Shown piece after piece: positions 1 through 64,000 of a stretch of 64,000 nucleotides of DNA. Both the position numbers and the translations under genes were made by a program. The notes beneath the pieces are model-generated. The model worked only from the letters and a program-made list of their open reading frames with translations, was not told the origin of the DNA and searched no databases. Origin of the DNA: Erysipelotrichaceae bacterium (lineage in GTDB: Bacteria > Bacillota_I > Bacilli_A > Erysipelotrichales > Erysipelotrichaceae); the NCBI GenBank assembly GCA_050950925.1, contig JBMNIN010000001.1, positions 87,638-151,637 of the forward strand, written 5' to 3'. Each line of letters starts with the position of its first letter. The stretch's first letter is position 1.

Positions 1-634
1 CAAAGATTTGGAAACAGCAATTAATGTTGACGAAGTACTTCGCTATTTTACCGCTCAGGTCTTTGTAGTCAATATGGACAGTTACTTAGGCAAGACCGGA
101 CACAACTATTTTCTTTATGAAAAAGATGGCATATTGAGCATTTTGCCTTGGGATTACAATCTTGCCTTTGGAACCTACTCATTAGGTATGCCTAATCCGA
201 TAAATGACTCTACTCTTTATGTTAACTATCCAATCAATACTCCTGCCAGTGGTGAAATTATGTGCAAACGCCCTTTATATCATAATCTTATGCAAAACAA
301 AGAGTATTATAATCAATATCATATCTACTTCAATTACCTGATAGAAAGCTATTTTGAAAGTGGATATTTTGAAAATTTTATCGATGAAACTTTAAAAATG
401 ATTGCACCTTATGTAGAAAAAGACCCGACAGCATTCTGTTGTTATGAAGATTTCCTTCTGGGTGTGGATACTCTTAAAAGATTCTGCCTTTTACGGGCTC
501 AAAGTGTCCGTGGTCAACTGGACGGGACAATTCCATCAACCATAGCCGGACAAAAAAGAGATAAAAGCAATTTAATTGATGCTTCTTCCATCTGGCTTCC
601 TGACATGGGCGAAATAGCTGACTTAAAAGATTAA
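1..634 (+). CDS. CotH-family protein, C-terminal part (5' end outside window)
   Basis: Frame is open from base 2 to the stop at 632-634. Motif HNYFLYEKDG...LPWDYNLAFG fits my recollection of the CotH kinase-like family. Confidence 0.6.
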   Translation, partial: KDLETAINVDEVLRYFTAQVFVVNMDSYLGKTGHNYFLYEKDGILSILPWDYNLAFGTYSLGMPNPINDSTLYVNYPINTPASGEIMCKRPLYHNLMQNKEYYNQYHIYFNYLIESYFESGYFENFIDETLKMIAPYVEKDPTAFCCYEDFLLGVDTLKRFCLLRAQSVRGQLDGTIPSTIAGQKRDKSNLIDASSIWLPDMGEIADLKD

Positions 635-822
635 AAACCGCTTTAATTTATTTAGTAGAACGGTTTTCATTATCCTGACTATTAACAATTCCTTTTTTAT
701 TTAATGTAAAATAAATCATTGAAAAAGAGACTGATTCAAACATTATTCCTGTTATTTGGTTTCAATTCTTTACTAATAATGAAAAATATCTTACAATTCA
801 TTTGTAAATAAAGGAGGACAAT

Positions 823-2481
823 ATGAAAATTTCATCATTACAAACAGCCAGATATCAATACACACCTAAACTTCCGGCAATGTTAAGAAACGGTATCGCC
901 AACATTTCTGTTAAAGAAGGTGCAGAAACTAAAAGTGTGGCTGACCAGGAAAAAATAAAAGCTCTTTTTCCAAATACTTATGGAAAAAAAGAAATCACAT
1001 TCCAGAAAGGAAAAAACACTTCGACTGACAGAAAGCAGGTAGTTGGTGTTATATTATCTGGAGGACAGGCACCAGGTGGTCACAACGTTATTTGTGGTTT
1101 ATACGACGCTTTAAAAGCAACTAATCCGGAAAATCAGTTATACGGTTTTAAAAATGGCCCTATCGGTCTGCTTAAAGATGACTACATCATATTCGAAGAT
1201 GAATATATCGATAAATTTAGAAACACGGGCGGTTTTGATATTATAGGTTCCGGAAGAGACAAACTTGAAACTGTTGAGCATTTTGAAACTGTTGCCGCAG
1301 TTGCCAAAAAACATGGTGTCAATGCGATCGTTATTATTGGAGGTGACGATTCCAATACCAATGCAGCTGTTTTAGCAGAATACTTTGCAGCCAACAATTA
1401 CGGCATTCAGGTAATCGGTTGTCCAAAAACAATTGATGGTGACCTGAAAAATGAAGATATTGAATGTTCATTTGGTTTTGATACAGCAACCAAAACTTAT
1501 AGTGAACTTATTGGCAATATTGCCAGAGATGCTAACTCAGCAAAGAAATATTGGCACTTCATCAAAGTTATGGGACGTTCAGCTTCACATGTGGCTTTAG
1601 AATGTGCTTTGAAAACTCAGCCAAATATCTGTCTTATTTCTGAGGAAATTGCCGAAAAAGAAATGTCTATCGCTCAGATTACCGATTATATTGCTGATTC
1701 AGTTGCTGCCCGTGCTACTAATGGAGAAAACTTCGGTATTGCTGTAATACCTGAAGGTGTAGTTGAATTTATCCCTGAATTTTCAGTATTAATTGCTGAA
1801 ATAAATGAGTTGCTGGCTGGAAGCAAAGCTGATACATTTAACGCTTTACCTTCATGGGATGAAAAATACAAAGTTATTGAAAAAGATTTAACCGAACACT
1901 CAATGGAAGTATTTGCCCTTCTGCCGCAAAATATTCAACAGCAGTTATTTATGGACAGAGATCCCCATGGAAATGTTCAGGTTTCGCGAATCGAATCTGA
2001 GAAACTGTTTAGCGCTCTTGTTAAAGCTAATCTTGATAAAAGAAAAAAAGCAGGCACTTACAATGGTAAATTCAATGCTTTACATCATTTCTTCGGTTAT
2101 GAAGGAAGATGTGCTTTCCCTTCTAACTTTGATGCAGACTATTGTTATTCTTTAGGATATAATGCCTTTATGTTAATTCAATATGGTTATAATGGTTATC
2201 TGTCAAAAGTATCTAATCTCTCAAAACCAGCTGAACAGTGGGTTGCTGGCGGTATGCCTATCACTAAAATGATGAATATTGAAAGAAGGCATGGAGAAGA
2301 CAAACCTGTTATAAGAAAAGCCTTAGTTGAACTGGAAGGAAACCCATTTAAGTACTTTGCAGCTCATAGAGATAAATGGTCAGTTGAAACTTCGTTTATT
2401 TATCCTGGAGCTATCCAGTATTACGGACCAGCTGAAGTATGTGATATCACAACCGAAACATTAGCTCTGGAAAAGCAATAA
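823..2481 (+). CDS. pfp: Pyrophosphate-dependent 6-phosphofructokinase (diphosphate--fructose-6-phosphate 1-phosphotransferase)
   Basis: 552-aa ORF with RBS AAGGAGG upstream. PFK motifs GGDDSNTNA and PKTIDGDLK carry the Asp and Lys that distinguish PPi- from ATP-dependent enzymes. Size fits long-type PFP. Confidence 0.9.
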
Positions 2482-2490
2482 AACTGATTG

Positions 2491-2517
2491 GCAGGCATAG
2501 AAAATGCCTGCTTTTTT
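2491..2517 (+). terminator. Rho-independent terminator of pfp
   Basis: GCAGGCAT-agaaa-ATGCCTGC hairpin followed by TTTTTT, 10 nt after the pfp stop. Confidence 0.8.
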
Positions 2518-3336
2518 AATAATCAGCTTAAATGTCGGACATGCTGATTAACTATATAAAAATAAATTTCGTTTTAACTGAATTATTAACATTCTTATAC
2601 CCTGGTGACAAAACATCTGTATCAGACAAATCTTATTATCACAACCGTGTATCATTTTATTCCCCACAATTTCACTTCTAATAAATGATGCTATTGAGGT
2701 TGTTTTCTTATTATGGTTAAGAGATGATGAAAATTATTGAAGTTTATAATGGCTGAAATATCTTTAATTACAGAAACTCACATCATGGCAGAAAGGTGAA
2801 AAAACAATGATTCTTCCTTTAACTGTTACCTTGTTAGCGACACTTCCGGCCTATGGTAAAAATAAACAATAATTATAGCGAAAACAATAATGAAAACACT
2901 TTTACTTAAATTACCGTCACCGACAATTAAGACTGTCTGATTAAAATTAAGTTTATCAACCCTGATAACAATCCGGTTTTTACTTGGAAGTTGAGTTTAA
3001 TGACAAATCAAATGATAAATCTTATCCGCTCTCAATTAAAAAACCACTATTAATGGCATTGATTGTGAAACTGGTTTTCCACTTCAAATCGGGCTAAAAG
3101 AAAAACCAGATGCTGATATGACAATTTTAAGTAACGGATTAAAAGAAAATTGTATAGACAATATCAAGGAAATCAAACTTTTGTTTCAGATAAATAATTA
3201 TTTTTGTTTTTATTTTAATATCTGTTTTTTATCTGCAACCAAAAAAATAATTAAAAAATCAGAAAATACTTCAGATTCTATGAAAAATGTGCTTATTTAT
3301 AATATACTTAAAGCAAAGAAAGTGGGATTAAAAATT

Positions 3337-3951
3337 ATGAAACAAGAAAAATATAGAGATATCATAGATTTAAACAGCAAAAAATACCTGCGCTTTATTT
3401 CTTTAGTATATTTATCATTAATTATCGTCGTGTTGACTTTATTCTTCACTGACTTAATCAGAATGAGAAACCATAAACCGGTTGTTTTCAGTACGTGGGG
3501 TTTTTCTTATTCACCACCTATTGATATTAAGGAAGCTCAAATAGAAATATCAATAATAGATTTTCTGACGGATAAAGGAGATAGAGAATACCGGCATCAT
3601 GAAAATGAAAAAACTTTTGCGAGTATCAGAATCTATCTGCTGGAAGAAAAAAGCGATTACATTTATCATGTCTATGCCTGGGTCCTGGAAGAAAAATATT
3701 ACTTAGAAAATGGTGAAATACAGAAAGACAGCGGTTCTTCAATTCCTTATAAGTTTGTAGTTAAAGAAAGTTCCGGTAACTTTACTATATTAAATGCCAT
3801 TATACCAAGAGATGGCAATTACTATGAAGATGATATAAAAAGCCTCTTCCCCAGAACTGTAAGAAAGAACATGGAAAAAGTTCAGGTTGATGGAACAATT
3901 GAGAAACTTATTCTTGATATTCAGCAACAACTGAAACTATATTTTCACTGA
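3337..3951 (+). CDS. Hypothetical membrane-anchored protein
   Basis: The track ORF starts at 3118, but its first 73 codons are low-complexity AT-rich sequence. The ATG at 3337 (MKQEKYRD...) is followed by a hydrophobic helix (LVYLSLIIVVLTLFF). No family recognised. Confidence 0.45.
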   Translation: MKQEKYRDIIDLNSKKYLRFISLVYLSLIIVVLTLFFTDLIRMRNHKPVVFSTWGFSYSPPIDIKEAQIEISIIDFLTDKGDREYRHHENEKTFASIRIYLLEEKSDYIYHVYAWVLEEKYYLENGEIQKDSGSSIPYKFVVKESSGNFTILNAIIPRDGNYYEDDIKSLFPRTVRKNMEKVQVDGTIEKLILDIQQQLKLYFH

Positions 3952-4046
3952 AAAAAAAGATAAAAAAAGAGACAAGTGAGGTATTTTTAATGTGTCATAA
4001 ATCATATAAATAATCAAACACTTCTTTTCTTGAAGCTTATATTTAA

Positions 4047-4775
4047 TCAGATAATCATAAATAAAACGTAGCACAATAAAGCCAATGCCAGACTTGTCAG
4101 GGTTCCCAACAGGTACCTGTTTCTGAAATTATATTTTTTCAGATCATTAGTCCTGGCCCATGTTTTAACCGTTATAATCATTGCAATTGAGGGAAAACTT
4201 TTATAGTATGAAAATATTAAAACAAGAAATCTTTCCATAATGCCTATAATAGAACCAACATCAAAAATACCTTTACTTATAGTTCCGGGATATAAATCCT
4301 CGAACATTTTATCTATGAAAACTGAACAGGGAGCCATTAACAATAACATAATAAATATAGTTTTAACCACAAAAAAGTATTTTTCGTCAACAGGGTTGAA
4401 GTCAATTATTTTATAAAGACAGAATAATATCATTAAATGGATAAATTGATCAATAATAAATACTAATGTTTTTTTACTTTTTTTGTTAATGTAACATGTT
4501 ATAGAATCTATAATTACATGTGAAACAAAAATCAGAAAAAAACTTTTGATTACATCAGTATGGTTTGCCACAAAAAATGGAAGCACAAATAGAATTGCAT
4601 ATAAAGCAGAATGAATGACTACATATTTAAAGTTAAGGTAAGAATTTTCACCACATTCTTTACAATCAATACACCGATAATCAGATATCGCATTCTTACA
4701 TCTGGCAATTTTGTCTGTTTGCAGATAAAAATCTGCCAACAGATGCAGAATTACTAAAATTAAATAATTTACCAT
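4047..4775 (-). CDS. Polytopic membrane protein, DUF3307-like
   Basis: 242 aa with several hydrophobic helices. N-terminal HLLADFYLQTD motif matches my recollection of DUF3307. Start overlaps the stop of the upstream SatD-like gene by 7 nt. Confidence 0.55.
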   Translation of the reverse strand: MVNYLILVILHLLADFYLQTDKIARCKNAISDYRCIDCKECGENSYLNFKYVVIHSALYAILFVLPFFVANHTDVIKSFFLIFVSHVIIDSITCYINKKSKKTLVFIIDQFIHLMILFCLYKIIDFNPVDEKYFFVVKTIFIMLLLMAPCSVFIDKMFEDLYPGTISKGIFDVGSIIGIMERFLVLIFSYYKSFPSIAMIITVKTWARTNDLKKYNFRNRYLLGTLTSLALALLCYVLFMII

Positions 4776-5617
4776 ATCTTTTCTCCCAGCATTTCATATA
4801 TTGCTTTATCTATTGTTCTGCTTTCTTTTATTTTTCCCGAATGAACATACCTGTCAATGTTTTGTCGGGTGGTGTTCATCACTTGGGCAATATTGGTTGA
4901 CATTCCATGTAACCAGTAATCTTCAACACAAAACATCTTTTTAAAAGAGTTTTTGGATTCGACCGGTTTTATCATTTCAAAAAGATGTTTTAAATTGATT
5001 TTCTCTTCTTCTATTTCCCGAAATTTACCAATGACTCTGTTCCAGTTTTCTTCTTTAATGAGTTTTATTCTATTTTCCAAAATGTAGTCATAGAATTTTC
5101 TAATTTCTACTATCGGTGTTATCGGCAATATGACATCAGCAATAAGTTCAATAAGTCGAACCATTTGGGATTGACCCGTTTTTATTCCAGCACTTGCAGC
5201 ACATAATACATTCAAATATCTGTCATATTCCGATTCTGTGTTAAATACAATTATATTATTTTTTCTTTTTTTAACAAAATTTATTGCCTCACGAGCTGAA
5301 TGGTATGCCTCTCCTTCAATTCCGGAAGATTTCCATTCTTCGTCATCATACATAATTTCACCATATCCTATTCCGCAGCGTATTTTTACAGGATAAATCA
5401 GAAGTTGTAGTTTTCTGATATACAAAAAAGCTGTTTGAAGATTATTAAATAAACCTTGAAACTCATCACCTGAATTAACCACAACTTCTTTTTTTATTTC
5501 ACTTTTGTATACTACATTCAGGTATTCAGTACTTTTCACCATAAATTTTTGTACTTCATATCTATTCTTATAATTTCTTGATTCTATGATATCAAATATC
5601 AAAGCTACATATTTCAA
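4769..5617 (-). CDS. SatD-family protein (N-terminal cyclase/GGDEF-like region plus C-terminal HTH)
   Basis: 282 aa. N-terminus VALIFDIIESRNY ... NSGDEFQGLF. C-terminal helix-turn-helix-like segment STNIAQVMNTTRQNIDRYV. Pairing with a DUF3307-like gene is typical for SatD as I recall. Confidence 0.55.
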   Translation of the reverse strand: MKYVALIFDIIESRNYKNRYEVQKFMVKSTEYLNVVYKSEIKKEVVVNSGDEFQGLFNNLQTAFLYIRKLQLLIYPVKIRCGIGYGEIMYDDEEWKSSGIEGEAYHSAREAINFVKKRKNNIIVFNTESEYDRYLNVLCAASAGIKTGQSQMVRLIELIADVILPITPIVEIRKFYDYILENRIKLIKEENWNRVIGKFREIEEEKINLKHLFEMIKPVESKNSFKKMFCVEDYWLHGMSTNIAQVMNTTRQNIDRYVHSGKIKESRTIDKAIYEMLGEKIW

Positions 5618-5686
5618 TTCTCATCGCTCTCCTTTAATAGCCATCTGAATTATATCTTAAAACTCAAATAAATGCAATCATTAAAG

Positions 5687-5802
5687 ATTGCTTTTATTAT
5701 AAGCAATTTATATTGATTGCTTTTAGTATATGCAAGCATAATAGGTTGCTTTTATTATAAGCCGCTTATATTGATTGCTTTTAGTAAATGTAAGTAATAA
5801 AT
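5687..5802. repeat. Four tandem 29-bp units (two 58-bp units), each starting RTTGCTTTTA
   Basis: RTTGCTTTTA starts at 5687, 5716, 5745 and 5774, an exact 29-bp phase. Unit 1 contains the palindrome ATTGCTT-N7-AAGCAAT (5687-5707). The array lies 70-185 bp upstream of the SatD-like start. Confidence 0.8.
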
Positions 5803-6214
5803 TACCTGTACAAATTATTCTTCCCGGTATTTCAATCATATTTTGCCGGTTATTCATGAAGGAAAACCTTAATGTGAATCTTTCCTTTTTCCTTGTTTAA
5901 TAAACCCCAATTTTACCAATTATGTTTTCACAAAATATCTGATTAACAATATCTATCTCAATTTTAGCATAATTCATGTCTTTCTTGAAAACTATAATTC
6001 ACTATTATAAGGTAGTTATTTCACTTTTTATTACATTAATTTGCATTTTTATAAAGCAGATACAACTGAAGCAATTATCATAATGTGTTATGGTAATTGT
6101 AATAAAGTCGATTATATACCAGTTGTCGTTTAAAAAAGACCGTCTGTTTATAATCTGTAGAAAGCTTTTTTATATTTACCTATAATGTAATTGCAATTCA
6201 GAAAGGAGTAAAAA

Positions 6215-6655
6215 ATGCAAATTGAAGTGCAAATTGATCAGAATTGTCAGGAAACAAAAATCATTATTATCACAAATGAAGTAAACGAAAAGATTAATGA
6301 AATCATTAAAAAGCTCGAAGATGCACAACCTAAAATTATTGCCGGTTTTAAGGATGATACCGTTAAACTTTTAGAGCCAAATGATATCTACCGCATTTAT
6401 GCTTCAGATGGCAAAGTTTTTGTTGAAACGGACAAGGGGAATTATACGCTGAATCTGCGTCTTTATGAAGTAGAACAGCGGACAGACAATCAACTGTTTT
6501 TACGAATATCCCATTCGGAAATAGTTAATTTGAAAAAAGTAAAAAATTTTGATCTGAGTTTTACGGGTACGATTTGCGTAACGTTATTAAACGGATCTGT
6601 CACTTACGCATCAAGAAGATATGTAAGTAAAATTAGGAAAGTATTAGGAATATGA
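6215..6655 (+). CDS. LytTR-family DNA-binding protein (no receiver domain)
   Basis: 146 aa with RBS AAAGGAG upstream. C-terminal region ...IYRIYASDGKVFVETDKGNYTLNLRLYEVE...FLRISHSEIVNL... is a typical LytTR domain. Confidence 0.8.
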   Translation: MQIEVQIDQNCQETKIIIITNEVNEKINEIIKKLEDAQPKIIAGFKDDTVKLLEPNDIYRIYASDGKVFVETDKGNYTLNLRLYEVEQRTDNQLFLRISHSEIVNLKKVKNFDLSFTGTICVTLLNGSVTYASRRYVSKIRKVLGI

Positions 6656-6665
6656 GGTGAACATT

Positions 6666-7118
6666 ATGAAAAAGAAAGCATTTTTAAGAGGTTTGTTAGG
6701 TTTCCCTGTAGGGATTTCAATTGGATTTATTATCACAATACTTATTTCGCTTGTACATGCGGATGGTTACTACAGCCCTTGTGTACCGTTGCTTGTGAAT
6801 ATGATGGGAAGCGAAATTAATGCGGTGGTATTTCAGACAGTTTTAAGCGGGCTTTTAGGATCTGGTTTTGCAGCCAGCTCTCTTATCTGGGAAATGGATA
6901 ACTGGAGCATTGCTAAACAGACAGGAATATATTTCGCTGTTACGTCGCTGATAATGATGCCGGTAGCTTATCTGGCAAGATGGATGGAGCCTACTCTTAA
7001 GGGTTTTGCATCTTATTTTGGAATTTACATATTGATATTCATTATCATCTGGTTAATTCAGTACTTTTTCTGGAAAAACAAAATTGATAAAATGAATCAG
7101 AAAATTTCAGACAAATAA
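6666..7118 (+). CDS. DUF3021-like membrane protein, partner of the LytTR regulator
   Basis: ATG at 6666 lies 6 nt after GAGGTG, which overlaps the LytTR stop. About four TM helices. Motif QTVLSGLLGSGFAASSLIWEMDNWSIAKQT matches my recollection of DUF3021. Confidence 0.65.
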   Translation: MKKKAFLRGLLGFPVGISIGFIITILISLVHADGYYSPCVPLLVNMMGSEINAVVFQTVLSGLLGSGFAASSLIWEMDNWSIAKQTGIYFAVTSLIMMPVAYLARWMEPTLKGFASYFGIYILIFIIIWLIQYFFWKNKIDKMNQKISDK

Positions 7119-7152
7119 TATTTTAATTCTCTACAGAATCTGACAGTAAACT

Positions 7153-7179
7153 AAAAGATCCTCACATGGATCTTTTTTT
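7153..7179. terminator. Bidirectional intrinsic terminator
   Basis: GATCC-tcacat-GGATC hairpin flanked by an A-run upstream and a T-run downstream. It sits between the convergent DUF3021 gene and the tRNA. Confidence 0.65.
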
Positions 7180-7184
7180 AAATA

Positions 7185-7259
7185 TGGCGCCCCCTGCGAG
7201 AATCGAACTCACAACTAACCCTTAGGAGGGGTTTATTATATCCATTTAACTAAAGGGGC
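7185..7259 (-). tRNA. tRNA-Arg (anticodon CCU)
   Basis: Hand-folded 75-nt cloverleaf. Acceptor GCCCCUU/AGGGGGC, D stem GUUA/UAAU, anticodon stem AACCC/GGGUU with loop CU-CCU-AA, T arm GUGAG-UUCGAUU-CUCGC, discriminator G, encoded CCA. Confidence 0.9.
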
Positions 7260-7366
7260 TTTTTAAAAATGTCTCGTCACTTCTTTGTGCTGTTTTATAA
7301 CCTTGAAAGACATAAGTCATTATATCATCTTTTAAATAATATGCTAAAATAAATGTGGTGATTTAA

Positions 7367-7999
7367 ATGGAAAAATTATATTTAAATATGATTGTCGATA
7401 TGACTGATACAAATTGTGAATTTATTAAAACTATTAATAGGGAAATTAAAAACTATGGAGCCATCGTTTATAACCACCAGTCTAATTCCTATCAGTTCAT
7501 TCGTAAATTCTCACATATTGATTACAAAAACGAAATTATCCCTGATTTCATAAAAGTCGAAAACTCTGACGCTTTACTCAATGGATTGAATCTTACAATT
7601 CATTATGAGTTTAATCCTGAAACTGAAGAAGATGAAGAAAATCTGGATATCTGGATTAACGATATTTCACAAATTAAATTACCTGTCTACAGTTATGATG
7701 AAGAAGGTGATATTTATCTGGAAAACTATACTCCTATTGATACTTCTGTCAGCAGACATACTCTTTGGTATCTGAACAAAGACAGTTATGACTATATACT
7801 GGATACTGATTTACTGATGCTGACTCCAATAATCAAAAATATTAATATTGCCAGAGAGTTAATTAAAAAGTACAGTATCCATCCTTTCGACTATAAATTT
7901 GATGATAACAATTGTCTGCCTGATCATCTGGAAGGCGTTTACAGCCAGAGCCACGACGAAAATTGTCAATGCGAACAGCAGACTGATGATGCTGATTAG
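7367..7999 (+). CDS. Hypothetical acidic protein
   Basis: 210-aa ORF with GTGGTG RBS-like sequence upstream. Asp/Glu-rich. No family recognised. Confidence 0.45.
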   Translation: MEKLYLNMIVDMTDTNCEFIKTINREIKNYGAIVYNHQSNSYQFIRKFSHIDYKNEIIPDFIKVENSDALLNGLNLTIHYEFNPETEEDEENLDIWINDISQIKLPVYSYDEEGDIYLENYTPIDTSVSRHTLWYLNKDSYDYILDTDLLMLTPIIKNINIARELIKKYSIHPFDYKFDDNNCLPDHLEGVYSQSHDENCQCEQQTDDAD

Positions 8000-8111
8000 C
8001 TTTATATAATAAATCTTGTTACCTGCAAAAAAGAACTCCATGAGTTCTTCAGTGTATTTCATTGATAAACAGGCAGGTAACTTTTTTTATTTACGCAGCC
8101 AACAGTCCATT

Positions 8112-8840
8112 TTAATTATTTTCCACTGTGATTTCTTTAAAAACTTCACCAACTTTTTCCTTTATCACCAGATCAGCTCTACCATCCTGAGAAGTAGCTG
8201 ATAAATTGATAACAACCAGATATTTACCGTTAAAGTAATTTACCAGACCTGCAGCCGGATAAACCACTAGCGATGTTCCGGCAATAATCATGCAATCCGC
8301 CTGTCTTATCGTACCAATTGCACCGTATAAAACAGAATCATCTAATCCTTCTTCGTACAAAACAACATCAGGTTTAATTATTCCGCCACAATCACAATAT
8401 GGTATATCAGCACTATTAATAATATAATCCAAATCATAGAATTTATGACATCTGGTGCAATAGTTTCTATGAATTGAACCATGCAGTTCATAAACATTCT
8501 TGCTTCCTGCTTTTTGATGTAAACCATCAATATTCTGAGTAATTACACCTATGGCTTTACCTTTTTCTTCAAACTCAGCCATTTTTTTATGCGCCATATT
8601 TGGCTCGGCTTCAAGATAAATCATCCTGTCTTTATAAAAACGATAAAATTCCTGTGGATTATGCCTATAAAATGAGTAAGAAATTATTCTCTCTGGAGAA
8701 TATTTATATTTCTGATTATATAATCCGTCGACACTTCTAAAATCAGGAATACCACTTTCAGTCGAAACTCCTGCTCCAGTGAAAAATACAATTTTGTCAG
8801 ATTCATTTAAAATATTCTGAAGTGTATCTATTTTGCTCAT
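8112..8840 (-). CDS. cobB: NAD-dependent protein deacylase (Sir2 family)
   Basis: GAGVSTESGIPDFRS, QNIDGLH and a CxxC...CxC zinc motif. I chose the start at 8840 (MSKIDTLQ) because the upstream gene stops at 8842. Confidence 0.85.
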   Translation of the reverse strand: MSKIDTLQNILNESDKIVFFTGAGVSTESGIPDFRSVDGLYNQKYKYSPERIISYSFYRHNPQEFYRFYKDRMIYLEAEPNMAHKKMAEFEEKGKAIGVITQNIDGLHQKAGSKNVYELHGSIHRNYCTRCHKFYDLDYIINSADIPYCDCGGIIKPDVVLYEEGLDDSVLYGAIGTIRQADCMIIAGTSLVVYPAAGLVNYFNGKYLVVINLSATSQDGRADLVIKEKVGEVFKEITVENN

Positions 8841-8841
8841 A

Positions 8842-9930
8842 TCAGTATACCACCAGAGCGTCAAGAACATTTCTTTCGCCAGTAAACTGATATGAAACCG
8901 GGTTGCTTATCAGTTTACCATTTTCAACCATCGCTGAAGAACCGCCACCATCAAGGTTGCAGGCGTTATATGCTCCATAGCGCATCATTATCTCTACCAG
9001 ATCAGCAAAACTTGCTCCTCTGGAGCCTCCGCCTCCTCTGCCATTGATTACAAGCATTAATACAATACCATCTTTTCTTTGCCCAATACATGTTCTCGGG
9101 TGAAGACCTCCGCCTCCAGTACCAGTGTATTTAGAAGGAACACCGTTTACCACTAAAAACGGGCCGAACTCAACACCCCATCTCATTCCGGCTTCCGCCG
9201 CTCTGTCAGCAGTAGAAGTCATCAGCATAAGTACACCATCTTCATTCATACCGACCATTGGGCCGTTTCTTCCTGAATCATAATAGACTTCGCCATTAAC
9301 AATCAGGCTGCGGGCCGGCCATTTTTCATATGTACGCTGATTTATATAGTACCCGCTGGCATTTGTGGCAACTTTTGCCTTCGTCTGTTTGGCTAATTCA
9401 GTAACCGTATTTCCATATCTGCTCTTTGACAGATATAAGTGGACTCTCGTCGGATCGTAGATAACTGCCAGATAACCTGTATATTTGCCTTCATTAATTT
9501 TGATTATTTTATAAAGGTCATTCCCTTCATTTTTCTTTAAGACCGCCTCTTCATACTCATTGGCATAAACTACCTTGTCTGAATAATTGACGAAAACAAT
9601 GTCATCAACATTTGAAGTACTGCCAGCAGCGATAATTGTATGTTTGCCGGCAATTTCTTTGGCATATTCTTCTGAATACAATACATAAGCAAAATACCTG
9701 TGAGTATTGGTTCCAAAAGCTGTCTGAACAAATAAATCTCTGAATTTATCATATGGCCCATAAGCCAGAAAGAAACACACTAAAGCACAGATATCCACAA
9801 AGACTAAAAAATATGTATACCAGCTTAACTTTTTCTTTTTTCTGTTTCTGATGAAAACCGTCTGAATTTGTTCATCAGCATTTTTTTCCATGTTTGCCAC
9901 TATATTCTGTTCATCATTTTTTTCAATCAT
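8842..9930 (-). CDS. Phosphodiester glycosidase family protein (DUF2233/NAGPA-like), membrane anchored
   Basis: N-terminal TM helix. C-terminal RTCIGQRKDG...NLDGGGSS motifs are typical of this family. Start at 9930 is preceded by GGAGG. Confidence 0.65.
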   Translation of the reverse strand: MIEKNDEQNIVANMEKNADEQIQTVFIRNRKKKKLSWYTYFLVFVDICALVCFFLAYGPYDKFRDLFVQTAFGTNTHRYFAYVLYSEEYAKEIAGKHTIIAAGSTSNVDDIVFVNYSDKVVYANEYEEAVLKKNEGNDLYKIIKINEGKYTGYLAVIYDPTRVHLYLSKSRYGNTVTELAKQTKAKVATNASGYYINQRTYEKWPARSLIVNGEVYYDSGRNGPMVGMNEDGVLMLMTSTADRAAEAGMRWGVEFGPFLVVNGVPSKYTGTGGGGLHPRTCIGQRKDGIVLMLVINGRGGGGSRGASFADLVEIMMRYGAYNACNLDGGGSSAMVENGKLISNPVSYQFTGERNVLDALVVY

Positions 9931-11296
9931 TACTAATAACCTCCAAAACAAACGGACTTTCTTCAGTACCTGCTCCTGAAGTTATCAATATTTGTCCATT
10001 CAAACAAATTACCGGTTTGACATTGGCGCTCTCTTTTATATTAACATATTTAATTAAATTTTCATTAATTACACAAACTAATTTTTTAGACTGAGTTCCA
10101 TTATTAGAAATAAAAATATTTTCGCTACCTTTCAGATGTTTGTAACTGATGTTGGGAATTGCTACAAAACACTCTACTTCTTTTTCATAACAACTTTCCC
10201 GATATCCATATTCACCTATATAAGGAAAAGTTCCATATTTCCATATTTTTTCGACTAAATATTTTTCATAATTCTCCAATTCTTTTATAAATTCATTATT
10301 CAGATAATAACCTATACCTTTTTGTAAATTAAACTCGTTGTTAACACCGTAACTAACAGCATAAGCCTCACCATCTTTTTGTATTACATCAGCTAAAATC
10401 AGCACAACATTCCAGTTTTCATCAATAGACTCCACTCGCCATTGCATATTTGAATATTCAATATATGAACCAACAGGAGCATCAAGTACCTTTTCAATTT
10501 CACTGTCAAATAATACAAACGGATTATTTCTAGTTCCATCACCCTGTTTTGCTGTGGTGGAACTGCTCAGTATTAACACCGGTCTTACACCAACCACAAG
10601 TGAATCTGAATACGAAAGACCAACCGCGCCTTCCTCATTGATAAAATAGTATTTGTTTTCACTGCTTCTATTTCCTGTCCAGAAACTTTCACCATTATTC
10701 AGATAAGAATTCTGTCCTCCGGCTGCCAGATAATCTTTTAATGCAAGCAAAGAGAACCTGTTACTGTCTAATTCCTGAGTACATGTATGATTTTCAAAAC
10801 TGTCAAGCTGACAGACACAGTTGGCATTGTTGACTAAAAAATTTGAATTTTTTACCATTCTCTCATAAATTCCGGTATTCTCCTGTTCTGAATGATTTAG
10901 CCAGTGACTGATTGACGAATCATAGAAAGCTTCTTTTTCAAATAATGGCATGACTGTTATTGACTGCTGGGCAATTATTTTGATATTTTTATCTTTGTCG
11001 ATGGACATAATACGATACAAATTTCCTGAAACAGATATATAGTTGTTTTCAACATTGCCTACATATGTATAGGTGCCGTCTTCATTTTCAGCCAGTCTAT
11101 CGGCTGATGAATAATCTATTCTGTCTATCAGAACTGTCGATAAAAATGCATAATTGGCGCTATTATATATCTTATAGACTTTATTTTTAAAATAAATCAG
11201 TCGACCTACATAAAAAGTTATAATACCTGCTATCAGTATCGTATTTACTATTTGGAAACATTTTTCTTTTGTAATCTTTGTTTTCTTTTTCGCCAT
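9923..11296 (-). CDS. Membrane-anchored extracellular protein with two DUF6273-like modules
   Basis: Start MAKKKTKI at 11296 follows a GAGG RBS, then one TM helix. Two segments end in GVRPVLIL...NPFVL and VKPVICL...SPFVL, reminiscent of DUF6273. Confidence 0.45.
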   Translation of the reverse strand: MAKKKTKITKEKCFQIVNTILIAGIITFYVGRLIYFKNKVYKIYNSANYAFLSTVLIDRIDYSSADRLAENEDGTYTYVGNVENNYISVSGNLYRIMSIDKDKNIKIIAQQSITVMPLFEKEAFYDSSISHWLNHSEQENTGIYERMVKNSNFLVNNANCVCQLDSFENHTCTQELDSNRFSLLALKDYLAAGGQNSYLNNGESFWTGNRSSENKYYFINEEGAVGLSYSDSLVVGVRPVLILSSSTTAKQGDGTRNNPFVLFDSEIEKVLDAPVGSYIEYSNMQWRVESIDENWNVVLILADVIQKDGEAYAVSYGVNNEFNLQKGIGYYLNNEFIKELENYEKYLVEKIWKYGTFPYIGEYGYRESCYEKEVECFVAIPNISYKHLKGSENIFISNNGTQSKKLVCVINENLIKYVNIKESANVKPVICLNGQILITSGAGTEESPFVLEVISND

Positions 11297-11490
11297 AATA
11301 AGAACCTCTGATACCCCATGAAATAATAACATAAATAAAAGAGCGTTTCCACTCTTTAACTCACTTCACATCACATCCCATAGATTGGAATATTGTAAAA
11401 ACCGTAATATTTTTTCTTTTAACTATCCGGTTTGAATCAGCAGCTCTAAAATTGCTGCTTTTTTACTTTGCGCATCAAAATTAACAACGG

Positions 11491-12216
11491 CTACTTATAA
11501 TTTTCAGCTATTCCTAAAGCAATCTCCATCATTCTTGTAAATGAATTCTGTCTTTCTGCAGCTGTAGTTTCCTGATGAGTAACAATGTTGTCTGAAACAG
11601 TTAACAAACATGCTGCTTTTTTACCTAAATATTTTGCATTAGCGAATAAAGCAAATGATTCCATTTCAACACATATACAATTATAGTCGTTTACTGTTTT
11701 ATTGAAGTTTTCTTTTGCCACTTCTTCAGAATAATAGAAGACATCACTGGAATGAATTCTTCCTTCAATTAAATCATATCCCAGTTTTTTCGCTGATTCT
11801 TTAATTTCCGCATTTAACTTTTCGTTGGGATAAGTGACTTTTTCTTCATAGCCGCAAAATTCTCTGGCAAATGTTGATTGAGAATAGGCGCTGTCTCCTA
11901 AAATGACCTCATATAAATTAATATCTTCTCTCATAGCTCCAGTAGAACCAATACGGACAATTGCCTCTACTCCATAGAAAGAAAACAATTCATATGAATA
12001 AATACCAATAGAAGGCATGCCCATCCCAGAACCCATTACTGAAACTCTGTGTCCCTTATATGTTCCGGTAAAGCCCAGCATCCCTCTGATGCCATTAAAC
12101 TGAACAACATCTTCCAGATATGTTTCAGCAACAACTTTAGCTCTTAACGGATCTCCTGGCATCAAAACCAATTTAGCAACTTCGCCCATATTTGCACTAA
12201 TATGCGGTGTACCCAT
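11491..12216 (-). CDS. deoD: Purine nucleoside phosphorylase, DeoD type
   Basis: MGTPHI...LMPGDPLRAK, SVMGSGMGMPS and VEMES motifs of the hexameric PNP/UDP_1 family. 241 aa. Confidence 0.85.
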   Translation of the reverse strand: MGTPHISANMGEVAKLVLMPGDPLRAKVVAETYLEDVVQFNGIRGMLGFTGTYKGHRVSVMGSGMGMPSIGIYSYELFSFYGVEAIVRIGSTGAMREDINLYEVILGDSAYSQSTFAREFCGYEEKVTYPNEKLNAEIKESAKKLGYDLIEGRIHSSDVFYYSEEVAKENFNKTVNDYNCICVEMESFALFANAKYLGKKAACLLTVSDNIVTHQETTAAERQNSFTRMMEIALGIAENYK

Positions 12217-12293
12217 TTTACAAATCCTCCTTATTATTTTAATTTTTACTTCTTTAAATATTTTAGCAATCTATACCGTTATTTTCAATTGCC

Positions 12294-13652
12294 TTAATTT
12301 TTTTCTGCTTTCTTTTTTTCCGGTTTAGGCTTATTTTTTGCCTCGATTCTAAAAATTACTCCTTTTTCCATATTTTCAGCTGAAATTGAATAATCATAAG
12401 CATTACAAACTTTGTAGCATATACTTAACCCTAATCCAAATTTTCCTTTATCACCTTTTTCAAACGGTTTGAAAAGTGCTTTAACTCTTTCTGCCGACAT
12501 TGGCGGACCATCGTTGGCGATTGACAGGTAATATGGTTCCAGCACAACTGTAATGTTACTTTCAGCATATCTTAAAGCATTATCCAGCAGATTGGATACC
12601 ACAACTCTCCAGCTTTCTTTATCACCTTTAAAAATTGCCGGACTTAAATCTCTATCTATTTTAAGCTCCGGTTTAATCATTTTGAATGATACCAGTACAT
12701 CTTCGATAAGCTGATACATATCAGTTGTTTTTTCAGTTGCTTTTTCCTGTTCCATCATATAATCAAGCCGGTTTAAAAACAGCAGACTGTATACTTTGCT
12801 TTCCAGCCTGTTGGCATTATCTAAAATCACATCAACACTTTTTTCTAAGGTATCATACGGATAAATTCCATCTTTAATACTTTCAGCATAGGATTTAATT
12901 GTTGCAATCGGAGTTTTTAAATCGTGCGAGATGTTTTGAATCATTTCTTCTTTTGTTTCTTCCTGACGTTTGATTTCATTATGCATTCCGACCAGTGCAT
13001 TGGCTAAATCGCCAAGTTCATCTTTTCTTTCAATATTCAACACGGCCTTATCGTCACCTTCTCTTATTTTGCCAATATAGCTCTGCATCTGTAAAAGCGG
13101 AGCAATAATAGTTGCCACCCAGACAGATAAAAGAACAAATATAACCCCAAATACTATCGCACTGGTATTAGAGACATTGCTCAACAAATCGTTTTCAATA
13201 GCCTGTCCATAAGCGGCGCCGATAATAGAAATAATTTCGTATTGTCCTTCTATGTTGGAATAGTAGTAATAGTAACTTTCATTACCCACTTCAAAAGTGC
13301 TTTCTATCCAGCCGGAATTATTTCCTAAAGCAATTTCATTGACACATGCTATAAACTCGTCTGATATTCTTCCGCCATAGTATTTAATACATTTGTCATT
13401 AGAATAGACAAAATGAATAACGTCGGCATCATAAGATAAATCCGAAAAACCACTGTCATTATTTAATATTTTAATCAGACTTTCCTGAGAACGGTGTAAG
13501 AGTGACATGACCTGATTTACCACAAAATCATCAATATTACCTCTTAAATAAACTGAAAAGAAAAAAATCAGCACCACACCAAATGTCACAAAAATGATGC
13601 TGACCTGTTGAAACAATGATACATCTGTTATTGATTTTAAAAATCTTCTCAT
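12294..13652 (-). CDS. Sensor histidine kinase
   Basis: Two TM helices, a HAMP-like linker, H-box ISHDLKTPIATI and N/G boxes (LLDNALRY, GLGLSI). Overlaps the response regulator stop by 1 nt. Confidence 0.85.
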   Translation of the reverse strand: MRRFLKSITDVSLFQQVSIIFVTFGVVLIFFFSVYLRGNIDDFVVNQVMSLLHRSQESLIKILNNDSGFSDLSYDADVIHFVYSNDKCIKYYGGRISDEFIACVNEIALGNNSGWIESTFEVGNESYYYYYSNIEGQYEIISIIGAAYGQAIENDLLSNVSNTSAIVFGVIFVLLSVWVATIIAPLLQMQSYIGKIREGDDKAVLNIERKDELGDLANALVGMHNEIKRQEETKEEMIQNISHDLKTPIATIKSYAESIKDGIYPYDTLEKSVDVILDNANRLESKVYSLLFLNRLDYMMEQEKATEKTTDMYQLIEDVLVSFKMIKPELKIDRDLSPAIFKGDKESWRVVVSNLLDNALRYAESNITVVLEPYYLSIANDGPPMSAERVKALFKPFEKGDKGKFGLGLSICYKVCNAYDYSISAENMEKGVIFRIEAKNKPKPEKKKAEKN

Positions 13653-14308
13653 TATCCTAATTTATAACCATAACCATGCAAAGTGTTGATATTCAGTTTT
13701 GGCATTTTCTTTCTTAATCTTCTAAGTGTGTCATCGACAACCCTGTCTGAACCGTAGTAACCTTCACCCCAGACAGCTGTAATGATATTCTCTCTTGACA
13801 GAGCTGTTCCCTTTTTATGAACAAACAACATCAGTAAATCAAATTCTTTGGTTGTCAGATCGATAATTTTCTCACCATCACTGATTGTTCTCTGGGTTTC
13901 ATTTATCACATATTCATCAATCACAAACTTTTCTTCTTCACGATAGAATCTCTTTATTATTCTGTTAACTCTTAAAACCACTTCTTTCATATTAAAAGGT
14001 TTGGTAATGTAATCATCACTTCCTTTTTCAAGGCCGATAATTCTGTCAAACTCCTTATCTCTGGCACTGATAAAAATCATCGGTACATCTTCTCTCTGAT
14101 ATTTGATAATCTCAAAGAGATCAAACCCGCTTTTTTCATCCAGCATTATATCCAGCAGCCATAAGTCAATATCAATATCCCCGGCATGCTTTAAGGCCGA
14201 TTCATAGGTATAAAAAGATTTGACCAGATATCCTTCCTTTTCCAGATATCTTTTCATCAGTTCATTCAAATCTTTTTCATCTTCAACAATCGCAATTGTT
14301 CTTTTCAT
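13652..14308 (-). CDS. OmpR-family response regulator
   Basis: Receiver domain (IVEDE...LLDIML...K) plus a winged-helix output (TTKEFDLLMLF...GYGYKL). ATG at 14308 lies 5 nt after AGGTGA. Confidence 0.85.
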   Translation of the reverse strand: MKRTIAIVEDEKDLNELMKRYLEKEGYLVKSFYTYESALKHAGDIDIDLWLLDIMLDEKSGFDLFEIIKYQREDVPMIFISARDKEFDRIIGLEKGSDDYITKPFNMKEVVLRVNRIIKRFYREEEKFVIDEYVINETQRTISDGEKIIDLTTKEFDLLMLFVHKKGTALSRENIITAVWGEGYYGSDRVVDDTLRRLRKKMPKLNINTLHGYGYKLG

Positions 14309-14375
14309 TAACATCACCTGCTTAAGAATATTGTATCATAAAATAACTGTTGTAATTGTTTTTACCTTCTGACAA

Positions 14376-15080
14376 TTAAAACTCCATACCATTATTCTTC
14401 TTTCTTTTGAAAACTGACCAGACTCCGATAAAAGCTGAAGTTAAAAACAACGAAGCTGTCAGCTGTAAAATCATCAGAGTCTCCATCTGATAGGTAATAT
14501 ATCCGGCAATCAGAAACACCGAATGATAAGCGCATAAGAAAATCGTTATAAAAACAAATATCTTTAAAAGATGGCTTCTTTTTCTTGACAGATATGCTGG
14601 CAATAACGAAACTAAACTACCGGCAGCAGCTGCGATTCCATAAAACTGAATTGCAGTACGCGGGAAAATAACGAAGTTGCACTCTGACAAGGTTGCCTCA
14701 CCGGAAATAACAACCTGCGGCTCATAATAAGAATATTGTGAGGGGATTATCTGATGATAAAATACCGGTGTTCTTCCATCATAATCCAAAATTCTGATTG
14801 TTTCTGTCTCTTTTTTCATTCCATATTGATATGATCTTCTTGATCCCATAGCAACAAGTGTATAAGATTGAGTTCCATCATAATATTCCTCATACAATTC
14901 AGCAAATTCAACCAGTTCTGTCAATTCAATAACCAGTGACCCGTTATCCTGATAAACGCTTTTTATCGCTTCATCAGGCGTTAACTGAAACTTGTCCTGA
15001 AATAATAGTATATAACCTAAAATTATTAGAAAAAATATAAATGAAATAACAGTTAAACTAATAATACTTTTCTCTTTCAC
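14376..15080 (-). CDS. Hypothetical membrane protein, upstream gene of the two-component operon
   Basis: 234 aa with an N-terminal TM helix and about three C-terminal TM helices. No family recognised. Confidence 0.5.
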   Translation of the reverse strand: MKEKSIISLTVISFIFFLIILGYILLFQDKFQLTPDEAIKSVYQDNGSLVIELTELVEFAELYEEYYDGTQSYTLVAMGSRRSYQYGMKKETETIRILDYDGRTPVFYHQIIPSQYSYYEPQVVISGEATLSECNFVIFPRTAIQFYGIAAAAGSLVSLLPAYLSRKRSHLLKIFVFITIFLCAYHSVFLIAGYITYQMETLMILQLTASLFLTSAFIGVWSVFKRKKNNGMEF

Positions 15081-15334
15081 CAGGATTTGCCTCCTTTTTA
15101 TACCGGAATAATGTTACTTATCAGACACTTTACTGATTTGGCAAATGTTTTCGCCAACAACAAAAACACTTCTATCTGAAATCTGAACAGAACAAAACCA
15201 AAAAATATTACTATTTAATTTTTTTAATGTTTTGATTAAATTACTTTAAAACTGCATCAACCTGCTTTTCTTAAAGTCAGAAAAAACCTGAAATTTTTTA
15301 CAGCCTTTCAGCAATTTCAATAAATATACCTTTG

Positions 15335-16234
15335 TTATTCTTTTTCGACTGGATCTGTTTTTTCCACTTTTTCTTTTTCAGGTCTGTTTTTCCTCTTTTT
15401 AATTATGAAATAAACAATTCCGCCAACCGGAAGCCAGATCGGAATTCCTGCAACAGCAAATATAATCAGATATTGAATAACCGAAACAAGCATACTTGCA
15501 CTTCTTACGATTCCTGATTTCATGTAATATAAGAAATCTTCAAAACTTAATGCGGTAAATTCAATTTTCTGTGATGTCTGAATAACATCATCATATTCTG
15601 AGATGTCTAAGCTGATAGTAGAATAGTCAATTAAAGAATCCCATAACTTGAACTGCCCTTTTAGTATTTCAATTTCAGTAGTTGTCCTGTTGATTTCATA
15701 TTGAATTCTCAACATGTCATCTACATTAGTTGCCTTATCAAAGAATTCCTGATATTTAAGTAATTCTTTTTCTAACTGTTGCAGTCTGATATCAGAATCA
15801 TAATATTCTTTAGTTATATCCTGAGTATAAATATTAAGATATTTAACATCTTCACTTTCATTCAGTTTATCCAGATATGCATTAAGGTTTTCTGCAGGAA
15901 TTTTAAATTCTACTCTGATTGTAGTATAATTACTTCCCTCGTTTCTGCTGATGTTGGTCTGATAACCTCCAAACTCATTAGCCAGATTTAAAATATTCTG
16001 GTAAGAATCATCAACATTTTTTGTTTTAACAGTTGCTGACCCGTTTTTAATTAATTTAAGGTCATTGTTAATTGGTGTTTTTGTTGTATTGTCGCCTTTC
16101 TGCGTATTAGAATTATCAGTTTCATAATTCCAATCGGGATTAACAAAATCTCTTCCGTCTGATGGGCTTTCCTTACTGCAGCCGGCTATCAATAACATCA
16201 ATAATATCATAATAATCCATAACTTCTTTTTCAT
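15335..16234 (-). CDS. DUF4349-like lipoprotein
   Basis: Lipobox LLIAGC. A central coiled-coil region and a C-terminal TM helix, as I recall for DUF4349. Confidence 0.55.
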   Translation of the reverse strand: MKKKLWIIMILLMLLIAGCSKESPSDGRDFVNPDWNYETDNSNTQKGDNTTKTPINNDLKLIKNGSATVKTKNVDDSYQNILNLANEFGGYQTNISRNEGSNYTTIRVEFKIPAENLNAYLDKLNESEDVKYLNIYTQDITKEYYDSDIRLQQLEKELLKYQEFFDKATNVDDMLRIQYEINRTTTEIEILKGQFKLWDSLIDYSTISLDISEYDDVIQTSQKIEFTALSFEDFLYYMKSGIVRSASMLVSVIQYLIIFAVAGIPIWLPVGGIVYFIIKKRKNRPEKEKVEKTDPVEKE

Positions 16235-16515
16235 TTTCTCACCTCTCCTGTTTAGTACAGGAATCTAATTTAATTATACATAAAGCTTATATCTTAAAAC
16301 AATCATCGGCACTTAAAACATCTGCCGTTATCAGCTAAACCTGATTTATCCATTAGTGTATATTCAACAGTCTTTATCGCCTTAAAACATTTAATTCCGA
16401 TATAATTTGCCATCACGATAAAATCTTTTTATCAGTTCGATTCTTTCTTGTTATCGTCACTTTGAAATCAATCTTCATTTGCTTTATATATCTGAATTTA
16501 TTGTAACACAAAATA

Positions 16516-17049
16516 TTATTGATTGGTCAACTGTTCTAAATACTGCTGAAAATGCTTTTCCACATATTGACGGTTAAAAGGTTTTCGCCTGTTTTCAACA
16601 TCCATTAAAACCTTCTGCATTTCACTTTTTATTATTATATCTATTTCCTTTGGATAATTCATCAGTCTGGAATGCTTTTCATATTCATCCTGATCCAGCA
16701 TAATAATTTTATTGTCAGAAAAGATTTTGAAATCCAAATCATAATCAATGTATTTCACTGCTTCTCCATCATACAGAACCGGTGAAGCCAGGTTACAGTA
16801 ATAATAAATCCCATCTTTTCTGATCATTGCCATTACATTGAACCATCTGTCAGTATAAAAATAACCGATTGCCGGCTCCCTTGTAAACCACTTTCTTCCA
16901 TCTTTTTCAATTACCCAGGTTTTATTTGTGACAAGCACATAATGATTTTCATCACTCTCCAAAACAAAACCCTGGTCCCATGTCCGGTTTAAAGAACCAT
17001 CATGTTTATAACATTGAATGTAAACCGAGGAATTTTTTTCTGGAAACAT
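16516..17049 (-). CDS. DUF402 family nucleoside tri/diphosphate phosphatase (Ntdp/UPF0374-like)
   Basis: 177 aa. Sequence VYIQCYKHDGSLNRTWD...YYYCNLASP...IDYDLD fits the DUF402 family. Confidence 0.65.
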   Translation of the reverse strand: MFPEKNSSVYIQCYKHDGSLNRTWDQGFVLESDENHYVLVTNKTWVIEKDGRKWFTREPAIGYFYTDRWFNVMAMIRKDGIYYYCNLASPVLYDGEAVKYIDYDLDFKIFSDNKIIMLDQDEYEKHSRLMNYPKEIDIIIKSEMQKVLMDVENRRKPFNRQYVEKHFQQYLEQLTNQ

Positions 17050-17059
17050 CCTGGCCTCA

Positions 17060-17563
17060 CTATTTTAATAATGGTGTTATTTTTTCATACAGCAATGGAA
17101 CAATAATTAAATCAACTATCATTGTCGGAATAATATATGAAGCATTGTAAGTCAATGAACCCCAAAGCGGAGTTTCCCAGACAACAATTCCGGCTATTGT
17201 TGAAAACATCAGTCTGATCAGACTGGTAATTATGATACCGCAATATAATCTTTTATAATTTTTAAACAGACTGCTGAAGCCGTAGGCTGTATAAGCAAAC
17301 AGGTAATCAAAAAGAAAACTGAACATACCGTAATAATTAATTGATCCGGTTACAAACATCAGAAATACCGCTACCAGACAGACCAATACACCTTTTTTCC
17401 AGCCCAAATGATAACTGGCCAACAATAAGGCTATTGTACCGAGTGATAGTCTGCCTCCCTGAGGCATCACAAATAAATTAAAAGTGTTGGCAATAAAATC
17501 CAAAACTACAAACAGTGCTCCATATAGAGCTACATAAACTAATCCTTTAATTTTCTGATTCAT
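17060..17563 (-). CDS. thiT: ECF-transporter S component for thiamine
   Basis: About six TM helices and 167 aa from MNQKIKG. Lies directly downstream of a TPP riboswitch. Confidence 0.75.
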   Translation of the reverse strand: MNQKIKGLVYVALYGALFVVLDFIANTFNLFVMPQGGRLSLGTIALLLASYHLGWKKGVLVCLVAVFLMFVTGSINYYGMFSFLFDYLFAYTAYGFSSLFKNYKRLYCGIIITSLIRLMFSTIAGIVVWETPLWGSLTYNASYIIPTMIVDLIIVPLLYEKITPLLK

Positions 17564-17672
17564 AAAAAAACACCTTTCCACAGGTGCCAAGAAACTTAGA
17601 TCTTCCTACGCTGGCATTAACCAGATCAGGTCTAAGGGTATTTCTCAGCATTACGCACCCCTGTCTTGTACT
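17564..17672 (-). promoter_or_regulatory. TPP (THI-box) riboswitch with terminator/SD-sequestering expression platform
   Basis: Minus strand reads GGGGUGCGUAAUGCUGAGAAAUACCCUUAGACCUGAUCUGGUUAAUGCCAGCGUAGGAAG, which carries all conserved THI-box blocks. It is followed by CACCU-guggaa-AGGUG plus U7, abutting the thiT AUG. Confidence 0.9.
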
Positions 17673-17949
17673 AATTATAGATTGTTTGATGACAATTGTC
17701 TATAATTAAGCTGGAGGTGGCAATAATGAGACTGGATGAAAAATTAAAAGTTTTTATTGCAGAAGAAAAATACCTGATATCACTTCTTTCAAATACCAGT
17801 GCCTTTTTCAATGACCATTTAGAAAATATCAATTGGGTCGGCTATTACCTTTTTCAGGATAATCAGCTCATTCTTGGCCCTTTTCAGGGAAAGACAGCCT
17901 GTGAAATCATCCCGCTGAATAAAGGTGTCTGCGGTCACTGTGCCACAAC
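17673..17949. repeat. Direct repeat copy 1 (277 bp): long target-site duplication of the IS1634-family element
   Basis: Identical to 19861-20137 except one C/T difference (17839 vs 20027). Aligned by eye across the full length. Confidence 0.9.
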
Positions 17950-17959
17950 CCGTCTTTAG
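17726..17959 (+). pseudogene. Truncated duplicate of the GAF-domain (msrC-like) gene 5' end
   Basis: The first 75 codons are identical to the intact gene at 19914. The frame then runs into the IS end and stops. Confidence 0.85.
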
Positions 17960-19860
17960 AGTTTAGCACCATGAAAGTTTAGAGGCAGAAAGCGTGTTGA
18001 TGATGAAATAATCCTTTTGTATAAAGGGTTTTTTTAAATTTAAAAAACTTGAAAAACTTTTAATTTACTATTGCTTTAAATGGTGTACTGGTGTATACTG
18101 TTATCAGGAGGTTCTTTATGGCTTTTTTTCTGAAAAAACAAAAACAGAATAACAGGACTTATCTGCATATCTATGAGTCCTTCTATTCTCCTATTACCAA
18201 AAATACTAAACACAAATTTATTAAATCCATGGGTTCTGTACAGTCTCTTTCTGCTGAAGGTATTAAGGATCCTGTTTATTTCGCTCAGCAGGAAGTTGAC
18301 AGGATGAATCTTAAAAGAGATAGAAGTAAGGTTAAACTGATATCTGATGTTTCTCCTGTTGTTCATCTGGGTTATTTTCCTTTAGCCGCTATTATGAATA
18401 AGCTGCAGATTAAAAAGTATGTGGATTTATTTAAACTCAGTACCGATTTCTCTTTTGACTTGTATGATGTCCTTTCTTCTCTTGTTTATGCCCGGGTTAT
18501 CAAACCCTGCAGCAAGTATAAGACTTATTATGAGGTTATCCCCAATCTGTATGATGATTATCAGTTTTCCTATGACCAGCTTTTGGAAGGTCTGGCTTTC
18601 TATGGCAACGATTATCAGAAGTTTGTGGAACTGTTTAATACTCAGGTTGACAGGTTTTATAAACTTGATACTTCTACCACCTACTTTGACTGTACCAACT
18701 TCTATTTTGAAATTGACAGAGAGGATGACTTCAGGAGAAAAGGTGTTTCTAAAGAAAACAGAAAAAATCCGCTTGTCGGTTTGGGTTTACTGCTTGATAA
18801 GAATCAGATTCCCTGCGGCATGAAGATATTCCCCGGAAACGAAAGCGAAAAGCCCGTTATCAGAGATGTTATATCTTCTTTAAAACAACGGAATGAAATT
18901 GAAGGCAGAACCATTCAGGTCGCTGATAAAGGGCTTAACTGTGCTCAAAACATCCTGGAAGCCAAAAAGAACGGTGATGGATATATCTTTTCCAGATCAG
19001 TTAAAAATTTAGAGAGAAAAGAAGTGGTATGGTTATTGCTGGACAATGATTATATTGATGTTAAAGACAGTGATGGGAAAATATTGTATCGCTATAAGGA
19101 ATGTGTCGACAGGTTCAGTTATGATTATATAACTGAAGAAGGCAGGAAAGTAAAAGTGGAAATAACTGAAAAAAGAGTCGCTACTTACAATCCCGGGCTG
19201 GCGGTTAAACAAAAAGCTGAAATAAACAGGATGGTTGAAAAAGTAAAGAATCTTCAGCTTTCCAAAGCTAAGAGAAGCGAATATGGGGATGCCGGTAAAT
19301 ACGTTACTTTTTCATCCACTTCCAAAGGAAAGGTAACTGATGACAAAGTTAACGTTTCACTTAATCAGGCAAAGATTGAGGATGACCTTTCGTTAACCGG
19401 ATACAATCTTCTGGTAAGTTCAGAAATCAATATGAAAGCCCTGGATATCTACCGGGTCTATCATAATTTATGGCGGATTGAGGAATCATTCCGTATTATG
19501 AAATCAGATTTAGATGCCAGGCCGGTACATTTACAAAAACAGGAAACCATTCAGGGACACTTTCTCATCTGTTATATTGCCGTGTTATTACAAAGGATAT
19601 TCCAGTTCCACATTCTTAAAAATCAGTACTCATCATCTGACATAATTAATCTGTTTAAAAACTTTAATGTCGTTAAAAGTGATAGAGGTTATCTGAATTT
19701 AATGACTTCCAATAAATTTGTCAACGAGTTCTCCGCTAAAGCTAATTTACCTATTAATCATTTAAATTTAACGCCTACTAAATTAAAAAAGGTGTTCAAC
19801 TACAGGCCTTAAAGTCTGTGGTTGGTACACCATTTTTTAATGTCAACTTCGAAAGTCAGG
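17950..19860 (+). mobile_element. IS1634-family insertion sequence (about 1.9 kb)
   Basis: Bounded exactly by the 277-bp direct repeats. Has a single transposase ORF and imperfect terminal inverted repeats (CCGTCTTTAGAGTTTAGCA vs CCTGACTTTCGAAGTTGACA). Confidence 0.8.
18118..19812 (+). CDS. IS1634-family (IS4-related) DDE transposase
   Basis: ATG at 18118 follows AGGAGG. N-terminus MAFFLKKQKQNNRTYLHIYESFY is characteristic of IS1634-type transposases as I recall. DKGLN and YHNLWRIEESFR motifs are present. Confidence 0.8.
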   Translation: MAFFLKKQKQNNRTYLHIYESFYSPITKNTKHKFIKSMGSVQSLSAEGIKDPVYFAQQEVDRMNLKRDRSKVKLISDVSPVVHLGYFPLAAIMNKLQIKKYVDLFKLSTDFSFDLYDVLSSLVYARVIKPCSKYKTYYEVIPNLYDDYQFSYDQLLEGLAFYGNDYQKFVELFNTQVDRFYKLDTSTTYFDCTNFYFEIDREDDFRRKGVSKENRKNPLVGLGLLLDKNQIPCGMKIFPGNESEKPVIRDVISSLKQRNEIEGRTIQVADKGLNCAQNILEAKKNGDGYIFSRSVKNLERKEVVWLLLDNDYIDVKDSDGKILYRYKECVDRFSYDYITEEGRKVKVEITEKRVATYNPGLAVKQKAEINRMVEKVKNLQLSKAKRSEYGDAGKYVTFSSTSKGKVTDDKVNVSLNQAKIEDDLSLTGYNLLVSSEINMKALDIYRVYHNLWRIEESFRIMKSDLDARPVHLQKQETIQGHFLICYIAVLLQRIFQFHILKNQYSSSDIINLFKNFNVVKSDRGYLNLMTSNKFVNEFSAKANLPINHLNLTPTKLKKVFNYRP

Positions 19861-20137
19861 AATTATAGATTGTTTGATGACAATTGTCTATAATTAAGCT
19901 GGAGGTGGCAATAATGAGACTGGATGAAAAATTAAAAGTTTTTATTGCAGAAGAAAAATACCTGATATCACTTCTTTCAAATACCAGTGCCTTTTTCAAT
20001 GACCATTTAGAAAATATCAATTGGGTTGGCTATTACCTTTTTCAGGATAATCAGCTCATTCTTGGCCCTTTTCAGGGAAAGACAGCCTGTGAAATCATCC
20101 CGCTGAATAAAGGTGTCTGCGGTCACTGTGCCACAAC
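19861..20137. repeat. Direct repeat copy 2 (277 bp)
   Basis: See 17673-17949. Confidence 0.9.
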
Positions 20138-20360
20138 AGGACAGACCGTTGTCGTTGAAGATGTTGGTTTGTTTGAAAATCATATTGCCTGTGACAGTAA
20201 CTCAAAAAGTGAAATTGTCGTTCCGATAATAATTAATAATCAGCTTTTTGGTGTACTGGACATCGACTCACCCATTAAATCAAGATTCACTGACAAGGAT
20301 AAAAAAATTCTGGAAAAATGTGTAAATATCCTACAAGAAAAAATAAAACAGCTTATCTGA
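19914..20360 (+). CDS. msrC: GAF-domain protein, free methionine-(R)-sulfoxide reductase-like
   Basis: 148 aa from MRLDEKL, preceded by a GGAGGTGG RBS. Motifs WVGYYL...LGPFQGKTAC..I..GVCG, HIACDSNSKSEIVVP and GVLDIDS match the YebR/fRMsr family. Confidence 0.75.
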   Translation: MRLDEKLKVFIAEEKYLISLLSNTSAFFNDHLENINWVGYYLFQDNQLILGPFQGKTACEIIPLNKGVCGHCATTGQTVVVEDVGLFENHIACDSNSKSEIVVPIIINNQLFGVLDIDSPIKSRFTDKDKKILEKCVNILQEKIKQLI

Positions 20361-20512
20361 TCTGCTTTATTGTCGGTTAAAATCTTGGGGATTTTTTAAA
20401 TTTTTCATATTAAAACCATCTCTTTTCATCAGTTTATTATTGAAATGATTTTAAGCAGTTTTAACAGCATCCTAATAGAAAAATTAACTTCTCTTTCAGA
20501 ATAATAATTCAA

Positions 20513-20950
20513 CTATTCAAAGGCAATCAGTTTTACATCCTTTACCTGTTTTAAAACACTTAATTCTTTAATCAGTCTACTCATACTGATATCTATTTCT
20601 GTAATATCAATTGATATTATTACATTCGCCAGTTCATTTACCGGCAATGACTGAGATATTGTAAGTATGCTTATTTTATTGTTTTTAAGAACATCCAGCA
20701 CACCTGACAAACTTCCCGCATGATGAATTAAATCTACACTTAAAATTGCTTTTTTTGTGACTTTGGTTTCTTCAGGTAAAAAAACATAGTCTTTATATTT
20801 GTAATAGGTGCTTCTTGAAATGCCCGCCACTTTAACAGCTTCACTGATATTCGGATATTTCTTTTCTTTTATCGCCTGATTAACTTCTATTACTTTAAGA
20901 AAATAATCGGGCAACACTTTTTTATGGATAATCAGATAGTCTTTGGACAT
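20513..20950 (-). CDS. UPF0735 ACT-domain protein (PheB-like)
   Basis: 145 aa with an N-terminal HTH-like region and a C-terminal ACT fold. Last gene of the thrC-thrB operon. Confidence 0.6.
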   Translation of the reverse strand: MSKDYLIIHKKVLPDYFLKVIEVNQAIKEKKYPNISEAVKVAGISRSTYYKYKDYVFLPEETKVTKKAILSVDLIHHAGSLSGVLDVLKNNKISILTISQSLPVNELANVIISIDITEIDISMSRLIKELSVLKQVKDVKLIAFE

Positions 20951-21820
20951 TTATAACTCCTCCACTTCAACTGCTTTGTTATGGATTTTACAATCCAGTA
21001 ATTTCCAGTTGTTTTCAGTCTTAGAAATCTGTATTTTTTCAGAAAACCTTTCATCATCTGATATGACTAAACAGGTCGGACCTGATCCACTGATCATAAA
21101 TGTGTAGGCACCTTTATTCAGACATTCTTTTTTCAATAATTCAAAATCCGGTATCAGCGCTTTTCTATAGGGTTCGTGTATCCTGTCATTGTTTGATAAT
21201 TTAAGTGTTTTATCATCACCATCATTTAATGACAGACAAAGACTGATAATATTAGACAGATTAGAAATCGCATCTTCTTTTGAATATGCAGCCGGCAAAA
21301 CTGCTCTGGCCTGTACAGTTGAAATTTCAAAATCCGGAATTAACAGAGTAAATTTGTATTTCTCATGAACAGCTATTTTTTTCATATAAAAAATGTCAGC
21401 ACGCCTGAAACTGGAAGTGAGTCCGCCAAATAATGCCGGAGCAACATTATCCGGATGTCCTTCTACAGCTGTACATATTTGAAAGATTTCTTCTACTGTT
21501 AGTTTATTACCGTTTAAATAGTTTGCAGCTGTTGCTCCGGCAACTATTAAAGATGCACTGGACCCTAAACCTCTGGCTATTGGAATATTACTTTCAATTT
21601 TTAAATTTATATTTTTAAAAGAATTCAATTCTTCATTTACTTTATCAAAGGCTCTCATAAACAGATTGTTTCTATTCTGATATTCTTTATCCACACCCTC
21701 TATAAATAATGAAGCACTTTCTTCTATGTAGAAAGTATTATAAATATTTAACGCGATACCCAGAGTATCAAAACCAACCCCGAGGTTTGCGCTGGTTGCC
21801 GGTACTTTGATCTTAATCAT
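20951..21820 (-). CDS. thrB: Homoserine kinase
   Basis: PATSANLGVGFD and the GHMP motif GLGSSAS. 289 aa. Confidence 0.9.
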   Translation of the reverse strand: MIKIKVPATSANLGVGFDTLGIALNIYNTFYIEESASLFIEGVDKEYQNRNNLFMRAFDKVNEELNSFKNINLKIESNIPIARGLGSSASLIVAGATAANYLNGNKLTVEEIFQICTAVEGHPDNVAPALFGGLTSSFRRADIFYMKKIAVHEKYKFTLLIPDFEISTVQARAVLPAAYSKEDAISNLSNIISLCLSLNDGDDKTLKLSNNDRIHEPYRKALIPDFELLKKECLNKGAYTFMISGSGPTCLVISDDERFSEKIQISKTENNWKLLDCKIHNKAVEVEEL

Positions 21821-23288
21821 TTAACTTTTTAATCCTTTCAATTACATAATCTCTTCCTTCATCAATATTTATTGTCCGGTTATGCAGAATCTCTAATCTG
21901 TCAAGATTTTTTAAATCAGCCGGAATTTCTTCTTTAGACATTTTGGCCAGCCTTTTCATCGCAGCCGCTTCACTTTCAGCAGCTTTTTCAACAATAGAAC
22001 CATATACACTGTCTGCAAACTTAAAAGGAGAGGCTGTCGCAAGGATAATATTTTTACAGTTATCTCTGTATATATCAGCTGCATGATAAGCGATGGCAGT
22101 ATGGGGGTCTATTAGTCTGTTATTTTCATAAAACGCTTTGGATATTGCCTTTTGGCATTCACTTTCCTTTACATCTATGCCCACAAAAGACTGCTGAAGT
22201 TTATTTAATATTTCTTTATCGGTTTCATATCTTCCTTTTACATATAAATCATCCATATACTGCTTTATTTTTTCATCATCATAATCACTTAATATAAATA
22301 ACAGTCTCTCTAAATTACTTGATACCAGTATATCCATAGAAGGAGACATCGTAGTGTAAAATTTCCTGTTTATATCATAAATACCCGTATTGATAAAATC
22401 GACCAATACATTATTTTTATTGGAAGCACATACCAGCTTATTTATCGGACAGCCAATCAATTTTGCGATATATCCCGCCAGAATATTTCCAAAGTTTCCT
22501 GTCGGGACAATGAAATTTACTTTATCATGCAGTTTAATAACTTCGTTTTTAACCAGGTCACTATAGGCTTTAAAATAGTAGACAACCTGCGGTATCAGTC
22601 GGCCGATGTTAATTGAATTGGCACTTGATAATTGAACATTTTTATAGTTTTCCTGAATTTCTTTATCTTCATAGATTGTTTTAACAAGCCTCTGACAGTC
22701 ATCAAAATTGCCGGCAACAGAAACAACATCAACATTGTTTCCTTTAGTCGTAATCATTTGTCTTTTTTGAATTTCACTTACTCCATCTTTTGGATAAAAG
22801 ACGGTAATATAGGTGTTTGTTACATCTTTAAAGGCTTCCAATGCCGCTTTACCTGTATCTCCACTGGTTGCTGTCAGGATGTATATTTTCTTATTATCAG
22901 CAGAAGTTTGATAAGCCGTGGCTAACAGATGCGGAAGAATTGTCAAAGCAACATCTTTAAAGGCCGAAGTCGGTCCATGATAAAGCTCCAGCAAAAAATC
23001 CTTTCCTATTTCAGTTGCCAGAACAATATCATCCGTTTTAAAAGAATCAGTGTAGGCATCAGATACAACTGTTTTTATTTCTTCTTCAGTAAAATCATCA
23101 AAGATATCTGAAAGTATGTATGTCGCCAGTTTTTGATAATTTAAAGATAAACATTTTTTTAAATCTATTTTAATATCATTCAGTCCAATTGGTGTATACA
23201 GACCTCCATCCTTTGCAAGTCCCTGAATAATGGCTTCTTTAGAGTAAACAGCATTTTCTTTTTTTCTTGTACTTACAAATAAACGCAT
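21813..23288 (-). CDS. thrC: Threonine synthase (long form)
   Basis: PLP-lysine motif TSAFKD. 491 aa. Overlaps the thrB start. Confidence 0.9.
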   Translation of the reverse strand: MRLFVSTRKKENAVYSKEAIIQGLAKDGGLYTPIGLNDIKIDLKKCLSLNYQKLATYILSDIFDDFTEEEIKTVVSDAYTDSFKTDDIVLATEIGKDFLLELYHGPTSAFKDVALTILPHLLATAYQTSADNKKIYILTATSGDTGKAALEAFKDVTNTYITVFYPKDGVSEIQKRQMITTKGNNVDVVSVAGNFDDCQRLVKTIYEDKEIQENYKNVQLSSANSINIGRLIPQVVYYFKAYSDLVKNEVIKLHDKVNFIVPTGNFGNILAGYIAKLIGCPINKLVCASNKNNVLVDFINTGIYDINRKFYTTMSPSMDILVSSNLERLLFILSDYDDEKIKQYMDDLYVKGRYETDKEILNKLQQSFVGIDVKESECQKAISKAFYENNRLIDPHTAIAYHAADIYRDNCKNIILATASPFKFADSVYGSIVEKAAESEAAAMKRLAKMSKEEIPADLKNLDRLEILHNRTINIDEGRDYVIERIKKLND

Positions 23289-23374
23289 AATATTCTCCTT
23301 GATTACATCTTGAAAGAATGATACTATGTTTCTAACACAAAAACAAGTGTTTTTCCAGGAAGGACAATTATATT

Positions 23375-24520
23375 ATGAAAATAGCATTATTAGGACACGG
23401 TAACGTTGGTAGAGGTGTCTGCAGTATTATAGATAAAGGTAATACAGATTTCACAAAACAGCTGAAGATTAAAAAAATTCTTGTCAGAGATAAAAGTGAA
23501 GCTACAGATGAAAGAATGGTTTTTAATATTGACGATGCTTTAGATGATGATATTGATGTGGTAGTCGAATGTTTGGGCGGACTGGATTTTCCTTTTCTCT
23601 GTATCTCTAAGGCCTTAAATATGAAAAAACATGTGGTTACCAGCAATAAAAAGGTTATGGCAACTTACTATGAAGAACTGGTCAGTTTAGCAGAAAAAAA
23701 TAATGTAAATATTGTTTTTGAAGGCAGCGTCGGTGGTGGAATTCCAGTAATGTCCAATATCAGACATACAAAAAGGGTCGATGAAATTTATGATTTTATT
23801 GGGATATTTAATGGAACTACCAATTATATCCTGGATAAAATGTTTAAAGAAAACCGATGTTTCAGGGATGTACTGGCTGAAGCTCAAAAACTTGGATATG
23901 CGGAAAGTGATCCGGGCGATGACATAGATGGTTGCGATGTGAAGTACAAATGCTGTTTAACCGGTAATATGATTTGGGATACCTCTTTGACCCTGGATGA
24001 TATTATAACCTTCGGTATCAGGACGATTAATCAGAGAGACATCGATTTTGGCAGAAAACACCAATCAACACTTAAACTGATTGGCCGAGGCCTAAAAAAG
24101 AATGGACATGTACAGGTTTTTGTTTTACCAGAGTATATTACCGACAATGATACTTTGGCTCATGTGCCGACTAATTTAAATTGCATTGTATTTAAAAGTA
24201 CTAATTTAGGTGCTGCATCATATATCGGTCAGGGTGCCGGTACATTTCCAACAGCTCATGCAGTTGTTCAGGATATTGTTTCATTATTAGACAATGAAAA
24301 TTTAAAAATCAGCATTGATAATAAAATTGCTATTGATAATAAAGAATATATTGGCAGATTTTATGTCAGAACTGAAAACCTGAAGTATTTTAAGGATAAG
24401 ATTTATAAGAGGCTTGATTCAGATGTAATTATTACTGAATCTCTGAATTTATTCGAATTAAAAGATTTAATTAAAAAAACAGCGGATGAGAATATGTTTG
24501 TAGCAGGAGTTTCGTTATGA
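23375..24520 (+). CDS. hom: Homoserine dehydrogenase
   Basis: N-terminal LLGHGNVGRGV Rossmann motif, GGGIP, and context with the aspartate-pathway genes. Confidence 0.8.
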   Translation: MKIALLGHGNVGRGVCSIIDKGNTDFTKQLKIKKILVRDKSEATDERMVFNIDDALDDDIDVVVECLGGLDFPFLCISKALNMKKHVVTSNKKVMATYYEELVSLAEKNNVNIVFEGSVGGGIPVMSNIRHTKRVDEIYDFIGIFNGTTNYILDKMFKENRCFRDVLAEAQKLGYAESDPGDDIDGCDVKYKCCLTGNMIWDTSLTLDDIITFGIRTINQRDIDFGRKHQSTLKLIGRGLKKNGHVQVFVLPEYITDNDTLAHVPTNLNCIVFKSTNLGAASYIGQGAGTFPTAHAVVQDIVSLLDNENLKISIDNKIAIDNKEYIGRFYVRTENLKYFKDKIYKRLDSDVIITESLNLFELKDLIKKTADENMFVAGVSL

Positions 24521-25854
24521 TAAAAGTAGTTAAGTTTGGTGGAAGTTCAGTCGCCAGTGCGACTCAGTTTAGAAAAGTTAAAAAAATTATTGACAGTGAT
24601 AAAGACAGAATCTTTATCACGACAAGTGCCTGTGGCAAATCTGACCATGAAGACCATAAGGTGACAGACCTGCTTTATTTGTGTCATGCCCATATAAAGT
24701 ACGGTGTCCCTTATGATGATTTATTCAATATGGTCTATAACAAGTATATGGACATTAAAAAGCAACTCAACCTGGAAATTGATTTAGAAAAAGAATTTAA
24801 AATAATAAGAGATTTAATGAATAAGGATATCAGTATTGATTATCTGGTTTCCAGAGGGGAGTATTTAACCGCAAAGTGTCTGGCTGAATTTTTAAACGGA
24901 CAGTTTATTGATGCCAGTGAGGTTATTGCGTTTGACTATAACGGGACAATAAATTTTGAAAAAAGCGGAGAGAATTTAAGGAACAAAATAGAAAACGGAA
25001 AAAGAATTATAATTCCCGGATTCTATGGAGCTTTGCCCAATGGGGCAATAAAAGTTATGCCCAGAGGCGGCAGTGATATTAGCGGCTCTATATTGGCCAA
25101 CATTGTAAATGCGGATGTTTATGAAAATTGGACCGATGTTTCCGGGTTACTGATAGCTGATCCCGGAATTGTAAATAATCCTGAAACCATCAATTATATT
25201 ACCTATAGCGAACTTAGAGAGCTCAGTTATATGGGAGCCAACGTACTGCATGATGGGGCAATATTTCCGGTAAGTGAAAAAAATATTCCTATTAACATTA
25301 GAAACACCAATATACCGGAGCATCCCGGCACCATGATTTTAAGTGACTGCAGCAAACAGGATGCTTTGGAACCTCCTCGTTTTATTACCGGAATTTCCGG
25401 CAAGAAAAATTTTTCTGTCATAACTATCAATAAGCCGCAGATTTCCAGTGAAGTCGGCAGTTTAAGAAAGACACTGCAGGTATTTGAAGATTTTAATGTT
25501 TCTATTGAAAGTGTTCCATCAGGCGTTGATTCATTCAGTGTGGTTGTTGAAACTGAAGCAGTTGAAAAAGTGATTTATGAAATTATTGCCAAATTAAAAA
25601 GAGATTTAGACTGCAATAACATCACTGTTCTTGATAAGATTGCTTTGATAGCCGTTGTCGGAAGAAGCATGAAAAACAAACCCGGAATGTCAGGATTGCT
25701 TTTTGGTGAACTTGGCGCTCACAATATCAATATCAGAATCATTAATCAGGCCGCTGATGAGATCGATATTATTATCGGTGTTGATAATAAAGACTTTGAA
25801 AAAACAGTCAGATGTATATACGATAAATTTATTACAAGGAGTGACTCATTATGA
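24517..25854 (+). CDS. Aspartate kinase
   Basis: VVKFGGSSV N-terminus, the amino-acid kinase fold and two C-terminal ACT-like segments. 4-nt overlap with hom. Confidence 0.85.
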   Translation: MIKVVKFGGSSVASATQFRKVKKIIDSDKDRIFITTSACGKSDHEDHKVTDLLYLCHAHIKYGVPYDDLFNMVYNKYMDIKKQLNLEIDLEKEFKIIRDLMNKDISIDYLVSRGEYLTAKCLAEFLNGQFIDASEVIAFDYNGTINFEKSGENLRNKIENGKRIIIPGFYGALPNGAIKVMPRGGSDISGSILANIVNADVYENWTDVSGLLIADPGIVNNPETINYITYSELRELSYMGANVLHDGAIFPVSEKNIPINIRNTNIPEHPGTMILSDCSKQDALEPPRFITGISGKKNFSVITINKPQISSEVGSLRKTLQVFEDFNVSIESVPSGVDSFSVVVETEAVEKVIYEIIAKLKRDLDCNNITVLDKIALIAVVGRSMKNKPGMSGLLFGELGAHNINIRIINQAADEIDIIIGVDNKDFEKTVRCIYDKFITRSDSL

Positions 25855-26834
25855 GAATTGGTATTTTAGGAGCAACCGGTGCCGTCGGTCAGCAGATGAT
25901 GCAGTGTTTAGTTGAACAGGACATTAAAGTTGATGAACTGAGGCTTCTGGCCAGCTACAAAAGCGTTGGAAAAGAATTACAGTTTAAAGGTAAAACTTTA
26001 AAAGTTATCGAAGCCAAAGAAGACAGTTTTGATGGATTAGATGTGGTATTAGGTGCTGCCGGCCGAAAATCCTCAGAATATTTTGCCCCGTTTATAAAAA
26101 AAGCAAAAGCTGTCTTTATTGACAACAGCAGTGCTTTCAGAATGGATGAAGAAGTTCCTTTAATTATTCCTGAAATAAATGGTGAGGATGTCAAAAAGCA
26201 TAACGGGATTATCGCAAGTCCGAATTGCAGTACAATTATTGCCTTTATGGCCCTATATGGCATTAACAAAAAATCTAAGCTTACAAAGATGATTGTCAGC
26301 ACATATCAAGCTGTTTCCGGAGCAGGAATAAAGGGAATTGCTGAACTGGAAAACCAGATTGAAGCAATATCCAGTGGGGGAAAAATAGAAAATCATGTTT
26401 TCGCTCATCAGATTGCCTATAACTGTATTCCGGCAATCGGGACCTTTTTAGCAGATGGCTATACCGATGAAGAAATGAAAATGCAAAATGAAGGAAGAAA
26501 AATAATGCACTTGCCCCATTTAGATGTCACCTGCACCTGTGTCCGGGTTCCAATAATTAAAAGTCACAGCATTTCCATCAGCTTTGCGACTGAAAAACCA
26601 TTAACAATAGAAGAAGTCAGAAAAGCCATTTCAGACAGCAAGGGAATCAGACTGATGGATGATGGCGCAAATAATGTGTATCCTATGCCGGTAAATACCA
26701 CTGACAATGATATTATTGAAGTTGGCAGAATCAGAGAGGATAAAGTAATAGGCGGTTTTTCGCTGTTCTGTTGCGGAAATCAGATTAGAAAAGGGGCTGC
26801 AAGCAATACTGTAGCTATAATTAAGTGTTTATAA
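25851..26834 (+). CDS. asd: Aspartate-semialdehyde dehydrogenase
   Basis: ILGATGAVGQ and the active-site motif SPNCSTI. 327 aa. Confidence 0.9.
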   Translation: MRIGILGATGAVGQQMMQCLVEQDIKVDELRLLASYKSVGKELQFKGKTLKVIEAKEDSFDGLDVVLGAAGRKSSEYFAPFIKKAKAVFIDNSSAFRMDEEVPLIIPEINGEDVKKHNGIIASPNCSTIIAFMALYGINKKSKLTKMIVSTYQAVSGAGIKGIAELENQIEAISSGGKIENHVFAHQIAYNCIPAIGTFLADGYTDEEMKMQNEGRKIMHLPHLDVTCTCVRVPIIKSHSISISFATEKPLTIEEVRKAISDSKGIRLMDDGANNVYPMPVNTTDNDIIEVGRIREDKVIGGFSLFCCGNQIRKGAASNTVAIIKCL

Positions 26835-26984
26835 TCTATTATTCTGTTTTTTCTGTATTATCACACAATTTCACATTGCGATTTGATTATTTTTCGCATC
26901 ATTACTAGTATTATATCCTTGCAGGTAGAGAAATACCTGTCCAAATATCCTTTCTATTTCAGAAATATTTTATCCCCCATAAAA

Positions 26985-27013
26985 TAAAGCAGGAAAATCT
27001 GCTTTATTTTTTT
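26985..27013. terminator. Bidirectional intrinsic terminator between asd and the convergent gene
   Basis: TAAAGCAG-gaaaat-CTGCTTTA hairpin flanked by A-run and T-run. Confidence 0.7.
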
Positions 27014-27806
27014 ACATATTGAACAATCTGAAATATGGAATTATTGGTAGCTCCGTAACATAACTTTTCGCAAAAGCTCTCTGTTGTGCGACCTGACCAA
27101 AATGTCTTTCATCTAAAATGTTTTTATTTGACATATATCTGACATACAAAGCTTTCTTAATAATGAAAACTCTGGCAACTGTTTTATCGATATATGGCTT
27201 TCTGTCATCTGATTCTAAAGGTAAAATAGTTTTTACTGTTTCATCAAAAATACTCTGACAGATTTTTATACACTGCTCTTTCATTAAATCCACATCACTG
27301 ATATATTTACTGTCCAGATTTTTCTGAACCGCAAACATCGGAATATCTCCTGTCAGCATGGTTTTTAAAGTATCTACAATCTCCTCTTTATTTTCCTGGT
27401 TTAAATAAATGGCGACTAAATCATTTTTGTCCTTTTCAAAATAATTATCCGGTTCTGTCAGGCAAAAGAACATTCCTTTAGCTTCAATATAACTGCTCAG
27501 ATTGATTATCATCGCTCTTTGAACCTCGTTTTCTTTCCAGTAAATAATATATGGCACTTTAAGACAATGATCTGTAATTTTACTGGCATCTTTATAGCCG
27601 ATTTTTTTATTGGCGATTAAAGCTAAGTTGAACTTCAATCCAAAATTTGTATAAATATAAAGATTATCATTTTCTTCAAGCATCATTTCGAATAAATCTT
27701 TATTTTTATCTTCAGGATATATATTCAAATATTCTTTAACCGGACCGTTAAAACCGGCTAAAGAATCAAATTGTCCATAACTGTCTAACAAATCATAAAT
27801 AGCCAT
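27012..27806 (-). CDS. Hypothetical protein
   Basis: 264-aa ORF with RBS AAGGAGAG upstream. No family recognised. Confidence 0.5.
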   Translation of the reverse strand: MAIYDLLDSYGQFDSLAGFNGPVKEYLNIYPEDKNKDLFEMMLEENDNLYIYTNFGLKFNLALIANKKIGYKDASKITDHCLKVPYIIYWKENEVQRAMIINLSSYIEAKGMFFCLTEPDNYFEKDKNDLVAIYLNQENKEEIVDTLKTMLTGDIPMFAVQKNLDSKYISDVDLMKEQCIKICQSIFDETVKTILPLESDDRKPYIDKTVARVFIIKKALYVRYMSNKNILDERHFGQVAQQRAFAKSYVTELPIIPYFRLFNM

Positions 27807-27941
27807 TGTACACTCTCCTTGAATAAACTTATCTTAATATAATTATCAGAAACTGTAAATGATTGATATTTTAGTACAATAATTAACGAATTTTTTGTAT
27901 AATCATAATTGATAAAAGCTAAAAGGAAAGGATAAACATCT

Positions 27942-28631
27942 GTGGATTATTACAAGTTTTTTTCAAGTTATCAGATACAACTGACCGAAATCCAATTAAA
28001 GCAGCTGGATATATATGCTGATTTACTGATCAAGTGGAACAAAAAGTTTAACTTAACCGCCATCACTGATAAAAATGACATTTATGTCAAACACTTTTTA
28101 GACTGTCTACTGTTAGGAAAACTTTTTAATCCAACCGATAATCTTATTGACGTCGGCTCTGGAGCCGGTTTTCCAGGTCTGGTATTAAAAATTTATAATC
28201 CTGACCTGGAAGTATACCTGTTGGAACCAAACAATAAGAAAGTTTCTTTTCTCAATGAAGTCGTTTCAATCCTAAAACTTGAAAAAGTTTACATCTTTAA
28301 TCAGAGAGCTGAAGATTTCGCCAAAAATAATTTTGAAAAATTTACTTTTGTGACTGCCAGAGCCGTAGCAACATTGAATATTCTATCTGAACTCTGTTTA
28401 CCGCTGGTAAAAGTAGAAGGTCACTTTCTGTCGATGAAAGGTCCGAAGGGATATGAAGAATTGAAGCAGGCCAAACAGGCAATTGAAATACTCGGAGCAG
28501 AAATATATCAGATAAAAGAATTTGGACTGACTTTTGGAAATCAGCGTCTGATTATTGATCTTAAAAAAGTCGCTCATACACCAGATAAATACCCTAGAAA
28601 TTATGGACAAATAAAAAAAGAACCATTATAG
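27942..28631 (+). CDS. rsmG: 16S rRNA (guanine527-N7)-methyltransferase
   Basis: GTG start. SAM motif DVGSGAGFPGL. Conserved position upstream of noc/soj/spo0J. Confidence 0.85.
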   Translation: MDYYKFFSSYQIQLTEIQLKQLDIYADLLIKWNKKFNLTAITDKNDIYVKHFLDCLLLGKLFNPTDNLIDVGSGAGFPGLVLKIYNPDLEVYLLEPNNKKVSFLNEVVSILKLEKVYIFNQRAEDFAKNNFEKFTFVTARAVATLNILSELCLPLVKVEGHFLSMKGPKGYEELKQAKQAIEILGAEIYQIKEFGLTFGNQRLIIDLKKVAHTPDKYPRNYGQIKKEPL

Positions 28632-28642
28632 AAGGAGGAATT

Positions 28643-29407
28643 ATGACAAAATATCAACTTATTAACATTGACGAAATAAAACCAAATCAGTATCAGCCAA
28701 GAAGCGGTTTTGATTATGAAGCCATTGAGGAACTGGCTCAATCAATTAAAGAAAATGGATTAATTCAGCCAATTACTGTCAGAGAATCATATACAGGTTA
28801 TGAGCTGATTGTCGGAGAAAGAAGATATAGAGCCTGTAAAAGTCTGGGTCACAGTCAGATAAGTGCTATTGTCATTAAAGCCAGTGAGGTTCAGGCTGCT
28901 ACTTTAGCTCTGATTGAAAATGTTCAAAGAGAAGATTTATCTGCAATTGAAGAGGCCAACGGTTATCTGCAGATGATTCGATTGACAGGCTTAACCCAAC
29001 AGCAGCTGGCTGATAAAATCGGAAAAAAACAGACGACAATATCTAACAAAATCAGACTGCTGAATTTAAATCAGGAAGTTCAGCAGGCTATTAACAATAA
29101 GCAGATTACTGAAAGACATGGTCGGGCAATGTTGTCACTGGATGAAAAACAACAGAAGGAAGTTCTCAATTCTATTCTGACCGGAGAATTAAATGTCAAA
29201 GAAACAGAAAACCTTATTGAAGTCAATTATAGTGGAAAAAAGAAAAAGAAGAAAGGAACACTCAGATGCTTCGGTATTTCTTCTCAGTTAATTATCAACT
29301 CTATTAGAGATGCTTTTAAAAAAGCCAGAGAATATGACCATAATGTTCAAATGACTGAACAGGATGCTGGCGAATACTACATAATGACGATAACTGTTAA
29401 AAAATAG
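28643..29407 (+). CDS. noc: ParB-like nucleoid occlusion protein
   Basis: ParB N-domain (IQPITVRE..GYELIVGERRYRA) plus HTH. First of two ParB paralogues, directly after rsmG as in Bacilli. Confidence 0.7.
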   Translation: MTKYQLINIDEIKPNQYQPRSGFDYEAIEELAQSIKENGLIQPITVRESYTGYELIVGERRYRACKSLGHSQISAIVIKASEVQAATLALIENVQREDLSAIEEANGYLQMIRLTGLTQQQLADKIGKKQTTISNKIRLLNLNQEVQQAINNKQITERHGRAMLSLDEKQQKEVLNSILTGELNVKETENLIEVNYSGKKKKKKGTLRCFGISSQLIINSIRDAFKKAREYDHNVQMTEQDAGEYYIMTITVKK

Positions 29408-29444
29408 TTTCTTTATGGTAAAATAAAGGTTGAGGTATATAAGC

Positions 29445-30206
29445 ATGGGAAAAATTATTGCATTGGCCAACCAGAAAGGTGGCGTAGGAAAAACAACAAC
29501 AAGTATTAACCTCTCAGCCGGTCTGGCATATTTGGGTAAGAAAGTTTTATTAGTGGATTTGGATGCTCAAGCCAATTCAACTCAAGGTATTGGAGCCAGA
29601 AATGATATCAGATACAGCACTTATGACATGTTGCTCAATGACGTGGAAGCTGAAAAATGCATTCTGTCCCGTAAAATCCCGCCAATTGACCTGATTCCGG
29701 CTACTATTGATCTAGCGGGAAGTGATTTAGAAATGGCGAATTATGAAGAAAGAGAAAAACTTTTAAAAAATAAACTTGATCCGATAAAAAATAACTATGA
29801 CTTTATCATCGTCGATTGTCCGCCTTCACTGGGTTTATTAAACACCAATGCCCTAACTGCTGCCGATTCAGTGATTATCCCTGTACAATGTGAATATTAT
29901 GCCCTGGAAGGATTAACTCAACTTCTTTCTACCATCAGACTGGTTCAAAAACTTTACAATCCGCATTTATACATCGAAGGCGTCCTGTTGACTATGTTTG
30001 ATGGAAGAACTAATTTATCTATTGAAGTACAGCAGGATGTAAGGAAATATTTTAAAGAAAGAGTTTACCGTTCTTACATTCCCAGAAATGTTCGCTTATC
30101 AGAAGCTCCATCATATGGAAAAAGCATCTTTGAACATGATATTAAATCCGACGGTGCCAGAGCATATGCTGCTTTAGCCAAAGAAGTTATCACTAAAAAC
30201 CCATAA
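29445..30206 (+). CDS. soj: ParA-family chromosome partitioning ATPase
   Basis: Deviant Walker A ANQKGGVGKTTT. Start taken at MGKIIAL. Confidence 0.9.
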   Translation: MGKIIALANQKGGVGKTTTSINLSAGLAYLGKKVLLVDLDAQANSTQGIGARNDIRYSTYDMLLNDVEAEKCILSRKIPPIDLIPATIDLAGSDLEMANYEEREKLLKNKLDPIKNNYDFIIVDCPPSLGLLNTNALTAADSVIIPVQCEYYALEGLTQLLSTIRLVQKLYNPHLYIEGVLLTMFDGRTNLSIEVQQDVRKYFKERVYRSYIPRNVRLSEAPSYGKSIFEHDIKSDGARAYAALAKEVITKNP

Positions 30207-30217
30207 GGAGGAAAACA

Positions 30218-31093
30218 ATGGCAAAGAAAAGAGGAAGCAAAGAACGTTTAGGAACCGGGTTAGCCGCTATTTTTGGCGAGGACGTTATTTCAGTCATTGA
30301 CGAAATTCAAAGCAGTGCCAAAGCTGATGAATATGGACGCAGAGCAACTTTGAAATTATCTTCTATCCGTTCAAATCCGTATCAGCCAAGAAAAATCTTC
30401 GACCAGAAAAAAATGGAAGAACTGGCCCAGTCTATTAGAGAAAATGGTGTTTTTACTCCTGTTCTGGTAAGAGAAGCTGTAGGAGGTTATGAGCTGATTG
30501 CCGGAGAAAGAAGAGTTAAAGCTTCTGTTTTAGCCGGCAAAGAAGAAATACCAGCCATTATAATGGATTTTGATGATGGCCAGATGATGGAAATATCCCT
30601 GCTGGAAAATATTCAAAGAGAAGATCTCAATGCACTGGAAGAAGCAGGCGGATATCAGAAACTGATTGATAAACTGGGGTATACCCAGGAGCAACTGGCA
30701 AAAAGAATTGGTAAAAGTCGGGAACATATCTCCAATACACTGAGATTATTAAAACTTCCTGAAGACGTTCAAAAACTGGTTGAAGAAAATAAACTGTCAA
30801 TGGGACATGTAAAATGTCTGATTACTCTGGATGACAAAACTATCAGCGAAATCGCTCACAAGGCTGTCAGAGAACGTCTATCGGTCAGACAGGTCGAAGC
30901 TCTGGCATCGGCCAAAAAGAGTGTCAAAACTGCTAAAACAACGGTAGAAGACCCATATCTGGCTGATTTGCAGAACTCCCTACAAAGAAAATTCAGTTCA
31001 AAAGTCAAAATTACAAAAAACTCAATAAACATTTTCTATCAGGATACTGATGAATTAAACAGACTTTTAGAACTGCTGAATGTTATCGATTAA
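30218..31093 (+). CDS. spo0J: Chromosome partitioning protein ParB/Spo0J
   Basis: ParB box FTPVLVRE..GGYELIAGERRVKA, an HTH, and a C-terminal dimerisation region. Confidence 0.9.
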   Translation: MAKKRGSKERLGTGLAAIFGEDVISVIDEIQSSAKADEYGRRATLKLSSIRSNPYQPRKIFDQKKMEELAQSIRENGVFTPVLVREAVGGYELIAGERRVKASVLAGKEEIPAIIMDFDDGQMMEISLLENIQREDLNALEEAGGYQKLIDKLGYTQEQLAKRIGKSREHISNTLRLLKLPEDVQKLVEENKLSMGHVKCLITLDDKTISEIAHKAVRERLSVRQVEALASAKKSVKTAKTTVEDPYLADLQNSLQRKFSSKVKITKNSINIFYQDTDELNRLLELLNVID

Positions 31094-31131
31094 CCTTTCA
31101 ATCCTGAAGGGTTTTTTTGTATAGTAATATT

Positions 31132-31695
31132 ATGTGTGGCAGATATTATTTTGATGAAAGTATTGATATTTCAAAAATATTAGAGGTGTTAGAGAAAAAA
31201 TATGATCAGAACACTCTGGATTTATTGTCTACCGGTGAAATATTTCCTTCTAATATTTCCTTGGTGTTTGCCAACAATGATTATTATCTGATGAAATGGG
31301 GCTATTCACTGAATAAAAGAAACCTGATCAATACCAGAATCGAAACAATCAGAGATACAGATATTTATAAGGAAGATTACCTGAATCACAAATGTGTCAT
31401 TATTGCTTCAGGCTTTTATGAATGGGACAAACATAAAAAAAGACATTACATTACTACTGGTGATGACATTATCTATTTTGCCGGTATCTACCAGAAAGAT
31501 AATCCTGTATATAACTATTCAATCATCACCACTGAAGCAACCTCTACCAAAAGCATCCATAATCGTGTTCCAATTGTTTTAAATAAAGATGAAATTGATA
31601 ATTATCTGAATAACAGATATTCTATTAACCAGCTGATTGAACTGCAACCGGTTTTTAAAAGCTATACCGACTATGAAATTCTTTCTCTTTTCTAA
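31132..31695 (+). CDS. SOS-response-associated peptidase (SRAP/YedK family, abasic-site processing)
   Basis: The obligatory N-terminal MCGRY is present only if the start is the ATG at 31132. Conserved FYEW and HNRVPIVL motifs. Confidence 0.8.
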   Translation: MCGRYYFDESIDISKILEVLEKKYDQNTLDLLSTGEIFPSNISLVFANNDYYLMKWGYSLNKRNLINTRIETIRDTDIYKEDYLNHKCVIIASGFYEWDKHKKRHYITTGDDIIYFAGIYQKDNPVYNYSIITTEATSTKSIHNRVPIVLNKDEIDNYLNNRYSINQLIELQPVFKSYTDYEILSLF

Positions 31696-32347
31696 TTTTA
31701 TATCGATTATTATTCAAATAAATACAAGATAATTTTTAATAATTTTGCATCAGATCCATGTCAACTTTCAGTTCAATAATACAAACAGATATTTTTTCCA
31801 TTTCGATTTTCCAAGTTGATGTTGATTTTTTTAAAAAACATTCTTTTTTTTGACGTTATTCCCACTCCTCTTTTTAGAATGTACATGAAGTGTTAAATGG
31901 TAAATTATGACTATTCAACCCTGTTCAATATCGTTCTGTATGATACATTTCAGTATGTTTTCTAATTTCTCTACCTGTTCCAGTTCCGGTTATTATCTCT
32001 TTTTACTCTTGGTTGATTACTTTGAGAATTGCTGCCTTTAAATGCAAATTTTGTTATTACATCTGCACTGGAGAAAACAGCATTTATTTGTGTATTTTCC
32101 CTTGAACCGGAAATACCCGTCAAAAGAACATTTATCTTATCAGAATCTAATATATATTGTGTTTTCTTCGATTTCTTTTTATCAATTTTCTGTCTTCAAT
32201 GGTTTTTGCTTCATTGTTTTTAACTATGACAGACCTCCCTACATTAAACGAAAAGCAAGTGACTTTATCACATATTAAAATTAGGCCTCTTTGACAAAAT
32301 CTATAATTTAACAACATCCATTGTAGTTTAATTATAGCCAATCCCTG

Positions 32348-33179
32348 TTATAAATTTATATTGTTAGAAAATATTGATAGCACCTCAAGTGTCTTATCGA
32401 AATCCAAGTCATCAGCATACTTATTTTCTCTGATATAAACTTCCCATAGTTGTCTTAAATAACTGTCCTTGCTGATACCATTTAATATTTCCTCGCTGTC
32501 TCTCATTATATCTAAACTTTCTCTTTTTGTCGCTGTCCTTATGATTGCTGTTTTAAAAGTGTCAAAATTAATCTCTTTTTCTTTAAATTTGAAAAGAGCA
32601 TATATATCATAGAAATCTCTCATTCTTGTAGTGGTGATATTCCTTTTGATAATGCTTTCATACTTCTCTGCAAAAATTGTTTCTAAAGGGTAAGCAAGGA
32701 CTTCTATATCCTCTTTTGAAAATATACACGAATATTTATACTCAATCTCTCTTAGTGTAATGGGATCACCTGTTGTAAAATCTATTTTCATTAGGATTTT
32801 TAGTTTTTCCTATGTTGGCAATAAGGGATAATCTGAAGTTGTCATAATCATCATCTTCTCTTATACGTTCCAGACTGGTTATTTCAAAGACAATACCGTC
32901 ATCAACTTCTATATTTATAATCTCTTTAACGATTTCCTGAATCAGTTTTTCTTCTAAAGGTATTCCTTTAATTGTCGTATCCATATCCATAGTAGTTCTG
33001 TTCTCTACTCCTATAAGAGATGATATCAGAAGTCCGCCTTTAATTACAAAATTTATCTTATATTCAGATAGTGACAGCCTTTCCAAGAATCTTTCAAAGA
33101 AGTACATTTGTAGAATTTCTTGTGTGCTTAAAACATAATTTTTAGCTAAATTTCTTATTTTTCTTTTACGCTTTCTATA
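32348..33179 (-). pseudogene. abiEii: AbiEii/AbiGii-family nucleotidyltransferase toxin, disrupted
   Basis: The two track ORFs (32766-33107 and 32348-32791) together give the family sequence (FVIKGGLLIS...TMDMDT; KIDFTTGDPIT; MRDFYDIY). They are in different frames, with the shift near 32766-32795. The conserved N-terminus (IRNLAKNYVLSTQEILQ) is encoded upstream of the first ATG and is closed by a TAA at 33180-33182. Confidence 0.75.
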
Positions 33180-33183
33180 TTAA

Positions 33184-33771
33184 TCACAAAAGTACCTCCA
33201 TATATCGTCTGACCACATCTTCTATATTAAAAGTTCTGCTGTATTTGATGAGTGTTCTTAAATCCTTCCTCTTACTTTTAAAATATCTCATCAATCCCTC
33301 TATAAATATTTGCCTATCCATTTTTTCCCTGTTAATGATAATATCGCAAATTGTTCTTTCAGCATCATAAACCTGGACGGTATTTCCTAAAGGCGTCTTT
33401 ATATTTGTTATTCCGATGGGGTATAAGTCCTTTTTCACATATCGAACTTGCATATTTTCATATCTCTTCTTAATGTGACTTACATTATAACCTTGAGGCA
33501 CGGATATATGAAAGATATTGGGTGTTCTGTCAGATAAATTGTGAAGATATAAAGCTGTTTGGTGTGAAAACACTATTCTTTTGCTATTTGATGAGATAAG
33601 GATAAAATCATCTATTATTTCTCCAGCCTTTTGATATACTCCGGGTCTTATTCTTTCAATTATTCCCTGATTTGTTAAATCAGATAATATGTGCCTGCTT
33701 ATTCCGATATTTTCAGCATCTTTATTTGTAATGACCGGATTTTTCATTAAGTATTCTCTTAAAGTATTCAT
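33184..33771 (-). CDS. abiEi: AbiEi-family antitoxin/transcriptional regulator (type IV TA)
   Basis: 195 aa. N-terminal winged HTH (VITNKDAENIGISRHILSDLTNQGIIERIRPGVYQ). Lies immediately upstream of the abiEii remnant. RBS GGAGGTGAG. Confidence 0.8.
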   Translation of the reverse strand: MNTLREYLMKNPVITNKDAENIGISRHILSDLTNQGIIERIRPGVYQKAGEIIDDFILISSNSKRIVFSHQTALYLHNLSDRTPNIFHISVPQGYNVSHIKKRYENMQVRYVKKDLYPIGITNIKTPLGNTVQVYDAERTICDIIINREKMDRQIFIEGLMRYFKSKRKDLRTLIKYSRTFNIEDVVRRYMEVLL

Positions 33772-33790
33772 ATTCTCACCTCCTACAGTT

Positions 33791-33827
33791 TCGCTTTAAT
33801 TACATAATGTTAAAGCGATATTGTAAA
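33791..33827 (-). promoter_or_regulatory. abiEi promoter with overlapping 9-bp inverted repeat (putative AbiEi operator)
   Basis: Minus strand reads TTTACA-N17-TGTAAT. The perfect inverted repeat TCGCTTTAA-N10-TTAAAGCGA (33791-33818) overlaps the spacer and -10 box. Confidence 0.6.
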
Positions 33828-34169
33828 CAAAATTAATAATAAAACATACTTTAATGTGGCAATCTTGCATTGAATATATCGATTTTTATAATGTTAAAAT
33901 ACATTTCCGATATCAAAATAATATCATGAACTATTCGAATCTTTAAAACAGTCTGTAAAAAGGTGTTAGATGTTAAAATTTCACACTCTTACTATCCGAT
34001 TGTTCAACTGATGCAAAATCATACAAAATAAGTATTTTCTGGCAGTTAAACTCCATTCTATCCATGATAATTTATCCAGCATAAATACAACAAAATAAGA
34101 AAACATAACAAAAAACTGTCAATTCAAAAACTGACAATTTTCGTCCTCTATTCTAACAGCATTTACTGC

Positions 34170-34697
34170 TTATACACTTTTTTCTTTGGTCGATTTCCAA
34201 TGCATATATATTTCATATAAAGTAGCTACCAGAGATACAATGGCAGCTATCCAGCAATATAAATTTATTATCTCAAACTTTATTAAAAACGGTATCCCGA
34301 ACAAACCGATTGAAGTCATTTTATTCAGTATACTGTGAGTCGAAGAAAGTTCTCCGAATTTAAAGGCAAAGTATAAATAATCAAACAATCTCAACATTAC
34401 AACTACACAGACTAAAATCCATATTTTTCTTGATAATCTTACCCATAAATCAGGAAGCAATTTAATCAGAACTGTTGCATAAAACAACAGGTCAGCTGCA
34501 CTGTCCAGCTTTGAACCCAGTTCACTTTCAGCATTTAATTTTCTGGCTAAATAACCATCTAAAACATCACTGAAACCAGTAAAAGTATAAATAACCAAAA
34601 AAATATCCGAATTTGTATGTAAAGGTAACAGGATAACAGTTCCTATAATCCTTAAAACTGTAACTATATTCGGGATGTGTTTCTTAATTTTTTCCAT
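34170..34697 (-). CDS. CDP-alcohol phosphatidyltransferase family protein
   Basis: Signature DVLDGYLARKLNAESELGSKLDSAADL, i.e. D(x)2DG(x)2AR...G(x)3D(x)3D. Polytopic, 175 aa. Confidence 0.8.
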   Translation of the reverse strand: MEKIKKHIPNIVTVLRIIGTVILLPLHTNSDIFLVIYTFTGFSDVLDGYLARKLNAESELGSKLDSAADLLFYATVLIKLLPDLWVRLSRKIWILVCVVVMLRLFDYLYFAFKFGELSSTHSILNKMTSIGLFGIPFLIKFEIINLYCWIAAIVSLVATLYEIYMHWKSTKEKSV

Positions 34698-34752
34698 ATA
34701 TACATTATAACAAATTTATACTGATAAACACGAAAAAGAGAACCGTTTCCTA

Positions 34753-35574
34753 TTAATACGATAAAATTTCATAGCCATCTTCGGTAACTAATACCATATG
34801 TTCCCATTGAGCAGAAGGCAGCTTATCCTTGGTATATGCTGTCCAGCCGTCAACAGTTGAAATTCTAATACCGCTTTTTTTCATATTAAGCATTGGTTCA
34901 ATAGTAAAAATCATTCCTGGAACCAGCAACATTCCCGTATTCCTTTTTCCATAATGAAAGACAAATGGTTCTTCATGAAACTGCAAACCAATGCCATGAC
35001 CTCCAAAATCTCTGACCACCTTATAACCATTTTTTAAGGCATGTTTTTCAATATAATAACCGATATCTCCTAAATAACCGTAAGGTTTTACCTGTTGTAA
35101 ACCTATTTCCAGACATTCTTTAGATACTTTGACAAGTTTTTCCTTTTCTGAAGTTGTTTCACCAATGATAAACATTCTGCTGGCATCTGAATAATAGCCC
35201 TTATAAATTGTCGAAACATCAACATTGACAATCATTCCCTCTTTTAAAACTGTTTTTTTATTAGGAATCCCATGACAGACGACATCATCTATGGAAACAC
35301 ATACATGTTTGGGAAATCCTCCATACTGATATGGTGCACAGATTGCACCTTGTGATTCAGTATATTCTTTTACCCAGTCATTAATCTGTTCAGTAGTAAT
35401 CCCCGCTTCTATTCTTTCTTTAATATAGTCCAATACCGCAGTATTGATTTTTGCGCTTTCTCTGATACCCTGAATCTGTTTTTCAGTTTTAATCAGTTCA
35501 TCTTTCGGAATATTTAAATTGCCTTCTTTTCTCAATTGATTCAGTTTTTCCAGAACCTTTTCTCTATTCATCAC
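34753..35574 (-). CDS. map: Type I methionine aminopeptidase
   Basis: VCHGIP, VDVS, HGIG, EPM and EHMV metal-ligand motifs. 273 aa. Confidence 0.9.
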   Translation of the reverse strand: MMNREKVLEKLNQLRKEGNLNIPKDELIKTEKQIQGIRESAKINTAVLDYIKERIEAGITTEQINDWVKEYTESQGAICAPYQYGGFPKHVCVSIDDVVCHGIPNKKTVLKEGMIVNVDVSTIYKGYYSDASRMFIIGETTSEKEKLVKVSKECLEIGLQQVKPYGYLGDIGYYIEKHALKNGYKVVRDFGGHGIGLQFHEEPFVFHYGKRNTGMLLVPGMIFTIEPMLNMKKSGIRISTVDGWTAYTKDKLPSAQWEHMVLVTEDGYEILSY

Positions 35575-36334
35575 CAGGCTCCTGTGTCACATGATAAGAA
35601 CCGCTGACTCCAAAAATAGTGACTCCTTTGACGATATTTTCAGAAGCCAGTAAAGAATCACCTCTTACAACGATGTCATCAACAAGATAGACGCCTTTAG
35701 GAATTTTATAATCTGATGTTGATGGAACAATCGTTGTCAGACCGTTGTAAGTAGGTATTGTTCCTGTTATCAGTTCACCGCCCACATAGGCAGTATATCC
35801 TTTTAGAATATCTGCTGCTGTGGCAGTGGCATTTGATGTATCAATATCTTTCATTGTTCCAACAACCAGCTGTCCGCGAATATAGGCTGTTTTCCCTTCT
35901 TTTATATCTTCAGCATTGGCATTACAGCCATTTGTCAGCATATAGCCATTTTGCTCATAGGCTGCTCTTATATCAGCGGCCATCCTGGTTTTAAATACAA
36001 AAAATGAAATAACTGCTCCAATAACGACGCATACCAGTGCCAGCACAAAAGCATTTTTAAAATAACTTGGTGTTACATATTCATATTCATCATCGTCATC
36101 GTAATATTTTTCGATCTCAACAGTTTCTTCAGGTCTTTCACTCTCTTCTGTTTTTTCAGCTGCTAATAATATTTCGTCCTTTGTTTCTTCTGAGTAAATC
36201 TGAACGCCAAACTTTTCTCTTACACCATCTATCTCTCTGGTGGTTTCATCTAAAACACCGGAATAGGTTTTTGTATCCTCGTTTACAATCTCTTTAGCGA
36301 CAATATCTCTTTCTTTTTTAAATTTTAAAGCCAT
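35564..36334 (-). CDS. Single-pass membrane protein with three GKTAY..GEL..GT-type repeats (paralogue A)
   Basis: Acidic N-terminus, one TM helix (FVLALVCVVIGAVISFFVF), then AEDIKEGKTAYIRGQLVVGT, AADILKGYTAYVGGELITGT and SENIVKGVTIFGVSGSY. Confidence 0.6.
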   Translation of the reverse strand: MALKFKKERDIVAKEIVNEDTKTYSGVLDETTREIDGVREKFGVQIYSEETKDEILLAAEKTEESERPEETVEIEKYYDDDDEYEYVTPSYFKNAFVLALVCVVIGAVISFFVFKTRMAADIRAAYEQNGYMLTNGCNANAEDIKEGKTAYIRGQLVVGTMKDIDTSNATATAADILKGYTAYVGGELITGTIPTYNGLTTIVPSTSDYKIPKGVYLVDDIVVRGDSLLASENIVKGVTIFGVSGSYHVTQEPGDE

Positions 36335-36346
36335 ATTACTACCTCA

Positions 36347-36856
36347 CTAGTTACCATCATAACTTCCGCTGACATCAAAAATCATGACACCTTTTTTAAT
36401 ATTTTTAGGCAGTAAATTACTGTCTCCTTTTACTATCAGATCACTGCTTAAATAACCGCCGCCATTAAAAGAGACCGGCCGGCCGGCCGGGGTGATAGTT
36501 CTGCCGGAAATCTGAGGAAGTGTTCCAATTACCAGTTCACCATTAACATAGGCTGTTTTGCCCTGTAAAATTGTGTTTGCAGTAGCTGTTGCTCCACTTG
36601 TATCAAAAACTTCAGCCGTTCCATTTACCAGCTCTCCATTACAGTAAGCTGTTTTCCCGGCAGCGATATCTGCTGAAGTAGCTGTTGCATCAGTTGTCAA
36701 TACATAACCCTCATCAAGCATTTCAACTAATACTGTTTTCTCCAGAATAGTATGTGTTAAATAATAACCGGCACTAAGTCCCAGTAAGAGAGCTGAAACC
36801 GCGATAGTTATCATTCCGATAATAATCTTTTTGTTCGCATATGTAAAAATATCCAT
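36347..36856 (-). CDS. Single-pass membrane protein with the same repeat (paralogue B)
   Basis: Start MDIFTYANKK at 36856 follows AAGGAG. One TM helix, then SADIAAGKTAYCNGELVNGT, ANTILQGKTAYVNGELVIGT and PKNIKKGVMIFDVSGSY. Confidence 0.6.
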   Translation of the reverse strand: MDIFTYANKKIIIGMITIAVSALLLGLSAGYYLTHTILEKTVLVEMLDEGYVLTTDATATSADIAAGKTAYCNGELVNGTAEVFDTSGATATANTILQGKTAYVNGELVIGTLPQISGRTITPAGRPVSFNGGGYLSSDLIVKGDSNLLPKNIKKGVMIFDVSGSYDGN

Positions 36857-36973
36857 GATAATATTCTCCTTTGCAGATATAATTATAATACAATTGGTCT
36901 GAAAAATGAACAAATCCCATTTAATCACATAAACGGCGTAGTGGAAAACAGCAACTCAGAGCTGTTTTCATTT

Positions 36974-38074
36974 TTAAAATTTTTGAGACTTAGCTAAATA
37001 ATAATTCTTATAATTAACATCATCAGTTACCTCTTTGACAACATTGAAATACTCCGGAATAATTATTTTTTCATTTTCGCTCGGTATCTGAACACTCAAT
37101 AAGGCCTTACTATTATCAAATGAGAAAATATCCAATTTAAAGAAACGGTTGTTTTCAATAAAACCATATCTTTCTTTATCAACGATATTCAACTGATGAT
37201 TAATTTCAGCTCTATAATCAGCATACTGTCTTTCAGAGATGATTCTGTCTCTTTTGACTCTTGTATTAGGAGTCAGTTGAGTTGCTTCTGAATAATAATA
37301 GAGTGTACTACCATCCTTTTCTCTTTTTCTGATTCTTCTTTCTATTCCCTCGTCGGATTTCAAATAATGCTGAAGAATATGAACATAAGAAACATTAGCT
37401 TTACTTTTGACCTTTTCAATTACTCCATCATTAACTTCTACCAGGTACTTTTTGAATATTTCAATTGGTTTTTCATCACCCAGATAAGTAAACACTGCCT
37501 GAATAGCTTTTCTGAGTTTTACTTCAAAATCTGTTTCATTAGTAATAATTCTTCTGTTGGGGTGAGCTGACCAGCTTTTTAAAATGGTATCATCAACTTT
37601 TCTGGCATCTTCAATAGATTCATATCTGGCTGCATTATTCGACAGAGTATAAGCTTCTTCTGCTCCCTTGGCACTGGTTACCAGATGCATTACCAGATCA
37701 TACCTGTTATTTAACTCAGCTTCTTTTAAATCAAACCCTTTCAGTATTTCTGCAAACTCATCATCTGAAACATAACCTTTATTGTCTAAAATCCCTCTAT
37801 CAATGAAAACCAGTACTTTTTCTCCTTCAATTTCCCGAGCCGCCTGATAACACAGTTCTTCTTTTTTTAGTTGTAGAGCAATGACATATTTCTGAAAATT
37901 ATACATTCCGATTGTCGCTGGTGAAATACCGCCCGAAATCAGATCAGTCGCTGATTCATTGGCAATTATTACACGATATCCTCTTTCAGCAAAAATCTCC
38001 TGGGCTCTGGACATAAAAGTGGTTTTACCACTGCATGGTCCACCCGTAAATACTATTTTCTTAATGCTTTTCAT
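36974..38074 (-). CDS. AAA_28-type P-loop NTPase fused to a CYTH-like domain
   Basis: Start MKSIKK follows AGGAG. Walker A GGPCSGKTT and Walker B-like VFIDRG. The C-terminal half follows the CYTH pattern (IEIFKKYLV, ILQHYL, ERRIRKR, FKLDIF, VKEVTDDVNYKNYYLAK). Confidence 0.65.
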   Translation of the reverse strand: MKSIKKIVFTGGPCSGKTTFMSRAQEIFAERGYRVIIANESATDLISGGISPATIGMYNFQKYVIALQLKKEELCYQAAREIEGEKVLVFIDRGILDNKGYVSDDEFAEILKGFDLKEAELNNRYDLVMHLVTSAKGAEEAYTLSNNAARYESIEDARKVDDTILKSWSAHPNRRIITNETDFEVKLRKAIQAVFTYLGDEKPIEIFKKYLVEVNDGVIEKVKSKANVSYVHILQHYLKSDEGIERRIRKREKDGSTLYYYSEATQLTPNTRVKRDRIISERQYADYRAEINHQLNIVDKERYGFIENNRFFKLDIFSFDNSKALLSVQIPSENEKIIIPEYFNVVKEVTDDVNYKNYYLAKSQKF

Positions 38075-38412
38075 ATTCTTTTCTCCTGATAATAACATTA
38101 TAACAAATTCAACAAATTTAAGTTCATTGTCCTAAATTAATTGTAACTTTGTACTTTTCATCAATAAGTATAAAGTTTAATTTATGCCTTCAAACAAACT
38201 GTAAATTCTTTTTGTTTTCTTCTGGCCGGTCAGTTCAGAATCCTTACTCATCGCAGTAAGTTTTGTATTGCCGCTTCTTATTAGCCCTGTTTTTAATAAT
38301 CTGATGATAAATATGGCTACTCTTTTTCTTCCGGTAATTAATACAATTTTCTTACTTTATCCTTTTTCTAAATCCGACTTTTCTTAACTCGTAATAAATA
38401 AGCCGGAATCTG

Positions 38413-39534
38413 TCAATCCATACTTTTGTAGTAATTAATGATGATTTCTGCTCCTGCTGCGTTACCGCGCGACTGTTCAATCAGCTTTTGAATTTTTTTG
38501 ATATTATTTTTAATATCTGTATCTGATAACACCGACAGCACATATGCTTTTAGAGTGTTTTTATTAACTGATGAATATGCTAAAACTTTTCCGGCTCCAA
38601 TTTTTTCTACACATCGCGCATTAACATGCTGGTCTGATACAAAAGGTATCACTATCATTGGAACACCATATACAAGAGCTTCCGATACACTGTTCATACC
38701 ACCATGAGTGATAAATGCATCCGCTATTTTCAAGACCTCCAGTTGAGGTACTCTATTGTAAATATATACATTCGATGAGATATTTTTCAATTTTTTGACA
38801 TTAAACTTCTGTCCTGCTGAAATAATCACATCAATATTTTCATCACGAAAAGCTTCTATACAACTTTGAAAGAAAGAAACAGCTCCTTTTATAACTGTCC
38901 CCAGTGAGATATACACAACCGGATTTTTGTTTTTCGTATAATTGAGAACCCCATCTTTCCTTGCATATATGGATGGGCCAAGGAACTTATACTGACTTTC
39001 TGGGAACTCTTTTTCATAGGGTTGATACTCACGTAACGTATAGACAAGATTCAGTTGCGGAGGATTATGAATAATTTCATCAAGCCAATTATCGGTTTTC
39101 ATTGGAATACCTTTAGCAATATCTTTCGTAAATGCTTTAGCAATCCATCTGTGCCTGAAGACAGACAATGGTCCCGAAGCAATAAATTCCTTCATCAATT
39201 TTTCATTTGTAACAGGAGCAGTAAAAATTCTTGCTACCGGTTTGTTATATTTTTCAGCAAGGTGTTTCCCTAAAAAGAAAAATTGCTCATAGATAATAAA
39301 ATCATGCTTTTCTATAATACATTCTGCGGCAGCATAAGCATTTTTTATTTGTGCTGACAACTGTCTGTGATTTCTATATCCATAAAATATTGCTCCACTT
39401 TCGACAACCCTTTCTTCCCAATCAAACGGCATGAGATATGTTACTTCAACACCTCGTTTTATCAGCTGTTGAACAAGGCCAATTGTAGGAACAAAATGTC
39501 CGTAATATGGAAGGTTTATAAAGAGTATCCTCAT
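38413..39534 (-). CDS. GT1-family glycosyltransferase, macrolide glycosyltransferase (MGT)-like
   Basis: 373 aa. C-terminal UDP-sugar motif FITHGGMNSVSEALVYGVPMIVIPFVSDQHVNA. Confidence 0.75.
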   Translation of the reverse strand: MRILFINLPYYGHFVPTIGLVQQLIKRGVEVTYLMPFDWEERVVESGAIFYGYRNHRQLSAQIKNAYAAAECIIEKHDFIIYEQFFFLGKHLAEKYNKPVARIFTAPVTNEKLMKEFIASGPLSVFRHRWIAKAFTKDIAKGIPMKTDNWLDEIIHNPPQLNLVYTLREYQPYEKEFPESQYKFLGPSIYARKDGVLNYTKNKNPVVYISLGTVIKGAVSFFQSCIEAFRDENIDVIISAGQKFNVKKLKNISSNVYIYNRVPQLEVLKIADAFITHGGMNSVSEALVYGVPMIVIPFVSDQHVNARCVEKIGAGKVLAYSSVNKNTLKAYVLSVLSDTDIKNNIKKIQKLIEQSRGNAAGAEIIINYYKSMD

Positions 39535-39664
39535 ATCATACCCCCCTTTTAAAAATTTAATTTACCTGTGTTTATTGATTTAGAAAATATGTCCTTTTTT
39601 ATATCTATACCCCTTGTTTCAATTCACATTATATCAACTTGAAAAACCGGTTGATTTATATCAA

Positions 39665-40621
39665 TTATTCCAGACGTTTAAAAATCTGATAACACAGATA
39701 TGTCAGATAAGGGGACGGCGCTTTCTTTTGACCGAAATCCCAGTCCTCCAGTTTCCGGTATACTGATTCAGGAGTAAAAAGACCATCTTTATCCTGTTTA
39801 CTTTTTATATGTTCGAACATTTCCAGAAAACGCGGATCGTCTCTAACAATTTCATATTTACTTAAAACTCCAGTTACACTGACAATATCGTACCAGCATG
39901 ACGGTGCTTTTATCTTACGAAAATCTGTTCCCATATAAAACATGTATGGATGCTGATTAAGACTGTTTTCCCATAAATACAGTAGCGAATTTACAGAAAT
40001 AGAAGCAACCTGAGAATACTTATATTCCGGAATATACGATAATAAATCAGCCATAATCAGTGTCGCATATGGACAGCAGTCCTCTTTTCTTCCCGGTCCA
40101 CGAAACTTACCCAGTTCAGCTGATACAGCACAAGGAAATCCGTTATCATGACCTAAGGACACCAGATAGTCAACACCAGGTTTGATAAATTCACGATAAT
40201 CCATACCTGACTTCAGTAAGGCCAACAGCAGTAAAGGTGCATCACACAGACACCAGCCAAATATATCTTTACCCGTACCGCCAAAATGCTTTGGTATGTT
40301 GGTCATAGACTGATAAATACCATGTCTGTCACGATGCTTTATAATTTCATAAATTGCTGTTTTTATTTCTGGTACTTCCAAACCAAATCCAAGATCAAGC
40401 AAAAACAACAGTTTATGTATTGGTAAAGTCGGGTTTTTGTGATTTGTCAGCAGGATATCATGAAAATTCTTTATATCCAAAAGCAGTTTTCTTATACGTT
40501 CATCAGCTAAAGCTGACTTTCTGACTTCAATAAGATTATCCTTGGATTCTTGTCTCAAGTTAAGAAAGACAGCATATTTCAGCCAGTCATCACTGATTTC
40601 CAACAATTTCTGAATATCCAT
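39665..40621 (-). CDS. Hypothetical protein, possibly alpha/alpha-toroid (prenyltransferase/terpene-cyclase-like repeats)
   Basis: Recurrent D/N-G-aromatic motifs (DRHGIYQS, HDNGFPCA, DKDGLFTP) and Cys-rich patches. The assignment is weak. Confidence 0.35.
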   Translation of the reverse strand: MDIQKLLEISDDWLKYAVFLNLRQESKDNLIEVRKSALADERIRKLLLDIKNFHDILLTNHKNPTLPIHKLLFLLDLGFGLEVPEIKTAIYEIIKHRDRHGIYQSMTNIPKHFGGTGKDIFGWCLCDAPLLLLALLKSGMDYREFIKPGVDYLVSLGHDNGFPCAVSAELGKFRGPGRKEDCCPYATLIMADLLSYIPEYKYSQVASISVNSLLYLWENSLNQHPYMFYMGTDFRKIKAPSCWYDIVSVTGVLSKYEIVRDDPRFLEMFEHIKSKQDKDGLFTPESVYRKLEDWDFGQKKAPSPYLTYLCYQIFKRLE

Positions 40622-40756
40622 TTCCCATCACCATCTTTTTTATATAATCGTACATACGATTCAAAAACACAAAATGCAATCATAACATATTTCCATTTTC
40701 TATTTTTAAATATTATTGAAAAATCCGTTTGATTGAAAACCACTGCATTTACACTA

Positions 40757-41638
40757 TCAATCACAAACTATATTTATTGCTTTTTGTACAACTTCAATTT
40801 TAACTTCTTTTGGTTCTCCGCCATATTCTCCATCTAAAGTCCAGGGCATCGGTTCATCAACAATAAACTCTATATTATCTGTCTTAAATATTTTGACCAG
40901 ATTATTATCCCCTTTACCTGACAACAGATAAGAGGCTATCGAACTCAATTCCAGTACATCGTAAGTGGCTTTTACCAGAGTTACTTCAAAAAGTCCGTCA
41001 TCCAGTTCCACATTCTGATTTGAAAGTTTATACAAACTCCCGACAGTCAGAGTATTCGTAACCATGCCATAAAGATATTCGTCTTCAGAAACAATGCCAT
41101 CTACTATAGTTTTTACTTTAAAAGCCTTCATTGAGGCAACCGATTTAATCCCCTGCAAAAAATAAGCCAGCTTGCCTAAAATGTTTTTCATTTCCTGCGT
41201 TGTTTCATAAGCAACATCGGTAAAAACTCCAAAAGCAGCCACATAGATAAAATATTTGTCGTTGAATTTTCCCACATCAATTCCTTTAGGTTTACCTTTT
41301 ATCGTCAGTCTGGCTGCCTTGTCCATATTTCTTGGTAATTTTAAACTGGCAGCGAAATCATTTACTGAACCGGCTGGAATATACCCTAAGGGATTACTGC
41401 TTTCTATTTCCATCATTCCATTGATTATTTCATGTAAAGTTCCATCTCCGCCAGAGCAAATAATCTTATCATATTTTTCAGCTTCATTTTTTATTAAATG
41501 ATATGCTTCTTTGCTTTTCTGAGTTGCATGTACCGTCAATTCAGCCTCCAGACTGCTAAAGTAGTTGAGAATAGCCCACAAATAATTTTTTATCTGAAGT
41601 TGTCCGGCAACGGGATTATAAATAAATAATATTTTCAT
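40757..41638 (-). CDS. dagK: Diacylglycerol/lipid kinase (DagK/YegS family)
   Basis: IFIYNPVAG and GGDGTLHEIINGM motifs. Start MKILFIYNP follows GGAGAG. Confidence 0.85.
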   Translation of the reverse strand: MKILFIYNPVAGQLQIKNYLWAILNYFSSLEAELTVHATQKSKEAYHLIKNEAEKYDKIICSGGDGTLHEIINGMMEIESSNPLGYIPAGSVNDFAASLKLPRNMDKAARLTIKGKPKGIDVGKFNDKYFIYVAAFGVFTDVAYETTQEMKNILGKLAYFLQGIKSVASMKAFKVKTIVDGIVSEDEYLYGMVTNTLTVGSLYKLSNQNVELDDGLFEVTLVKATYDVLELSSIASYLLSGKGDNNLVKIFKTDNIEFIVDEPMPWTLDGEYGGEPKEVKIEVVQKAINIVCD

Positions 41639-41724
41639 AACTCTCTCCAATATAATTTTATTTCTTTTTTCAGCAGATTACAAACTTTATCCGGATATGT
41701 GATAAAATATAATAGTCAATAATA

Positions 41725-42231
41725 ATGGAGGACGATATTTTGAAAGATTCCTTAATTAAAAATTTTAAAAAAATTATCCGTTTTATTACCGTTTTGCTTA
41801 TTGCCTGGGCAATATTATGGCTTCAGAACAATTATGACAGGTTTATACAGCAACCCGATGTTTTAAAACAGAATCAGATATCAGTTGAGGAAAATAAAAG
41901 TTATTTTGATAAAGAAAACGTTGCTCTGTATATCCATACTTTCCATCACCTGCCACCTAACTATGTAACTAAAAAAGAAGCCGGACAAGCCGGATGGACT
42001 GGTGGTTCTGTTGAAAAATATCTGCCAGGGAAAGCAATTGGCGGAGATATCTTTTCCAACAGAGAAAAACTTCTTCCTGTTAAAGAGGGCCGGATATATT
42101 ATGAATGCGACATTGACACTGCCAAAGAGAGTTCTCGAGGAGCAAAACGAATTGTCTTTTCTAATGATGGCCTGATTTATTATACCGATGATCATTACAA
42201 GTCCTTTGAACTGTTATATGGAGAACCGTGA
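41725..42231 (+). CDS. Barnase-type (N1/T1 superfamily) ribonuclease with N-terminal signal/anchor
   Basis: The C-terminal 110 aa align by eye with barnase (LPPNYVTKKEA...GGDIFSNREKLLP...ECDI...RIVFSNDGLIYYTDDHYKSF). An N-terminal hydrophobic helix is present. Confidence 0.85.
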   Translation: MEDDILKDSLIKNFKKIIRFITVLLIAWAILWLQNNYDRFIQQPDVLKQNQISVEENKSYFDKENVALYIHTFHHLPPNYVTKKEAGQAGWTGGSVEKYLPGKAIGGDIFSNREKLLPVKEGRIYYECDIDTAKESSRGAKRIVFSNDGLIYYTDDHYKSFELLYGEP

Positions 42232-42233
42232 TT

Positions 42234-42503
42234 ATGAATGTTTATGTATTAAATGGAAAAATGTTTACTGATAAAAAGTCCTCCTATTTTTACCTGAAAA
42301 AGATGTTGCCGTTACCGGCTTACTGTTCAGATAATCTTGACAGTCTGTATGACTGTCTGGTTGATTATCTGCAGAATACCACGATTATTCTTATTAATCA
42401 GCAATATCTGATTGAACAGCTGGCCGATTATGGCCAGGATATTATTAATGTTTTTGAAGATGTCGCTAAAGATGTTACAAACTTTACATTTATCAGACAA
42501 TAA
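42234..42503 (+). CDS. Barstar-family ribonuclease inhibitor
   Basis: Sequence VLNGKMFTDKKSSYFYLKKMLPLPAYCSDNLDSLYDCL matches the barstar pattern. Overlaps the RNase stop. Confidence 0.85.
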   Translation: MNVYVLNGKMFTDKKSSYFYLKKMLPLPAYCSDNLDSLYDCLVDYLQNTTIILINQQYLIEQLADYGQDIINVFEDVAKDVTNFTFIRQ

Positions 42504-42585
42504 AACCAGGTTTCTGCCTGGTTTTAATTTCACTGATTTAACATAAATCCAGATTTAAAACCTGGATTTTTTACGTATTCTGATA

Positions 42586-43650
42586 CTATTCAAATAATTT
42601 TTTTAAGTTTATATCAAATGGCGGATAAACAATTCCCTTTTCGGTCACAAAGCCTGTCAATAGACTATGGTCTGTTACATCAAAGGCAGGATTATAACAC
42701 TTCACTCCCTTTGGAGCCATCGGCTTTTCATACCATTTTTCAGCTATTTCACCTGGATCTCTTAATTCAATTTCAATATGGTCACCATCAGGACAATTCA
42801 TATCAATAGTACTTGTCGGTCCCAATGAGTAAACAGGTATTCCATAATGCTTAGCCAGGATAGCTACTGCACTTGTGCCTATTTTGTTGGCAAAATCACC
42901 ATTAGCCGCTATTCTGTCACAACCGACAAAGCAGGCATTTATCCAGCCGTTTTTCATAACAATACTGGCCATATTATCGCAGATAAGTGTCACATCTACC
43001 CCTGCTTTTTGCAGTTCAAGAGTTGTAAGTCTCGCGCCTTGTAACAGCGGTCTGGTTTCATCAGCAAACACTTTGAAATTATATCCTCTCTGTTTTCCAA
43101 GAATAAGCGGTCCAATAGCTGTACCACGACTGGTTGCCAGAGGTCCGGTATTACAGTGTGTTAAAACACCATCACCATCTTTCAATAAAGACAAACCGTA
43201 TTCACAAATCTTCAGACACATCTCTTTATCTTCACGATGTATTTTTTTAGCCTCTAAACCTATCAGTCTGACTATTTCTTTAACGTCTTTATCCCTGTTG
43301 TCCAAGACCGTTTTTTCTATTCTGTTCAGTGCCCAAGGCAGATTAACCGCCGTCGGTCTGGAAGAATTCAGATATTCTTTTTCTTTTGTAAATCTCTGAT
43401 AAAACTCTTCAAAACCCAAATCAGCATATTGCTGTGTCAGCACATACATCGAATAACCGGCAAATATTCCAATTGCCGGAGCACCTCGAATCTGAAGTGT
43501 TTTAATTGCCTGATATAAATCTTCCAGTTTATTTAAATGGAGATAGACGACATCATTTGGCAACTGTACCTGGTCAATTATTATTATTTCTTTTTCATCA
43601 GGGCTGAGTTGCACATTTTCAAAAAAACTTCCTTCTTTTAAATCAGTCAT
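42586..43650 (-). CDS. mtnA: S-methyl-5-thioribose-1-phosphate isomerase
   Basis: eIF-2B/MtnA family motifs [19 protein letters not shown] and [10 protein letters not shown]. Start MTDLKEG follows AAGGAG. Confidence 0.85.
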
Positions 43651-43651
43651 A

Positions 43652-44422
43652 CTACTCCTTTTCAATTAATATCTTAATCGCTTCAACAGCTACTCTGATT
43701 GCTAAATCAGTATCATGATGCTGAACATTTTCCAAATTCGCTTTAGCTCGTTCCTGATTGGCTACCACAAGAAAACATGATCCAACTTTTACTTTCAGGT
43801 AGTTGGCTACAATAAACAGCGCGGCTGATTCCATTTCCGATGCCACAGTACCAAGCTTTAACCAGGCATCCCATTTTCTTAACAGTTCCTGTCCATTTGG
43901 CAGAGTTTCAGGGCGATGCTGTCCATAAAAAGAATCTTTACAATGTACAATCCCGGTATGGTAATTTGCCTTCAGATTTTTGCTTGCCTGAATCAAAGCA
44001 TTTGTTATATCTAAATCAGCAACTGCCGGAAACTCAATCGGAGCATATTCTTTCGTTGTACCTTCCTGTCTGATAGCTCCTGTAGCGATGACTACATCTC
44101 CACCTTTAATATCCAGCTGCATACCTCCACAGGTCCCGACTCTGATAAATTTCCTGGCTCCACATTTTACTAATTCTTCCAAAGCGATTGAAGCACTTGG
44201 ACCACCGATACCGGTAGAAGTTACTGAAACTTTCTTTCCATTAATGTAACCGGTATAAGTAACATATTCTCTATTATCGCCAACAAGTCTGGCATCGTCA
44301 AAATACCTGGCAATTTTTTCACATCTTTTTGGATCGCCTGGTAAAATTACATATTCTCCAACATCACCCGGACCTACACCAATGTGATATTCTTTTCCGG
44401 TACCTTTTGCATAATCAGTCAT
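43652..44422 (-). CDS. PNP/UDP_1-family nucleoside phosphorylase (uridine-phosphorylase-like)
   Basis: [25 protein letters not shown] and SEMESAALF motifs. Translationally adjacent to mtnA. Confidence 0.7.
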
Positions 44423-44598
44423 AGTATTATCTCCTTTTCTCTTTAATTGTACAAATTAATTATATCACAAATTAAAAGATGAGATATAATTGGTATATAA
44501 TTAGAAATCTGTCAACAGAAAATTTATGCTATTTATAAATATAACTGCTTGACTTACTGTTTAAAAACAAAAAATAATAGATAAAAGGAGCTAATATT

Positions 44599-45360
44599 AT
44601 GAACAATGACGTTCTTTATCAAATGATTTTTAAAAGAAAATCATTTCACCTGTTCAGATGTGAAACCTTTCCTATCACTACTGGAGAAATTGACAATATT
44701 TATTCCGTTTTTAATTCAATAGCGCCACTGGACAGTAGTATAAAAACAAAAATAAAAATTGTCAAAGCTGAAGATTCAGGATGTAAAGTCGGCAATGAAT
44801 ATACCATCATGTTTTATAGCGAGACTAAAGGCAATTATCTTACAAACATTGGATATCTTGGACAGATATTGGATTTGTATCTGGTTTCAAAAAACATCGG
44901 GACTCTCTGGTATGGATTGGGAAAAGCTAAAGAGAAAAAATGTAATGACCTGGATTTTGTAATTATGATGGGCATTGCTAAGGTCAGCCCTGACAATTTC
45001 AGAAAAGATATGTTCAGAATAAACAGAAAGCCTTTAGAGCAGATATGGAATGGTGATTATCTTTCAATCTCAAACATCATCAGATTTGCTCCAAGCTCCT
45101 GTAACAATCAGCCCTGGACAGTGGAAAACATTGACAACTGTCTAAATATTTATCGAAACCACAAAGGACGTATGTATGGGGTTCTGCCGCCAAAATTTTC
45201 ATTTTTTATGACCAGAATTGATATGGGTATCTTTCTGGCCTTTGTGGAAACCTGTCTGACCTATGAAAATATTTCTTTTGAAAAGGAAATATATGTTGAT
45301 GATAAAAAGGTTGATAAGTTTCTGCTTGCCAAATACCATCTCAAAATAAAAGAGGGTTGA
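44599..45360 (+). CDS. Nitroreductase-family protein
   Basis: KRKSFHLF near the N-terminus and RFAPSSCNNQPW. 253 aa. Confidence 0.6.
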   Translation: MNNDVLYQMIFKRKSFHLFRCETFPITTGEIDNIYSVFNSIAPLDSSIKTKIKIVKAEDSGCKVGNEYTIMFYSETKGNYLTNIGYLGQILDLYLVSKNIGTLWYGLGKAKEKKCNDLDFVIMMGIAKVSPDNFRKDMFRINRKPLEQIWNGDYLSISNIIRFAPSSCNNQPWTVENIDNCLNIYRNHKGRMYGVLPPKFSFFMTRIDMGIFLAFVETCLTYENISFEKEIYVDDKKVDKFLLAKYHLKIKEG

Positions 45361-45366
45361 CCTCTT

Positions 45367-47970
45367 TTATTTTTTCAGAATAACTGTCTGATATGGATTT
45401 AAAGTAATACTGTTTACTTTTCCCTGATAAATATTTAAAGTATCCAGGTAAATCTCATAACCGCTACAGTCAAAAGTATAATTGCTGACCAGACCATTAC
45501 CATGAATGACAACATAATGACTAACACCATCATTTAATTCATATCTTAAAACTGCACCGTTCTGTTCTCTTAACACATCGATATAACTGTTATTCTGATG
45601 CAAGTCAGTTACTTTCTGTTTGAAACTGATAAGTTTCTGATACGAACTGAATACGTCAGGATGTTTTACTTTTAAACTGTAATCTAATCCGTTTATTTCA
45701 TCAGTGGACATATAAGAGTTGAAGTCCCCCTGTTTGGTTCTCAACATCTCTTCGCCAGCCAGCATAAAAGTCGTTCCATTTGATGTAAATACTACCGAAT
45801 TGGCTAATACACACATCTTTTTAATTACATCCTCATCTTCAATACCGGCAGCTTTACATCTGTCAAACAGCGTATAGTTGTCATGGCAGGTCACATAATT
45901 AACAGTTTTATTGCTGTCACTTATGATATAGGTTGCGCTATAAGTAATACCATTGATCCCATTTTGAATAGCTTTTAAATCACTTTCAATCAACGCTTCT
46001 CCTGTTACCCAGCCCTTTTCATGAGCGCCAGATAATCCTCCTTTAATTAAAGCATCACGCATCTGATCATTAAACTGTCCATAACCTGTAAATTCATTGG
46101 CGTTTGCCTGTTTAGCCTGTCTGTCAGCTTTTAAAGGAGTGGCTCCTCCAGTCCAGGGTTCACCATAAATAACAATATATGGATTTATTTTTTTGGCATT
46201 TTCAGCGACCATATTCATCGTTTCAATATCATGCAGACCCATCAGGTCAAATCTGTATCCTCCCAGTTTGTATTCTTTAGTCCAGAAATTAATGCTGTCA
46301 ATGATAAATTTTCTCATCATGGCATTTTCACTGGCTGTTTCATTACCACATCCAGAACCATTTGCCAGTGTGCCGTTTTCATTATATCTGAAATAATATT
46401 CCGGCATCAGAACATCAAAATTTGAACCTATTGCTCCTGCCACATGATTATAAACAACATCCATAATGACACTCACTCCTATTTCATTAAAGGCCATTAC
46501 TACTTCTTTAAATTCCCTGATTCTGACATAGCCATCATATGGATCACTGCTGTACATTCCTTCTAAAGCATTATAGTTTAACGGATTATAACCCCAGTTG
46601 AAAGTATATTTTGTTTCATCATTTGCCTGGTCATAAACGGGAATAAACTGAATAGCATTGATTCCCAGTTCCTTGATATGATCAAAGCCGGTTGATACAG
46701 TTATACCATTTTCGCTGTAGGTTGTTCCCTTCTCAATAACTCCCAGATACTTTCTTCTGTTTTCCTCACTTCCCTGCCATGACGGATTAGAAGTAACATC
46801 GGCAATATGAGTCTCCCAGACGGTTAACTGTTTTCTATCCAGACTTAAATATTTAACCTTATCCCAACCATCCGGATTAGTTAAAGAGAAATCAACAATC
46901 ATCCCTCTTAATCCATTTATTCCAGTACTTCTTGCATATGGATCAACAATTTCTTTTCCTTCAGGATAAGCACTGTTATAAACAACATAGGTGTAATACT
47001 TTCCCTGATTATTACCTTTTAACACATATTCAAAGACACCTTTTTCTTTTTTCGCCATTTCATATTGTTGGTAACTGTCACAGCCTTTTTCTTTAGAAAC
47101 ACTGACAGGTGTTCCATTTTCATATATTCTTAAATATATTTTAGTTGATACTGGAGACCATACTTTAAACAGCGTTTCATTTTTTGAATAAATAGCCCCT
47201 AACTGACCGCTATAATAATACAGATTATTAAACATTTCACTTCCGTATAAATTAGACATTGAAATTTGTGCTGTCAGAGTCTGTTTTGATTCTCTAAATA
47301 ATATCTCTACCTGATAGTCTTTTGAAAAATCGGCCTTCTCTTCCATTTTATGAGAGAAAAAACTCTTTCCGGCATTGGAATTTTCTGCCACCAGCTGCCC
47401 ATTACAATAAATCCTGTATGTTTCAATCGGGTTTGAACAGACTACATATACCAGCTCTTCATTATAAAATGTTGAAATATTTATTGAATCAGTAACAATT
47501 TTTTCTGCTGTTGTATATAGATTAGCATCATCTCCAGCCAGATAGATATGATAAACATTGTTTTCATCCTTTGTAAGAGTTGAAAAATCAATAAATCTGT
47601 CCGCTTCGGTACCGTCTTTAGTCCATGAACCCTTAGTTTTTACAATAATACCTAATCTGTTTGATGATAAATCACCAAAAAGAGAAAGCGGATAATGAGC
47701 AATTACTCCATAATCATCCTGGTAATTGAAGTCATTTTCTTCATTATCGTCAACCCCGTCAGGGTCCCATAACCACAGTGTCCATTTTTCATATTTATTG
47801 TCTTCTCTCTGATAATGGATTTGTATTGAATCTTCTTCCATCATTACTATTTCTGTTGGCAAATTAACATCTCTTTGAGGATAAGCCGGCTTTTTTGGAC
47901 CACATCCAAACAAAGAAAACACAATAAACAATGCCATCAGCAAACACCACATTCTTTTGTATTTATTCAT
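45367..47970 (-). CDS. pulA: Type I pullulanase lipoprotein (GH13)
   Basis: Lipobox LFGC. GH13 regions DVVYNHV, GYRFDLMG, YGEPW and YVTCHDN. N-terminal CBM-like repeats. 867 aa. Confidence 0.9.
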   Translation of the reverse strand: MNKYKRMWCLLMALFIVFSLFGCGPKKPAYPQRDVNLPTEIVMMEEDSIQIHYQREDNKYEKWTLWLWDPDGVDDNEENDFNYQDDYGVIAHYPLSLFGDLSSNRLGIIVKTKGSWTKDGTEADRFIDFSTLTKDENNVYHIYLAGDDANLYTTAEKIVTDSINISTFYNEELVYVVCSNPIETYRIYCNGQLVAENSNAGKSFFSHKMEEKADFSKDYQVEILFRESKQTLTAQISMSNLYGSEMFNNLYYYSGQLGAIYSKNETLFKVWSPVSTKIYLRIYENGTPVSVSKEKGCDSYQQYEMAKKEKGVFEYVLKGNNQGKYYTYVVYNSAYPEGKEIVDPYARSTGINGLRGMIVDFSLTNPDGWDKVKYLSLDRKQLTVWETHIADVTSNPSWQGSEENRRKYLGVIEKGTTYSENGITVSTGFDHIKELGINAIQFIPVYDQANDETKYTFNWGYNPLNYNALEGMYSSDPYDGYVRIREFKEVVMAFNEIGVSVIMDVVYNHVAGAIGSNFDVLMPEYYFRYNENGTLANGSGCGNETASENAMMRKFIIDSINFWTKEYKLGGYRFDLMGLHDIETMNMVAENAKKINPYIVIYGEPWTGGATPLKADRQAKQANANEFTGYGQFNDQMRDALIKGGLSGAHEKGWVTGEALIESDLKAIQNGINGITYSATYIISDSNKTVNYVTCHDNYTLFDRCKAAGIEDEDVIKKMCVLANSVVFTSNGTTFMLAGEEMLRTKQGDFNSYMSTDEINGLDYSLKVKHPDVFSSYQKLISFKQKVTDLHQNNSYIDVLREQNGAVLRYELNDGVSHYVVIHGNGLVSNYTFDCSGYEIYLDTLNIYQGKVNSITLNPYQTVILKK

Positions 47971-48122
47971 ATTTCCTCCATCTATATTTTACTTTGTTTT
48001 ACATATTTAATTATATTACATAATCAACTGTTTATTCAAAACAATCAATTTTATAGATAAATCTTGATACAATCCGGTCAAATAGTATAGTATAATATTA
48101 CTAGCCATACAGGAGGATTTAA

Positions 48123-49334
48123 ATGTCTATTAATAGAGTTCTTTCGTTTCTAAAAAAACAAGGTGTTTTAGATCTTACCAATAATAAAAAGCTTGACACC
48201 GAGTTAGCAACTTCGTATCTTTCTGTTCTTTTTGAGTCAGACAGATATTCTGATCAGCATATAAGTAATAAAGATTATTTTGCCCAGTCTGTCAAAAATG
48301 CTTTCCTGTATTTTGATGGAAATGGCTTTGCCAGTAAAATCTACACTTCATTGTGTTATTTTTTTGATGAACTCTTAAGTAAAGACGACTACTATATATT
48401 TGCTGACAAGCTTATCCATAAGATTTCCGGCACCAGAAATTTATCAAAATATATTAATATGAACACTTTCATCAGAAACTGCAAAGCTGACTTTGATCCT
48501 TCATCAGTTGAATTTAAAAAAACAGATGGAATGATTTTAAAGGATGAAAAATCATTTTTATCCGGTTTCAAAAGAGATTACCATTATAAGCGGATTGTTT
48601 TATGTTATGACCAGTTGCCTGGTCTGTTTATCTTTGATACCTCAACAACTTATCTGGATTTAGATAAGGATGTTTATGTTTATTTCATCGATGTTAAGGG
48701 AGAAGCCTATCAATTTGACAGTGAAGGAATTCAGGTAAACAAGAGAAAGAAAACTGTTACTGTTTCCCTGCCGGTAAGATCAAATGTTATTGTTTCAAAT
48801 TATCCAGTCATTAAAAGAGTGGCTCAAAAATTAGAAGATAAAACTGCTGAAATGAAAAAAACAGCTGCTGATGATGTTAAAAATGAAATTAAAGAAGATA
48901 CAGCTTCAGTCAAAACAACGGGAAAAACAGTAAAACAGCCTAAGCCACAGCAGAACAGACAGGAAGTTCAAAAAAAAGTAATACCGACTCCTGAAAAAGG
49001 AACTGCTATTAAACGGTTAACTTCTAAACAGATTAGAGCTAATCCTAAACTCTTAGCCAGAGAAAGACAGGGTTTGAAGAAAGCTATTACTTCTTCATAT
49101 TCTAATAAATTTTTCTACCTGCCGGCTATAAGCGCCGGGAAATACAAATTATCTAATGTTCATCTGAATTCTTTAGATATAACATATGGATTTCTGATGG
49201 TAGGATTCAGTTTAATAACATTTGAAGTTTTAAAAAATGCCGTAAAGATTTTAGGAAAATTACCTGATGGCACAATTATTTATGAAGTCGTCGAAGACTG
49301 TCATGTAGTTGTATTTGCCGGAAGAAAACCATAA
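48123..49334 (+). CDS. Hypothetical protein with Lys-rich central linker
   Basis: 403-aa ORF with AGGAGGA RBS upstream. No family recognised. Confidence 0.5.
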   Translation: MSINRVLSFLKKQGVLDLTNNKKLDTELATSYLSVLFESDRYSDQHISNKDYFAQSVKNAFLYFDGNGFASKIYTSLCYFFDELLSKDDYYIFADKLIHKISGTRNLSKYINMNTFIRNCKADFDPSSVEFKKTDGMILKDEKSFLSGFKRDYHYKRIVLCYDQLPGLFIFDTSTTYLDLDKDVYVYFIDVKGEAYQFDSEGIQVNKRKKTVTVSLPVRSNVIVSNYPVIKRVAQKLEDKTAEMKKTAADDVKNEIKEDTASVKTTGKTVKQPKPQQNRQEVQKKVIPTPEKGTAIKRLTSKQIRANPKLLARERQGLKKAITSSYSNKFFYLPAISAGKYKLSNVHLNSLDITYGFLMVGFSLITFEVLKNAVKILGKLPDGTIIYEVVEDCHVVVFAGRKP

Positions 49335-49449
49335 ATACTAATATTATAGAATTAAAACAGGTAATTAGTAATTATTTCAACCTGTAAAACAAAAAAGGTG
49401 GTAAAAAAATTCACCTTTTCATTTTCATTAAATAGATTTTTCTAGTCCT

Positions 49450-51192
49450 TTACTGCTGCTTTTCTCCTTTGTCGGTTAAGAATATCAGAGTGCTGACAGA
49501 AAAACACATCAGCGTCAGCCACAGATAATACACACCACCATCTCCTGTTTCAGGTACACCACTAAATGGTGCTTTAATTTCAAGTATGCCAAAAGCAGTT
49601 CCTGGTATAGAAACTATTTCCACCTGATGAATTCCTAAAGACAGAGTTTCTAAAAATTCAGGATTAAAAGTAACAGCCGTTGAACCTTCTTCTACCGCAT
49701 AACCTGATCCATCAACCTCATTTCCATCCACTTTAACAGAAATAAAATCGACAAACTCCGCATTTGAAACAAAACCAGCATATACATTTGAACCTTTAAT
49801 CCATACTGGAGGTTGTTTGATCATTTTTATCTGCTCAGGATCAGCTGTATAAACAGGTCTGATAATAATATCAGCAGTAATGCTTTTACCATCGTGGCTC
49901 CATACACCAGTATATCCTGTTTTTTCAGGAAAAACTTCAGCAGTTGCATCAAAGCCATACTCTATAGTTTGTGGACTGCCGATTGTATTGCCATGTTCAT
50001 CCTGATAAGTGACAACAAAAGTTTTAATTATATAGTTTAAATCAACAACAACTCCCATCATCAGTCCAGGTATGCCAGGTGCTTTTAAATCATAATAATA
50101 TTTAATTTTACTGATTTTGTCAGCAGGATTAATAAGCAGTATTCCGGCATCTGAATCATATTCTGTTGTTACAGGTAAATTTCCATCATTTTCCTGTTTT
50201 ACATCAGTAATTCTGGCAACACCATCTTCCGGAGTAGAAAACAAAGCAGACAAATCAAATTTATACATCCCATTTTCAAAATCAGAATCCAGTAAAGTTG
50301 GACAGTTTTGAGGAGAATTAGAGGCACCGGAAACAAATAAACTCATCAGTTCATTATTATTGCTCAAATCAAGTGCTGTTAATTGATTGTTATGAAAAAA
50401 TAAACTTTTTAAACCTGTATTGCTACTGACATCCAGGGAAGTTATTTTATTATTATGACAACGTAAATCTTCCAGTTTAATATTGTTGCTGACATCCAAA
50501 GAAATCAGCCTGTTGGTATGACATATTAAAATCTTTAACTCACTGTTATTGCTGACATTTAAAGAATCCAGATTGTTGGCACAACAATACAGTGTCATCA
50601 ATTTAATATTATTATCAACATTTAAAGTATTCAGGCAATTATATCCACAATGAAGATATGTCAACTCGCTGTTACTGCTGATATCCAGAGCTAACAGCGC
50701 ATTGTATGAACAGTTTAATTGTATTAGTGCTGTATTATTGCTGATATCAAGTTCTTCAAGCAGATTGCTATAGCAGTATAAATATTCCAATTTAAAATTG
50801 CTGCTGACATTTACAGTAGTTAACTTGTTGTTATAGCACATCAGTTCTGTCAATTCGCCATTGCTGCTGACATCCAGAGAAGTTAACTGATTACCACTAC
50901 AAAGCAATCTTTTTAATTCAGTAAAATGTTCCATACCTGTAAGGTCACTAATATTTTTATTTCGGCAATCTATGACTTTAACACCCTCTAATTCAGAGAG
51001 AGATAATATATCATCATTATTTGCGTCAAAGGAAATTTTTACATAACTTCTAAAATTATCATCAGGAAAATTGATTTCATTAATCTCTACACTGCCACCA
51101 GCAGATACGACAATAGCTTTCGAAACTAAAAAGCAAAGCATCAATACAAAAACAATAATTTTTGATAACAATTGTCTTTTATTTTTTACCAT
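49450..51192 (-). CDS. Cell-wall-anchored leucine-rich-repeat surface protein
   Basis: Signal peptide, about 10 tandem 22-23-aa LRRs (L..LD.S.N..L..L.C..N.L), and a C-terminal VPETG sorting motif followed by a hydrophobic helix and a charged tail. Confidence 0.8.
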   Translation of the reverse strand: MVKNKRQLLSKIIVFVLMLCFLVSKAIVVSAGGSVEINEINFPDDNFRSYVKISFDANNDDILSLSELEGVKVIDCRNKNISDLTGMEHFTELKRLLCSGNQLTSLDVSSNGELTELMCYNNKLTTVNVSSNFKLEYLYCYSNLLEELDISNNTALIQLNCSYNALLALDISSNSELTYLHCGYNCLNTLNVDNNIKLMTLYCCANNLDSLNVSNNSELKILICHTNRLISLDVSNNIKLEDLRCHNNKITSLDVSSNTGLKSLFFHNNQLTALDLSNNNELMSLFVSGASNSPQNCPTLLDSDFENGMYKFDLSALFSTPEDGVARITDVKQENDGNLPVTTEYDSDAGILLINPADKISKIKYYYDLKAPGIPGLMMGVVVDLNYIIKTFVVTYQDEHGNTIGSPQTIEYGFDATAEVFPEKTGYTGVWSHDGKSITADIIIRPVYTADPEQIKMIKQPPVWIKGSNVYAGFVSNAEFVDFISVKVDGNEVDGSGYAVEEGSTAVTFNPEFLETLSLGIHQVEIVSIPGTAFGILEIKAPFSGVPETGDGGVYYLWLTLMCFSVSTLIFLTDKGEKQQ

Positions 51193-51775
51193 CCTCTATT
51201 TCCTCTTCTCTTATATTTATTGTAAAACTATTTTATAAATACTCTGACACATCTTGATATTACACAGAAATCACTGGTAAAGTTAAGTTTAACAGCGCTC
51301 TCATTAAAACGCATGTTCATTTGAATTATATCATAATCTCAGTTATATTCATAATTCAGCATATTTTACCTGTGACTTCAAAAAAATACCTTCTAATGCT
51401 TCTATATCAATTTCATAATAAAAAATTGAGCCCTGCTTAATTTTTTTTCTCTGTGGAAAAGATAAGTAGCTTTAATAATAAATTTGTGAACATTTTGTAC
51501 TCTTTTATACCTAAATAATACCGTTTACAGGGATTTATTGGTATTTTTGAAACAATAATTATTATAATTGTATTTAGTTCGTATGTAAAAAAACACTAGT
51601 TTGTTTCAACAGTTTAACATCAGCACTTAACATATGTTCCTTGTCTGCCAGTACTGAATCCTTTTCTAAATCATACCTAAAATGGTTAAAAATAAAAAAA
51701 CCTTTATTGATATGATCCCTCCAAAGTAGACACACGAAATATACAAAAGTGAGTTTACAGAGGAGGGATTTTATT

Positions 51776-52495
51776 ATGGGAAGAAAACCAAAGTTATCTT
51801 ATAAAGAAAAGATACAAGTGGTAGAAGATTATCTAAACGGAAAAGAAAGTGCCGTAAATATTGCCAGAAAATTAAATTTAGGAAGGTGGGGAAAACGACA
51901 GATACTAAAATGGGTAAGAAAATATCAGACCAATGGTCCGGAAGCACTACTTTCTAAAGGAAGAAATAACAGCTATACAAAAGAATTTAAACAAACGGTT
52001 GTCGAAGAATACCTGAACGGTGAAGGTTCTTTGGAAGATTTGGCGCTAAAACATCAAATACCAGCACCTTCTACAATATTAAACTGGATTTCAAAGTATA
52101 ATAACCTTAAGGAACTGAAGGATTATAATCCTGAACCGGAGGTGTATACAAAGATGGCATATCGCAAGAAAACGACCCTGGAAGAAAGAAAAGAAATAGT
52201 AAATTACTGCCTGGATAATAACAGAGACTATAAGACAGCAGCCTTAAGATATGATGTTTCATATTCACAGGTATACAGCTGGGTTAAAAAGTATTTATCG
52301 GAAGGCGAAGAAGGACTCATAGATTGTCGAGGAAAACGAAAACTTGAATCTCAACTGACTGAACTGGAAAAATATCAAAGGAAAGTGAAAATACTTGAAG
52401 CTAAAGTAAGAGAACTGGAAATGGAGAAAGAACTGTTAAAAAAAGTTCAGGAAATCGAAAGGAGGCGATCTTTTCAAAAACGAAAAATGAAGTAA
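51776..52495 (+). CDS. IS3-family transposase OrfA (HTH domains plus leucine zipper)
   Basis: ATG at 51776 follows GAGGAGGGA. Two HTH-like segments and a C-terminal coiled coil (LEAKVRELEMEKELLKK). Confidence 0.8.
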   Translation: MGRKPKLSYKEKIQVVEDYLNGKESAVNIARKLNLGRWGKRQILKWVRKYQTNGPEALLSKGRNNSYTKEFKQTVVEEYLNGEGSLEDLALKHQIPAPSTILNWISKYNNLKELKDYNPEPEVYTKMAYRKKTTLEERKEIVNYCLDNNRDYKTAALRYDVSYSQVYSWVKKYLSEGEEGLIDCRGKRKLESQLTELEKYQRKVKILEAKVRELEMEKELLKKVQEIERRRSFQKRKMK

Positions 52496-53472
52496 AATAT
52501 CTGGCGATTAAAGAGCTCAATGAAAAAAAGAATTACAGTTTACAGTGGATGTGTGAGAAGCTGAATGTATCCAGAGCAGCCTATTACAGGTGGCTGAACA
52601 GAGAAATACCGCAAAAGGAGCTGGAAGACATTGAATTGGGCAGACTGGTTTTAGAATATCATCAGAAATACGGAGGAATCCTTGGCTACAGAAGAATGAC
52701 AATGTTTATTAATCGTCATTATAATAAAAACTATAAATACAAAAGAATTCGTCGAATCATGAGAATTGCAGGTGTAAGTTCAACTATCAAGAGAGTAAGA
52801 AAGTGTTGTACAGTATCAAATAAAACTGATCAGAAAGCCGAAAACATTCTCAATCGTAACTTTGAAGCCTTCGCTCCAAATGAAAAGTGGACAACTGACG
52901 TTTGTGAACTGATTATACCGAAGAGCAACAGTAAGATGTATCTGAGCGCGTTTCTGGACCTGTATGATCGTTCTATTGTCGGATGGCAGCTGAGCAGGAC
53001 TAACGATAATAAACTGGTGTTTGATACCTTGAACAAAGCTATTGAAACTAATCCGGAAGCCCAGCCATTATTTCATAGTGATAGAGGTTATCAATATACC
53101 AGCCCGGCATTTAGAAATAAACTTAAACAGCTTGGCATACAGCAGTCAATGTCAAGAGTTGGCATGTGTATAGATAACTGTCCTTCAGAAGGACTGTGGG
53201 GCATTATTAAAGATGAGATGTATCAGATGTATGATATATACGATGAACAGTCCCTGATCCAGGCTTTAACAGATTATATGGAGTTTTATAATCATCATCG
53301 CTATCAGGAAAGATATGACTGTAAGGCACCTATGGAAGTAAGATCAGAGGCTTTACAGACCGAGGTACCTAAAAGGTATCCGATACCTGTTAACAGACGT
53401 ATTGAAAAATACAAAGCTGATTTGGCAAGTAAAAACCAAACCGAATCTTCGGCTGGGTCAGCATTATTTTAG
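52444..53472 (+). CDS. IS3-family transposase OrfB (DDE integrase core), expressed as OrfAB by -1 frameshift
   Basis: The -1 frame is open from the A7 run at 52438-52444 (KKSSGNRKEAIFSKTKNEVKYLAIKEL...). DDE core motifs WTTDVCEL and HSDRGYQYTS are present. Confidence 0.8.
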   Translation, partial: SSGNRKEAIFSKTKNEVKYLAIKELNEKKNYSLQWMCEKLNVSRAAYYRWLNREIPQKELEDIELGRLVLEYHQKYGGILGYRRMTMFINRHYNKNYKYKRIRRIMRIAGVSSTIKRVRKCCTVSNKTDQKAENILNRNFEAFAPNEKWTTDVCELIIPKSNSKMYLSAFLDLYDRSIVGWQLSRTNDNKLVFDTLNKAIETNPEAQPLFHSDRGYQYTSPAFRNKLKQLGIQQSMSRVGMCIDNCPSEGLWGIIKDEMYQMYDIYDEQSLIQALTDYMEFYNHHRYQERYDCKAPMEVRSEALQTEVPKRYPIPVNRRIEKYKADLASKNQTESSAGSALF

Positions 53473-53526
53473 ATATTTCCCGTGTCTACTTGACAGGGAG
53501 CAGATCATATAAGGCTTTTTTCTCTC

Positions 53527-53550
53527 TGGTGGAGGCGAGGGGAGTTGATT
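53527..53550 (-). other. Possible displaced tRNA 3'-end fragment marking the prophage attachment site (attR)
   Basis: Plus strand TGGTGGAGGCGAGGGGAGTTGA is the reverse complement of ...CCCCU-CGCCUCC-A-CCA (T-stem 3' half, acceptor 3' strand, discriminator, CCA). No matching 5' half is nearby. GC-rich island in AT-rich DNA. Confidence 0.35.
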
Positions 53551-53558
53551 TTAGTCAG

Positions 53559-53610
53559 TTTATAGTGGTTATTGTTGGTTTATAGTGGTAATTTATAGTC
53601 ATTTATGGGT
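53559..53610. repeat. Four direct TTTAT(A/G)G(T/G) repeats (possible integrase arm-type sites)
   Basis: GTTTATAGTGGT occurs at 53558 and 53578, ATTTATAGTC at 53591 and ATTTATGGGT at 53601. Confidence 0.5.
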
Positions 53611-53663
53611 GTTTTTAGTTATTTTTGGCATGTTGCTTTTTAAAAATCGTACCCAGTTCGTAC

Positions 53664-53690
53664 CTAAAAAACCGCTGTTGGTTAGCGGTT
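53664..53690 (-). terminator. Intrinsic terminator after the DUF3800-like gene
   Basis: Minus strand ACCGCT-aaccaac-AGCGGT followed by TTTTTT, starting at the stop codon. Confidence 0.7.
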
Positions 53691-54379
53691 TATGGGAAAT
53701 AATTTATATTTAAGTTATTGATTTCTCTCAAATTATTAATTTTTGAATTTGTAACGCAATAATAAATTCTATTAGCAATTATATCTGAAGCTCTAATTAA
53801 ACATTGTTTTTCTGAATTACAATAATTTAAGTTTAATTCTTTCATATTTGTAAATATAGGTGGATAATAGGTCATATATTTATAATTAGTTGTCCCAATT
53901 TTTAATTCTTGTTCTAGGGCTTCTCTCAATTCATATCTGCCATCAGTCGCAGTTGAGTGCTGATCAACATTAAAATAAATTTTTATTTGTTCATGTTCAT
54001 TTAATATGCCTTTTGATATCAAGTCTTTTAGCGCTCTTTTTATAGCAATTTTATACACATAATCAAGATATCTTTGTTTAGATTTTTTATCGATAAATAT
54101 TTTGTCGTGTACGTTTTTCTGATTGATAATAGCGCAAAATTTATAACATTCTTTCATTACGTTGAAAAGTTTTCTTTTATCATTATTGGTAGCTCGACAT
54201 GCTTTTATTTCAGTACCACTTCGATAATTATGTTTAATACTTTTTTCCGCACCAATATATTTATTGGACCACCTTATTTTTTCATTGTCGCCTATAATAA
54301 TTATTCCAGCAAAAACAAAATAATCGTTATGTACTTTATCAAATGTGCCACTTTCGTCACTGTAAACATAAATCCTCAT
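53690..54379 (-). CDS. DUF3800-like protein
   Basis: ATG at 54379 lies 5 nt after AAGGTGG. N-terminal IYVYSDESG plus FVFAGI fits my recollection of DUF3800. 229 aa. Confidence 0.6.
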   Translation of the reverse strand: MRIYVYSDESGTFDKVHNDYFVFAGIIIIGDNEKIRWSNKYIGAEKSIKHNYRSGTEIKACRATNNDKRKLFNVMKECYKFCAIINQKNVHDKIFIDKKSKQRYLDYVYKIAIKRALKDLISKGILNEHEQIKIYFNVDQHSTATDGRYELREALEQELKIGTTNYKYMTYYPPIFTNMKELNLNYCNSEKQCLIRASDIIANRIYYCVTNSKINNLREINNLNINYFP

Positions 54380-54394
54380 TAATTCCACCTTATT

Positions 54395-54491
54395 AAAAAA
54401 CCACTCAAATGAGTGGCATCGAGGCCGACGTACTTACAGTACGCTTAACCGTTAAGTCAGTAACTCGATTTGACAGCGTATCTCTACCTGC
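54395..54491 (-). ncRNA. Putative ~95-nt structured RNA (sRNA or cis-leader of the DUF3800-like gene)
   Basis: Lies downstream of a TTGACA-N18-CATAAT promoter. Outer helix AUCGAG/CUCGAU encloses hairpins CUUAA-cgg-UUAAG and CGUAC-uguaa-GUACG. Then terminator CCACUC-auuu-GAGUGG plus U6, ending 4 nt before the DUF3800 RBS. Confidence 0.45.
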
Positions 54492-54497
54492 AAGTTT

Positions 54498-54527
54498 ATT
54501 ATGAGTTATTTAGGGTTGATTTGTCAA
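54498..54527 (-). promoter_or_regulatory. Sigma-A-type promoter for the structured RNA / DUF3800-like gene
   Basis: Minus strand TTGACA (54527-54522), 18-nt spacer, CATAAT (54503-54498). Confidence 0.5.
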
Positions 54528-54620
54528 TAATTTTTAGCGAAATTTATCATTTTTTCATATTTTACAATGGTTTTTAATCATTTTCAGTTGATTTCAGTAA
54601 ATTAAATGTCGTTAAAAAAA

Positions 54621-54755
54621 CTACTTTTGTTGTAGGTCTTTTATAATCAAATCAATGATATAAGCAGTTAAAGTTTTATATTCTTTCTCGGCTTTTTCTT
54701 TAGCTTGCTTTTTTAAGTCTGGGTGGATTCTGATTTGAATATATTCAGTTTTCAT
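54621..54755 (-). CDS. 44-aa ribbon-helix-helix (CopG/Arc-like) protein, not in the supplied ORF track
   Basis: Hand translation: MKTEYIQIRIHPDLKKQAKEKAEKEYKTLTAYIIDLIIKDLQQK. Beta-strand then two helices, the RHH pattern. Its ATG (54755-54753) overlaps the TGA (54754-54752) of the upstream gene as ATGA. Confidence 0.6.
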   Translation of the reverse strand: MKTEYIQIRIHPDLKKQAKEKAEKEYKTLTAYIIDLIIKDLQQK

Positions 54756-55369
54756 TCGATTTCACCACTTTCAACTTTATCAGCTAAAGTTTTAATGACA
54801 TTTTCAATTTTGTCATTTTCTTCGAACAATTCTTGATTTTCGTAGAATACATCTTCGTCATAATATTCAATTCCACGCGCTTCAAGCTCTGCACGAACGC
54901 ATTCATAAATGGTGTCGATATCGTAAATGCCGTAACTCCAGCCATTTTTAACGTCTTTAACTGACAACTCTAAGAAGTTTTTCCAATTTGCTTCGTGGTC
55001 ATCGATGTGTAAATCTCTTACATTTTTTAATTCGTAAAATGCAACTTGCCATAAATTCTCCGGAAGATTTACAATCATTGAATTAAATTGATCTACCAGT
55101 TTAGTGACTAATTTTTGGTCATCAACAGATTCATATAAATCATTAAATAATTCTTTTGTAGCTTCGTAATCAACGGCAATTTGCTCTACAACTTTTGCTT
55201 CGATCAGTTCTTCAAAAGAAGTAGAAATTACATTTTCGCAAACTAAGTTGTTTACGATTTCTGCGACAGATTCAGCCCAAAATCTAACTCTTCCATCTTT
55301 AGCGACAACTTCAAATCTGCCGCTGTTTTCAAATAAATTTTTGAAAGTAATGTTTAATTTGTTATTCAT
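54752..55369 (-). CDS. Highly acidic 205-aa hypothetical protein
   Basis: RBS AAGGAG lies 9 nt upstream. By hand count about 45 Asp+Glu versus about 20 Lys+Arg. No family recognised. Confidence 0.55.
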   Translation of the reverse strand: MNNKLNITFKNLFENSGRFEVVAKDGRVRFWAESVAEIVNNLVCENVISTSFEELIEAKVVEQIAVDYEATKELFNDLYESVDDQKLVTKLVDQFNSMIVNLPENLWQVAFYELKNVRDLHIDDHEANWKNFLELSVKDVKNGWSYGIYDIDTIYECVRAELEARGIEYYDEDVFYENQELFEENDKIENVIKTLADKVESGEIE

Positions 55370-55409
55370 GTTTTTTTTCTCCTTAGGGGATTACCCTTTC
55401 TTCAATTAT

Positions 55410-55438
55410 AGTATATCATGATGTAATGACGTTGTCAA
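55410..55438 (-). promoter_or_regulatory. Near-consensus sigma-A promoter of the acidic-protein/RHH operon
   Basis: Minus strand TTGACA (55438-55433), 17-nt spacer, TATACT (55415-55410), about 35 nt upstream of the RBS. Confidence 0.6.
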
Positions 55439-55499
55439 CACATTTTCGCAAAATAATTGAAAATATTTTAACTTTTTAAAATTTATGTTATGATTTAAC

Positions 55500-55533
55500 T
55501 GTAAATGTATGTAGTTGTCAAAATTCATTTACA
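55500..55533. promoter_or_regulatory. 8-bp perfect inverted repeat TGTAAATG-N18-CATTTACA spanning a second TTGACA box
   Basis: Arms at 55500-55507 and 55526-55533. On the minus strand TTGACA (55521-55516)-N17-TTAAAT lies between and over the arms. Candidate operator. Confidence 0.45.
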
Positions 55534-55592
55534 TGAGGGTTAACGGAAAAAGTGTTATTCATGTTTAAATATCCGTTAATCCTTTTTTTCTG

Positions 55593-55625
55593 CACAAAAA
55601 AAAGAGGGAGCATTTAAACTCCCCT
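55593..55625 (-). terminator. Intrinsic terminator of the lysis operon
   Basis: Minus strand GGGAG-uuuaaaug-CUCCC followed by U8, immediately after the endolysin stop. Confidence 0.75.
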
Positions 55626-56531
55626 TTACAATTTACTGATAAACTCTTTCAGCTGATCTAATTTGCTTTCAGCCTCATCTCTCTGTTTAATTAAAGCCTC
55701 TTTCTGCGATTGGTATATCGCAATATCCTGCTTCAAGTCTTCAATTCTTTTGTTTGCAGTTTCCATTTTTCTAATCATCTCCTTTTTTTCATTCTCATAA
55801 ACTGTTTTCAAATCGTCATACAGCGATTTATAATCCATGTACTCATCATCACTGCTCATCAGTGCGACCCAGAAATCAGGGCTGATATTTGCCCATCTGT
55901 AATTTCCCGCTTTCTGAACATCGTAAACGTTGTATAAACCACGTTTACACCTTTCCGGATAAACTTCACCGTTCGGCATTTTTCTAAGGTTTCGTGTATC
56001 GGAATTAATCCGTACCTGATACACTTCTTCATTCCTTTCAACCGGTTCAGGATATTCACTCATCCATTTTGGAGTGAACTTGTCGCTGAATCTGTATTTT
56101 CTTTTTCTGTCACAATACAGAAACGGAAGCGGGTTTATTGCTAAACCACGCATTGTGCTCCAGTTGTATTTTTTTGTTGTAACTTTTGTTAAATACAAGT
56201 GCAGATGATTACCGTTGCTTTTGCCGGTGTTACCCATGATTCCGATAACATCACCCATTTTAACTTTTTCACCTTTTTTTAGAACTGGCAGTTTGTGAAG
56301 ATGGATATAGCCTGTCCAGAAGTGCTCTTTTTCATTTAGCCTGTGTTCAAGCACAATCAGATTTCCCATTTCAGTAGCAAATCTTACATCAACAACAACT
56401 CCGTCATCACAAGCCAGTATCGGCTGATACAGATTGATAATCCAGCCGAAATCAACACCCAGATGAACCTTTTCATGAAAGTAATATGTAATGTTTACTT
56501 CGTCAACGGGAATAAGTAATTCCTTATTCAT
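55626..56531 (-). CDS. Endolysin: M23 peptidase plus SH3-like region plus C-terminal coiled coil
   Basis: M23 motifs HLGVDFG and GNHLHLYL. The start MNKELL at 56531 overlaps the holin 3' end by 8 nt. The last ~70 aa are heptad-rich (IEDLKQDIAIYQSQKEALIKQRDEAESKLDQLKEF). Confidence 0.8.
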   Translation of the reverse strand: MNKELLIPVDEVNITYYFHEKVHLGVDFGWIINLYQPILACDDGVVVDVRFATEMGNLIVLEHRLNEKEHFWTGYIHLHKLPVLKKGEKVKMGDVIGIMGNTGKSNGNHLHLYLTKVTTKKYNWSTMRGLAINPLPFLYCDRKRKYRFSDKFTPKWMSEYPEPVERNEEVYQVRINSDTRNLRKMPNGEVYPERCKRGLYNVYDVQKAGNYRWANISPDFWVALMSSDDEYMDYKSLYDDLKTVYENEKKEMIRKMETANKRIEDLKQDIAIYQSQKEALIKQRDEAESKLDQLKEFISKL

Positions 56532-56733
56532 TTTCTTTTTTGTAATAATTGGCATTGGATACACCGATAAGTGTCCCAATAAGAACTCCAACAGCGTTTA
56601 AAGTAGTAACTATTTCATCAACGTAAGGAAGCCCCCATGCTTCACCCAGCACGTTGTAAAAAACTGCCAGTGCCGGCAAAGCAATTAAGCCTGTCCACTT
56701 TAAAGCGTCATACCATCCATTTTTTAAAATCAT
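56524..56733 (-). CDS. Holin (phi LC3-family-like)
   Basis: 69 aa with two TM helices. Sequence YDALKWTGLIALPALAVFYNVLGEAWGLPY...IVTTLNAVGVLIGTLIGVS matches my recollection of the phiLC3 holin family. Lies directly upstream of the endolysin. Confidence 0.75.
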   Translation of the reverse strand: MILKNGWYDALKWTGLIALPALAVFYNVLGEAWGLPYVDEIVTTLNAVGVLIGTLIGVSNANYYKKENE

Positions 56734-56744
56734 TTTTCATACCT

Positions 56745-57107
56745 CTACTTTCTTTCGATTATGTATTCATCAAACTCATCAAGAACGTTTCCCATTTCAC
56801 TTGTACTATTTTTTTTCACAATGTGTTTGAGCATAATGTGTTCGGTTTTCATGACCATGTTCACATCTTTTTTTACACTCTTGACTTCTGTTGATAACTT
56901 TTCAACATCCTGTTTAACTCCGTTAATGTTTAAATTAATCTCATCAAACTTGTTATTGATTTTCTGTTCATCTTCTAAAGACTGCTCCTTTATCACTTTT
57001 TTCATTGAATTTGAATAAAATTTACCTATTGCAGTAGCACCACCAATAATACTAACCAGCAGTAATAAACCTTCATTCAATTCAGTAATAGTTAAATCAC
57101 CCAGCAC
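56745..57107 (-). CDS. Phage membrane/coiled-coil protein (possible lysis accessory)
   Basis: GTG start follows GAGGAG. N-terminal TM helix (LLLLVSIIGGATAIG) followed by a coiled coil. Sits between the fibre and the holin. Confidence 0.45.
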   Translation of the reverse strand: MLGDLTITELNEGLLLLVSIIGGATAIGKFYSNSMKKVIKEQSLEDEQKINNKFDEINLNINGVKQDVEKLSTEVKSVKKDVNMVMKTEHIMLKHIVKKNSTSEMGNVLDEFDEYIIERK

Positions 57108-58563
57108 TTATCAACTCCTCCAGTTCTTCAATTTTACTTTCCAGTTCTTCAATTCTTAAAAATGCTTTTTTCAGCATATATGTATTCAGAGCTATAAACT
57201 CTGAATATGACAAAGTATATTCATCTGTTTGTTCGCCATTTTTTTCAAAGAAAGCATGTTCAATCATATATTGATTACTTAAATTGCTTTCTTCAATAGC
57301 TTGTTCTACTTCTTGTGCAATAAATCCAATGTGCCATTTATTATCATCAGAAGCATCTTTTTTCATCTTAAATCGCTTTGGATTTAATTTATGAAATAAC
57401 TGCTCATATTTATCATCTAAATTATTGATATATTTCTTATTTCTTTCATCCGATGTAACATACATAGCTTGAGTACAGTATGCTCTTCTCCACGGGTTTG
57501 CTATAGTACCCAAATTAACATTAGTGGATTTTGTAACAAATCGGTCTTGTTCAAAACTTAAGGTATAAAACTTATTCTCTAATTTGACATCATATCCTTT
57601 TACATAAGTATTTTTATTGCTCGCACGAACATCTTCGCCAATTACCAAATCATCATTATTAAGCTTAAGAACTTCTTTGGCGGTATTATTACTATCTTTT
57701 ATATAAACACCTTTTTCAGTATCAAAAACAGCATTTTCATAAAAATAAGTTAGTAGTTTAAAATGAACATCAGGCTCAGTTGCTTCTTCGCCAAATGTTA
57801 CACCAACATTGCCCTGCCTGTCGTCATAAAGACTTATCGGCATTCGTCCTGTTTGAACAATTATAGATTTAGTCTCACTCCCTACCGGATTATTTCCATT
57901 AAACGTTACAGCTGTAATTTCAACAACAGCAGTAGTAAATGCTCCTATCAGATTTTTTATCGTATCATACGCCAAATAGAATGTTGTTCCGGAAGACTTT
58001 TCTGCCAGAATATATTCAATGCTGTCAACTTTATATTTAACTGTTGTAGTATAGTCGGCTATATATTTCGTTATTGAAATAGTTGCATTTCCTCCGGTCA
58101 GCGTTGCAGGTTCCACTGATAATTTCGATATTCTTAATATCGCCGGCATTTCTATTAAACTTGATAGTGTATTGCTAACTGCGGAATATGAATTACCGTC
58201 ATCATAGCCATGCCAAACACCATTTACAGTCAAACTAAGTTCACCATTTTCATTATGTTCAACATCTCCGGTCCATGAAGCCAGAGTATAAGTTACATTT
58301 TTTGAAGCGTTCGATTGATACTTTGTAGCCTTAACGTCACTGCCGATCTGAACAGTTGAGTAAGTTTGTGAATAGTTTGAATAATTCGCCCGGATAGCTT
58401 TCATTCGATGTGTAATCGTAATATTTGATTTATTATTTACAATATCCTGTGAATTTAATTTTACATCCACATAAAAAAGATAAGCATTTGATATTTGAGG
58501 TGTAGTATCAGCATTTGCATATTGTTGTGTTGTAATTGTTTGACCTACAATAATTTCTGCCAT
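57097..58563 (-). CDS. Tail fibre / receptor-binding protein with C-terminal S74-type intramolecular chaperone
   Basis: The C-terminus WHIGFIAQEVEQAI...YTLSYSEFIALNTYMLKKAFLRIEELESKIEELE is the endosialidase-chaperone (Peptidase_S74) pattern. Confidence 0.7.
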   Translation of the reverse strand: MAEIIVGQTITTQQYANADTTPQISNAYLFYVDVKLNSQDIVNNKSNITITHRMKAIRANYSNYSQTYSTVQIGSDVKATKYQSNASKNVTYTLASWTGDVEHNENGELSLTVNGVWHGYDDGNSYSAVSNTLSSLIEMPAILRISKLSVEPATLTGGNATISITKYIADYTTTVKYKVDSIEYILAEKSSGTTFYLAYDTIKNLIGAFTTAVVEITAVTFNGNNPVGSETKSIIVQTGRMPISLYDDRQGNVGVTFGEEATEPDVHFKLLTYFYENAVFDTEKGVYIKDSNNTAKEVLKLNNDDLVIGEDVRASNKNTYVKGYDVKLENKFYTLSFEQDRFVTKSTNVNLGTIANPWRRAYCTQAMYVTSDERNKKYINNLDDKYEQLFHKLNPKRFKMKKDASDDNKWHIGFIAQEVEQAIEESNLSNQYMIEHAFFEKNGEQTDEYTLSYSEFIALNTYMLKKAFLRIEELESKIEELEELISAG

Positions 58564-58566
58564 ATA

Positions 58567-59994
58567 TTATTCCTTCCTAAAAACATTTAATACACTTGGA
58601 CTTTGTCCTTGAACTATAGCCCAATCTTGAATTCCTAAACCTTTATTACAGTTAAATCTATCAGCTGTAGCTTCAGCTACATTTGTATTGTTTACAAATA
58701 TTCTCATTCCATCACCTTTAAAAGAGCTATATGAAGTAGGCTGTTCACTTGCCTGGTTAGTAACTCTTACTTCTTCCTTAGTTGAATCAACCTGCAGATG
58801 AATCAGTTTATTATTATTGCTATCAACCTGTTGTGCCAATACACCTAAACTGCCTTCCTGTTGATTAACCTTGATATTTACTGAAGCCAGTTTATCTGAA
58901 GCATTATTCACTTGTTCGATGGTAGTTATTAAAGTTTGAACCAATGAGCTTTTAGCATCACCAATTGTCAGTGATATATATTTTTCAGTCAGAACATCAT
59001 AGACTGTCTTGATGATTTTGGCTTTAAAACTTATGCCAAGTGGCTGGTAGATAACCGTTATCTCATCACACAGATCAATTGATTCAATTCCAACTGAAAA
59101 CCTGTATTCATCCGTTTTGGATAAATCAACAAAAGATATCTTTATATTTTCTTTCGGTAATCCCAGTAAACTTACATATTCAAAGCCATAGGCATTCAGC
59201 TCTTGCAAAGTTGGAGTGCTTTCAAAATGAACTGAACAGTCCAATACTACAGTTCGATTAAATGGATAATTGTTCTTATATGGTGAATACTGAATATCAC
59301 CGGTTAAAGTTGAAGTGCCTTCTGGATTAGTCCAGACAGGAAGTACTCCGGTTATGGTTTCTTCAATATTTTCAGTGTAGTTCAAATCAGTGATATTTTT
59401 GCCATATCTTAATTCAACACCATTATCAGAGCCACGATGTAAAGTCACATAAATATCGTAATTATCCCATTTATACTCAATACCAGCACTACCACTGAAG
59501 GTTTGTAAAACGGAGCCTTCAGTTCCGCCTAAACACGCTCTAACTGATTTTGGAACATCAACTTGAAATAAAGTATCAGTATTGGTTATGTCAGTAATAA
59601 AGTTAAATGGGTTATTTTCCAGACTGTTGATTTTTAATCCGTTTAAAGCAGCATTGATGCCAACCGCATTGAATATGCTTACCGGAATATAGTTTAGATC
59701 ATAGCTCAGATGATTAGCATATACCGTTACAAGCTGGTTAATCGGCTTGCTGATTTTATAAATTCTAAAAGCTTGATAAGGGTGTCCATAGTTTGGTTTT
59801 GCTAAAATAATTCTTGATGTTTTTATTTCGTTATAAAACTGGCCAGAAGTTGGATAGACCAATTCAAGTGAATATTCGCCATTTCGTTCTTCAGCAACTT
59901 CACAGCTTAGACAGTCTATCAGCCTTCCAATGCCATTTGTATTAAAACTTGTAGCATTTTCATTGAACAAAACAGGTATCATACTCTCCACCAC
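58567..59994 (-). CDS. Tail-associated protein (Tal, prophage tail endopeptidase family N-domain)
   Basis: N-terminus NTNGIGRLIDCLSCEVAEERNGEYSLELVYP is typical of siphovirus Tal proteins. Position follows Dit. Confidence 0.7.
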   Translation of the reverse strand: MVESMIPVLFNENATSFNTNGIGRLIDCLSCEVAEERNGEYSLELVYPTSGQFYNEIKTSRIILAKPNYGHPYQAFRIYKISKPINQLVTVYANHLSYDLNYIPVSIFNAVGINAALNGLKINSLENNPFNFITDITNTDTLFQVDVPKSVRACLGGTEGSVLQTFSGSAGIEYKWDNYDIYVTLHRGSDNGVELRYGKNITDLNYTENIEETITGVLPVWTNPEGTSTLTGDIQYSPYKNNYPFNRTVVLDCSVHFESTPTLQELNAYGFEYVSLLGLPKENIKISFVDLSKTDEYRFSVGIESIDLCDEITVIYQPLGISFKAKIIKTVYDVLTEKYISLTIGDAKSSLVQTLITTIEQVNNASDKLASVNIKVNQQEGSLGVLAQQVDSNNNKLIHLQVDSTKEEVRVTNQASEQPTSYSSFKGDGMRIFVNNTNVAEATADRFNCNKGLGIQDWAIVQGQSPSVLNVFRKE

Positions 59995-60668
59995 CTCGGA
60001 GTTATCTTAACTTCCGTAAAGCCGGTGAATGTGATTTCATTTTCACCAGTTTTTAAAACCGGGAAATCAGTCAATGTGACGTCATTGTTGCAATTCACAT
60101 CGTTGCTGTAGCAGTTCATAGCTTCACAGTCTATTGTCAATGAGGTTTGAGATGTATTGACCGTCAGTTCATAGTCGCCGATATTTAAAGTTCCGTTACC
60201 TTTGACAGTGATTAACGGCTTGCTGTCAAAAAAAGTGGGATTAGTTAATATATCACCACTTGTTATAGTTGCTTCAGTTAAACCACTTTCAAGATAAATT
60301 TCCGGCCTGCAGTTTATATTTAAACTAAATACTGCTTTGTTTTTGTCTGAATCATCTAATTTAAAGCTGTCATTTCTACCGATTCTGAAGACTCCGACAT
60401 GAACCGAATCCTTTAAAATAAAACCACCTTTCAAGCTCATAAGGTAGTTTTTAAAGTTGTTTATATTGGTCTGCATATCTTTGGTGCAGTAGCATTCTAA
60501 ACGTGCTGTAAAGCTTTTATATCGGTTATTGCTGACAGTTAAGGCTCCATTTCTACCGGCAATTTCAATATATTCAACATCTTCAGTTGCACTGTCAAAC
60601 AGATTGCTGTCAGCCAGATAAATATCAAAATCAGAAGAAGGTGTATTGTTTATTGTAAATATTCTCAT
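59979..60668 (-). CDS. Distal tail protein (Dit)
   Basis: 229 aa. Sequence ...IEIAGRNGAL... and the position immediately after the tape measure gene. Confidence 0.7.
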   Translation of the reverse strand: MRIFTINNTPSSDFDIYLADSNLFDSATEDVEYIEIAGRNGALTVSNNRYKSFTARLECYCTKDMQTNINNFKNYLMSLKGGFILKDSVHVGVFRIGRNDSFKLDDSDKNKAVFSLNINCRPEIYLESGLTEATITSGDILTNPTFFDSKPLITVKGNGTLNIGDYELTVNTSQTSLTIDCEAMNCYSNDVNCNNDVTLTDFPVLKTGENEITFTGFTEVKITPRWWRV

Positions 60669-62518
60669 TACGCAAACACCTTCCTTCCTGCATTTATTTC
60701 GTTCATTATCAACGATTGTACTTCTTCAGCGATTTCTTTAGCGCTCTGATTATCTCTTGCATAAATATTGAAGTTGAAACCACCATAATTATTTGTTGAC
60801 ATATTACCGTTTCCAAAATCAGATGGTATTCTGCTTCTTCCTATCATATTTTCAGCGCTTCCTAAAGTCATGCTTGAAATATCATCCATTGCTCTGGTTA
60901 CACTTTTTGTATTGGCAGTAATACCAACCGCTATACCTTCAGGTATGAATCTGCCTATTTCCTTTTCCATCAGTTTTGATGGTGATTTTATGCCAAAGAA
61001 ATTTTTAACAGCATTAAAGGCATTTTTAGCAATATTTATAAACGATTCAATTAATCTGTCTTTAAATTCTTCAATTCCTTTTTTAATGCCTTTGATTATG
61101 TTCTTGCCTAAATCGACCCATTTAAAAGCAAGAAAAACATCCCATATTGCTTTTACAATATTGCCTGCATTTGCGATCAATGAAGGTATTGCTTTTATTA
61201 AACCTTTAATCAATTCAAGCAGGATTCTAATTCCGGCTTCCAGTATCTTAGGCATGTTCTGATTAATAATATTTGCTATATTACTGATAATCTGTGGCAC
61301 AAATTCGATTAAGGTAGGCAAACCATCCATTAAGCCTTGTACCAAGCCAATAACAAGTTCAATTCCAGCCTCAACCAGTAAACTCATGTTGTTCAGCAGT
61401 TCCTGACTGAAGTTTAACAAAAGAGGCATTGCTTCATTTATAAATGCAGGTATCGATTCTCTTATTCCACCTGATAAACCCTGAATCAATGTTATTGCTG
61501 CTTTTATCAAGGTTGGAACTCCTATAATCAGGCCATCTGCAAATCCTTTCACCAATACTGGTACCTGCTCGATCAATATTGGCGCCATATTGGAAATCAT
61601 TGTTGCCACCGCTACTGGTAGGGTTTGGAACACTGTTGTAATGGCCGGAATTATGTTTGAAGCAAAATCATTTACACCAACCATCAAGTCCTGCAAGGCT
61701 TCATCCAGGTTTAATATGCCCATGCCCTCTTTACCTACCATAGACATAGCCGCCATGACGTTAGTAAAAGCGCCTTTCATTTGCTTTAATGAACCACTGA
61801 TAGTCGAAAAAGCTTCTTTAGCAGTAGTTCCAGTAATGTTTAAATTCTCCTGGACCTTATGAATTGCCTCAACCATCGTTCCAAAGCCAACATCAGCCAG
61901 TTGAGAAACGTCAGTCAGAGTGTAACCCAATACTCCGCTATCGTTGATAAGCCTCATCATTTCGTGAGCAGTGCCTTTATAACCTAATTTAAGGTTGTCA
62001 AGCATAACATAAGAGCCACGTGCCAAACCTTGATAAGCGCTTTGCACCATCGATAAATCACCGCCGAATTTATTGATATTGTCACCCATATCCATCAATG
62101 CCATATTTGCCAGTTCAGCAGCCTTTTGAGTATCACCGCCTACACTTTGCAAAAGTGAAGCACTGAATAAAGTAGCCTGTTCTGCATATTCATTTGCACT
62201 GATTCCGGCAGTTTTCCAGGCATCCTGAGCATAGCCAGCAATTATTGAATAGCTTTCTTTAAACATGGTTTCCAAACCGCCGAAAGACTGCTCGATTTTA
62301 GCTCCTTCAGCAATTGATTGTACAATTACTTTACCTATTGCTGCCGCAGTTATGATTCTTTTAGCAAAGGCAGCAAATTTCTGCCCAAATGTTTTTCCAC
62401 CTTTTTCACCGGCATCTTCCATGTCACCAGTAATTTCAGTTTTTATTTTTCCAGTTGAACCTTTCATTGAAGGTATTATCTGAACATAGGCGGTTGCCAG
62501 TTCTGTTGCCGCTGCCAT
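60668..62518 (-). CDS. Tail tape measure protein
   Basis: 616 aa, Ala/Gly/Ile-rich and helical, with a hydrophobic central region. Canonical position after the chaperone pair. Confidence 0.85.
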   Translation of the reverse strand: MAAATELATAYVQIIPSMKGSTGKIKTEITGDMEDAGEKGGKTFGQKFAAFAKRIITAAAIGKVIVQSIAEGAKIEQSFGGLETMFKESYSIIAGYAQDAWKTAGISANEYAEQATLFSASLLQSVGGDTQKAAELANMALMDMGDNINKFGGDLSMVQSAYQGLARGSYVMLDNLKLGYKGTAHEMMRLINDSGVLGYTLTDVSQLADVGFGTMVEAIHKVQENLNITGTTAKEAFSTISGSLKQMKGAFTNVMAAMSMVGKEGMGILNLDEALQDLMVGVNDFASNIIPAITTVFQTLPVAVATMISNMAPILIEQVPVLVKGFADGLIIGVPTLIKAAITLIQGLSGGIRESIPAFINEAMPLLLNFSQELLNNMSLLVEAGIELVIGLVQGLMDGLPTLIEFVPQIISNIANIINQNMPKILEAGIRILLELIKGLIKAIPSLIANAGNIVKAIWDVFLAFKWVDLGKNIIKGIKKGIEEFKDRLIESFINIAKNAFNAVKNFFGIKSPSKLMEKEIGRFIPEGIAVGITANTKSVTRAMDDISSMTLGSAENMIGRSRIPSDFGNGNMSTNNYGGFNFNIYARDNQSAKEIAEEVQSLIMNEINAGRKVFA

Positions 62519-62520
62519 AG

Positions 62521-62889
62521 TTAATCACTTCCTTTCAGCTTTTTTTCTCTTGCCTTAACAAAATCTTCACCGCTTACAAAAACCTGCAGCTGTTCACTTT
62601 CCTTCTGTAAAAGCATATCTGTTATCAGTTTCGGCTTTTCCTTACTTCCAGCGCTTCCAATCAACGTTAATCTGTCAGCTATTGAAGCAAGAAGCCATAT
62701 TTCTAATGAGTATGGCTGCTCACTTATTTTCAATTTGATTCTTGAATCCGCCCTCAGCCCAACTGAAAGAGTCGCCAGCAGTTTAACCGGCAACTCTCTG
62801 TAGTTGAATACATGATAGGTTTCCGCTAAATCACAAATCAATGAATCTTCATCGGTTACTATCATTGTGGCCAGGGCTATTAATTTTTT
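62521..62889 (-). CDS. Tail assembly chaperone, frameshift extension (gpT-like part of G-T fusion)
   Basis: The -1 frame is open from the slippery AAAAAAT (62889-62883) through LIALAT into the 114-aa ORF that ends at 62521. Confidence 0.65.
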   Translation of the reverse strand, partial: KKLIALATMIVTDEDSLICDLAETYHVFNYRELPVKLLATLSVGLRADSRIKLKISEQPYSLEIWLLASIADRLTLIGSAGSKEKPKLITDMLLQKESEQLQVFVSGEDFVKAREKKLKGSD

Positions 62890-63155
62890 CCTTCTTTCAG
62901 GCTGCTGAAAATTTCAACCAGTTCGTCACTTACCTTTTCAATTGGAACTCTTCCATTTTCAACTTCAAGATGTTTATATAGCAGCTGTTTCTGTTTTCTG
63001 CCTAATACCAGATTAAGCAGTTCAGTAACTGCTACCATTACCAGACTGTCATCACCTGACTGCATATCAGCCAGTGCGTCAACAATTCTCATATCATTCA
63101 AGACTTCTTCGTTTATTTCAAACTCGAATCCACTTTTTGTTTTTCCTTTAATCAT
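62880..63155 (-). CDS. Tail assembly chaperone (gpG-like)
   Basis: 91-aa acidic ORF between the tail tube and tape measure genes. Ends in the slippery heptamer. Confidence 0.7.
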   Translation of the reverse strand: MIKGKTKSGFEFEINEEVLNDMRIVDALADMQSGDDSLVMVAVTELLNLVLGRKQKQLLYKHLEVENGRVPIEKVSDELVEIFSSLKEGKN

Positions 63156-63174
63156 TTAATAGCCCCTTTCTTAA

Positions 63175-63735
63175 TTATGTTGCTGACTTCTTGATATATT
63201 CGTATTGAGCAAACCCATTTGTGTCTGGTGTCTGCAGAATAGTAACATCATAGCCAACTTCTTCACTGTCACTGTAGACAATTTCAGCCATTTCAGTAAT
63301 TGAAGCGCTTGGAATACAGATTCGCTTCAATGCTCCATCTCTCAGGATCATATCAACCACCCAAGCAGCGCTTTCATCATTGATTCCAGCAATCTTGGTT
63401 GAGATTCCAGTTGATATTGTTCCAGTAACGTTTGTTGAGCCAAATACAGCCTTTAAAACGTCTGTATTCATTGTTTCAACGAGCTTAAACTTTGAGGTGA
63501 CTTTTTTCCCCTTATTAAGGGCTAAAACAACATCACCGCCCCACGCTTTAATCTCGTCTGTTTCGTTTTCAATTGCATTTGTCAAACCTTCTTCACCAAC
63601 ATAGCCCAGACAAACAAAGCCGGTTGGCAGTGCAGTTGTTGCATCAGTTGGCAAAGTAAGAGTGGTAGCACCACGATAGATAGCACCACCTATTTTAGGT
63701 TTGGCAGCAGTAACATTTGCCGCAGTTGTTGCCAT
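63175..63735 (-). CDS. Major tail (tube) protein
   Basis: 186 aa. N-terminus MATTAANVTAAKPKIGGAIY...LPTDATTAL resembles TP901-1/phi13-type major tail proteins. Position supports the call. Confidence 0.7.
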   Translation of the reverse strand: MATTAANVTAAKPKIGGAIYRGATTLTLPTDATTALPTGFVCLGYVGEEGLTNAIENETDEIKAWGGDVVLALNKGKKVTSKFKLVETMNTDVLKAVFGSTNVTGTISTGISTKIAGINDESAAWVVDMILRDGALKRICIPSASITEMAEIVYSDSEEVGYDVTILQTPDTNGFAQYEYIKKSAT

Positions 63736-63753
63736 AAGATTTTACTCCTTTCC

Positions 63754-64000
63754 TTAGTAGTAAGTTAAATTAAAAACCGCCTGATAGCGGTACTTCTTTT
63801 GTTGTGTATCTGTAAAATTATAATCTGAGTTGAGTTCACATTTGCTGATAGAGTCAAGTTCATCAATGTCAAGCATTGCCTCAATTACATTTTCATTTAA
63901 TTGAGCTGCTTCATATAAGCTCGTGCCATAGCTTTGAATTGCTACAGTCGCTCTTTTGAGATAAGTATTGCGATTACCGCCGGTTTTCTCAATTCGAACA
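63754..64000 (-). CDS. Phage head-tail joining / tail completion protein, C-terminal part (5' end outside window)
   Basis: Hand translation of the minus strand from 63999: VRIEKTGGNRNTYLKRATVAIQSYG...YRYQAVFNLTYY, stop at 63756-63754. Open to the window edge. Function is inferred from position only. Confidence 0.45.
   Translation of the reverse strand, partial: VRIEKTGGNRNTYLKRATVAIQSYGTSLYEAAQLNENVIEAMLDIDELDSISKCELNSDYNFTDTQQKKYRYQAVFNLTYY

Follow-up and report, generated by a model that had tools for sequence, protein, structure and literature searches.

Type III toxin-antitoxin or abortive-infection systems of the ToxIN kind are carried by mobile elements and consist of a constitutive promoter, a non-coding RNA, an intrinsic terminator and a nuclease gene that is expressed by read-through; their antitoxins are typically tandem-repeat RNAs. 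TnpB and IscB are RNase H-like transposon nucleases that work with guide RNAs. Known DNA-mimic inhibitors include Ocr, ArdA, Gam and T7 gp5.9, and phage lambda carries gam beside its exonuclease/recombinase module. The arc-ant unit (immI) of phage P22 lies outside the main immunity region; its strong promoter, controlled by a small Arc-type ribbon-helix-helix (RHH) protein, serves to express an accessory protein.

The occurrence of a structured RNA motif, DUF3800-I, with genes for DUF3800 proteins has been described by Weinberg et al. (2017; PMC5737381), according to whom this RNA is neither a riboswitch nor a ribozyme. DUF3800 has been described as RNase H-like in its fold (PMC10910872) and serves as the effector in type VII retrons (Mestre et al., 2020; PMC7736814), and some tools label prophage DUF3800 genes as "Retron_VII_2" (bioRxiv 10.1101/2025.01.07.631744). 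An RHH protein, Aca14, regulates anti-defence operons in which a repeat covers the -10 element (bioRxiv 10.64898/2026.07.27.740549).

In the present work, we have analysed a cassette (positions 53690-55438) in a 64,000-nucleotide stretch of DNA from an Erysipelotrichaceae bacterium, referred to here as the window. The cassette lies in the lysin-to-att interval of a prophage, downstream of tail, holin and M23 endolysin genes, and all of its parts are on the minus strand. Our analyses indicate that it very likely consists of two unrelated, self-contained accessory modules (A and B) placed side by side in this hotspot. The features of the locus, from the endolysin gene to the att core, are as follows.

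55626-56591, upstream of the cassette: M23 endolysin gene (family searches)
55605..55624, minus strand: intrinsic terminator of the endolysin gene, delimiting the cassette on its upstream side (terminator scan)
54612..55556, minus strand: module A recombination unit, comprising promoter, acidic gene and RHH gene (blastn block boundaries)
55410..55438, minus strand: module A promoter, -35 TTGACA at 55438-55433 and TG-extended -10 TATACT at 55415-55410, score 11/12
55412..55425, no strand: candidate RHH operator, inverted repeat TACATCA/TGATATA with 7-bp arms, overlapping the -10 hexamer
55385..55397, minus strand: small hairpin AGGG-TAATC-CCCT in the 5' UTR, directly ahead of the Shine-Dalgarno sequence AAGGAG (55384-55379)
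54752..55369, minus strand: acidic protein, 205 aa, net charge -25, pI 4.3
54621..54755, minus strand: 44-aa RHH protein, in ATGA overlap with the stop codon of the acidic gene
53667..54563, minus strand: module B recombination unit, comprising promoter, DUF3800-I RNA, terminator, DUF3800 gene and terminator (block in L035 and L026)
54498..54527, minus strand: DUF3800-I RNA promoter, TTGACA-18-CATAAT, score 11/12
54390..54498, minus strand: DUF3800-I RNA (Rfam RF02969), including the terminator hairpin at 54417-54400; probable transcript about 54491-54395
53690..54379, minus strand: DUF3800 protein, 229 aa from ATG 54379 (GTG 54388 in the ORF list)
53666..53690, minus strand: terminator downstream of DUF3800, AACCGCT-loop-AGCGGTT with a T-run behind it (by eye; absent from the scan calls)
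53527..53550, no strand: probable att core, a tRNA 3'-end-like fragment TGGTGGAGGCGAGGGGA followed by a GATTTTAGTC arm (by-eye comparison)

This anatomy agrees with the initial annotation, every element of which was located at its expected position by ORF, promoter and terminator checks and by Rfam and Pfam comparisons. These elements include the near-consensus promoter (TTGACA-17-TATACT with a TG extension, 11/12), the 205-aa protein (45 Asp+Glu and 20 Lys+Arg by computation, as estimated by hand), the 44-aa RHH ORF coupled to it by ATGA, the second promoter with its structured RNA of about 95 nt, which is the DUF3800-I RNA, the DUF3800-like protein with its YSDESG motif, and the terminators on both sides (55624-55605 and 53690-53666). 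The argument that the lysis-to-att interval is a hotspot is also borne out, since DUF3800 modules elsewhere lie mostly between the lysin gene and an integrase or att site.

The division of the cassette into two modules is drawn from the occurrence of its parts in other genomes. Over 55556-54612, two loci (L030 and L031) share 99.4% identity with the window, and they diverge right outside these limits (blastn); past 54612 they contain a convergent lysin gene and no DUF3800. More distant copies of module A align from 55487 to 54612 (blastn). Two other loci (L035 and L026) share with the window a block of 90% identity, whose limits are exactly 53667-54563, and in L035 this block directly follows the lysin gene, is followed by attP and an integrase, and is found without module A; the GATTTTAGTC arm after the att core of the window resembles, by eye, the attP of this locus. 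The recombination breakpoints between the modules lie at 54612 (edge of A) and 54563 (edge of B). Module B is present in 78 of 80 viral DUF3800 loci and in chromosomes, with no module A outside the lineage of the window; tblastn comparison of the acidic protein and the RHH with 85 DUF3800-bearing loci gave no match, and DUF3800 is absent from all of the approximately 30 module A contigs outside this lineage.

The RNA of module B is matched by the RF02969 covariance model over model positions 1-115 of 115 with 95.3 bits (gathering threshold 44.2). Its fold has a z-score of -2.9, compensatory changes are found in 17 of its 23 pairs across 53 distinct homologues, and 97.8% of the RNA cells are paired, compared with 29-46% in slid controls. 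The full-length match, the 3' intrinsic terminator, the adjacent PF12686 gene and the Firmicutes/phage context are all shared with the published DUF3800-I RNAs, from which the window RNA shows no structural difference; it is an ordinary member of this group. In about 48 of the 54 distinct loci, RNA model position 1 coincides with the end of the promoter's -10 hexamer; the mean promoter score is 10.2 out of 12 (6.9 in controls), and the distance from the RNA end to the DUF3800 ATG is 2-27 nt (median 11; about 11 nt in the window). New relative to the 2017 description are three features measured over 54 distinct loci: the fixed position of the promoter, a spacing so tight that it imposes read-through, and the location in prophage hotspots. 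The claim of an undescribed system made in the initial annotation does not extend to module B, as the RNA-DUF3800 association was published in 2017 (PMC5737381), and it stands for the acidic/RHH pair, which has no above-threshold family in Pfam, PHROG, NCBIfam or PADLOC and no counterpart among GenBank phage records or solved structures.

The protein of module B matches Pfam PF12686 with 47 bits (cut-off 21) and phrog_30113 with an E value of 2e-62, and a PDB sequence search with it returned no match. Its likely true start is ATG 54379, giving 229 and not 232 aa; the Shine-Dalgarno sequence ahead of this start (AAGGTGG) directly follows the U-run of the RNA. Five carboxylates of catalytic type (viz. 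D8, E9, E57, D139, and D199) are invariant in the alignment; the N-terminal D-E motif is present as YSDESG, and the C-terminal motif is RASD rather than QxxD, with an invariant D. The neighbours of module B elsewhere include lysins, integrases, CI-like repressors and antirepressors.

In the mechanism that we propose for module B, the positionally fixed promoter would make the DUF3800-I RNA of about 95 nt, and the DUF3800 gene, which lacks the space for its own promoter, would be transcribed only by read-through of the RNA's terminator, so that the RNA would be in large excess. The RNA is likely a trans-acting partner of DUF3800: it would bind the RNase H-like nuclease and restrain it, as in a type III toxin-antitoxin system or a retron, and infection would free the nuclease, resulting in prophage-encoded defence. 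From its architecture and gene neighbourhood, we put forward the role of an RNA-restrained defence nuclease tentatively, as a possibility that falls somewhat short of probable. A complex structured RNA acting as the antitoxin or sensor of an RNase H-fold effector would explain the presence of 11 unrelated RNA folds beside DUF3800 genes.

Module B resembles ToxIN in its promoter-RNA-terminator-gene order, its read-through expression and its mobile carriage, and the toxin-antitoxin likeness noted in the initial annotation holds for the RNA and DUF3800 with this type III-like layout. It differs from ToxIN in that the window RNA forms one single-copy complex fold without the tandem direct repeats of type III antitoxins, and in that DUF3800 is not of the ToxN/AbiQ type. 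A DUF3800-domain effector with a structured nucleic-acid partner is also the arrangement of type VII retrons; in contrast to these, the module B loci examined gave no retron-type RNA, and no reverse transcriptase is found among the ORFs that flank DUF3800 in the window, L027 and L028, or in the list of Pfam families encoded closest to the viral DUF3800 genes.

The best surviving alternative for module B, which we consider unlikely, is that of an enzyme scaffolded or guided by the RNA, or of a component of a selfish element, without toxin-antitoxin logic. The RNase H-like fold together with a dedicated structured RNA recalls TnpB and IscB, the module is mobile as a compact unit of 0.9 kb, which in one chromosome is found between pth and tyrS, and TPR-DUF3800 proteins accompany Cas12a2/Cas12a3 loci (PMC10910872; bioRxiv 10.64898/2026.01.16.699850). 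However, no variable guide-like segment is seen in the RNA alignments, the RNA is bounded by the promoter directly at helix 1 and by the terminator at its 3' end, and no transposon ends or target duplications were noticed in the loci looked at (unsystematically). The view of the RNA as a cis-acting leader only, exerting attenuator or riboswitch-like control over DUF3800, is less probable again. Like a leader, the RNA directly precedes the gene in the same orientation at 78 of the 80 viral DUF3800 loci, and its terminator abuts the Shine-Dalgarno sequence; however, in Javan110, where the DUF3800 gene follows an annotated Cro/CI family regulator in the lysogeny module, the RNA is downstream of the gene and hence is not simply a leader. 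The RNA has also been found on either side of the gene and in either orientation, rarely in 5' UTRs and with no self-cleavage detected (Weinberg et al., 2017; PMC5737381), and the 11 unrelated folds argue that the RNA has a protein partner.

The acidic protein of module A is the most acidic among the 54 window ORFs of at least 150 aa, and 12% of its residues are aromatic. Its homologues are very rare and found only in phages: there are 7 among 5.8 billion clusters, and a profile search places the family in 5 clusters among 1.84 billion representative proteins. As identity among these homologues drops to 26%, net charge is kept at -19 to -26; it is the overall charge and not specific acidic positions that is conserved. 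No usable match was obtained in Pfam, PHROGs, PADLOC or NCBIfam, none among GenBank phages (tblastn and blastn) and none in a PDB profile search. AlphaFold2 modelling from 7 close sequences was unusably poor (pLDDT 53), and 8 more diverse sequences gave a model with a pLDDT of 83.8, for which Foldseek against the PDB and BFVD found nothing with an E value below 1. In terms of this confident predicted model, the acidic protein is a tiny orphan family without a fold relative, and neither sequence nor predicted-fold comparison with PDB/BFVD shows likeness to known anti-restriction, anti-CRISPR or Gam-type proteins.

The 44-aa RHH protein (P0010, annotated by NCBI as a hypothetical protein) has matches that are all below curated thresholds, viz. 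the NikA-like, HicB and TacA1 families of Pfam (E about 4e-4), an Arc-like repressor of PHROG and YlcI/YnfO of NCBIfam. Between loci in which the cargo protein has diverged to 32% identity, the RHH still retains an identity of 77-88%. The -35 and -10 hexamers of module A are invariant in an alignment of 7 divergent loci, and in all 26 copies having this promoter frame the type of spacer co-segregates with the beta-strand residues of the RHH: TEYIQ is paired with TA(T/C)ATCATGATATA and NENIH with AGTATAAtgTTATACT, even where the cargo allele differs. Another RHH variant, KEQIH (L020), comes with a spacer of a third type. The joint variation of the -10 repeat and the RHH beta-strand points to autorepression, and the RHH probably represses its own operon at this inverted repeat; as there are only three variants, the co-variation represents few independent events. 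The candidate operator is not repeated elsewhere in the window. AT-rich palindromes upstream of the -35 were also considered as operators, and they are indistinguishable from background in AT-rich DNA. The 5'-UTR hairpin becomes GAGG/CCTC in other loci, compensated on both sides, which is weak evidence from two variants only. In the window copy the RHH gene is followed by no convincing hairpin, and as a clear terminator is lacking, transcription may in part continue into module B.

As a unit with the same promoter and an ATGA-coupled RHH, module A is found on approximately 30 phage contigs in three settings: between small terminase/DNA methyltransferase genes and an opposite-strand late regulator; divergent from a Cro-YqaJ-RecT-SSB early operon; and after the lysin gene, as in the window. 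A distant homologue of the acidic protein marks a fourth setting, in which it has no RHH and is encoded directly after a Cro-like gene. The neighbours of the module include ParB-DNA methyltransferases and a Lar-like restriction-alleviation gene, and two of the settings adjoin an exonuclease/RecT module. An exact-pattern search for the promoter in IMG/VR, and RHH-based locus searches in IMG/VR and GTDB genomes, returned nothing; a metagenome scan for the promoter frame recovered two known module A contigs and four cro promoters of unrelated phages, and no new cargo genes. In the window, module A is at the lysogen-expressed end of the prophage, a position that would equally suit a host-benefit gene.

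By its layout and neighbouring genes, module A is more like an anti-defence operon of the acr-aca kind than like a toxin-antitoxin pair. A strong promoter of the main-sigma-factor type would drive the acidic protein, with the RHH produced by translational coupling; the RHH would then bind the inverted repeat over the -10 and switch the operon off, so that expression would come as a burst followed by autorepression, as in acr-aca operons. The module shares with these operons a strong promoter, cargo encoded first, a small DNA-binding regulator encoded last (at the 3' end), an inverted-repeat candidate operator over the -10, phage carriage and faster divergence of the cargo than of the regulator, a likeness of architecture only. 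It differs from them in its cargo, which is unmatched in Pfam, PHROGs, NCBIfam, PADLOC, PDB and BFVD, and BLASTP of its RHH with Aca14, the one compared out of the families Aca1-14, gave no significant similarity (E 0.006, in an out-of-register alignment). Like the DNA mimics Ocr, ArdA, Gam and T7 gp5.9, the cargo is a very acidic, early or accessory phage protein whose overall charge is conserved, and like lambda gam its gene adjoins an exonuclease/RecT module in two settings; unlike these mimics, it has no PDB/BFVD likeness, is larger than most of them and is aromatic-rich. Judged by architecture and gene neighbourhood, the acidic protein may inhibit a DNA-binding protein of the host or of a competitor, and anti-defence (e.g. 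against restriction enzymes or RecBCD/AddAB-type nucleases) would be its most likely role, if somewhat short of an even chance.

Two other roles for module A, both improbable and neither more so than the other, have to be weighed against anti-defence. The first is an antirepressor unit like arc-ant of P22 immI, whose cargo would inactivate CI-type repressors. The two share a small Arc-type RHH, a strong promoter and accessory cargo; the annotated PHROG families matched by the RHH are mostly Arc-like repressors, module A of L029-L031 lies beside a Cro region and a remnant of a CI gene, antirepressor-type genes (viz. ORF6C, Rha, and Bro-N) share the hotspot next to module B elsewhere, and an acidic DNA mimic could plausibly block the DNA-binding domain of a repressor. 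However, the antirepressor families Ant, Bro, Rha and KilAC are not among the Pfam and PHROG matches, the gene order is opposite to that of arc-ant, and most copies are far from the immunity region, beside methyltransferase and terminase genes. The second is a lysogen-expressed gene that benefits the host, as in superinfection exclusion or defence, with which the module's own strong promoter of main-sigma-factor consensus and its place in the window, next to att and beside another candidate defence module, would be consistent. Most copies, however, are inside lytic-cycle regions of phage contigs, one homologue heads an early operon, the neighbours are of anti-restriction type and not defence genes, and PADLOC gave no significant match for the acidic protein or the RHH, nor for module B.

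The initial annotation's toxin-antitoxin likeness fits the acidic/RHH pair poorly, and it is very unlikely that module A is a type II pair of acidic toxin and RHH antitoxin. The ATGA coupling, the weak similarity of the RHH to the RHH parts of HicB, TacA (DUF1778) and NikA, and the frequency of such pairs at prophage accessory-gene positions are outweighed by matches confined to the DNA-binding RHH (profile positions 2-35 of 80 for TacA1 and 20-51 of 51 for HicB), a length of 44 aa that leaves no toxin-neutralising extension, a regulator that is encoded second, a partner of pI 4.3 that matches no toxin family or fold, a homologue of the acidic protein (P0014) without an RHH neighbour, and another (P0015) with an in-frame internal deletion.

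The least probable reading, largely refuted by the distribution of the modules, is that of a single tripartite or quadripartite system in which the RHH regulates its partner and gates the downstream RNA and DUF3800 gene: its parts are adjacent and on the same strand, no strong terminator separates the RHH gene from the RNA promoter in the window, and the A-then-B order recurs in L029, L032 and L033, but these three are 99.9-100% identical copies of the same lineage as the window, the modules are apart in every other occurrence with breakpoints exactly between them, and the candidate RHH operator is single in the window. The initial annotation named a lack of co-conservation elsewhere as refuting its proposal, and this is what is seen for the trio: the acidic protein, the RHH and DUF3800 are not co-conserved outside the window's lineage. 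Separating the modules keeps a false "new tripartite system" out of catalogues.

On balance, we favour by a modest degree the complete explanation of two modules in which A is an autorepressed operon of anti-defence type and B an RNA-restrained nuclease, all of whose functions we infer. The stronger joint proposal, that module B is a new class of RNA-controlled nuclease defence and module A a new-fold acidic inhibitor under an Aca-type RHH, is more doubtful. The 54 distinct relatives together with the window define a minimal 0.9-kb unit (897 bp) of fixed promoter, RNA, terminator and gene that can be cloned directly. Module A represents a candidate anti-defence operon from the poorly studied phages of the Erysipelotrichaceae, whose repressor/operator pairing can be read from natural variation and which, if the joint proposal is true, would be governed by a sequence-novel RHH regulator of the Aca type.

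Our analyses have located on the minus strand, at the prophage end, the elements described by the initial annotation (viz. the ORFs, the ATGA coupling, the promoters, and the terminators, from the ORF list, the sequence, and a promoter scan). The genes upstream of this cassette encode a major tail protein, tape measure protein, Dit, tail proteins, holin, and an M23 endolysin, and the cassette is therefore placed at the end of the prophage. On the cassette strand, promoter sites scoring 11/12 are limited to two, which head module A (promoter, acidic cargo protein, and ribbon-helix-helix [RHH] gene) and module B (promoter, DUF3800-I RNA, terminator, and DUF3800 gene).

Features of the cassette (window positions)
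55624-55605, minus: terminator-like hairpin after the endolysin gene
55438-55410, minus: module A promoter, TTGACA-17-TATACT, TG-extended (promoter scan, 11/12)
54752-55369, minus: acidic-protein ORF, 205 aa (ORF list and sequence)
54621-54755, minus: RHH ORF, 44 aa, starting inside the ATGA that ends the acidic ORF
54527-54498, minus: module B promoter, TTGACA-18-CATAAT (promoter scan, 11/12)
54417-54400, minus: terminator-like hairpin
ending at 53690, minus: DUF3800 ORF (ORF list and sequence)
53690-53666, minus: terminator-like hairpin after DUF3800 (by eye)

The putative att core (window 53527-53550) resembles part of a tRNA 3' end, with a GATTTTAGTC arm behind it; a related prophage on contig L026 (917-998) sits at a tRNA gene, and on contig L035 (about 2540-2580) a matching attP adjoins the integrase. 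An IS3-family insertion sequence lies directly outside the putative core (window 51749-53472, plus strand; orfA 51749-52495, orfB 52549-53472) and may have interrupted the bacterial sequence beside the integration site. Elsewhere in the window, in its chromosomal part, are a TPP riboswitch (63.7 bits; 17585-17672, minus) and a tRNA-Arg(CCT) (7185-7259, minus), neither of which is related to the cassette.

Relatives of the acidic protein are few (seven among 5.8 billion clusters; five clusters among 1.84 billion representatives), and all of those found are on phage-like contigs, where they keep the same promoter and an ATGA-coupled RHH gene of 43-44 aa. Module A is found on the opposite strand between small-terminase or DNA-methyltransferase genes and a late regulator, divergent from a Cro-YqaJ-RecT-SSB early operon, or, like in the window, behind a lysin; the most distant homologue, which has no RHH, is the first gene behind a Cro-like gene. 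DUF3800 is absent from every module A contig outside the window's own lineage. The limits of the unit by blastn are window 55556 (or 55487) to 54612, and two contigs (L030 and L031) are 99.4% identical to the window over exactly the module A span, followed by a convergent lysin gene (blastn). Module B is likewise a bounded unit: contigs L035 and L026 carry a 90%-identical block corresponding to window 54563-53667 (promoter, RNA, gene, and terminator), in L035 directly behind a lysin and before attP and the integrase, and the module stands alone between pth and tyrS in one Oscillospiraceae genome and beside a serine recombinase in one Erysipelotrichaceae genome. By a covariance model built here, 78 of 80 viral DUF3800 loci have the RNA directly upstream of the gene, the remaining 2 being cut off at the locus end, and neither the acidic protein nor the RHH has a tblastn match in any of the DUF3800-bearing loci searched. 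Since module A occurs without DUF3800 and module B without module A, the trio is a lineage-specific juxtaposition. The initial annotation, accurate in its observations, had regarded the trio as one system; the trio is not co-conserved, and that reading fails on its own terms, whereas each pair (acidic protein with RHH, and RNA with DUF3800) is strongly conserved.

The roughly 95-nt structured RNA reported initially is a full-length match (window 54390-54498) to RF02969, the DUF3800-I RNA, with 95.3 bits versus a gathering score of 44.2; its fold beats all 200 shuffles (z = -2.9), and its structure has strong support, with 97.8% of cells paired and compensatory changes in 17 of 23 pairs. The accompanying protein, described as DUF3800-like, gives an above-threshold Pfam DUF3800 match, matches phrog_30113 at E 2e-62, and has conserved acidic residues D8, E9, E57, D139, and D199. 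DUF3800-I RNAs have been reported on either side and either strand of nearby DUF3800 genes, and ten more unrelated RNA motifs in the vicinity of such genes, with no function proposed; a riboswitch role for DUF3800-I RNA was judged improbable and self-cleavage was not observed (Weinberg et al., 2017; PMC5737381). An RNase H-like fold has been ascribed to DUF3800 (PMC10910872), which serves type VII retrons as their effector (PMC7736814) and accompanies some Cas12a2 and Cas12a3 loci as an accessory (PMC10910872; bioRxiv 10.64898/2026.01.16.699850). Among the papers covered by our literature search, none reports a functional test of the DUF3800-I RNA or the DUF3800 protein.

The usual neighbours of module B are lysins, integrases, CI-like repressors, and antirepressors. 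In the Streptococcus phage Javan110 (L025 2634-3873), the RNA is downstream of the DUF3800 gene, not upstream, and the gene overlaps the end of an annotated Cro/CI family regulator gene in the lysogeny module. Just upstream of another RNA/DUF3800 module (L027 3319-3507, minus) lies a 62-aa RHH-like ORF (…VSYTFKF…DADIIDSL…VRGLIIQLLRDYF), unrelated in sequence to the RHH of the window.

Across 54 distinct loci, a promoter of main-sigma-factor consensus is present at a fixed position, its -10 ending at position 1 of the RNA model in about 48 of the 54, with a mean score of 10.2/12 versus 6.9 in control windows. The RNA model ends 2-27 nt (median 11) from the DUF3800 ATG, and AAGGTGG, the Shine-Dalgarno sequence in the window, is directly 3' of the terminator U-run; terminator read-through is therefore the only route to DUF3800 transcription. 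We consider it quite probable that the RNA is a partner of the protein rather than a leader. In retrons, the effector is held by nucleic acid. By analogy with retrons and with ToxIN-type type III systems, the DUF3800-I RNA, made in excess, would act in trans as the partner of DUF3800 and restrain an RNase H-like nuclease, the outcome being prophage-encoded defence, a proposal that is possible but rather doubtful.

Divergent copies of module A do not vary in the -35 (TGTGTTGACA) and -10 (TATACTATAATTG) elements of the promoter, and the spacers between these elements are of discrete types, each forming a repeat with 7-bp arms in which the -10 hexamer makes up the right arm. With every spacer type goes a single set of residues in the RHH beta-strand, the base-reading positions in RHH proteins: TEYIQ is paired with TA(T/C)ATCATGATATA and NENIH with AGTATAAtgTTATACT, in 26 of 26 copies with the module A promoter frame and irrespective of the cargo allele, and a third RHH variant (contig L020) has a third spacer. 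The RHH is 77-88% identical where the cargo drops to 32%, and the parts of module A alignable at the DNA level (blastn) are the promoter, the first few and last ~45 cargo codons, and the RHH gene. It appears likely that the RHH represses its own promoter at the -10, the repeat being its candidate operator. Experiments on Aca14, another RHH regulator, have shown autorepression at the -10 (bioRxiv 10.64898/2026.07.27.740549), although Aca14 has no detectable homology to the RHH of the window.

The 23 fixed bases of this promoter frame (TGTGTTGACA-N17-TATACTATAATTG) recur on four metagenome contigs (L115 12243-12282, L117 654-693, L119 61-100, and L120 2235-2274), where they drive a gene for a 75-aa Cro-like protein, with a CI-like gene in divergent orientation, and the spacers hold GGGAAC/GTTCCC operator-like repeats; the same strong early-promoter frame apparently carries different operators. 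The 5' UTR holds a 4-bp hairpin (window 55385-55397) immediately ahead of the Shine-Dalgarno sequence; in the alignment of module A promoter regions (A5) its arms switch from AGGG/CCCT to GAGG/CCTC, with compensation on both sides, and it could have a stabilising or regulatory role. Next to near-identical cargo (L034, L030/L031), the C-terminal halves of the RHH differ (…KKKIQ…RKDLDK, or a 48-aa form ending HDNFIK), and recombination breakpoints are therefore also present inside the RHH gene. Behind this gene, the window copy has no convincing hairpin terminator (54563-54621), unlike L001 and L008 with their AAGACCT...AGGTCTT hairpin and eight T's, and in the window transcripts from the module A promoter may run on into the RNA/DUF3800 module.

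The acidic protein was initially said to belong to no recognised family, and this holds: it has no family match in Pfam, PHROG, PADLOC, or NCBIfam, no PDB sequence match, and, for a confident AlphaFold2 model (pLDDT 83.8, pTM 0.72; 8-sequence, more diverse alignment), no Foldseek neighbour in PDB or BFVD (best matches with E above 1 and TM-scores below 0.25). An exact count of 45 D+E versus 20 K+R (net charge -25, pI 4.3) agrees with the earlier hand count of about 45 and 20, and the protein is the most acidic product of the window's 54 long ORFs. The retention of this acidity while the sequence diverges, the phage methyltransferase and Lar-like genes near module A, the exonuclease/RecT module adjoining the acidic gene in some settings, and a layout like that of acr-aca operons fit better with a protein that acts early and inhibits a DNA-binding protein of the host or of a competitor than with a toxin. 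An anti-defence role is a tentative assignment, its main rivals being an antirepressor and an exclusion function expressed in the lysogen. The toxin-antitoxin module suggested initially from the small RHH coupled to a partner is argued against by RHH profile matches limited to the DNA-binding domain, the absence of a toxin-binding tail in a 44-aa protein, a gene order opposite to that of typical RHH antitoxin pairs, an acidic homologue without RHH, and a cargo with an in-frame internal deletion (P0015).

This 43-aa form keeps the first 12 and last 31 residues of the acidic protein, which suggests that recombination or decay has acted between the conserved ends of its gene. Next to module A, contig L010 (4577-5359, minus), and also L011 and L012, encode beside the phage DNA methyltransferase a 260-aa protein that carries an S-adenosylmethionine synthetase N-terminal domain (phrog_1569) and may be part of an anti-restriction cluster.

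The description of the cassette as an undescribed system stands for one half of it only: module B is a typical representative of an already described family of unknown function, and module A is a new phage family of very small size whose regulatory architecture is familiar. What makes the locus valuable is a pair of compact units with clear boundaries, open to specific and cheap experiments.
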